From: Balamuthia mandrillaris | Lineage: Eukaryota | Length of the DNA stretch: 64,000 bases | Reading direction: 5' to 3' | Assembly (NCBI GenBank): GCA_031835245.2 | Contig: JAVKOQ020000094.1 | Location: 1 to 64,000 of the forward strand | Shown: in pieces, positions 1 through 64,000 of the stretch | Layout of the letters: each line of letters opens with the position of its first letter | Position numbering within the stretch: position 1 is the first letter of the stretch | Notes under the pieces: generated by a model | Seen by the model: the letters and a program-made list of their open reading frames with translations, nothing else | What the model was told of the DNA's origin: nothing | Database searches by the model: none | Made by a program: the position numbers and the translations under genes

Positions 1-698
1 AGCAATGTAGTCAACCAACTCCTTCAATATCTCTCTCTTAAGTTCTTTGCTTTCGGCATCGGATAGAGGGTTCGTAAAGTCGAAGACCACGCAGCATTGC
101 CGTATCTTTTGAACGAGCAGATCTTGCCTCTGGCCTTCGGGCACCTCTGCAGAATGGAAAGCACCGGCGTTGTGTATGAGAATACAAAAAAAAAAATGAA
201 GTCCAGCGCGTATGCCAAAGGAAGAGTTTCTCACATAAAAACGCAAAGACAAATAAAAAATGCAGATAAAACGCACATTTAAAACAAAAAAGAAAGAAAA
301 AAGCAAGAACAAGAAGAGACACACAAATAGCATCAAAAAAATAAATAAAATAAATAAAAATAACAAAGCGATATTACCATGAAAACCAGGAAGCCTCTCA
401 AGCTTTGCCCTAGACTTTTCGTTGAAGCGAGAGGAGGAAGATCGGCGAGGGCCTGACTTCTTGATGGGGAGGTCTGATAGTGGAGCCCTCGTATATTTGG
501 GCAGAGGTCCACTGAGGGGAGGCGGCACTCTCTTGCCCTTGTTGCTGGCCTTCTGCAAATAGTTTGTGAAGCAGCAGTCTCCATTAATAACCCCACACGC
601 GCACATATTTACATACACATCTCTCACTCTCTCTCTCTCTCACTCAACGTTCACTTTGATGGGAGCGCGAGGGGGACACAAACCTGAGGCGCTGACAT
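1..698 (-). CDS. PPP2R5: PP2A regulatory subunit B' (B56), 5' part; gene continues beyond window start
   Basis: Manual splicing of exons 698-684, 552-378 and 146-1 gives MSAPQKASNK...SSSRFNEKSRAKLERLPGFHEVPEGQRQDLLVQKIRQCCVVFDFTNPLSDAESKELKREILKELVDYIA. This matches the start of the B56 domain (K..QCC..FDF.DP.SD...KE.KR..L.ELVDY). Confidence 0.9.
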
Positions 699-1810
699 GC
701 TCAACCTCGCTCGCTCGCTACACAGACCACGCAGGTCCTTTGGTCCTTCCCTTCTCTAAGCCACTACTACCCCCTTTTTTTTTGTTGGGCTTTGTTTGTT
801 TTTCTTTCGTTCGTTCTATCCAAGACCAAAGAAGAAGAAGAAGAAGGACCACCACCACCACCACCACCCCCCAACAACAACAACAACAACAAGAAAAATA
901 CAAAAACAAAACGTCAAAAAAAAAACCCCCCCAACAAGAGCAAGCGGAAGAAAAGGAAGAAAGGAGGTTGGCACAAGCAAGTAGTCTGCTTTTTTTAACC
1001 AAAAAGACAGAAAGGGAGTGAACGAATGGTGCACCCAAAACTGGTCCTGCGCGAACAAGGTGTTATTATGGAAGTGGTGGCGGTTCGCGTAAAGAGCCGA
1101 TTGCTCAAATGGGGAGGTTGCGGGAGGGACGTATCATGGCGACTGTTCACCTTTTTTAGCCGGGAGGATCGTCTCTCTGCGATCTGCACGCTTTATGGTT
1201 GTTTAAAACCTTGTGTTGCTGTGCTGAGCACTTTGCTTTAGATCCGCTTCGAGGAGGGTTGAAAATTTGCTACATGGTTGGGCAGTACCACCGCGCTGCT
1301 GGTGCAGCATAGGGGTTGGTTTCCCCACCAAACCCAGGCACGCGGGAGGCATTATACCGAGTTCGTTGCTTCACAATGATGAATTGCTGTGCTGTAAACA
1401 CCTCAATGTCGTGGCATTATGACGTACACAGAGCATCCCCCCCGCCCACCCCCACTCTGAGTCGCACCCAATTTCCCGCGCGAGTGTTGGAATGCCCTGC
1501 TGCAACCCTGCCCACCCTACCTGCTGCTGGTACCCAGTAAAACGGAGGGAGGGAACACACAGCCCATCCGCAACCCTCAACTTAGGGTTGGTTAGGTTTG
1601 GGTTTGCTTAGCCCTTAACCAAACTAGATGAAGTCTATTAGGGTGGGCGTAATATTTCTCGCTAAATAACCTGAGGAGTCATGTAGTGATATTTTTTTTT
1701 TTCGCTTTGGCGGCGCTGGTGGGGTGAGGTCGTCTTTCCGCAGCAAGAAAAAAAAAATAGCCACAAGCAGCGCGAGCAAAAAAAATAAAATAAAACCTGG
1801 GCGAGAAGAG

Positions 1811-2325
1811 ATGAAGTCTTTCGGACGACCAACCTTCTTTTTCGGAAAGGTGCGCGCTGATGAGGAGGACGACGTGGAGGAGGTAGAGGAGGACCAGGAG
1901 GAGAGCGTGGAGGAGGAACAACCCGAGGAGGAAGAGGAGCAGGAGTGGGAACTTCCGGCCGAGGTGGACACTGCGCAAAAATTGGTGGAGTACTTCACCA
2001 CCAAAGTGCGAACGCCAGGCTACAACCCCCACTTCCCCAACACCAACCAGTCCAAACACTGTTGGTCTCTCTACATAAATTATCACCGCTGCGTGAAGCT
2101 CAAGGGGGAAAATGACCCCGAGTGCAAGCATTTCCAAGGCGCTGCTTCCTCCATGTGCCCTACCTCCTGGGTAAACTATCCCTCCTCTCTCCTTTCTTCC
2201 CGTTTGGTGGGTAGCGTAGTAGTACTAACTTGTCGCTCTCTTTCTCGCAGACGGACGCCTGGGATGAGGCTCGTGAGTCCGACAGATTTGCCACCCCGTA
2301 TGCCGACTCTGGCTCGGATGAATAA
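1811..2325 (+). CDS. COX6B: Cytochrome c oxidase subunit 6B (COX12) with acidic N-terminal extension
   Basis: Contains P.FPNTNQSKHCW..Y..YHRC...KGE....C..F......CP.SW. Intron 2171-2250, then TDAWDEARESDRF...stop. Confidence 0.92.
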
Positions 2326-2890
2326 AAAAAAAACGGACTACCAAAGCAGCAAGTTTGTTGGCTGGGTCAGGCAGGCACTTTTGAAAATAATAAACAACAA
2401 AAAAAAAAAAAATCGTTCGCTCGTCCCCTTTCATCTGCGCACAGGTTTGGTTTGGCTCTGTGGACAGGACCACAGTTGGTCCTCATGTGGAGCAGTTTTG
2501 GTGCAGCCTAAACGAGGGGTACTTCTTCAGCCCTCCTAGCACGATTCGTGAACGAGTTGTCCAACAGTGTAGCACCCCAAAAGGCTTTTTTGCAGACATT
2601 GCTTGACCAATGAAAAGCGGCCCAAAAAATCCAGTTTTCCGGTCTTGCAGTGCGGTGATTGGATAGACCAACACCTAACCGTTAAACGTTGGTCGTTATA
2701 AGTTTTGTTCCTTATCATTTTCTTTCTTGAAGCCGTTATTTTTGTTTCCAACGGTTCTCTCTTGTTGCTTCATCAAACGACAAACCTTTGGCACCTCTCT
2801 CTCTCTCTCTTTTGTGCCCTTTCCTCAAGTTACCACGCCAATATCCTAACCAAATCGCCCAACAACAACGAGCCAACAAAACCAAAGGAG

Positions 2891-3574
2891 ATGCCTCGCG
2901 CCCCAGCTAAAACCACAGGAAAGGCCCACCCTGGCTACGAAGAAATGATAACGCAGGCCCTGGTGCACTACAATGACAAGACAGGCTCCAGCGTGCCCGC
3001 CATCACCAAGTACCTCCGACAGGAGTACTCCGACCTGCCTGAGAGCTTCGAGCGCAACCTCAAGTTGCAGCTGAAGCGACTGGTGGACTCGGAGAAGCTT
3101 GTCAAGGTGAAGGCCTCCTACCGTCTGTCCCCCAAGCTGCGAGCTCAGCTGAAGAAGAAGGACAATAAGCCCGCCGCCACCAAGAAACGTTCCAGGTCCA
3201 AGAGCCCCTCCGCCACGGACCGTGCCAAGAGCCCCTCCCGCGGACGCTCCAAGTCCCCCTCTCCCAAGACCACCAAGTCTAGGTCCAAGAGCCCTGCTCC
3301 TCGCGGACGCTCCAAGTCGCCTTCTGCCTCCAGCAAAAAGACTAAGACCACCACCACTACGAAGAAGCCCAAGACCACAACCAAGACTGCTTCCTCTCCC
3401 AAGAAGAAGGCGGCCCCCAAGAAGACCACCACAAAGCAAAAGGCTGTGCCGCAGAAGGCCTCTACCTATTCCAGCAAACCCAAGCCCCGAACCACACAGA
3501 ACAGCAAGCACGCAGGCCAAGAGAAGGGCACACGACACCTCCCTGTCCGCAAAGCCAGGGCCGGCAGCAAGTAA
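2891..3574 (+). CDS. H1: Linker histone H1 (winged-helix globular domain plus K/S/T/P-rich tail), intronless
   Basis: HPGYEEMITQAL...KTGSSVPAITKYL...LKLQLKRLVDSEKLVKVKASYRL, followed by a basic tail. Confidence 0.92.
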   Translation: MPRAPAKTTGKAHPGYEEMITQALVHYNDKTGSSVPAITKYLRQEYSDLPESFERNLKLQLKRLVDSEKLVKVKASYRLSPKLRAQLKKKDNKPAATKKRSRSKSPSATDRAKSPSRGRSKSPSPKTTKSRSKSPAPRGRSKSPSASSKKTKTTTTTKKPKTTTKTASSPKKKAAPKKTTTKQKAVPQKASTYSSKPKPRTTQNSKHAGQEKGTRHLPVRKARAGSK

Positions 3575-4160
3575 ACCTCCAGTAGCGGACAGCAGTGAGG
3601 AGTCGTTATTGCCTTCGTCTCTGTATACCCGTTTTTGCGTGGTTACTTGCACCACCCAACCACCATGTTTGTTGCTGCTGCGCCACCCGTTCGCACTGAC
3701 CAAGGGAGATATCTACCCCACTTTATGTTTGCTTGCTTGCCTTTTTGTTGTCAGTGGAATGAGTCTACATTTTTTGTTTATTTGCTTGTATAAAAATAAT
3801 TTGTTTTCGTTCATTCTCTTTTCCTCACCACCCCACCCCTCCTGCACAACCAGAAGAAGAAGAACAACAACACCAAAACATTAAAACAAGAACACCCACC
3901 ACCTTCCCCAAACACAACGGAGCCGCCGCTCTGCGGAGGTGCAGTTCGCGACGACATGAATAAATTCAACCGCTTGAGGGTTGCTTTGAAAATAGCGGGG
4001 AATGCTTGGTTTTATTGGGGCGAAGAAAAACGGTTGGTGCTGGGGAGAGCAAGCAACAGCTACTACTACACTGGTGACGGAAGCACTTGGCTCCGCGCAA
4101 CAAACTTTTTCAAAAAATATTGCAGGGGGAGGAGACAAAAATACCAAACGAGCACGAACG

Positions 4161-4791
4161 ATGCAAGGTGAAACTGCAAAGAGTGCTGAGGGCAAGACGT
4201 TCACTTCTGTCAAAGCGGTTGGCGTGGCCGCTGATCGTAACGCCCGTTACCGTAGAACGATGGAGGTTTGGTTTTCTGTTTTTTTTTTTTTTAAAAAACT
4301 GCCACATTACCATTCCTCCTACTCGCTAACACTCCTTTGTTTCTATTTTCATCTCGTGATTTTCGTTCTTGTTTACAAAAAAAAAAATAGGACGCACACG
4401 TTGTGCTGGACGGGTTCGCTGGTGACGAGTCGCAAGGATATTTTGCTATTTATGACGGTCATGGGGGGCGCCAAGCCGTCGAGTTTGTGGCCAAGTCATT
4501 CCACCTTGTAACAACTACCACCCTCTATTCTTTTTTTTAACAATACTCCTTGTTAACCCAAAAAAACAAAATGCAAAGAACTTGGAAGAGGCACTGAAAG
4601 AGCACACAGACAATGTAGAGGAGGCTTGGAAGGCCACATACAAGAAAACGGACGATCAGATCAAAGAAAATAACATAATGTACGCTGGCACCACTACTGT
4701 CACCGCCCTCGTTCGGAAGAAAGGTGAAGAGAGGTGGCTTTACGTTGCTAATGCTGGTGATGCCCGTGCTGTACTTTGGTCTGCTCTCAAC

Positions 4792-4828
<37 letters not shown>

Positions 4829-5456
4829 CTCATGCTTTCTTGCCTCCTCGCTATCTATTTTCTCCAATTAACATGCCGCACTTTTTACAACCAACACCTT
4901 TGGGTGACAAACTATGGCATTCCTATTCCGCTGATGGCAATGCTGGTGGCAACAGCCGGGCGGGAACTGGAACAGTGCTGACATACGAACACAAAGCCTC
5001 AGACGAGAGTGAGGCCAGCCGAGTGCTTGCAGCGGGCGGCTTCATCACCCAAAACAGGGTGAACGGTATTCTTGCTGTTACTCGCTCTTTGGGTGACTGC
5101 GCCATGAAAGCCTATGTACTCGGAGACCCTTACACCTCGGAACTCAAACTGGAACCGACAGACACTCACCTCATTCTTGCTTGTGATGGCGTACGCCAAA
5201 AAAAAAAAAAGATTCGTTCTCTCTCCTCCTCCCCTTGTCTCTCCTCTCTTTCCTCCGTTTGTAGTGCGATTTCTCTTACTGATGTTTTTTTTTTTGGCAA
5301 TGAATGCCACAGCTGTGGGATGTATGTAATGAGCAGGAAGCTGTAGAGTTGGTGAAGGAGGAGGAAACGCCCGATGCTGCCGCAAAGAAGCTTTTAATCC
5401 ACGCCCTCAAAAACGGAAGCACCGACAACATCAGCGTCATGGTCATAGTTTTGTAG
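4161..5456 (+). CDS. Protein phosphatase 2C (PPM family, Ptc1-like)
   Basis: Motifs RRTME|DAH, YDGHGG, GTT, ANAGDARAVL, RVNGILAVTRSLGD, LILACDG|LWD and GSTDNISVMVI across 5 exons; stop at 5454-5456. Confidence 0.93.
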
Positions 5457-5545
5457 TTAATCTATCACATATAAAAAAACCCTTAACTTGTTTATCGTTT
5501 GTTCTTCTAAAGCCTTAGTCCATATTAAAAAAAAAATGAGCATCA

Positions 5546-6582
5546 TCATAAGATAACCCGCCGAAAGGTGAGGGAGACCCTGCGCTTCCGTTCGAAGGAG
5601 AGGCCATTGGGCAGCTTGTCCTTTCGTCGAGCGGGGATGGAATGAGTCCATTCATACCGGCTTGGTCCTGTCAGTAGTACCAGGGAACGTTGGGCCAAGG
5701 CCATAGGTCGTTTCTGTCCAGCACTGTTCTTGAACTCCATGACGCAGGAAGAGCCCAAGCTTACAGATACAATCCCATCATGGAATAGCTCCGGTTTGTC
5801 AATGTGCGGGTTTATTCCTTGCCCTGGCAGGTACTGTCGAGACGAAGAGAGGTATGCTTATTAGTTAGGCATCAAAAGAGTAGTAGCGGAATAGAATAGA
5901 CCTACCTCATTTACAATGACTTGATCAGGTGCTTGGGAAAGTATGCCTCGCGAAAGCAGTCGTTCCACTATGTCTTTACAAAAAGAAGGCAAAGGTCCTA
6001 AGTGTGCCGACTTGTCCAACTTCTTCTTTCTGTTTATTTGTAACACAACAAAAGAGAGAAATGAGGGTCAGTCAGGAAGAAGAGCAAAGAGGCAAGCGTG
6101 GCTCACGTGTAGTCATATTTGTAACCGTAGTGCTGCACTCTGCGCCGCAGATCAGAAAGCCAAGGCTGTTCGTCTATCTTCTGCAGGAGAAAGGCTTCCT
6201 CTTCTTTCGAAAGAAAATTTGGATAGTATTTAAGTCCCACTACGTCCTCCATGCCCATTGCGATTCCTCCACCCTCCTCCTCTTCCTCCTCCTCTTCCTC
6301 CCGTTTGCTCCGGTCATGGCCATTCAGTTTGGCTTTGCCTTTTTCCTTGTTATTATGCGCTGCTGCTTGTGCCATCATCGCTACTCTACTTTTTTTCTTT
6401 TCTCTGCAGCTGAGGGCGTGCTCTTCATCGAGCACAGGATGACCGCTACCGTCTGCCAGCCCGTTGCTGTGTTGCGCTGTTACTTCCTGCTTCTCCTGTT
6501 GCCCAGTGGAAGGTGGACCGTGCGCACCCAAAGGAGGCCTCGTTCTTTTCTTGCCGCTGAATAACGCTTGCTCATGCTCCAT
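5546..6582 (-). CDS. AlkB-family 2OG-Fe(II) dioxygenase (ALKBH8-catalytic-domain-like)
   Basis: Motifs GLKYYPNFLS.EEE, RRVQHYGYKYDY, PDQVIVNE|YLPGQGIKPHID (HxD), SLGS, RYEWTHSI and RRVSLTFR; 3 exons. Confidence 0.9.
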
Positions 6583-6895
6583 TGCAAACACCCGTGCGTT
6601 TCAGCTCCTCCTCCTCCCTTTCTTTTCTTCGCTACGCTTTTTTGGTTTTTTTTTTCTTTTTACTTTTTTTTTAAAATTTTTCTAGGAATTCATCCACCTC
6701 ACCAGCAACATGCGTTCCTCTCCACCACCAGTTGGGGGGTAAACAAGACCTTTCGATGTCCTCCTTCCGAGTGTGGCTACCACGCCCCCGGCGTTAGCAT
6801 CTCGACCCACACTAGGGTTGAGGGCATCGAGAGGTCTTGTTTACCCCCCAAGCGAAAGAAAGAAAATTTTCATTTTATTGATAAATGGCCAAGAG

Positions 6896-8711
6896 TTATT
6901 CCTCCATGCTCCTAAACGCGGCTTGGACTTGCTCTTGGATAGCCTTGAAGCGGGAGACAAGGGCTTCTTCACCGTCAGCGGGGTCTTCGAACTTCATGCT
7001 GGTGAGCTTGTAGATGACATCACCCATGTGTTGCCTGATGGCATTGAAGGTGATCTTGCCGTCCTCGTTGGTCTTCTCGACGGCCTTCTGGGCGAGGTCG
7101 TGGAAGAGAATGATGTTACGCAGCAGCCAAATGGTCTTGTAGAACGGGCAGAAGCGATCGTAGGCGGAGAAGCCATTCTGTTGCAAGAAGTCGTCACGGA
7201 TGATTTTGGCGACCTCAAGGGTGATCTTATCGGACTCGGCGAGGGAGTCCTTGCCGACCAGCTGCACGATCTCTGTCAAGTTCTCTTCCTTCTGGAGGAT
7301 CTCCTTGCATTTGACCCTCAGGTTGGTGAACTCCGAGTCCACGGTGTCGTAAAATGACTCCAGAGGCTTCTCGTACTTGCTGAAGCTCACCAGCCAATTG
7401 ACGGAGGGGAAGTGCTTGCGTTGAGCCAACTTCTTGTCCAATCCCCAAAAGACTTGTACGATACCCAGAGTGGCAGATGTCACAGGATCGGAAAAGTCAC
7501 CACCAGGTGGCGATACTGCTCCTACAATGGTAACACTTCCTGTTCGCTCCGGTGATCCGTAGCAGCGTGCCTTTCCTGCTCGCTCGTAGAAAGATGCCAA
7601 CCTTGCTCCCAAATATGCAGGATAACCGCTCTCTAGTGAAGAGAAGGAAAAAAGAAATAAGAGAAAGGAAGAGAAAGGGAAGGAGTAAGGGAAACAAACC
7701 AGCAGGCATTTCAGCCAAACGTCCAGAAATCTCTCGAAGAGCCTCAGCCCAACGAGAAGTGGAGTCAGCCATCATGGATACGTTGTAACCCATGTCCCTA
7801 AAGTATTCCGACAGGGTGATACCAGTATAAATAGAAGCCTCACGGGCAGCTACTGGCATGTTGGAGGTATTTGCTACCAACGCCGTTCGTTTCATGATAG
7901 ACTCTTCTACATCCTTAATTTGTACTGTCAACTGCACGATGACAGTCAGTAAACGCGTGATAATACGGTCCCGAAGGGTGATAGGAACGCAGAGGGAGGG
8001 GAGGCTGGAAGAGAACAAAATATTGTACCTCAGGGAACTCCATCAATACTTCGGCCATCTCGTTACCTCGCTCTCCGCATCCGACGTAAATGATGACATC
8101 AGAGTTGGAGTATTTCGAAAGAGCCTGAGAAATCACAGTTTTACCACAGCCAAAGGCTCCTGGAATGGCAGCAGTGCCTCCCAACACGCAGCTAATTAAG
8201 TTGCACCTTGGTTAGTGATGGCAAAATTAGATACGTATGTAGAAGAGAGCATAACGAACGGGAAAAGAGCGTCAAGGACACGCTGGCCAGTCAGAAGAGG
8301 ATAATCACTTCGAAGCTTTTGGGCTACTGGGCGAGGATTTCGCACAGGCCAAGACTGAACCATTGTGAACTTCTTAACTTTATCTCCAAACTCAACTTCC
8401 AATACGGTGTCCTGTTGATGACGTAATAGCATCATTAGCGCTAAATAGATAGAAAGGTAACAAAAGAAAGAAGAGAAGAGGGAGAACAGACCTTCAGAGT
8501 ATAGTTGTTGGCCTCCGCAATGTAGGTAATAGTACCCATTTCATTAGGGGGAAGGCAAATTCTATGAACAATAAGAGAGTTTTCGACAACGCTTCCAAAA
8601 ATGTCTCCTCCAGTGATGTTGTCGCCAACCTGGTAGTGCGTGATATTGCAGAACAACATTTAAGCAAGTCACAAGGTTAAATAAATCAGGATGGCTTACC
8701 CTCAAATGTTT
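6896..8711 (-). CDS. vatA: V-type H+-ATPase catalytic subunit A, N-terminal region (about 140 aa) absent
   Basis: Motifs [54 protein letters not shown] and [13 protein letters not shown]. The reading frame is intact from [13 protein letters not shown] to the stop. An in-frame TAA lies just upstream and no further vatA exons are visible. Confidence 0.93.
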
Positions 8712-9078
8712 CTCGTACAAGGCTTACTTTTTATGTATAGATTGGTGTTGCTCTCAGAGCAAATAAACTTTTTATTACTACTACAAGTTTGCCCCCCACC
8801 CCACCCCCCCACCCCACCCCACCTTCGCCAAGTCATGGGGTCACTTCTTCGTCTTCGTCACACTCTCTCTTTTTCAAAGCTATTTAGAGAATGTAAAGAA
8901 TTTGAAGGTGTAAAAATTTCCTTGAAAAATTTTAAAAGCAATTCATAAAATTTTTGTAGACATGCTTGAGGAGCACTGTGTTTTTTAGGTGCACTCCTAA
9001 AAACCTGCTCCACTTGACCTTCATTTGTGCTTGGCAAAAAGAAGAAAACAAATTGAAAAAAAGAACAGAAAAGAAAAG

Positions 9079-9592
9079 ATGGACGCCATAGCGGGCATGG
9101 TTGGCAAGCAGCTGGTCACGAACAAGTTCAACTCCTTCACCGAAGATATCTTTGGCAAAGAGGAAAGCCCCAGCCACGAGAATTTGGGACCCACCGCCGA
9201 AGAGATCAGCCGAGCACGGGAGGAGGTAAGCAGGAGGGAGCGCCTTCTATCGCAATCCAATCTGTCTCTCTCTTTGACTGACTTTTTTTTTTTAAAAAAA
9301 GGAGCTGAAAGAGAAACGAAAGAGAGAAGCCAAGAATGCTAAAATACGTGAACAGAACGAAAAGAAAAGAGGTACGTTCTGTCGATGTCTTTATTTTTTA
9401 AACACAAGTTCAAGAGAAGAGAAAGAAATGTTAATCAATCATGACTTTTTTCTCTTGTTTCTTTTAGAGGCCATTCGTAAAAAATATGGGCTCTCGAAAG
9501 ATGGGGCAGGTTCTTCCTCTTCGTCAGGTTCGGTTAGCTCCTCCCGAGCGGTAGTCCAAAGCAGCGACTGTTTGGGCTGTTCTTTGTACTGA
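9079..9592 (+). CDS. Complexin-like small protein, 113 aa, 3 exons (9079-9225, 9302-9371, 9468-9592)
   Basis: Spliced product: MDAIAGMVGKQLVTNKFNSFTEDIFGKEESPSHENLGPTAEEISRAREEELKEKRKREAKNAKIREQNEKKREAIRKKYGLSKDGAGSSSSSGSVSSSRAVVQSSDCLGCSLY. Donors are GTAAG and GTACGT, and intron phases are consistent. Confidence 0.7.
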
Positions 9593-9810
9593 TTGTTTAT
9601 CGCTCGATCGGTTTTTTTTTCTCTCATAACAACAAGCGAGCGCGAGAGAGAGAGAGAGAGAGAGAGAGAAAGAAGAGGGAAAGAGGTGATTCTGTTTTGG
9701 ATCATGCTTTGTAAATAATAACAAGTTCAAACTAACTACAGTGAAGACGACGACGTGTAATGCTTTTTTTGTTTTGCGTTTTCCTTTTGTTTTGTGGTTT
9801 GTTGTTTTCT

Positions 9811-12800
9811 TCAGTCAGAAGCTTTGGTGTTTTGTGCCACCACCTCTCGCTCCATCGCCAATGCCGACTCGTGCACATAAAACAGGAGATAACATTCCCT
9901 CTCCGTTCCGAATGGAAACCCGTTTGCATCTTTGTACTATTTGTGTTTTGGATTGAGATCAGAAGCAAAAAAAAAAAGACTGGAAAGGGAAGGAAGAGAA
10001 AGAACAAGATAGGAGGAGGAAGAAGCACAAGAAGAAGGAAGGCAAACCTGTCTGACCCAAGAATCATTGTACAATTTCCACCTTTCCTCAAAGACATCAA
10101 AGGCGTGGGTGTAGTAATGGCCGGAGGAGGCTTCCGTGCCGTTATGACTGACAATGCTGCGCAGATAAAAGTTTGTGGAAAGTGGCGTTTCTCCGTTTTC
10201 TTCTCCGCTTTCTCTTCCGCTTGCCGCGGATGTTGTTGAAGTTGATGAGGTCGTCGTTTTTGTTGTTGATAATTCTTCTTGAAGCATCTTCTCTTTTCCT
10301 TTGTCATTTTGCTGTTTTGGTTTCTTCCGTGTTTGACTTTTTTGTTGCTCTTCTGCTTCGTCTTTCTCGTTTTCGTCTTGTTTCTTTTTTGTTATTGTTT
10401 TCGTTGTTGGGGTTGGCTCCTCTTTCTTTCGTTTCCTGTTATCACTTCGGGTGTTCTTCCGTGTTGTTGTTATTGTTGTTGACGGTTGTCTGTTGTGTTC
10501 TTCCCCCTCCTCTTCCTCTTCTTCCTCTTTTTTGTTGCCCTTCCTCCTTTGTGCAGTCGATTTTGCGCCTCTCTTTGCTAATCGCTTCTTCTGTTTTCTC
10601 TCTTCCTCGTTGGCTTCTTCATGCTTTTCTTCTTCTTCTTTTTCTTCTGCTGCTTTTTCTCCGTCTTCACTTAGCAGTTGAGCAGAATCTGCAAATATGA
10701 AGCCATGTTTGGGTCGTTCTTGACGTCGGGCACGTTTTCTCCTTGTTGTTGTGTTTGTCTCTTCCTCACTATCAGCATTGTCATTCTCTATTTCTTTCGC
10801 TTTTTCTTGTTTTCTTTTTGCGCCTGCTCTTGTTCTTGCTGTTGTTGCTGAAGTTTTTGTAGTTCTTCCACTGCGTGTTGTTCGTCGTGATGATGCTGTT
10901 GTTCGGGGAGATGTCTTCTTATGTTTTTTGCTGGTATTTACTTCCTCTTCTTCATCATCTACATCATCCTCCTTTTCCTTTCGGTTTGTCGGTTCCACGA
11001 TCAAGAAATCTTCTATTTCGTCTTCTGAGCTTGACAGGTTTGCAGGTGCTCCGCCTTTTAAACCACCACTCTGCGCGACTTGCAGAAGAGGATTTTTTGG
11101 TGCTGTTGTGAGGTTGGTGCTCACTTCTTTTTCCTTTTCCTTTTCTTTCTCTTTCTCCTTTTGCTGTCGGATGGCTTCAAAGATTTCTTGTTGCTGACGT
11201 GCAGCTTCGATGCTGTCTTCTCCGCCAAGCACACTCAGCGTTGGATCTTCCTCCTCAGCAAGACTGAGAGCCATTGCAAGGCGTATTTGCTCCTGTTCTT
11301 GGCGTAGTGCTTGTTCTTTTTCATACTGCCGCTTGCTTTCTTCTTGTGCCTTTTTCAGTTCTTCTTGTTCTTTCCGCGTTGCAAAAGAAATAGAAGAAGA
11401 AGTCGAAGTAGTAGAGGAAGACGACAATACGCTCTCTAGACTCAAGTCGTCATCCTCATCGCTTACCACGGCAAACGGATCGACGTCATCGAGAGTTGTT
11501 GATGTTTTTGTTGCTGAGGTATTTGCAGTTGTTGATGAGCGCAAAGGAGACGAACTATTTGCAAACAGAGAAGCACGAGAAGAGGTTGATAAAAAGGCTG
11601 AAGAAGATGAAGAAGTTGAAGAAGATGAGGAGGAGGAAGGTTCGTAAGATGAAGAAGGTTTAGCTGAAGAGGGAATGCTGTTGTCATAGGCAATATCATC
11701 AGTCGGATCAATAATATCGAGGCGATTGACATCACTGTGAAACGGTGGCTGCGTGTCTTTGTCACACATATCAGCTATTGTGGTCGCGTTTTTGTAGTGA
11801 GGATTTACGAAAAGAACAAAATAAAAAAGGAGCGCAGGGAGAGAGAAGTACTTACCCACGTTTAATATTTTGTCGATGGTAACGGGCGTGTTAAGTTTGG
11901 TGAATACAGGGGTATCGCCGATTTGTTGGAACCGCACTATCTGGAGCACAAGTACTCGTGGTAAACGCCGAAAGCTGAGCCGTTCGATGAACGTTGTGCG
12001 TTCTTGGCATTGATCACAGGTTTTCTCCACTTCTTTCTACGGCATTTTAAAAAAAGTGGCATGTATAAGAAAAATTCGCACAAGAAGAAGAATAGGAACA
12101 AGAACAAGCATACTTTTTCCTCAAGGCCAAAGTACATGCGCAACAGCGTATTTACAGAAGGTGTTTGGTCCTTGTTTTCACTCCTTTTTAAAAACAATAA
12201 GCTGTCCTGTCAGTATTTTTGTTTAAAAAAAAAAAGGAAACGGAAGCAGAACAGAGAAAGTAGATGGTTACGTACGGTGTGGGCATAGCCACCGGAATGC
12301 TTATGTATATTTGAGGGTGAGAAGTGTGATGACCGCAGCTACAACCGACTTGCTCTTGGCTAACTTGGCAGTAGTAGTTGAGTATAGAAGGACATGGCGC
12401 CTGCTCCACCTCCATCTCCTCCTCACTTTCTTCGCGTTTTTCCGTTTGTTGTTCTTGTTGTGTCGTATCTTTCGTCGTACTTTTGTTGCGCTCTTTCTCC
12501 TCTCTTTGTTCTTGTTCATCTTCTTGTTTTTTCGTCATTGCTTTTCCGCTATGTTCTATTCTGTTTTCATTGCGTGTCGTTTGTTGTTCCTTTTTCTTTT
12601 TAAGTTCTGCGTTCACTTGTTGTACGTCCGTTTCCAAAAGATCCAGAAACACTATCAAAAACTCTTGTGCATCCTTTTAAAATGGACATACAGGCTGTTA
12701 ATAAGAGAAGAAAAGAAGAGAAAGAAAAGAAGATTATACTTGTTGTCTAAATCCTCGGAACGTGGCAGAGGCTCGAGCAATGGCTTCTTTGAATCGGTCT

Positions 12801-14035
12801 GGATTGATGACGCCTTTGTGCTTCTTCACACGTAGCTGAATGATATTGAGAATGGAGCGATATATGCTGGTAGGAGGCAACGAAGAATGGACGAGGAGTG
12901 GATGGTGCAGGTCCGATACGAAACACTGCAAGTTCATTAGCGCCTGCAGCACTGCATTCATATAGCACGTGTTTCCCAAGTTTCGTAACCTTTAAAAACA
13001 AAGACAACAAAAACGAAATCGTTATCGAGAGAGAGAGAGAGAGAGAGAAAGAGCATACCCTTCTAAACGGGTTTCAGGGCTGTAAAAATATGACAATAGA
13101 CTACGTTGGCCGCTGGAGGAATAGCCGCTGGAGGATGTTCGTGCGCTTCTCGACGAACCAGCAGAAGAATAAGGCGAAGAATAGGCAGTAGAAGAAGAGG
13201 AATAGGGAGAAAAAGAAGAAGAGGAAGAGTAAGGCGAAAAAGTATCGGCAGCACTCAAGTCCAAGTAAGAGCTTGTCGGCGGCTTGTTATGCGCTCGAAT
13301 AAAGTGTGATCGTTTCACGGTGTCTCTCCGTTTGTACGTTATGGTGGAAGAAGGAGACGGAGCAGAAGAAGAAGACAAGGAAGAAGAAGAAGGATACAAG
13401 CCGGTCAAAGAGGCCAAACGACGCTCCTCGTTCAGCCGCTGCTCCTCCCTCTCTCGCTGGGCTTGCTGCCTTTGCCACTGGTCGCGGTTCAGCCTGGAGA
13501 GCGCCGCTGCGTTCAGCTCAGCAGCCGTCGTTGTCAAAGCTGAGGAAGAAGCAAAAGCAGTAGAACGGGAAGAAGCAGGAGAAGACAAAGAAGAAGAAGA
13601 AGAAGAACGAGAAGAAGTAGAACGAGAAGAAGAGGAGCGAGAAGGAGAAGAGCGAGAAGAGCGAGAAGGAGAAGAAGAGGAAGTAGTGGAGGGAGGAGGC
13701 TCTTCCTCGGTTTCTTCGATGTGGAGAGGATAGTTTTGTACATCCCACGCCTCAGCGACTTCCGCCTCGTAGCGAGCGCTACTCGTGGCCAGCTCCTCGC
13801 TCTGCCTGCGTTGTGGTGTGGAAGAGGAAGCAGAAGCAGAAGAAGAACGAGAAGGAGAGCGAGGCGAAGCGCGTAGCAAGCTCATCTGTTTGTTCTGGGA
13901 GCGTTGCAAGATCAGCGCCAAGCTTTCCTGGGAGGCCTTCTTGCCCCTCTTATTTTTTTGGGAGGCAGCAGCAGAGGCGGCGAGTTTCTGCCCAGCAGCC
14001 AGTTGGGCCTTGGCTCGTGGACTGCTTCCACTCAT
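9811..14035 (-). CDS. Ubiquitin-specific protease (peptidase C19), USP37-like with UIM-containing insertion
   Basis: Cys box GLRNLGNTCYMNAVLQAL, QQ|DAQEF, LPRVLVLQIVRF, His box SIVSHNG...SSGHYY, YNDSWV and final-exon CYLLFYVH. UIM-like EQEQIRLAMALSLAEE lies inside the catalytic domain. Confidence 0.9.
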
Positions 14036-14479
14036 TCCTCTTTTCTTTTGTTGTTGATTTGATTTAATCTCTTTTTTCTTTTTATTTTTCTTCAAAAAAT
14101 TTTGAATAAATATTTCGAAAATTTTACCAAAATGGGAAAAATTTACGTTTTTTTTTCTGACACAACACGTAAACGGAAGGAGTACATTTTTGTCCTGAAT
14201 CAGAAGCGTCACTAGCGTAGACAAATAAATTGCGGAACGGGGTCTTTGCCGTTTATTCATTCAACTGATTCGTGACGTCTCGAGGGTAGCCGCAGCGACT
14301 AGAAAGTAACGGAGAAGAAGAGAAGAGAAGCAGGGGCAGCCTGTTGGTGTGGGGAGGAGGGCTCTTCTTTCTTATCTTTTTTTTGTTTGTTTGTTTGTTT
14401 GTTTGTTCTCCTCTTCTCTCCTCCACTCTTTCTTCTTCTTTTTTTTTTTGTTGGTTCTTCTTCAACCACACAAAAAAAA

Positions 14480-14631
14480 ATGAACCTCTGGGTGACCTTC
14501 CTTCTCGTCAGCCTCGTCGGCATTCTTCTTGGCGAGCTTTTCAAAGTATATTCTCTCTTCTGCTTCTGCTTCTGCTTCCTCTTTCTTCTTCTACTTTTTT
14601 TGCCCCGTTTCATCTCTAATCTTTCATCTCT

Positions 14632-14675
<44 letters not shown>

Positions 14676-16118
14676 CTCTCTCGCCGTTACTTTCAGTACT
14701 ACGTTTTACGCCGCAACAAAAGGCTGTGCCACGTAGGAGACCCCAGCAAGACGCTGCCCGGCCCGCTGGACCACTACCTCACCCCCTGGGAGCTGCTGAA
14801 GCACATCGTGGTCTGGCACTTTAGCCTCCTCCTGGACATTCATGGCACGTGGAGCTGGGTGGTGCGCCGCTTTGGCGGCATTTGCTGCGTCTACATCCTG
14901 CATGAGCCGGTGGTGGTGGTCAGCGATCCGGCCCTCGTCAAGCAGGTCATGGTGCGCGACTGGAAGATCTTTGGCAGGCCTGTTGAGTTTTTTGACCATC
15001 TGACGCTTGTATTTATTCCTTCCTGTTCTTCTTCGTTCTTCGTTCTTATTCTTCTTGTTCTTGTTGTTCTTCCTTCTTCTTTCTTCATTCTTGGTTCTTC
15101 TTGTTCTTGTTCTTGTTCTTCTTCTTGTTCTTCTTCTTGTTCTTGCTCTTGTTCTTGTTCTTCTTGTTCTTGTTCTTGCTCTTGTTCTTCTTGTTCCTCT
15201 GCTTCGTTCTTTATTCTTATTTCTAACTGTCATTATTCTTTGTTTTATACTTGATCTTCTTCTACTATTTCTTTTTTTCGTTTGTGAAGATGGGGCCAGC
15301 AGTGAAAGGCTCTCTTCCAAGAGCAGAAGGAGATGAATGGACAACGCTACACCGCATCATGTACAAAGGCTTCAAGTACAAGTTCATCGCTCAAATGATC
15401 CCCACCATCTCCACTCTCGTTCAAGGCTTGATCGACCTTTGGACTGAAAAGATAAACGAACAAAAGAAAAAGACTAAGAATGGAGGAACGGTGGTTCAGT
15501 GCAACAGCACGATCGGTCTTCTCACTCTTGATGTAATAGGCAAAGTAGCTTTTGGCTTTGACTTCAACGCCCTTCAGGGAAGTGGACTCGTTACGCATGC
15601 TATTCGCTTCATGTCTGAGATCACCAACCCGTTTGCCTACATTCCCTATTGGCACTTGCTTCCGACTCCTGTACTTATCTCATCTGTTTCTTCTGTGCTT
15701 CTGTGCTTCTGTGCTTCTTTCTATCCTCTTATGTTCGGTTTTTACTAAGCAACAAAAACAAACAAGGGAAATCGCAGCATGATTGAAGCAATGAGAGTGT
15801 TGCAAGGAAGAGCTAGGGCAGTGTTGACTGAGCGGAAAGAGCTGATGCGCAAAGCGGAGGAAGGTGATGAGGAGGCTGCTGCCTCCATTCCAGCTGACCT
15901 TTTGAGCGTTCTTCTACAAAAGGATGAGATTACTGGACAGCGACTCGACGATCATACGGTAGCATTTATATTTCACAATGTTTTTCTCATATTTTTCTCG
16001 CGAGAAAACTGATTCTCGTTTGCAACAAAGATAACTGCTAACAGCATATTTTTCATGGTGGCTGGGCACGAAAGCACCAGCACGGCCATGTCTTGGATTT
16101 GTACGCCCAATCCCCCCG

Positions 16119-16149
<31 letters not shown>

Positions 16150-16458
16150 GTCTCTCTCGCGCGCGCGCTTCGTCTCCCCCTTCTCTCCCTCCCTTTCTCC
16201 CTTTCTCCCTTTCTCCCTTTCTCCCTTTCTCCCTTTCTCCCTTTCTCCCTTTCTCATCTCTCCCTTGTTGACACTGAAATTCTTATTTATCTACGCGTCT
16301 TTGAATTCTTTTTGAAGTGTATTTGCTTGCCTCTCATCCGAATGAGCAAGAAAAGGCAAGAGCAGAGGTAGATGAAGTGCTGGGCTCTCTTACCGAACAA
16401 CCCACTCTTAGCGATCTCCTTCGCTTGGAATATATTGAATGCGTTTGTCTTTCTCTCG

Positions 16459-16500
<42 letters not shown>

Positions 16501-17183
16501 ACTAATTCATTAAATTCAATCAAAATGAACAGGTGATAAAAGAAGGATTACGACTCTATCCTCCTGCTCCCTTCAACGTTCGCAGAGCTAGTGAAGATAC
16601 TACGCTTGGTGACTATCATATTCCGAAAGATGTATTTCTCTTTTTCCCTCTTTCTCTTTCCCTTCCGTTACCTCTCTTCTCATCACTAACGAAAACAAAA
16701 CAGACATTTGTATTTATGCCAGTGAGAGAGGTTCATCGTTGTGATGCATTTGAGGATCCCCATGAGTTTCGCCCCGAGCGGTTTCGCAACAAACCTCTTC
16801 CTGGTGCCTTCCTCCCTTTTAACATTGGCGTCCACAACTGCATTGGTAGCTAGCCCATCCCTCTTTTCTCTTGCTTTCTCTCTTTTTTTTCTCGTTCACT
16901 TTCCATCATTCTCCCTTTCTCTCTCATGCTCTTTCTCTTTTCTTTCTTCCTTTTCCTTCTCGCGTTCTCTGCGTTTCTCTATTCTTCTTTTTAACAACCT
17001 TTCTTCTTTGCCTTGTTAAAAAAAAAAGGACAAAGATTCGCGATGATAGAGATGCGAATGGTATTGAGCTCCCTCCTTCGCAACTTCGTCTTTGAGCCAG
17101 TGGAAGGCTTCAAGCCACAACTCAGCATTCACTTTATGCAGCCGAAACACGACGTTCAAGTTGCCATTCGAAAGAGAACGTAA
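14480..17183 (+). CDS. Cytochrome P450 (N-terminal TM anchor)
   Basis: Motifs LTLDVIGKVAFG, AGHESTS (I-helix), EGLR (ExxR), FRPERF and heme motif FNIGVHNCIG|QRFA; multi-exon. Confidence 0.95.
15040..15210. repeat. (TTGTTC/TTCTTC)n low-complexity tract in a P450 intron
   Basis: Visible tandem ttgttc/ttcttc units. Confidence 0.8.
16178..16256. repeat. 9-bp tandem repeat (CCCTTTCTC)n in a P450 intron
   Basis: About 7-8 direct copies of ccctttctc. Confidence 0.85.
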
Positions 17184-17229
17184 AAGAGAAAAAAAAAATG
17201 CGGTCATCTTCTTACTCCCATTATTTATT

Positions 17230-18027
17230 TTAGTTGTTGCAAAGACCTGACGCTGTTATTCGGAATGAACAACTTCTTTCACACTCCTTGTTGTTTGATG
17301 AATGGGTTTCAGAAAGGAGCAGAAGAAAGAAGAGAAAGCAACGAAGAAAGACCACAGGAGAGAACACAGAAGAAAGAAGAAAGAAGAAAGAAAAGAACGA
17401 AGAAAGAAGGACGGAAGGAATGAGAAGAAAATACCAGAATGGGAGATTTGGTTAACGTGGCCACGCGTTCATCAAGGGAGGAGAAAGAGGCTTCGAGAAA
17501 GAGTTGGGAGTGAGGAGCATAGCGCCAACGTTCTCCCAGTGCGGGTTTTATGGCCCGTGCTTCTTGTTCGGAGCCGCTCACTGTATAGTTGGTTGTCTTG
17601 TATTGTTTTGAAGTGGTTAGCAACGAACAGCAGAGTCAGAGAGAGAGAAGAAGAGGAAGCGAGAAGAGAGAGAGAGAGAGAGTGAGAGCAAATACCAAAA
17701 TGGCGAGATTGTAGTGCTGAGCCATGGCTCTAAGCTTTAATGTAATAGACTGCATCATGGAGTTCCCTTTTGTGCAACATTAACCAAGAGAAAGATAGAA
17801 GGAAAGAGAGCGAGGAAGAAGAAGGCTTAGACTCAAGAGGGGAAAAGAAGAAAAAGACGAACCAAAAGGTTGAGTTCCTAACAACGGAGACAAAACAGCG
17901 GCTAGAGAGTCGATAATTATGAGCCGCAAATTATTGGAAGAGGTTGCTCCTGGCATCGTATTTAAAGTTGGCGAAGAAGAAGAAGAAGAAGAAGAATAAG
18001 AAGAAGAAGAAGAACAAGACGCAGAAG

Positions 18028-18058
<31 letters not shown>

Positions 18059-18372
18059 GGTTGAAAATGAAGTTGGAAACGCATCAAAAGAGGATGCGGA
18101 TTGTGTTCTGTCCGAGGAAGTATCTTCCAATATAGTCAGCTGTTGGTGATTAGCATCGCTTGGAGTTTGATCAAGAACTTTAAGCAGCGTGAACACATCG
18201 ATGGCTTTGAAACATACAATATTTGACATTACTCTTACAAGCTCTTGTAGTTCGTTTTCTTCTTCCTCCTCCTCCTCTTCGTCCACTCGCTTGGGTTTAT
18301 TCTACAATGCCAGAAAAATAAAAATGAGAGGGTGAGCAAGGAGAACGAGAGAGAGCGAGCGAGAGAGCGAGC

Positions 18373-18403
<31 letters not shown>

Positions 18404-19181
18404 AGAGAAAAAACAAGAAAAACAAGAAAAAACAAAAAGCAAGAAAGAGAAAGAGAACCACTTGGGACAAAAAAAACACAGGTAAGAGAGAGGAGGAAAA
18501 CGAAACCATGGATGTTTGATAAAGCTCTTTCAACCGGTTGATAGAGAAAGAACTGGTCGTATCTACAAAGGCGACGCCATAGCCCGCTCGTGCCGCGTGC
18601 AAGGCAGCGCAAAGGCAGAGCTGCGTCTTCCCGGCGGCCGCCCGTCCATACACCTCCATCCATTGACCCAAAGCGAGTCCTCCGCCCAACAGCTCATCCA
18701 AGCTTTACGGTTGAACATAAAACGTTTAGGACGAAGAAGAGAAGAAGAAGAGAAGAGGAGAAGAGGAGGAGGGAAGAGAAGAAGAGGAGGAGAAGCAGCG
18801 AAGGAGAGAGAGAAAAGAGAAAGCAAGTACGTAGAGCAGCCGGTCGTGAGAGTGAGGGTGGTGTTGGGGCGGTTCAAGTAGTCCATGTACATGTCGCTCG
18901 CCCGCTGAGGCACAGCGGCATAGATCTTACTCACGGTTCCTATCAAGTCTTTCAACTCCTTCACAAACAAAACAAAACAAAAGAAAACAAATCATTTGAA
19001 TAAAAACAAACAAACGAAATCGAACCAAAATCATAGAATAATTTAAAACCTCGCGATTGATGTTGGAACGATTCGCCAGATGCTGAGGATTCGACGAGAG
19101 CAACGCTTCCACCGTTCGTATGTTGAGTTTCGTGAGCTCTCTGCTCAGTTGTTTAGACATGGGCATCGTTCGCAACGCCAT
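17230..19181 (-). CDS. RAD51D: RAD51 paralogue, RAD51D-like
   Basis: LTTGCST|LDELLGGGL, Walker A GRAAAGKTQLC, VAFVDTTSSFS, Walker B LIIIDSLAAVLSPLLG, KPALGERW and final FRITASG. Confidence 0.8.
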
Positions 19182-19693
19182 TTTCCGTTTAGTCCTTGTT
19201 CCTTTCTTTTTGCTCTCTTTTATTGCATTTTTTTCTTCGAATTTTTTCTGCCCCGAATTCTCTCCCATCCTCTCTCCTGTCCTCTCTGCTTGTTATTGCA
19301 GGGACATCGCCTCTCTCCTATCCTCTGGTAAACATCTGGGCTCTCTCAAGTCCACCTATGTAATCTCGTGTCTTATCTCAGTTTCGGGCGAGTGTCGACA
19401 ACATTAAATTTTCTAGAGATCTCATGTCCGCCCCGCTATTTTATCGCGGAGTATCATGTCCTGGCTCGCGTCCTGTCCCTTCGGGCAAATAAAATAATTG
19501 TTAATTCCGACGAGTAAAAAAATTATCCAAAACGAAAAAAACAAAAAAGAAAAAGAAAGACGCAAAAAGAAGAAAGAAGTCCGCCCCTTCCCACCCCAAA
19601 CAAACTTAACAAAGAAAGCTTACCAGCTGCTTCCTTTTTTCCTCTCTCTTCTCTCCTTTTTCTTTTTTTTTCGGTTCTCCAGAAATGAAAAAA

Positions 19694-19900
19694 ATGGGGA
19701 AAAGCAAACGAGAAAGAAAGAGAGAAGAGAAAAAGCAGCTGCAGCAACACGCGCAAGGGATAGCCTCCTCCGACAAGCCCAACCGCTCCTACAAGCTGGG
19801 CCAGCTGTGGATCGAGAACGTCAACAAGAAGTTCAAGAGTCGCTTCTGTTTGTTGACCGATGCTGGCTTGGAATATTACGAAAAACAAGAGGTTACCTCT

Positions 19901-19936
<36 letters not shown>

Positions 19937-20695
19937 GCTCTTTCTCACTCTTGCTTGAACTTTTTTGTCCAATAAAAAGGACACAATTGAGCATAAGTTG
20001 AAAGGCGTTATTCCTCACCTAAAAGAATGCGGCATCGACGTCCGAGTGACCGACAAGCGCCAACCCTTTTGCTTTGCTCTCTACATGCCACCGCGCGAGC
20101 CTTCTTCCGCTTCGTCTGCCTCTTTGCCTCTGCCCCTTTCTTCCTTTGCCGACAGACGTCGCTCCTCGCTCTCCTCCTCGGCGCCGACCTCCACCAGCGC
20201 TGACAACCTTCGATCGTCTCTGCTCTCTGCCTCTTCCTCCGCCTCTTCCTCCACAGCGACCGCCATCGCCGCTGCCACTGCCGCTGTCATCGTCTCCTCT
20301 TCTCCTTCTCCTTCTTCTCTTGCTGGCGCTTCTGCCTCCGGAGCAGTCAACATTGTACACAATATCTCAGCCTCGTCTTCTTTATCCTCAAGCCCTTCTC
20401 CCTCTTCCTCCTCTTCCTTTCAAAGTGGGGTTGCGGTTGGAAGTGGGAGTAGTTCGCCTGGTCGACACTCCTCTTCTTCTTCGGATGTATCATGGAGATA
20501 TTTGTTGGCGACAGAGACGGAACAAGAAAAGACCAATTGGGTGCAGGAGATACTGAAGCTGAGGGACCTCACTGGCATCATCGAGCTGCTCGGCCATGAC
20601 AGCCTTGACTTTTATGCGGCCTTTGCTCTCGCCAACATCTCTGCTGGTCGCAATGGTTTGGCTTTTATGCTTCCTATCTGTTCTCTCAATTTGTT

Positions 20696-20739
<44 letters not shown>

Positions 20740-21231
20740 GTCTTCTCGTTCTCAGGTTCTCTGCTTCAGTCTCTTCTCATTTTTTATTTGATACTTGTTC
20801 ACAAACATATCCAAACGATAACACAGTGGAGAAGAAGAGAAAGATTGTGCAACAAGGAGGACACGTGAAGCTGCTCGCCTTCCTCTTGAACTCCACCGAC
20901 CAGCAAATCAACTCGGCCATACTCTATGCCTTTTCCCAACTGGCCACCGTGGAGGAAAACAAGGACGAGATCGCAAGGACAAACCTTCCCGCCCTTCGCA
21001 CTCTCTTTTGCGACGAACAGACTCCTATCTTTGTAAAGGACTCTATTGTACCGACCTTTGCCTACTGCTCCTCCACAATTCTTGGCAGAAAGTTTATTCG
21101 AGGGTTGCGCCTGTTGCCGATGCTTTGCCAGCAGCTCACGGAGAAGGCAGTCGCAGCTACCAGCGTCAAGTATCAGAAATATGCACTCTTGACTCTTGCT
21201 AACTGTGCTAAGAATCGTAATTATCTCGCTT

Positions 21232-21275
<44 letters not shown>

Positions 21276-24200
21276 TGTACTCACTTTTATTTCTCTTTCA
21301 CTAATTCTCCTCTCTCATTCACTCATTCTCTCTTCTGTTCAATGACCCACAGGAGCATGCGCGAAGGAGATAGCTCCATATGTGCAAGAGTGCCTTCACT
21401 TTGTGGCTAACGACAAAGCGAGTAAAGAAGATGCTGACCAGCTCGCCGAGTACACGTTTCTTTTGCTGGCCAACTGCTGCTCTCACAAGCTTAGCTCTTC
21501 CACTGCTGCTTCTTCTTCTCGCGCCTCTTCCTCTTCTTCCGATGTGGCAGCGTTGCACCTTCGACTCGCTGCTGAGATTCAGCAATACCTGTCAACTTGG
21601 TTACTCTCCGCCACTCATGCCTCTGAAAATATGAAAGCTCACATTGTACATCTTTGCTCTGTCCTGTCTTACCAAGGTATGTCTCTTCCCGCTTGTTCCT
21701 GTTCTCTTTAGTCTTCTTACTCTCTTTGACCTTCTCTTTTCTCTAACCAACAACTTATGTGCCAATTCCTATAGAGGTGGTAAGGAAAGGAATACAGTCT
21801 GACAAAGAGGTTCATAGGTGCCTCTTTGCCAGCCTTCATTCCCAAAACCGGGATCGTGTGTACTATGCCCTTGTTCTCCTTCATGTGCTTGTTGACTCAG
21901 AGGGTCTCCTTCCTGCCACCATTCTCTCCCCTGCTCTCCTCTGCTCTCCTCTATCTTCTTTCTTCTTTAAATGCTTGTTGTTGACATGTAGATTCTCTGC
22001 AGAGTTTTGCGAGCAGCATTTCTTTGCTAAAACGAAGCCAGAAGAAGGAGCCGAAGCAGCCACTGCATCCTCTTCTTCTGTTCTCAGAACACCGCGCGAG
22101 GCGCGACGACAGCTTCCCAAATGGGAAACACTCCTCTCCTTCCTCTCCCACGAGGACCAACGCATCCGCAGACAGGCCGTCTCCTTGCTGTCCCTCCTCT
22201 GTCAGACATCCTCCACAAAGGTTTCCTCTCTGCTCTCCAGAGATCGCAACTCGCTGCATCTCGTCCTGCACCTCTTTCAACAGGCTCTCTCTCTTCACTT
22301 TATCCAAGACTTGGAGGAGCACGAAGATGCAGGCGAGGAAGAGCAAAGCTCGAGCAAAAGCAGCGGCAAAGTCAAAGAGGTCAACTTGGATGGAAGATTA
22401 TCGGAGGAGAGCCTAAAGACCATGGCAGAGAGTGCTGCCAAGTCCGTGCTCTCACTCAACCTCCAAACGGCGGCGCACTGTCTTGCCATCTTTGCCATCT
22501 GCTCCTCTTCCTCGAAAGGCAGAGCGGTTCGGATGGAGATGTGCCGCAACCTGATGGACAAGCACATCACGCCAACTCTCTTTCTCGAGCCTGTTGTCGG
22601 AACGACAGAACAGCCGCAAAGAAAACGACGCAGTTCACCTCAAACGGAGGCAGCAGCAACGACGATGTTTCGAGTTGGAGAGGAAGGCCTTAGGTGGCTT
22701 CAGCAGAGGATAGAACAAAGGTTGAAGATGGGGTATACGGAAGATAGCAACGAGGAAGACTGTGCTGCGGAGGCTGATTGCGAAGAGCAGTTCTTTTGCG
22801 AGGAAGCAACGGAGGAAGAAGGGGCGGCTATGACGGACGACCGAAGGGATGAGGATCGCGATGAGCCCTCGGAAGCGGAGGAAGACGAAGAGGAAGAGGA
22901 TCCTCTTTTGATGAAGAGAAAGGATGATTGGGACATGGAAGGAGAAAGAAAGAAGATGGAGGAACTCGAAAAAGAAGAAACGAGGTTTCTTAGTGCCATT
23001 CAAATCATTGCCGCAATGTTGCGATGTACACCGTCATCTCCTTCGTCATCGTCGTCTTCATCATCATCTCTGGAGAAAAAAGCAACATCGAGCAAGAAGA
23101 AGAAGAAGAGGAGAAAAGGTTCTTCTCCTCAGAGGGAGGAAAAGGGCTCTTCTTTGATCGATGTTAGCACAGATGTGGACTCGGTGGCGACTCTTAACTC
23201 CATTCTGACTATTCTTCGCAACTGTTCTGCTCACGGTAGCTTTTGCTTTCTCTCTTCGCTCCTTTCTCCTTCTCTTCTCTTACGTTTGTTAATGGTGGGA
23301 CTATAAAATAGGGCATGGCAAAGTGATCATGGGGAAGTACGAACTGTTGCAGCCGCTTATTCCTATCGTTGAGAACAGCAGTAGTCATCCTCTCTCCGTT
23401 ACACTGGCAACTGAAATCATAGCCAACTGCACAGCTGAAGGTATTATCCGTACCCTCCTCTTGTTCTTCATTCTGACTTCTAACAATATGAACACATCGG
23501 GTTAATGTCAAACAGAGCTGAATAGAAGATGGCTCACGAAAGCACAGCAGCCTCCCATTGTCAAGACATTGGTTTCTCTTCTTGCAACGAACAAAGAGAG
23601 TCCTCTAGTGCCAGAAATGGCAAAGGCTCATCTTGCACGAGCTATCGCCAATCTCTCCACGCTTGGTGCTCTTCTTCTTTCTTCTTCTTCCGGTTTGTTT
23701 TTGTGCTAACTTGCTCTGCATAAGCAGAAAACAATGCATTGCAAGAGGCAGGAGTGATTCAAGTATTGGTAGATGCGTTACAGCAACTCCCGTCGTCAAT
23801 CCAGCCCGAGTCTCAGTCTCAGTCTGGGTCCAACGCCAAACCAGACGTCTCCGAACAACAACGAAGCCTTCGGTCTTTGCCGCTCCTGCACAACGTGGCT
23901 TGGGCTTTATCCAATTGCTCCGCTTCAGGTTCGTTTCAGCTTTGTGTTGTTTGTTTTAAAAACCACAATAACAATAAACCACAGATGAAATGATGGAAGA
24001 GCTTTTGCAGGCGGATGCTCAGATCACAGAGCACACGAAGCAAGAGGGTGGGGTGCTGCTTGCCATCGAGAAGGCACTGCAAATGGTGTTGCAAATGGAC
24101 CGCAAGTATGCTTCGCCGCTCACCACCGCCACCATCACGTTTCTCCTTCAAACTGCGACCAATTGTTTAGCCCTTCCTTGTAAGTTTCTTCTTCTTTCTT

Positions 24201-37135: not shown

Positions 37136-38379
37136 ATGGCGTCGATGAAGAAGCCGGATATCGCCCCTAGCGGAGGGGATGAGTATGTCAGACTTATGGC
37201 CGGGGGCAGCCGAACCGAACCTGAGGCCGCCCTGGAAATGACAACCTCCTCTGCCGCCACCACCGTTCGTCATAGCCCACGCGCCCACGGTGAGGAGCTC
37301 GAGTGCAGGAACTGTCATGATACAGAAGGAGACGACTTTATTGCTCCATGGTTTGTCTTTATTTTTTATTATTGCTATGTTCTTGTCGTTTCTCTTGTTT
37401 CTTTCTTCCTTTTCCATCTTGTTCGTTTCATTCTTTGTAAGCGGTTGTTCGCGTGTGTATAGCTGACACGAACTTGGGTAAACGTTTTTGTTTGTTAAGC
37501 CGTTACAGGAAGCATAAAGTGGGTGCACCGCCGCTGCCTAAACGAATGGAGGGCCGTCAGCCCTAACCCGACCAGCTTTTCCCGCTGCGACGTTTGCCAC
37601 CAAGGTTTGCGCAACCTCTTTTGTCATTTATTTTGTTTCTCTCTCTCGGTTTCTTCTCTGTTCCTCTGCTTCTCGCTTCGTTTCTCTCTCTCTCTCTCTC
37701 TCTTCCTCCCTCCTCCTCTCTCTCTCTCTTTGCTCTCTCTCTCTCTCTCGCTGCTTTCGTTTCTCTCTGCTCTCTCACGCTCTCTATTGCTGCTTTGTTC
37801 AATAACAAACAATGCAAACAGACTATCAAATGGAGTTTGTGGGAGAGAGCAAAGGCTGTCCAAAGTGTTACTTTGCCTTCCTGCTGAGCAGAGACTTTCT
37901 CGTCTTCTTCCTGAGCATAAACCTGTTTGCCTTCCTCTGCAGCCTCTTTCTGTGGGGAGTGGACAGAGACAGAGCACGAGACAAAGTCTTCACGGAGTGG
38001 CTCGATTGGGCTAATCCGCCGCCGCTCTTTTTGGACTGGCTCTACGGATGGTTGTTGTTCTTCTTCATCGTTGGCATCTTGAGCATAATGGCTGCCATCA
38101 TGGCTTGGCTCGACTTGTGCTGCTGCACTCCTCCGACCTATAGTACTTATAACTATGGTTTGTATTTGTATTTGTTGTTTTTGTTGTGTTGTTCTTGTTC
38201 CTTCTCTTTGTTCCGAAAGCTGATAATGCATTTTTACAGGTTGGGGAGGTTATTATTGTTGGGTATGTTATGTGCCACCAAGCAATGGTGGCTCCGACTG
38301 CGATTGTGGTGGTTGTTCAGGCTGTGACGGTGACTGTAACGGCAACAACGACGGTTCCATTTTGATTGTTTTGGTAAGA

Positions 38380-38421
<42 letters not shown>

Positions 38422-38651
38422 TGTGTTGTTCGTTTTGGCACTCACTGACTGAGCAACTCAATAACAAGGCGGTGATTGTCATAATAATCATTGTGGTAGG
38501 TCTGATCGTGGCGACGGTGATGGGAGTGATGTTAGGCATTCGCATCGTGAAGAGGCATTGGCATGTTCTCCACGCGAGGAGGGAGGCTGGCTCTTGGCAG
38601 GTCGTGGATCTTGCCTCACCATCATACACTGCTGGTGAAGATATTGTATAA
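37136..38651 (+). CDS. RING-CH (MARCH-type) membrane E3 ligase, frameshift at about 37504
   Basis: CRNC...FIAPC|R.[fs]TGSIKWVHRRCLNEW...CDVC, followed by TM helices and a Cys/Gly/Asp-rich loop. Confidence 0.8.
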
Positions 38652-38784
38652 AGTAAAACTGCTTCTCTCATCTCCTCTCTTTGCTCTTCTCTTTTAGATG
38701 CTGACCAAAAGACTTTCATTAGGGAAACCTAAAGTTCATTGGATAAAATAAGGGGCCACCTTGTGGCTACTGAAGAACGTTTGT

Positions 38785-39460
38785 TCAGTTTTGGTCGACC
38801 CACATAATACCCACAGCACCAATGATGGAATCTCCGCTCTCAAAGTCGATGACCATGTTGAGGGTGATGGTGCCCCTGGCATCCTTGTAAGCACCAAAGC
38901 CTTGGGTTACGTGAAGAACACAACCGGTGGTGTAGTACTTGTCGTCAATGTTCTGCAAGGCATGCTCGGCTTCGTTCTTGAACAACATGGAGTGGTCGTT
39001 GTGTGTCTGGTGAATACCGAAGGTGAGGTTTCCAGTGACAGTCACTAGCTGGTTAGTGCTACCAAGAACCATCTCAAGCTGTTTTAAGGAGATTGAAGAG
39101 AAGAGAGACCGTGTTAGTGAAATAATGCAAAAAAGAAAAAATCAGTAGCACCAACCGTAAGAACAGATACGCTTCCCATGAGGCCCTTGTAATCAAAGTT
39201 CACGGTACCGTTGCCGTTAATCCTTGTGACAAAGGACTGAGATTGGGCCTTGAAGACTCCATCGTAGTAGTTGAGGTGTGTCTGGTCTTCGATGAACTTG
39301 CCAGTGTAGGCCAACACGAAGTCCAACTAGAGAGAGAGAGAGAAAGAGTTTAGTTGATCGGTCTCAATTGTGTGGAAGAGCAACATACCCTTTGGAGTTC
39401 AGCAGAAACCAAGGCGAAAGAGGCCACAGCCAGAAGAGCGAAGAGAGCAAGCTTGTTCAT
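38785..39460 (-). CDS. Secreted protein with predicted beta-rich fold (allene oxide cyclase/dirigent-like motif)
   Basis: Signal peptide MNKLALFALLAVASFALVSA; 3 exons with good splice sites; late motif VTQGFGAYKDARGTITLN. Confidence 0.7.
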
Positions 39461-39899
39461 CTTTGTGTTATGTGTTGGTGGTGAGTTGTGAAGAAAGAAA
39501 AAAAAAAGAATAACACGAACACTTGAGAACATAAATTTTTTGGGACACCTAAAATTACGTGCATAAACAAACCAAGCGCTTTTGACCGAAAGGACAAGGT
39601 ATTTTTTCCAAATGCGGTCCTGTTAGGATTTTCGTTGTCCCATTGATCGGCTTGATCTTGGCGCCATCTTAGTCCTGGTAGGATTTTACTAAGGTCCAAA
39701 ACATGAATAAACTGGATTGTTTCGCCAACGGACAATCTCCTTATTTAGATAATTTTTCCCGAAATAGGATCGGAATTTTAATTATTTAGAATACGTTTGG
39801 AACGCGAAAAATGCATCACATGTACACAACCGGTGCACAATCTTTGCGCACGTGTAACGTCTCCAAAACAAAAAATAAATCATAAATAAAAAAAAAGAG

Positions 39900-40860
39900 A
39901 TGTTGAGCGATAGTGGAAGCGGTGTGGTGCGTCAAAGCCGGCAACGTCTTGAGGCTGCTCTCAAAGATGGTACCGCCAGAGGTGCCCTCCTTGTTAAAAG
40001 TATTCCTTCTCCTTCTTCTTTTTTTTTTGGAGAAGGAATAAACCGATTAACGGGAAACAAACAATGATGCATAGTGATCAAAGGAGAAGGTCTGACGGCG
40101 GCTGATGTGGGAGGGACGAGCGACCCGTACGCCCTCGTGGGGCTTTATAAAGAGCAGCTGTGGGCAGACCGGCATAAGCCCTTGAAGGACTTGAGCAAGA
40201 AGACGGCCGTCAAGACCAAAATCATCAAGAAGACGTTGGATCCTGTTTGGGACCAAGTTCTTGAAATGTACTTTTCTTCTTTTTCTTTTGTCGTGTTTTT
40301 AGTTTCGTCTCTCTCTCTCTCCACCTCTCCTCTTGTCCTCTTTCTTGCATCCAAGAAGCTGGCTGATGTTTTGTTTGGTGGAATGCTGTTATCATCATCC
40401 CATTCACACAACACAAGTCCTATCACGCAAAAGAGTTTAAAGAACAAATGCGGTATTCGTGTACAGATATGGGACTGGGATAGAGCCTCTGGTTTGCCAT
40501 TCGCTTCTCTCCTCTTGCTCTCTTTTCCTTTCCTCTGCTCTCCTTTTAATCTCTTCTTGTTCTTCTTCTTCTTCTTCTTCTTCTTCTTCTTCTTCTTCTT
40601 CTTCTTCTTCTTCTTCTTCTTCTTCTTCTTCTTCATTCTCAACGCATGCATTATCTCAAACAGGGGATGACTTTCTGGGAGAAACAGCGTTTCTCTGGAG
40701 CGAGGTGGTGGCCAACATGGACACGAGCACGCCAGGCAGCTTCGCAGCAGCGCCCCTCACCAGGGAGCTGCAACCGCGCAACGCCGTCAAGAAGAAGGAC
40801 GACCTCAAGGTGCAGGGCAGCGTGCAGCTTGCCTTTGCTTGGCGCCCCGATGAGCATTGA
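39900..40860 (+). CDS. Stand-alone C2-domain protein (Ca2+-binding Asp residues retained)
   Basis: IKGEGLTAADVGGTSDPY, KTKIIKKTLDPVW, VQIWDWDRAS|GDDFLG, GSVQL. Confidence 0.88.
40560..40634. repeat. (TTC)n microsatellite, about 25 units, intronic
   Basis: Directly visible. Confidence 0.95.
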
Positions 40861-40942
40861 TACTCTTTCTTGGTGTTGTTATACTGTACCGCTCTTTAGG
40901 GAGCTATATTGTTCTTGTAAAACTCAAAAAAGAAAAAGAAAG

Positions 40943-42695
40943 ATGGACCAAGGTAATGCCTCCTCTCAGGAAGAGCTCGCCGAAGGAGAAGAAGCAACAA
41001 CAGGGGCGTGGGAAGACCTACAAACAGCGCTTCGCCTGCAAGGAGGTATCCTCTTCTTGGCTCCCGCTTTCGTAGGTCGGGAGAGGTTCGCTGCTCCTCG
41101 CCTTACTTTTTTTTTTGGCTCTAGAGCTCCCTCATCTTCATCTTTTCTTCTTCTGTTTTTAGCTATTGTGGCCGTGATGTGATCGCACCCAACAGCGACC
41201 GAAGCAAGCACGGGGACGAAAGAGGGTACGTGCCGGTGGAGCGCTGGGTGGCCTCCGCCACCAAAGCCTGCAACCAACTTCCAAAGCCCGACGAAGGTCT
41301 CTCCTCCTTGTTGCTCCCCAGCGGCCGCTCCATGTTGCTCTCCTCCGCCATCTCTTTGGAAGAGAGCAAGAGGAGAGGAGACGGAGGAGGAGGAGTTCTA
41401 TTTGGAGGTTATACCTCTCGATGGCCGTTGATAAAGGTATTGGATATCGGAGGGAAGCCCGTTTGTCCTTCTTTCGCCTCTGCCACAGAGAAGAGTGGAG
41501 AACAAGAGGGGAAGAAGATGGAAGTCCCTCCGATTCCTGTGCATGTGCATGCTGGCACGTACGACCCGAAGGAGGGTCGTTTGGTGGGTCCCGGGAAGTT
41601 GGAGGCCTACTTCTTCCCACCAGTGAAGAGCGTGCCGCCTTACTGCCATCGCTTCGAGGAGAAGAAGGAGGATTGGGGCCGGGTGGTATCGCGGTTGGGC
41701 CTGGTGGAAGGCACCACCAAGGAGCAGTTGGTGGCGGCCGTTGGCCGGTTCGCCCTGGATGACTCGCTCTATGCTCTCTGTAACGAATATGAGATCAAAG
41801 GTTTGCGTTTTGTTCGTGTTCTCTCTCTCTCTCTCTCTCTTCTCTCTTCTCTCTCTCTCTCTGTGCTTTCAGTTCTAAGCATCGCCCCATGGGGGGGGAA
41901 GCAGAATACGAGGGATGGATCATTCGACCGAAAGTATTGCACTCACCAGGGCCCTATCCCACCATCGAAATGCAACTTCCTCAAGGTTCTTCTTCTCTTC
42001 TTTTCTCTTTCTTCTTCGCATCAACTAAACTCTCTCCACGCGAAGACGACTTTAACTTTTTGGGATGGGAGTTGGGCTGCCCTATATGCCACACTCACAG
42101 TGAGGAGGAGGATGGCCAAGAGGTCGACGAGGAGAGCAAAAGGCGATGGCAAGAGGCCAGAGAAAACCTGCTGCTGAGGGGAATGAAGGACGAGAGGCAA
42201 GTGGTCGAACTGGCGGTCGATTGGGAGCGCTGCACAGACCCCCACTTTGAGCAGACCAACAAAAGGAAGAGCCGGCTCCTTCAAAGCGGGGCTTGGGGCA
42301 GACTCTTGCGCATCTTCTTTGATGAGTTCGATGGTTTGTCTCCTTCATTTGCGTTCACGACCATCTTGGCTATAACGTGTTTGTTTGTGTGGTGCTCTCT
42401 TTAAAAAATAGGAGAAGTTGTGGAGCTGAACGCAGGGGCAAGCTTTACTCATCACCATCACCATCATCGTCGTTGTGATGACGAAGGAGAAAGAAGCGAG
42501 CAGCAACCGTGTGCAGGTTTGGTGTGGAGCGGGCGAGGCACCGTCAATGGACATGCTGTGGACGCGATGGAGGCCACCAGGCAAGAGTTTGTGGTGAGCA
42601 TGCAGGTGGAGGCCTTGCACGTCGTCGATACTTCCACGACGCAGCCGCTTATTCTCTTCTTGTTCTTTCCCTTCCAATTGAGCGATGAATTGTAA
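40943..42695 (+). CDS. Cupin, phosphomannose-isomerase type I-like, bacterial-style family
   Basis: Spliced GILFLAPAFVGR, ERWVAS, DEGLS, WPLIKVLDIG, PVHVH, GKLEAYFFPP, GLVEGTTKEQ and GW..PKVLHSPG..TIEMQ. The metal-ligand order is HxH...E...H. Confidence 0.7.
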
Positions 42696-43008
42696 GCTCC
42701 GTGCTTTACTTTCCTATTCCATGCCCACTATGCGCATTCTTGTTGAGTGCAACAAAAGAAAAAAAAGACAGTGTAAGCGAGGCGAATGCAAATGATAAAA
42801 CACAACTAAGAAAGGAGAGAAAGAAAAGGAGAGACTAAAGACTCAGACAGTACGAATATTTTAAAATATAATCATGGAAGTCATTTCCACTTTGTGGAGT
42901 AGACTCAAAAGAAGTTTTTGTCATCACTTTCAACAACCAACAGCACATACACACTCAAGAGGCAAAAAAGACCGAAGGTTTTACCTGAGGCACAGAGACG
43001 AACGACCA

Positions 43009-43983
43009 TTACATGTTGCCTTTGCGCTCCCATCGATGCTTTGAATCAAAACTGTGTTTTTTGCAAAAAATTTCTTAAGATGCCGAAAAGAAGACAAGAC
43101 AAAGAAGGCGAATAGTACCTCCATATCAATTTCGCTTTTTTCTTCCTTCTAGCTTCCAACTTTGCCTCTTCTGCTTTGATGTGCTCGGCATAGTCTTTTC
43201 GCTCTTTAGCCTCTTTAATCTGGGCTCGCACCTGCTCCTTGCACAGCTGAGTGCTCAACTTGTCCGCATAATCAAAGTCACCTTCCTGGATGGCACGATC
43301 GATGCGCTGCTCCAGCTTGGTGCGAGGAGCAAGGCGCCCCGGAGGAAGAGTTTGCAGAGCAGGGATCTCGAGAAAGGGGCCAAGGTCTTCCAAGGAGCGC
43401 GGTTGGCTGTCCGCAGAGTGTTCAGCTTTACGCTTTCGAGGGGCAGAGCTTGCCGTCTCCAAGTTGACCAGTTTTCGCTCTTCAGGATCTTGAACTTCTT
43501 TGCTCACTGCGTGTGCAAAAAGTACAGAAAAAAAATGTTAAGAAATATGGAAAAAAACACAAAAATGAACACAAAGGAAAAGTGAAGTATCAGACAAATA
43601 GCATCAATGTATCACCAAATATTTTGGTCTGTTCAGGTCTCCAATTGATGTTTCCTCATCATTTAAACTCGCATCCACGAGAGAAAGGAATACACGCAGA
43701 CACAAAAAACAAAAAAACTACCTTTGGAGAGGGCTTTGGCTTTGAGCCGAGCGACTCTCTTTTGCTCCGTGCGCTGGTCGCAGCGAGCAATGGCATCCCG
43801 TTTGTCACGCAGTGCCAAAAGGCGCTGCCGTCTCTCCTCTGTTTTGGAGGACGGCGGAAGGGAGGCAGGACAAGAGACCTCGCTCTCCCCTTTGGATGGT
43901 GGTGGCGGCGAAACCGCGCGGTACGATGGTTCGTCCGCAGTGTGTGCGGAAACTTTGCTTGCACGATCAAGTAGTGGTTCCAT
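43009..43983 (-). CDS. FAM204A: FAM204A-like protein
   Basis: KLEQRIDRAI..GDFDYADKLSTQL...RKKKAKLIW|SFDSKHRWERKGNM-stop, the characteristic FAM204A C-terminus. Confidence 0.8.
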
Positions 43984-44270
43984 ACATCCTCTTGTCCGCA
44001 GCGACAGGCTTCGTGTGTGTGTTTGTAAACGAAAAACAAAAGAAATAGAAAAAAACAAAAATAAACGAAACCACTATGCTTGAGGGGTAATCTGTTAAGA
44101 TTTTGAAACTCCGGACACACTCCTACTGGTTGTTCGAAGCGAAATTTCGATAGACGTATCGAGAGAAGGATCCTGCGTCATCCCCGTTTTTATCTTTTCC
44201 TTTCCATTTTTTTGGTTCCTCAGTACTCCAGCAGAAGCCGCCCGACGGACAGAGAGAGGACCTTGCTAAC

Positions 44271-45264
44271 ATGGGTCGCGTTATCAGATGTGAGTAACCA
44301 CCACTTTGTTTCGTCAACTTGAGAGCAGTTGAGCTCTGCGCATTCAAAGACCCGCTTTTTCTCTTCTCTTCTCTTCTCTTCCCTTACCCGTTTCTCTTGC
44401 CTCTTGTTTCTTTTCTTAGCACAAAGGAAGGGTGCCGGAAGCGTTTTCCGCAGCCACACCACCAACCGTGTTGGTGCTGCCAAGCACCGTCCCTTGGACT
44501 TTGCCGAGCGCAAGGGTTACATCAAGGGTGTTGTGAGAGACATCGTCCATGACTCTGGCCGTGGTGCTCCTTTGGCCCGAGTTCACTTCAGGAACCCCTA
44601 CAAATACAAGGTTGATAAGGAGCTTTTCATCGCTGCCGAGGGAATGTATTCTGGCCAGTTCGTGTACTGCGGAAAGAAGGGTACGCTTAAAACCTCACCC
44701 CACACATCTGGTTTTTCGGCCGTTGTGCTGCCCTTTCTTTATATTTTCTCTGAACTTAGCATTTTTCAACCTGTAGCTAAGCTTGCTATCGGAAACGTTC
44801 TCCCCCTGAGCGAAATGCCCGAGGGTACCTACTTGTGCAACGTGGAGAACAAGGTCGGAGACCGTGGCACTTATGCCCGTACCTCTGGCAACTATGCCAC
44901 CCTCATCTCTCACAACCCCGATACCGGCAAGTCCAGGATCAAGCTCCCTTCCGGCAAGAAGAAGACCCTTCCCTCCAGCACTCGCGCCATGGTGGGCATT
45001 GTTGCTGGTGGTGGTAGGATTGAGAAGCCAGTGCTCAAGGCTGGTAACTCCTACCACAAGTACAAGGCTAAGAGGAACGCTTGGCCTCGCGTGCGTGGTG
45101 TGGCCATGAACCCTGTTGACCATCCTCACGGAGGTGGTAACCACCAGCACATTGGTCACGCTTCCACTGTAAGGAGGGATGCTCCCCCTGGTCAGAAGGT
45201 TGGTCTCATCGCTGCCAGACGTACTGGTCGTCTCAGCGGAGGCAAGAAGAAGACCGAAGAATAA
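44271..45264 (+). CDS. RPL8: 60S ribosomal protein L8 (uL2)
   Basis: [49 protein letters not shown]; two introns. Confidence 0.98.
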
Positions 45265-45738
45265 ACATCGACCCACCTCTCTCGTCATTACAAACCTTGT
45301 TTCTCTTTTCTCCCCTCCTCCCCCTGTGGTGCTCCCCTTCTTCGTGCGTTGCTGCCAGGATGAACCCTCGAGCAGAAAGGTTGAGGGGTAGTTCTGCTGA
45401 GGGGTCCTTTACAGAACCCTCAACAAACCTACCGGAAAAATAAGAGAAAGGGGGGAGGCCTCCTGCTGGCTGCTGCAGCCCGCCTCACAAAAACAACACC
45501 AAAGGAGGAGGAGGAGTCACAGGAAGAACCAACCACAACCAAGAAAAGAACAGAGGGGCCACCGTTTGACTCCTTTTGTGGCCGCCGTTAGAAACTTGAA
45601 GAAGAGAGATCCATTGAAGAACGCTGTATTGAGGGTTTGTCTCTGGAGATGGAAAAAGAGGGGTCCCCTCTACTTTTATTGTTATTCGTGTGTTCTCACT
45701 TTGGATTGTTGACGCAGTGATCATAGCCTCAACCATTC

Positions 45739-46526
45739 ATGCAAGAAGAAACCGTAGTACTGGCGGAAGGAGGTAGCTCCACTGCGGCCGCCCTATCTGG
45801 TGAAGTGTTGGGCTTGGCCACCACTGAAGGAACGGTGCACGTCGATGACCCTTTGACCATGCTCAACATCGAAGAGGAAGAAACCAAACCACACAACAAG
45901 AAGAAGCGAGGACGTAAACCAAAATCAGGGGAGAACGGAGAGAAGAAAAGAAGACGACAAGGTGAAGCTCCCTCCTCCTCTTCGCAAGCACAGGGACAAG
46001 GCTTTGTCGACTCACACTTATTTGGACCAGGCATGACCTCTGCCCAGGAGGCTATACATGGAGAGGGCATGTCCTTGTTGGAAGGAATAAGCATGGAGGG
46101 TACTGTCTCTGCTGAACTCGCTGCAACGATTAGCATGGGCTCCTCTTCTTCCTCTTCGACAAGCACTGCTGATAGCACCGCCGCTAATGGCTCTGCAGCG
46201 GGAGAGCAAACCACTGCCGCTACTGCTACCATCTCCAACGCTACCACTGAGAACGGTGGTGGGGCTTCAGAGGCCGCTGAAGGAACAACCACTAGGACGA
46301 CGAGACAAAGAGGGAGACGAAGGAAGGGAGTCACAAGAAAGCCGGCAGACCAAACTCAACAGGCGCAGGGTGAGGGAGAGTTGGCAGAGCAGGGTGGTGA
46401 AGGTGCATCGGGCAGGTCCACCCGAGAAGATACTTGGAGGCATTCAACGCTGGTTTCTCCGAAGAAAGGAAAGTTCACACTCAGAGAAAACGAGTTGCTT
46501 TTAAATTCTATTCGGTCCTTTTGCGC

Positions 46527-46574
<48 letters not shown>

Positions 46575-48139
46575 GCCACTCTATCCTATCTGTTTGATTA
46601 ACTATTCATGGTTAACAAAATGCTAGGCTGTTGGGCTGGGCATCGAACCTGACGATGTCGCCAAATTCGTATCTCTAGATAGCTATCGCGAATATCGTGG
46701 CTGTTGGAAGGAAATAGGTTCATTTTCGTTTTTCGTTTTCTTTTTATATCCCTTTCGCTCAAAACTCCGTTGTTAATGTTGCACCAACCATTAGCCAAAG
46801 CTTTACCGGATCGCTCAGTGCAGTCATGCTACGACCACGCAAGGCGTACTTTCAATCGCCATGTCAACACTGGACCATATACCGAAGAGGAAGAAAACAC
46901 ATTAAAACGGCTACTGGAGGAGCATGGTCACAACTATGCGGAAATAGCAAGAGAAATGGGAAGAGATCGTATCAGCATCCGCGATAAAGTTCGTAACCTG
47001 AAAAGTATCGGCTCAGAGAAACAACACGGAGGCAGATGGGATCCATGGGAGGTACGCTTTTTGTTTTTGTTTTTCTAACCTCATTCTTTACAATTTCTCA
47101 TCCATACTTGTTTCTACCCATTAAAAACGCCAATAGACCGAAAAGTTAAAAGCTTTGGTGCAGGAGGCAATGGGTGATGAGCCATTAGAGCAAGTGCCAA
47201 TGGGAGGCGACTTTTGGGTAGAGATTGCAAAGAAGCTGGGCACTAGGAACTTCAATCAGTGCCGGAGCCATTGGAACACACAAGTCAGCCCTCTGTTGGC
47301 CAAAGAAGAGTGGACTCCACTAGATGACTGGGAGTTGCTTCAATCGTACGTTAAGAACGATTCTTATATAGGCTGATTGACTGACACCTTTCTCCTTCTT
47401 CTAAAGACTTGTCAAATGTGGCTACGAAGTAAAGCAAGATATTGTTTGGTCCGAAGTCGCGCAAGGGCTAAAATGGACGGCACATCAATGCTACGCTCGT
47501 TGGCATCGTTTGGTAAAGATGAAGCTACCAGATCTCAGCCCCACTATGGCGTTCGATGAAACCCTGGACAAAATGGCAGAAGCCTTGGAACCAGAGAAGA
47601 AAGAATATGAAGAAGCATTGCAACGAGCGGAGGAGCGAAAAGAAAGAAGAGCACGAGGAGAACTCGTTAGTGATAGCGATGGGGAAAGTGAGCTTGCAGC
47701 ACTGAAGAAGAGGAAAAGACAGCGGCGTAGGAGAAAGAGAGCTGGACTACCAAATGAAGGAGAGACAGAGCAGGTCACTCAGACTGTAGATATATCATTA
47801 CCAATGCATCACCAACAGCAACCACAACAGCACGAGGTATCCCTAGTAGCACCACCAATCGGTGAAGGCATAGAGGGTGCTCCTGGTGGCTTGACCGCTG
47901 AGCAGATGCCAACACTGGTAATGCCACCCACCCATCCCCCTGAACCGGTCAACATCACGTTGGAGGACCATCACCACCACCACCATCACCATCATCATCA
48001 CCCTTCGTTGATAAAACATGACGACTTACCGCCAGAGCTATCACAGAGCTCGCTAGTGGCTCACCAGGAAGCCCTTGCCTCCCAGCCTACCCTCTCCGCC
48101 TTTCCTCCTCTCCACGCTGGTGATGAACTCCTTCACTAA
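45739..48139 (+). CDS. Multi-Myb transcription factor, DMTF1/TTF-I/Reb1-like, with C-terminal poly-His
   Basis: GKFT..E, WKEI|AKALPDRSVQSCYDHARR, GPYTEEEE..L..L...HG.NYAEIAREMGR...IRDK, GRW..E, WVEIAKKLGTRNFNQCRSHW, W...DD..LL. Confidence 0.85.
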
Positions 48140-48228
48140 ACATGTGTTGCACTCTCGTTTTCCAGGGCTCTCCCCTTTCTTAGGAGCTCTTAAAAGACTT
48201 CTTTTAAAAACAATACAACACTACATTG

Positions 48229-51200
48229 TTACCAGAAAGCTCTCCAGCCTTCATAAGCCTGGCAAAGATTTTCAACGGAGGTAGCTTCAAAGACCAACCG
48301 CTGGACCTGCTGAGCAACGTCCAAGGGCTTGGCAGTCCCAAAGTCTTTGCCCTTTAGCTTGGCGGAGATGCGGTTCACCACGTCCAGCGCTCTCTTGTTG
48401 AGGCCCTCCTCGTTTTGTTGTGCCACTTTCTCAGGAGCCACTAAACTGAGGTAGGATGCCCTCACCGGCAGATCACCCACCTCATCTTCTGCAACAACAG
48501 CTATCAATCAAACAATAGAAATGGGTTGGTTAGTGGAAGAAAGGCGAGGATGAATGGTACAGGCAACACTCACCTGCAAGGCTTGCATTACGGCCTCGTG
48601 TACCGTCAGGAGGACGTGCTACCTCCTCTGCATTCTTCTCTGGGTGCAATAACCGCCAGTTGATGAGGGGGTCGTATACAAATGCTTCCAGGACAGCCAT
48701 TACGCTCTCCTTGTGTTCTCGTAACACTCTCATTACACTTTCACATGTGAACCGGAAGTTGCCCTCAATACCACTAACCTCCATGGCATTAACTAACATC
48801 CTAGTCAATCTGAAGGGCACTTTCTCGGGGAGTTTATCTCTTGTCATTGCCACCTTGAGAGTTACAGTTCAAAAGCGTTTGGCTTACAGAAGAAAGCGAA
48901 CAATACACAGAGAGATAGAGTGGGGTTTTCGTACCTCAAAACAATCACCAAAGTCAATGTGTGTGATTTTGCCAGTGTGCCTGTCAAGCATAATGTTGCT
49001 CGGGTGGCGATCTCCCAGGCCCAGCACATAACCCACCATGGACATCACTGCCAGTGAGCGAGTAAAGTTGGTCCTCCTTTCCAACCACATCTAGATGGAC
49101 AGATTGTTTTAAAACGAAATAATCGAACGAACCAAAGCGACACAACAAACCTCTGCATTGGGACTCTTCAGCCATAGAACCTGATTCAAGTCTTTCCCTT
49201 CAGTTTTGCTGAGAGCATTCTCGAAAACCTCTACTTTTTGCATCAATGCCAACTTGAAATAGTCAGCGTTCAAGGCTGCCAGCTTCATGCCGGCCTTCCA
49301 GTTAGAGGCCATCAAAAGGAGAGCATGGTATTCAGCGTCGGTAGGGATGTTCTTGGCCTTGCGGTAATCCACAATGAGAGTGTTAAGAGTGTCATGATTG
49401 GGGACCCATTCGATAAGGCCAGAATGAGGCGACAGTGGAATGATGGCGTAGCGTTTAATACTAAGATGCCTTGAGGCTGTCTCCCGATCGTTTGCAAGTA
49501 GAGTATTAATAAGACTAAACAATTGCATCACCCGTTCGTCCTGTCGTAGATCTTCATGACCTACAACCACAAAAGGACATACATCAGTGGATGAGTGAGA
49601 GGTCGATAGATGGTGATGATTATGCTGGGCCAAGGCAATGCACCTTTCAGAAGGAACGGATATTCTTTGCCATCACTCCCAAGGATGCTAACCCTTCTTG
49701 GTCGCTGCTTTGACTTGATAATATTGAGCTTGGGCAAGAACGACTGAATGGTTACTACACTTGAGCCTTGACCATAGGTACCTGGTACAGCTAATTCCAC
49801 ATCTCTAACACCAAGCAGTTTCGGAGAGGCCGCAGACAGGTGAAGAGTTGTTATCTGTGGGAGTTGTGTTTTGAGGCTAAGGAATACGCGACAGTAGAGG
49901 TCCCATGCCTGACTCAGGTCGCCATGATTGCGGCTGGTTTGATACAGTGTGCACCATTCCTCCGCTTCTCTAAGTTCCCTACCAAAAGCTTGCAGGAATG
50001 CAACTTCAGCTGGAGTTTCAGCACCCTAACGGTTATCACAAGAAGGCGGTAAAGAAAAAGAGAGGTCAGAAAGAAGCACATGGTGTGAGAAGAACTGGAT
50101 AAAAAGTACCCTCCGTAACTCAGCATGAAGTGACTGAAGGAGTTGCAGCATTGGTTCCAACCCTTCCTTATTGTTAACTGAATAAACACTCCACGCCTGT
50201 TGCAGAGACTCGTGCCACAGGTCGTACCACGGAATTGCTACTCTGATAAGTTCTTTACTGACCAATAGGGCAGCCTCTACAAGACCTTCACCGTGAACTC
50301 TCATTGTTTCTAGCACCCTATTGGCAGCATTGGCCCGCGATTGAGACTCTGATTTTGCAGCAACACTAAGCGGAAATACCAGCGCCTGTGGATGTCTCTC
50401 TCCCAAATCCGACAATAACTGAGATATCATGCTTGCCACCTTGGCTTTTGGTGAATCTATTCTTGCTATCAGCTGACCAATGAGTTAGTAGGGCAGAGAG
50501 GAAGGAGGAGGGAGGGAGAGAAGGGCTAGAGCAGAAAGAAGCCGGCGGTGCAGTACAAGGAGAAGCAGAGGAAGAGAAGAAGGAGAGGGAGAATGAAAGA
50601 ATACCTGAGGAATGACTTGTAGCCAATTGTCAATATTGACCATGCCAAATCCTTCCAGCAATGCCTCTTCCACCTCTCTAATCTCTCCGTACCGAAACCA
50701 AAGATTAAGCAAACGGAGAGTGTCTTGCAAACTATTTCCTTTAGGGGCAAGAGAAAGAGAACGGAAAAAGCCGCGCACCGCTGGTATTATGAAATCCAAC
50801 AGCGCTTCTGCAGATAGAACGGGTCGGCTGACGATAGGTGTAGCAAGCCTAACAGACACAGTAGATCCCATTCGTTGTTTAGATCTCAGGCAGTCATCGC
50901 CCAGGGCTCCACTCAGCTTCTCGTTGTTAGAAACAACTTCAAAGTTACACAGAGCCCATGCATGCCATGCCTTGTACCAGTTCTTGTCGTATTCAGTGGC
51001 AGCCTTAAAGGATGCCAGGACGCTAGGTATTGATTTCTGTGTACCATCATTCAATGTCAGTTGGGATTGCAACGGCGAGAAGGAAGTGGGAGACTACCTC
51101 GGAAAGAGAATCATTGAGTTCAGTTTCCCAAAGGCCGAGGGTAAGATGGCATCTGGCCAACAATTTGGTGTCTTGGATCTTGTTGGATTGAATAAAGTTT

Positions 51201-54200
51201 CTCAGACTGGAAAACGAGGAGGTGCGCTGGCCCATGTCCCATTGATGTTTCATAAATACGAAAGCAAGAACGGGGAAGTTCTCGCATTGCTCAACGGAAA
51301 GGCCAGAATGATTGCACGCCTGTGTCTCACAGTAAGCACCTAGTGTTGCTAATGGTGACCTTCCCGATTCGGACCTGGATCTCGCCCCTCCTATCTGCAA
51401 CTGTTGAGAGGTGAGAGTGGAGAACCGCCGTTCCCTACCCTCCACTGAAGCATCAACGGAAGGTTTCCTCATAGAAGTAAAGCCGGCAGGGATGGCTACA
51501 CTGCCTCTCGAGTCCCCTAGTAAAGGTCTTCTCCTCCCGGCGGTGCAACCCTCCGATCCCTCATCCACTGATGTTCCTGCTGCTGTTCCATCGCCAGCAC
51601 CTCCGGCATCATTATCAACGCAATTAACCAGCTTTCTTTGTTGTGATAACTCTGTACCAGCACCAGCAACAACCACCACCGATAAACAAACACCAAACAA
51701 ATTATAAGATTGGAAGCAGAACTATTAGAAGAAGGAAGAGAACGGATCAGTAAGAGCGTACGTTGCGAGAGCACTTCAAGAATCTTTTGAGATAGCCGCA
51801 TGTGGCCTTTCTTCCGGTGAAGGGAAGCTAGCTTGATCCAGTTGTCCATGTCTTCAACAGGAGAAAGAACCAAAGAACGCACAACCAATACATCATGCCA
51901 CACATCTACAGCCCTTCTCATACCATAAAGCCTCTTGTTCCAAATGGACACAATGGCTTTGCGGCGCTCCAAACCGAAGGCCTCCTCTTGTTGTAAATAG
52001 GTTTGCTTGTATTCAAGTATTTCTTCCATTTCGGCCAATTGCTGCACCTTGACCTACAGTGGGAAGATGAGCAAGCGGTCACTTAAAGGCTACTGTAGAC
52101 ATGAAGGGTCACGGAAAAGGAGGAGGAGGGGGTACCAGAAGCCTATATGCCCTATTGTAGCTCTCAGCAACCAAAGCTCGCAACTCAATATCAACCAGAT
52201 CTCTGGTACTATCGATGTACATCTGAGCAATAGCATAGTTGTTATCATGGATTGCAAGGACAGCGCGATAAAAGGCGCCATCCATGCTGTCCTCTGGCAT
52301 GAACGCCACATAATCCTTCATTTTGAGCCATTGGCCAAGGTTCCAGGCCGCACCTGCCAACAAAGGCGCTATCTTTCTTTTGCAGTGCAGCACATCTAAA
52401 TCTCGTTCCTCTCTATTTTGGTTGGACCTCTGCGTTTTTGGCACAGCAATCCCCTTCGGGGGAGGCGCAGCTTCAGTGCCCGTTGCGTCTTGTTCCTTAG
52501 AAGAATTTGCTTCAATAGCATCACTGCTACCGTCACCAATGCTGAGGGCAAGGGTTGACCGTTTCTGCGGCACCGAAAATGAGGCTGATAATCGGTTTTT
52601 AGCCACACTACCCTCCTGTTGTTGCTGCTGCGGCGGTATTCCACCAGAAAAGGAAGAAGAGGAGGATGGCATGGATCTACGAGCAGTTTGAGGGGATGCA
52701 GCCACTCGCCAGGAGGAGGATAGACTCAACAGGGCGGTTGGCGGCGGTGGTAGCGGTGGTGGCTTCCATATTTTCTCGGAGAGCTTTGTCAGGCTGTCCC
52801 ACTCTGCCAATGCATTGAGGCATCGCATGCGTCCTATCAACAGCTCCATGTTCTGATGGATTAAAAGTCACACAAATAAGTAAACCCACAAATGAAAGTT
52901 CTTGCAAGAATGCGGTGATGGGGTGGGCTAGAGGGCTACAGAAACACCCATCCACTTCCCACAACACACTCCGACATTTAAATTACCTGTAACTTAAACA
53001 GTCTATTTGTTTGAGGCCACATAAGCAGCAGTAAAGGGTCGATGAGCGAAGAAAATGAGCAAGTGGATGGGACAGACGTACCTTTGGATTTCCGCGTACT
53101 TCAGGTCCTCTTCTCTCTGGCGGTCGTGATGACTTAGACGCCACCGCTTGGTCATTGCCTCTTTTGCTGCTTTTTTCTCAGCCTTGAGTTGTTCTTCCTT
53201 CTCTTCATAGATGTGGAGGGCTGTGTCCCAATCCTGAAGCTTTTCATACCAGCTTTCTTTGACTTCAATGGACAGCTGTTCCCGGAGATAGTTCAGCACA
53301 CCAACTGCAGCGCTTGGTAGGTCCAACTTGTAGTTAATGCTAATTAGAGCCTCGCACACCGATCCGATTTCACTCGAATTCATCTTGTCGGACGTTCCTC
53401 CTGTTGATTGAGCATCATCTCTGGTGCTGCCATCACCACAACCTTCACCCACAGCAGTGTTCGATGAAGCAGCAGAATCCGACTGTTCAGCAGCACCAGC
53501 AGACGCACCAACCAGTTTGTATTTGTGAAGGTGACTTGGAGCACCTTCGCTCCTATTACGTTGGTGACGATGATGTTGCTGATGAGTGTTGGCAGCGCCA
53601 TTAACCGGCGTATAGCAGAAGCTGAGATGGCGGAGATGAATGGAGGGGCCAAGCTCTTGAGCACAAGCCGCCTCGAATTCAACTTCCTGATAGTGAAGTG
53701 CCTTCGCCCATGCGGCACACTTCTCAGCAATACCGCCGAGGGTCTTGACAGGGATGGGGAGAGATTGCACGGTGCAATCTCTCTCGATGAACTCAGCTAG
53801 ATTCAACAACACTTGCAGTATTTCGTTGGGCATGCTAGGAGAGTTCAACGCATTATCCATGTAGTAGGTGAATTGATCCCTATATTGAGGGGACAGCTCT
53901 CTCCAACAGGCCACAAATGCTGCGTTGAATAGCTCTCTGGCCAACGGGTGATATAACTGTTGTCAATCACAGAGTCAGTAACAAGAGACCTACACGACAT
54001 ACAATGACATATGTAATACAATGTGTTGTGAAGCGGCGGCCTATACATACTTGAGCAAGCGAGAGGCAATGCCGCAAGGAGGGCGAAGGAGATTCTTTGA
54101 GCAGACCAATAGAAAGGCGGCGAATCCAATCCTCCCAGTCGTCCTTCGTAGTTCTCTGGTCGGTCTTCCACACATCTCGCAAATTTACTTCATTTAGTTT

Positions 54201-57200
54201 TAACTTTTTTTGAGATGCAGCACCTGATTGTTGGTCCGTGGGAGATGTGCTATCATCTGCTCCAGTATCATTTGCGGAGGCGATAGCATTGCTCGGAGCA
54301 TCTCTAGCAGAAAGGTTGTCGGCGGAAGGCGCAGAGTCACTTTGCAGTGGGACGGAATCATCTTCCAGAGGTTGATTCTTGAGGAGGCGAGAGACTAGCG
54401 TTTCGTAGCGTGAGTGATGGATCTTCTCCTTGGTTATTATCTTGTTGATTTTAGGGATGAAAATGGCAAAGTCTGCCTCCAGCTGGAGGATGAGGCTACA
54501 CAGGGTGTCCATAATTGCAGCACGCAACGAATGAAAGAGAACGTCCCCGTCCTTTTCTTTGCTGCCAGTCAAGGACGAAGTGACCCCTTTATATTTCGTC
54601 CTGATGGTTCTTTGGTTGCCAAGTTGAGGGGAAGCAGTGGAGGAGGAAGAGGAAGAAGAGGGAGACAAGGAGGAAGAGGTCGAAGCAGCGTTGACTTGGG
54701 TTGATGAAGCGCTGCTACTCGTCCCAGAGTTTAAATGGGACAAAGAAGAGGACATGAAGTAGCTCTGCGGAAGCTCGAGTGTGTGAGTCAAAGGGTGGAT
54801 GATGCGAGAGGCAAATTGGTTTAAGCACACACTGTGGTTGAACTGGCTGCATAAGCTTCCCAATGTCTGAATAGCAGATATTTGAGCAGTGATAGGAAGC
54901 TTCATCTGCTCGTTTTCGAAGAGTTTAACCACTGCCGGTATGACCAAATGCAAATACTCTTCCAAGTTTTTGCCAATAGCCTCGAGGCAATGTAGAACAG
55001 AGTCGATCCGCGTCAAGCCGAACCCACTCCAAGCTGTTGGGCTGACAGTAGGAGTAGAAGGGCCTGTTGCGGTAGGATGTTAGCACCAGCGTATTGTTGG
55101 GAAGAGTTTGGTTAGAACAAATAAGAATAAGAATAAGAATAATAATCATAAAAATAAAGAGGAGAGATAGCTATGCCAATAGAACCTTGGGAAGTGTCGC
55201 TGGTTGTACTGCCAGCTGGAGGCGTGGAGAGGCTGGCCAGACCAAGTGAGGCAACCTTGCCTACCGATGACATGGACGGCAACTTCAGCAGATAATCGCG
55301 ACTGTGGTGTGGGGTGTGTTTCTTCGGGGCATGGAGACCAGAGTGATCGCTAGTGGCCGTGACGTTGTCCATCACGATGCCGTCGCCGCTGTAGCGGCAG
55401 TCGTAATAAAGGACAGAGAGCATATGCGGGATCAGCTCTGGGAGATAGGTTTTGAATTCCTCGTCCAGGGCCACTGCTACTTCCTCCATGAGAACAATGA
55501 TTTGAAAGAACAATGGAGTATTCCAATATTCGTTGATGAGAGCGAACATATCCGAAAGATGGTTTCTGGCATGATGCTTGGCCAACCGCACCACCAGCGC
55601 TAACTCTTGAAATAAGTATTCCTGTGATAACGCGGAGAGAAGTAGATAGCAAAGGATGAATACACCTTCCTGACAAGAAAAGAATACAACACCAAGAGAA
55701 ATATCGTACATAAAACTCGTAGTCATCGTATTGCTCCGGTTGAGGAGCTTCTGATTGAGGTAAAGGAGAAGACGCCCCAAGAGTAACATAACTTCTTGCA
55801 CGAGAAGTGGCAGAAGGTGGCGGGGAGGATCCCCCCTGGGTGGTGAAGGTGCTTCCCCACCCGTTACTAATTCTTTCTGCCAGCAAGTGTTTCTTCCTGA
55901 GCCTCAGGATTTCGAAAAAGGCCTTCAGAATGTCTGAAAGAAAAGGATGAGCGGTCTCTGCGTCCGTTCCTTTGATCATTCTCATGAATGTCCCAATAAT
56001 CCCTTTGTGAAGGGAATGCAAGGAAGGGTTTTTAATCATCTTGAGTAACACGTTGATGCAAAGCGCCAGGTAGTAGCTTTCCGAGTCGGTGTTATCTACG
56101 ATAGTAAAGTGTGTTGGTCTGCGGTCTGATGACGTTTTGTTTCTCTTGTGTGTCGCAGGACCAGCGGCCTTGGAATTGTTGCTTTGTTTGCCGCTGTCCT
56201 TGCTTTGCTGTTCGTGGACGTGCTGCATTTCCAAGTTCTTCCTCAGCAAGCCAAGCTGGTTCATGCCGTGCCTATACGTGTCGAGCGCACCTAGAATGCC
56301 AAGAACCTTTACTACCTCCTTCCGTAGAACCGGAACCTGCTCTACCTTCACTGCGTTCAACAACATATCCATAAGCTGAGGGTAATCCAAGAAGGGTTCA
56401 ATGACATAGCCTGTATTTCGCACAATGTAACCTGCGTGGTGATACCGTTAGCGAAACGGATTTAAAGAAAATTCTCTGCTTAGCCATCTCCCATCTATTC
56501 TTGATGAGCATGGACTTACCCAATGTACGCAATGCTACCTCTCGCTTAGATACTGAACTTTGGCATTGTAACGTATCAATGATTAGTGGTAGAAGCTGGT
56601 GAATGTGCGGAGCTACTGCGGCCCCATTGATGCGGGACAGTTCACCAAGTGTAGCCAACACTGAGGAAGTCACTCTAGAACTGTTGCTCTTAAGCTTTGG
56701 CAAAAGGGCTTCAATCAAAGAGTCCATGTATGGGCGCACCAGTGAGCCAGAAGCCCTCGCCAAATGGCCTATCAGCACTGCACTTTCCTCTTCTGTGCAA
56801 CTGTTGCCGCTGTAATCTATATTTTGTTGTTTAGAACTAGGATGATTTGGCAAGGCAGCAAGCAACTAGGAACAAGGAAACGGTACTTAGCCCAGTTATC
56901 AACTGAATCAGAATTTTGCGAAGAGCAGGCATGGCGTGAGCTGGATTATGCACAGTTACGCGACCGATGGTGGTGATTGCCAGTTCTCGTATCTATTGGA
57001 AGCTGCTGTCAAACACTATGAAGGTAACGGAACGTGGCTTACTATACCTCGAAGTTTTGGTCATTTAGCGCCACGAATAAAGATCGTAAGTTGATGGCGC
57101 TGGCCAAGTGGTGATCAAAATTAGGGCTGCTGAATGAAGATAAAACCGTTTTGCGAATGGCAGGACCTACCGGAGAATACAGAAGGATGAGTTGACATTG

Positions 57201-57777
57201 CTTCCGAACTAAGAAGTAAAAGCATCTAATGAACATTGATTACGTACTCGAGTCAGAGATACCAACAACCAACAGCTTTTCCACAACCTCGCCTATTGTG
57301 CTCCGGTGCACCTTATTTGCCTCCCCGTTCATTGAGGTAAGGAGTGATGAGCACGTTCGCACTGCATCGTGCCGTATATCCCTACAAAAGAGAAAAAACA
57401 TTTGTTAACTGCACATGAACGGTAGAGTGAGCCGTACTCATCGTCATCATCTAAATATCCAACAATAGTTTCTTGGAGAAACGCGGCCAAAATGCTAACA
57501 TCTAACTTAAAGGTAGCCATCGTTTGTAGGGCCAATCGGTTTAAAGCTTTCTTGTCCACATCTTTGTACAGTAATAGTGGTACCACTGACGAGGTAACTG
57601 CACCTTTGGTCCGCTCGCTAATCTTTGGATGCGCAAATGGTTTTCCAGCCAAAATCACCGACATGTGGTTCAGCAATCGCTCTTGGATCATCGGCAGCAA
57701 TCTTGGAACATTTTCGGCAATGGTTGATAACGTTTCTGTGACTAAAGGATCTAGACCCACTTGAGACAGCATCATCT

Positions 57778-57816
<39 letters not shown>

Positions 57817-59746
57817 GGTTAATAACAATGTGTTCAATAGAGATCAGTAGGTGGTATACCGATTAAATCGTGAATATGGTCGCTCAAAACAGAAGAATCT
57901 CCCAGCACTTCCACAAGCATACGGAGGCAAACCAGACTACCGGTACAATTATATCTGCTTTTAGGGTTGAGGGCCGCCTGTACCCGCTCTATAATAACTT
58001 TGAGGTAGGGTAGTAATTTGGTGGACACTATCTGCAATGTGGCAAAGAAAAATGAACATGTAAACCAATGGACAGAGAAATAACTCAAAAAAGAAAGTTA
58101 AGGAACCGGTGCAAGCTTCGAAATAGCAATAAATGCTAACTCCCTATCCTTCCTTCTGTCTTTTTGTGTCATAGCAAGCAAAAACTCGATAAAAGTATTG
58201 ATGTAGCCAGCAAGGAAGTGCTTGGTCGAGTATCCTGCTATATCTGGGAGCGTCGATATGACTGCTCTACGGATGTGCTTATCTTTTGAGTCTTTGTGTT
58301 TCATAAATGTGTCACAAACTTCTTCGTAACGGGCCTTCATGTACGCGCCAGTGTTGTTTAGAAGCTCAACTATTTTCATGAGAGAAAGGATAGATGAGCG
58401 AAGCTTTCGGAAGTGGTACCAATTGGAGAATACTAACCAAGAGTTAACAAAGAGCCATGTATATGTGCATTGTTTCCCGACTCTAAACCCTGCAGTTCAA
58501 ACAAATGTTCACCAAATTTGTTTCTTTTTTCACCACAATCAACAATGGAGAAGATGAACCTTGTGTGCTTCCCTAATGATCTTATGGTACCATGCTAGAC
58601 TCGACCTGTTTTCCCGCTCTGCAATCAGCACTAAAGCTGCACGCAACGCAGCTGCTGACACTACAGAGCATTGATTCGCTTCAATATTAGCATTCATTGC
58701 AGTACTTAGCTGAGAATGTTGAAAAATAGAATAGAACTCTTACCAAGACGAATGGTAGGGATAGCGTCGTTAATGACCAACGACACTACTTGGAAAAAGG
58801 ACTCCACATGAACGTAAAACAAAGTGGGAACGTGCTCTGCAAGTTCCTTCAGCACTAAAACGGCAGCATGGCGTCTATGCTCGTGTTTGTTTTCAATCCA
58901 CCGTAGGGCATTCTTGATTTCGTAATCCACAAAAATGGCCATGACAGAGCTGCTAGCCTGGGCAAGCCTACCTGCATGATGCCAAGCCACAACAACGTTG
59001 TGCTTAGTAATGCGTAAAGGTTTGAACCCAAAGGTGCTGAGGCACTATACCCAGAGTTGTAGCAGCCAATTGAAGGACAGGCTGATCGCTGGACTGCAGT
59101 GCAATAGTGAGGCAGTTGGCTAACTGGGTGGGGTTGGCCTGTTCATGATGCTCCATTTCAATTATCAAGCCTATTCAATATTGTTGTGGTTGTTGAAGTC
59201 AGTATAACACGTCAGAAAAAATTCATTCATTTGTGAGCGAAACGCCAGAGAGAAAGCAAGCAAGAGAACGACTAAGAGAAGAGAACGACAAAGAGAGATG
59301 GAAGAGGTGGAGGAAGGGCTCAAAACTTATTGTCATGAGAGCCCCAAGTTTGTCCAGGGTGGGCGCATTGCTAAGGCGATCCTTGGCGGTAGCTACCAGT
59401 TCATTCAAGAAGCGGGCAAAGTATTCAGGCTGCAGCTCACGAGCTTGGGCGGTAATCTACAACAAACGAAATGAGGATAAAGAAAAAAGAAGAATGAAGT
59501 TATTGCCAAAGACGCTATACGCACATATTCTTTAAAATTTTCCTTGGCCTTCTCTTTGTCCTCCCTGCCGTATTCAATGAAAGAACAAGCCGATTATGAA
59601 CAAACACGCACCAGAATCAGAGCAAAAAGAGGGGCAAGCACAAAACACAAGAAGGGTTAGAGTAGTTACGTGTGAGAAAGGTTATCCAAAACGGCGAACA
59701 GCCCTTCACTCCAAAGGTGATAACTCTTTCCTTTTGACTTATCCAT
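48229..59746 (-). CDS. TOR: TOR (target of rapamycin) PIKK kinase, divergent
   Basis: HEAT region ([27 protein letters not shown]), FAT ([29 protein letters not shown]), FRB, kinase ([47 protein letters not shown]) and FATC ([14 protein letters not shown]). Confidence 0.97.
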
Positions 59747-60765
59747 GTTTTAGCAGGAAAGCAAAGGAGAGATTCCACCTGCTGCTTGGCAGTTCCCGCC
59801 TGCCAACACAGTACAGCGTTATGGGAAGCAAGGTCAGCTCCTTCAGTGCCTCAAAGTGATTCAGCAGAAAAGGCAACAGACCGAAAGAGAGAGACCGGAC
59901 TGCTGCTGGTTCGTTCTTTTGTTGAAGCGCTCAAGGAGGGGCTTGGGGGCGCCTCTTCGTCGTTTTTTCCTTTTTTACGCGCTAATAGGGTTAGTTAGAA
60001 CCGTATCGCTACATTTTGGCAACCCTTACCACCCTTCTTCGCCCTTCTCCTCCCTGTCCCCCACCCCTCCCACCACTAAAGCGAAGCAGTCGACAGAAAT
60101 TGCCACCAGCCAAAATAGCAGAGAAGGCAAAATGTTGTCCTTTTTTTTCCCCACCAAATTTTGCTGCGTGGCGCCGCTTTACCTCCCTCCCTCTTCCTCT
60201 TCTGTCACCATCATCCTCCTCCTTATCATCGTCATCATTATATTATTATCAGGAAGAAATGCACAAAATGAGAATAAAAAGGGGAGGAAGCCCCAGCGGA
60301 TGTACTTACTGCTGAGAGTGGCGACGAAGCACAAGAATTGAAGTGGAGAACTGGTGCTGCTTTGTTGGCAGCTCTTTGTTTGTATGCATGCATGTGAAAG
60401 CAGCTCACCTGCACCTCATTCCTCTATTCGCCGTAGCACAGTAGCAGCAACAAACATTGTTGGCATCATTAAGGGCAGCATTTGCGGAAGGACAAGTGTA
60501 CTTACCTTACTGTGCTCGCGTTCCATGCTTGAAGCTCCATGTGCCATGCTGATCCTCTTTCCACATTTATTCTCTACGCTTTTCTTCCTCTCCTTTCTCT
60601 CTCTCTCTCTCTCTCCTCTCTCTCCTCTCTCTCTCCTCTTTCCATCTGTACATGAACATGATACAAAACTAGGCTGCTGCATGGAAGAAAGATCCAAAAC
60701 AAAAAGTTCGTAAGCATGAAAGATGGAGCGATAATGGAAGGAATCGGAAGAAGTTTGCACTTGCC

Positions 60766-61737
60766 TTAATCTTGTTTGGGTGGTTGGTGCTGCTGCCGCC
60801 GACCAGAGAGGCTACCACAAAGGAAGGAAAGGCCAAAGACGAACAAAGCCAGCAAAAGGGTAGCCCCCAATATGAAGAGAAGGCTGTCAAGTTGGCCAGG
60901 TGGCTTGTCCTCTGCCTCAAGGAGGTGAGCCGACAAAACATACCATTGTGTGTGGTCAGGGCCGGGTAGAGATAGGCCTCGTAGCATGCCCTCTAACAGC
61001 AGCCGGTAAAAGTGAAGGAAGGTCTCGGTGCTGGTCTCCACCTTCACCTCGTACACGAACCAGTCCCTAAGGATAGGTTCCTTGGAGGTGGTACTGCTGC
61101 CAGTGCTGCTTCCGCTGCGGCTGTCACGGGAAGGGAACCTGGAGGTGACCTTGCGCCGTGTTGGCTGGTCCATCACGTGCACAAACGTGCCACTGCGTCC
61201 TCCTTCTTGCCGCGGTGGTTGTGGGGAGGGCTCCGACAGAACGCCTGCCAAGAGGTGGCTTATGACCTGCTGTAGCTCTCTTTTGTCTTCGCTCATGTCT
61301 TTGACGGCCTCTTGCTGCTCCTCCTCCCGTACTTCCCGCTTCAACGTTAGTTTCCACTGGAGCTTTGTGGTGGTGGGCTCCACCATGGCCAGCACGCTCT
61401 CCTTTATCACCGTCATCTCCGATTCCCCTCCTCTTGGAGAGCCCGTACCACCACTGGTGGAGGCAGAAGAAGTGGTTGCAACCACAGCGCCCGCCAGATC
61501 GTTGTCCGTTGCAGTGGCCGGCAGTTGCAGCAGCCCCTTATTGACGTTTGAGCCCTCCTCTTTGCCCCATAGTGCCACCGCCAGCGCTGCTGCTACCAAC
61601 ACAGCCCCTACCACGAGCGGGCGCCACCTTATCCGGTGCAATGCCCCTCTTGTCGCCATACGTGCTTCTCTCCTGGCTGTTTGCTTGGTAGTAGTGGTGG
61701 GGGTGGGGTTAGGTGGCCTATTCTCCCCCTTCTCCAT
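60766..61737 (-). CDS. Hypothetical membrane protein with N- and C-terminal TM helices
   Basis: 323-aa ORF with hydrophobic segments LVVGAVLVAAALAVALW and LLFILGATLLLALFVFGLSFL. There is a probable in-frame 60-nt GTATGT...CAG intron near 60884-60943. Confidence 0.6.
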   Translation of the reverse strand: MEKGENRPPNPTPTTTTKQTARREARMATRGALHRIRWRPLVVGAVLVAAALAVALWGKEEGSNVNKGLLQLPATATDNDLAGAVVATTSSASTSGGTGSPRGGESEMTVIKESVLAMVEPTTTKLQWKLTLKREVREEEQQEAVKDMSEDKRELQQVISHLLAGVLSEPSPQPPRQEGGRSGTFVHVMDQPTRRKVTSRFPSRDSRSGSSTGSSTTSKEPILRDWFVYEVKVETSTETFLHFYRLLLEGMLRGLSLPGPDHTQWYVLSAHLLEAEDKPPGQLDSLLFILGATLLLALFVFGLSFLCGSLSGRRQQHQPPKQD

Positions 61738-62253
61738 CTGATTTGGGTCCGCTCTTGAGGATGGTTGCTCTAATTGCTCTCTACGAATGGAACCACCAGT
61801 TTGGCGTTGTGGTTTTTTTTATTCACACAATGGAGAGTGCTACCGTTATCAATTATACCTGCAAACAACGCAGTTCCTCGTCCTCGTCGATTCCTTCTTT
61901 CTTTCCCCCCTTTCGTGCAGGATAGCTATATCTCTTTCTCGCTCTGGTTGGGGGATCGAACCCCAGTGCAACCCCCCCAATTCTTATTATTGTTTTTGTT
62001 TGTTGTTTTTGTTGTTTGTTGTTTTGTTTATATTTTTTTTTCAAAGGAAAACAACAAAACAACTTACGGGCTTTATTTTCGTTGTCCCACCACCTTAGAG
62101 CATACATTATGTACAAGCATAAAGGAAGATAAGTATAGCGGCATTCTTTGTGTTACAAGAGGGGAAGAGGGCGGCAAGCACCTCTGAGGTGATAAACGGA
62201 AGGAGACGAAGAAGCACGATGAAAAGGAGGAGTAAGCAGAGGTAACGGGACGG

Positions 62254-63300
62254 TTAAGAAAAGTAGATTTTGGAAACCCGCTCGATGGGGGCAGAGCACA
62301 TGGGGCATAGCTGTAGGTATTGGGAGCAAAAGAGACAAACTGCCACATGACCACAGTTGAGAAGGACGCTATCCATCGGCCGTTCAAAGCATATCTTGCA
62401 ACACTTCTCGTCGTCCAGGTCGTCTTCCCGCAGGGGCTTGGTCGGTTTGCCTTGGTGCTTTCGTGCCCTTTTATCTTTGCTCTTTTCTTTCCGCTTGTTA
62501 TTCTTAGCGTTCTGGCCAACTTCCTCCGCTTCCTCTTCATCGTCATCATCAGGCTCAGGGCCAGGATCGGTCGAGGTAGGGCTGCTCTCGCTGTGAAGGA
62601 TATCATCCATGGAATCGGTATAAGCGGTGCCCTCCACCTTGTACTGATCACAAAAGAAACGCTCCATGAGCTTAACGATGGTGTCGTGTTTCTCTGCCTT
62701 AGCTCTGAGAAGAGGGGTGGTGCCATTGCGGTCGCGGGCGGTGAGGTCACCCTTGTGCTCCAACAGGTATTGGGTAAGAGTCTCGTTGCCTTTGGCAGCT
62801 GCCCAGTGGAGAGGGCTCCATCCATCCCCATCCTGCCGCAGCACGTCTGCCCCATTGCTCAGCAACAACTCGGCCAGCTTGTCGTGGCCACATTGGATGG
62901 CCTCCGTCAGCACCGTCCGCTTGCTGTTTGGGTTGAGATAGTCAGCGTCGGCTCCATACTGCAGCAACAGTTCCGCTAGCGCCTCCTGGTTGTAGAGTAC
63001 GGCTTTGTAGAGAGGAGTTTGTCCCTTGTTGTCTGGTTGGCAGTTGGGGCTCAGCTGGTGATTCAGCAGCATGCGGCACATACTTCGGTTGCACATGCTG
63101 ACCGCCAAGTTTAGAAGTGTGTTGCCCTCCGCGTCCTGCATGCTGTCCAGGTTCACCCTTTTTGCGCTAGCCTGGCCACTGGCAGTGCGCCGCTGTTGGA
63201 CCAACAACTTGCTCAGTTTCTTCTCATCGCCATGCAGTATCGCCCGGAATGCTTTCTTTGAAAACTTGGAAGTGCTGCTGCTGCTGCTCCCGTTCCCCAT
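62254..63300 (-). CDS. Ankyrin-repeat plus C-terminal C3HC4 (IAP/Mib-type) RING E3 ligase, predicted N-myristoylated, intronless
   Basis: MGNGSSS N-terminus; ankyrin repeats (GNTLL, GQTPLY, GWSPLHWAA, GTTPL); RING CKICFERPMDSVLLNCGHVAVCLFCSQYLQLCPMC. Confidence 0.92.
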   Translation of the reverse strand: MGNGSSSSSTSKFSKKAFRAILHGDEKKLSKLLVQQRRTASGQASAKRVNLDSMQDAEGNTLLNLAVSMCNRSMCRMLLNHQLSPNCQPDNKGQTPLYKAVLYNQEALAELLLQYGADADYLNPNSKRTVLTEAIQCGHDKLAELLLSNGADVLRQDGDGWSPLHWAAAKGNETLTQYLLEHKGDLTARDRNGTTPLLRAKAEKHDTIVKLMERFFCDQYKVEGTAYTDSMDDILHSESSPTSTDPGPEPDDDDEEEAEEVGQNAKNNKRKEKSKDKRARKHQGKPTKPLREDDLDDEKCCKICFERPMDSVLLNCGHVAVCLFCSQYLQLCPMCSAPIERVSKIYFS

Positions 63301-63482
63301 CTTCTCCTTCTGCTACTCTTTTATGCGTCCTGCTTCCTGCCACCTATATTACCACCGCTATGTAGCAGAGGCAGCGGTCGTGTGACACAACCTTCCTCCT
63401 CTTCTAGCTGTTGGGCGATACTACCAATAGCAGGCGATAAGCAGATCTGGAGGGGGCACGTGGCTGGCTCTTGTGCAAAGCA

Positions 63483-63513
<31 letters not shown>

Positions 63514-64000
63514 TCCACAGTAGTACAACTTGACTGGCCCAGCTGCTGCTGCTGCTGCTGCTGCTGCTTGCTGCTTGTGGTGGTTGTCCGGCCTCAAGCA
63601 GGTGGTTTGCAGTTGTACTTGTAGAGGAAGAGGTGTACTACCACCACACCACCCGGTTTGTCTTGACCGTCACTGCCGCCGCAGCTGGCTCAATATAACA
63701 CGCGGAGTTGGGGAGAAGGTTGTGTGCAAATAAACGTCTGTTGGGAGACCTTGCACTGCTTGCCACGCCGAATATGCTGTATGCGCTGCTCACGTAAATA
63801 GATCTTCCTGGTCAAGGAGGGGGAGTCTGATGAGCTGAGCCACCACAAGCAACGATGGTTCAGTTCTTCTTCTTCCGCCAGAAAAACCAAAAATACATTT
63901 AATGTCGACATGTTATTTTTGGTGTCTGGGCTGCCCTCCTCTCTCTGCCGTGCAGCTTCTTTTCTTGTTTGTTTGTTTTTTTTTCATTTTAAATAGATAT

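Follow-up and report, generated by a model that had tools for sequence, protein, structure and literature searches.

A transcribed and spliced gene of the amoeba Balamuthia mandrillaris that very likely encodes a divergent complexin

The window analyzed here, the first 64,000 nucleotides of a Balamuthia mandrillaris contig, contains a three-exon gene that is transcribed and spliced, with its reading frame supported. Judged by its sequence, the 113-residue product is very likely a divergent homolog of complexin, which modulates the release of vesicles at nerve terminals. Our best explanation of the observations taken together is an expressed divergent complexin, likely lipid-anchored, that probably binds assembling SNARE complexes and would speed vesicle fusion. 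The host had been taken for an amoebozoan from the DNA alone, and the source label of the matching public protein record agrees: B. mandrillaris belongs to Amoebozoa, Discosea.

Gene structure and genomic context

Joining the three exons listed in Table 1 yields a 113-residue protein that ends in CSLY. Many alternative combinations of GT-AG introns likewise keep the frame open, so it is the RNA reads that decide the gene model, and these reproduce both junctions of the three-exon GT-AG model in the preliminary description (9225/9302 and 9371/9468) with exact coordinates. The first joint was seen in run X6 (4 reads with 4 different starts) and run X7 (5 reads, 3 starts) but not in X5, which had no RNA reads over the gene; the second was seen in X6 (2 reads, 2 starts) and in one X1 contig, and in neither X5 nor X7. 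The counts are low because only about 3–5% of each raw run was sampled. None of the four runs had any RNA coverage over the interior of intron 2 (9397–9437), and at this low depth no read spoke for retention. Reads and contigs differ from the window at four places in the coding exons (silent changes at codons 34 and 62, a missense change at codon 95, and an in-frame extra Ser in the linker), and comparison by hand showed the frame to be intact despite all four.

The public record, P0001 (145 aa, annotated as a hypothetical protein of B. mandrillaris), was the single protein retrieved with exon 1; it begins with a stretch identical to the exon 1 translation and keeps intron 2, which adds 32 partly hydrophobic residues that split the central helix.

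Table 1. Features of the gene and its immediate surroundings, in window coordinates
Feature	Position	Strand	Description
V-ATPase subunit A gene	6899-8790	-	looks 5'-truncated
Exon 1	9079..9225	+	codons 1-49: N-terminal segment, short linker, start of the E/R-rich accessory-helix equivalent
N-terminal segment, residues 7-25, KQLV	9097..9153	+	predicted amphipathic
Intron 1	9226..9301	+	76 nt, GT-AG, phase 0; 9 RNA reads, 2 of 3 raw-read runs
Exon 2	9302..9371	+	end of accessory helix and central-helix residues 57-72 (from 9323)
Intron 2	9372..9467	+	96 nt, GT-AG, phase 1; in frame, stop-free
Exon 3	9468..9592	+	end of central helix (IRKKYGL, to 9493), Ser/Gly-rich linker, Cys107, CaaX box, stop codon
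CSLY, predicted prenylation box	9578..9589	+	basis: complexin Cxxx ends; prenylation predictors
Ubiquitin hydrolase fragment	9940-12036	-	Pfam; directly after the gene

The Pfam-recognizable neighbors between 1670 and 63312 (COX6B, a winged-helix linker histone H1, PP2C, V-ATPase A, WD40, EXS, RPL8, mTOR and an ankyrin-RING protein) make up an ordinary housekeeping context. No SNARE Pfam match was found in the 22 neighboring ORFs scanned, and an Rfam scan of 8200–10000 gave no match. The neighboring RPL8 scores similarly against plant, insect and vertebrate proteins, which would fit a non-animal host but does not prove one. On the left-hand side, the usual N-terminal motifs of V-ATPase subunit A were not found in the gene at 6899–8790, and its first ~140 codons are apparently missing. 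Eleven RNA reads in each of X5 and X6, together with an X1 contig, match the window only over 8715–8784 and carry other sequence before 8715. This 8714/8715 junction lies ~360 nt 5' of the start of the complexin gene and is likely an assembly misjoin or a strain rearrangement; because the reads point to it, the left-hand neighbors are no proof of the setting of the gene. Near 8761 there is an AATAAA, which points to a 3' end belonging to a different gene.

Evidence for complexin homology

The evidence that owes nothing to a search pattern derived from the gene comes from Pfam and from a protein Atlas built on language-model features. Even in its intron-retaining form, P0001 has a single Pfam match at E<=10, and that match is Synaphin (PF05835; E 2.8e-5, residues 7–94), at 24.9 bits against a curated cut-off of 27 bits. 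Since it ends at residue 94 of P0001, the match has no contribution from IRKKYGL; the single exons gave no Pfam match. The top three Atlas neighbors of P0001 were all complexin clusters (0.87, 0.87 and 0.86, with 179–181 shared features), scores that lie below the 0.9 lead mark and serve as leads only. With Synaphin clusters skipped, the Atlas left no usable match, and its structure search returned nothing above the bar (model pTM 0.29). Single-sequence searches with P0001 recovered nothing but the query, both among 111 word-sharing candidates and among 1.84 billion representatives, and matched none of the complexins in the PDB at E<=10; these nulls say little about absence because the same searches missed animal complexins too.

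Aligned with five complexins by MAFFT, P0001 acquired, unprompted, a 32-residue gap exactly over the retained intron 2 (several smaller sequence sets misaligned with P0001). In a profile search of proteins that scored 7,975 candidates, this six-sequence alignment retrieved 119 further proteins among the best 120 of 141 matches, 117 of them with PF05835, and it also retrieved the five solved complexin chains. Apart from P0001, every named source among those best 120 of 141 matches is an animal, and the matches without a name look like members of the same groups. Three coral-type complexins (L119, P0002 and P0003) are long, at ~190–206 aa, and in L119 the central-helix region is tandemly repeated; these may be real duplications or assembly artifacts.

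The spliced protein was scored on profiles of animal-type complexins. A DNA pattern made from the gene's helix motif matched at least 119 loci across 57 of 64 metagenome parts and 6 viral loci, 73 of them open through the motif, and the first profile comprised 26 full-length complexin-like ORFs from these matches, with the amoeba protein excluded. When nine of the 26 ORFs and three fragments were scanned, 12 of 12 scored above the Synaphin cut-off. Against the 26-sequence profile the spliced protein scored 34.9 bits, the intron-retaining form 18.9 and the reversed sequence 8.6; a 107-sequence profile, again without the amoeba protein, gave 32.4 bits for the spliced form versus 18.4 for the intron-retaining one. 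No full shuffle (0/1000) and no local shuffle (0/1000) reached the real score on either profile. Residues 1–56 alone scored 10.6 bits on the 107-sequence profile, a value reached by 0/1000 full and 15/1000 local shuffles. The test is partly circular, the 26 sequences having been gathered by a pattern derived from the amoeba gene itself. When the nine residues of that pattern were held fixed on the 26-sequence profile, 1/1000 full and 90/1000 local shuffles reached the real score, so much of the score outside the motif is regional composition.

These controls bear on the possibility that the resemblance is convergent, the protein being small, charged and helical with an IRxKYG motif and a terminal Cys that arose by chance. 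Its low-complexity E/K/R sequence would allow this, as would the 90 pattern-fixed local shuffles, the failure to find a pairwise match among the 1.84 billion representatives, and the 3 of 34 non-complexin pattern matches that reach 20–27 bits. We nevertheless consider it improbable: Pfam and the Atlas indicate complexin independently of the gene-derived pattern, the N-terminus, helix, motif and CaaX box occur in complexin order and spacing, all three decoys scanned lacked a Synaphin match, and the other 31 of the 34 score 9.4 bits or less. Three metagenome loci in the 20–27 bit range, L016, L036 and L063 (each 3–578), carry weak TPR matches, a hydrophobic segment and a look-alike central-helix tail; L016 has no Synaphin match. 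Complexin homology, proposed from the DNA alone, thus stands as very likely on the sole Pfam match, the Atlas neighbors and 32–35 bits on complexin profiles.

Protein layout and proposed mode of action

In alignments, the N-terminal segment is followed by the accessory helix, the central helix and the C-terminal membrane element, an order that fits complexins (~110–160 aa). Small size, part order and helix register are shared with the complexin/synaphin family (PF05835; complexin-1 in 5W5C and 1KIL chain E, squid synaphin in 1L4A chain E), from which the amoeba protein differs in being ~20–40 residues shorter, in having no long C-terminal amphipathic domain, and in its amoebozoan host. The preliminary description had called the N-terminus complexin-like. 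Its KQLV resembles the KQ[LM]V N-terminal motif of the invertebrate-type complexins L117, L044 and P0025, and the hydrophobic moment of its best 11-mer (0.51) compares with 0.34–0.51 in four complexins, but the likeness is weak when the segment is taken alone (3.6 bits, reached by 30/2000 shuffles).

The central helix is the most informative part. Residues 57–81 align without a gap to residues 48–72 of complexin-1 (PDB 5W5C chain E), with 12 of 25 identical: R57, K60, E69 and R72 correspond to R48, K51, E60 and R63, and N68 replaces R59. All eight signature residues (R48, K51, E60, R63, I66, R67, K69, Y70) are identical. Eleven positions are more than 90% conserved in a set of 89 distinct helices taken from 116 of 145 sequences; the amoeba helix matches nine, seven of which lay in the search pattern or anchor so that only E60 and K74 were free. 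At the other two it has Leu in place of I72 and Asn at the R59 position, which is Arg in 88 of the 89. Further departures from complexin-1 are Asn for Y52, Arg for E56 and Lys for M62, which make positions 52 and 62 polar. The complexin-type helix of the preliminary description holds for IRKKYGL, which is in register; the loss of R59 and the polar residues at 52 and 62 had been overlooked. According to the accessible part of PMC13454271, R48 and R59 are critical SNARE-contact arginines, and the double change R48L/R59H abolishes SNARE binding in complexin-2. Because R59 is one contact residue only, Asn68 marks the protein as a variant, and membership in the complexin family is likely but not proven.

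The C-terminal CSLY had been described as CaaX-like, and it makes a plausible box. Among 112 distinct Met-start complexins, 60 end in Cxxx, including CSLM and CSLQ; CSLY also resembles CSIQ, and the protein departs from the CaaX-box complexins in its last residue, in a second Cys three residues upstream, and in a Ser/Gly linker that replaces the acidic helical tail. Tyr is an unusual final residue for a CaaX box. In the accessible portion of PMC9231725, 12 of 13 models predict prenylation of CSLY; of four yeast-trained predictors, SVM-ESM-1b and PrePS are positive and FlexPepBind and Freq negative. Yeast GGTase-I occasionally accepts Tyr at the X position, as stated in the available text of PMC10942308. 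CaaX boxes occur in vertebrate complexin-3/4 and in many invertebrate complexins, and complexin-4, the weakest SNARE binder, is concentrated on the membrane by its prenyl anchor (both from the part of PMC4611016 open to us).

On these features the protein is likely a lipid-anchored SNARE regulator. The model below takes its domain roles from the accessible parts of PMC4611016 and PMC13454271. Prenylation of the Cys of CSLY would hold the protein at a membrane, taking the place of the missing long C-terminal domain. Residues 57–81 would be helical and dock in antiparallel orientation into the syntaxin/R-SNARE groove, with contacts through R57, R72, I75, K78 and Y79; the preceding E/R-rich helix would steady this one, and the amphipathic N-terminus would touch the bilayer. 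The changes at 52, 59 and 62 may reflect a different amoebal SNARE surface, or a weaker binding offset by the anchor. The net effect would be faster or better-placed exocytosis that needs no Ca2+ sensor. An ancestral complexin role of this kind, the speeding of exocytosis without synaptotagmin, was proposed in 2026 (PMC13454271, in the sections available), and in an amoeba such a synaptotagmin-independent, fusion-promoting role would be more fitting than that of a Ca2+ clamp.

The same departures would also fit a true complexin homolog that has given up classic SNARE binding and serves as an adaptor held at the membrane by a prenyl group: the amoeba helix has lost R59, H/Y52, E56 and the hydrophobic residue at 62, the protein has the longest branch of our tree (1.67 versus a median of 0.24), and its C-terminal domain has shrunk to a Ser/Gly linker. 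We regard this as unlikely, if less so than a chance look-alike, given that the equivalents of R48, K51, K54, E60, R63, I66, R67, K69, Y70, G71 and K74 all persist at precisely matching positions, a pattern not easily accounted for except by selection on the same binding face.

Distribution, origin and implications

The protein, representative, metagenome and profile searches, all of limited reach, found no second amoebozoan complexin. No related locus appeared among 462 metagenome, 52 viral and 114 prokaryote pattern matches, and none of the 6 viral matches to the DNA pattern is a complexin. In run X2, which bears a second organism label, 0.11 of the sampled words of 8000–12000 were present; this organism could be a relative that carries an orthologue. 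In a tree of 25 rows, without a root (24 of 112 trimmed complexin sequences were kept after removal of near-duplicates), the amoeba protein has no supported sister, and the tree is uninformative on a donor.

That the gene comes from an animal or another contaminant, or was recently transferred from one, seems very improbable. The apparent lack of a second amoebozoan copy would be expected if it did, and the 8714/8715 junction just upstream, with its uninformative left-hand neighbors, leaves room for it. Against this, the region is present, with strain-level differences, in reads or contigs from studies P1, P3 and P4 under the same organism label (one of which may be the assembly's own source), and the introns are short like those of neighboring genes. 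The best pairwise score against the 119 complexins from the best 120 of 141 matches is 28.9 bits, which, together with the absence of a supported tree position beside any animal group, argues against a recent animal source. The same two observations cannot separate inheritance from an old transfer, and both ancient inheritance and old transfer are compatible with the data.

Complexin origin has been dated to unicellular holozoans, and the complexins of Monosiga brevicollis and Capsaspora owczarzaki are the earliest-branching described (PMC4137706 and PMC13454271, as far as their accessible parts go). Like Balamuthia, these hosts are unicellular and synapse-free, but they are holozoan; the comparison is by description only. 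In the literature listings we found no report of a complexin outside Holozoa; the survey of Yang et al. 2015 was outside that scope, so an earlier mention is possible. One Balamuthia/Acanthamoeba paper has complexin only in its reference list, and the available portions of PMC7934909, PMC9750855, PMC2639358 and PMC12022652 contained nothing further.

Somewhat tentatively, complexin may be older than Holozoa. On this view it would already have existed in the ancestor of amoebae, fungi and animals, or perhaps even before, as a prenylated accelerator of SNARE fusion that did not depend on Ca2+, and its short length, low complexity, interruption by introns and mis-annotation would have kept it from being noticed in protists. 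The present gene is an example of a family member that annotation can miss when a single in-frame intron is retained. If its identity as a complexin is correct, the family would have arisen before the amoeba–opisthokont split, with losses implied in lineages such as fungi, or would have reached the amoeba by an old transfer. The natural loss of R59 would make the protein a test case for the co-evolution of the complexin helix with its SNAREs. Choanoflagellate exocytosis has been called experimentally intractable (PMC13454271, available sections), and harmless culturable amoebae with an orthologue could serve to test the ancestral role of complexin.
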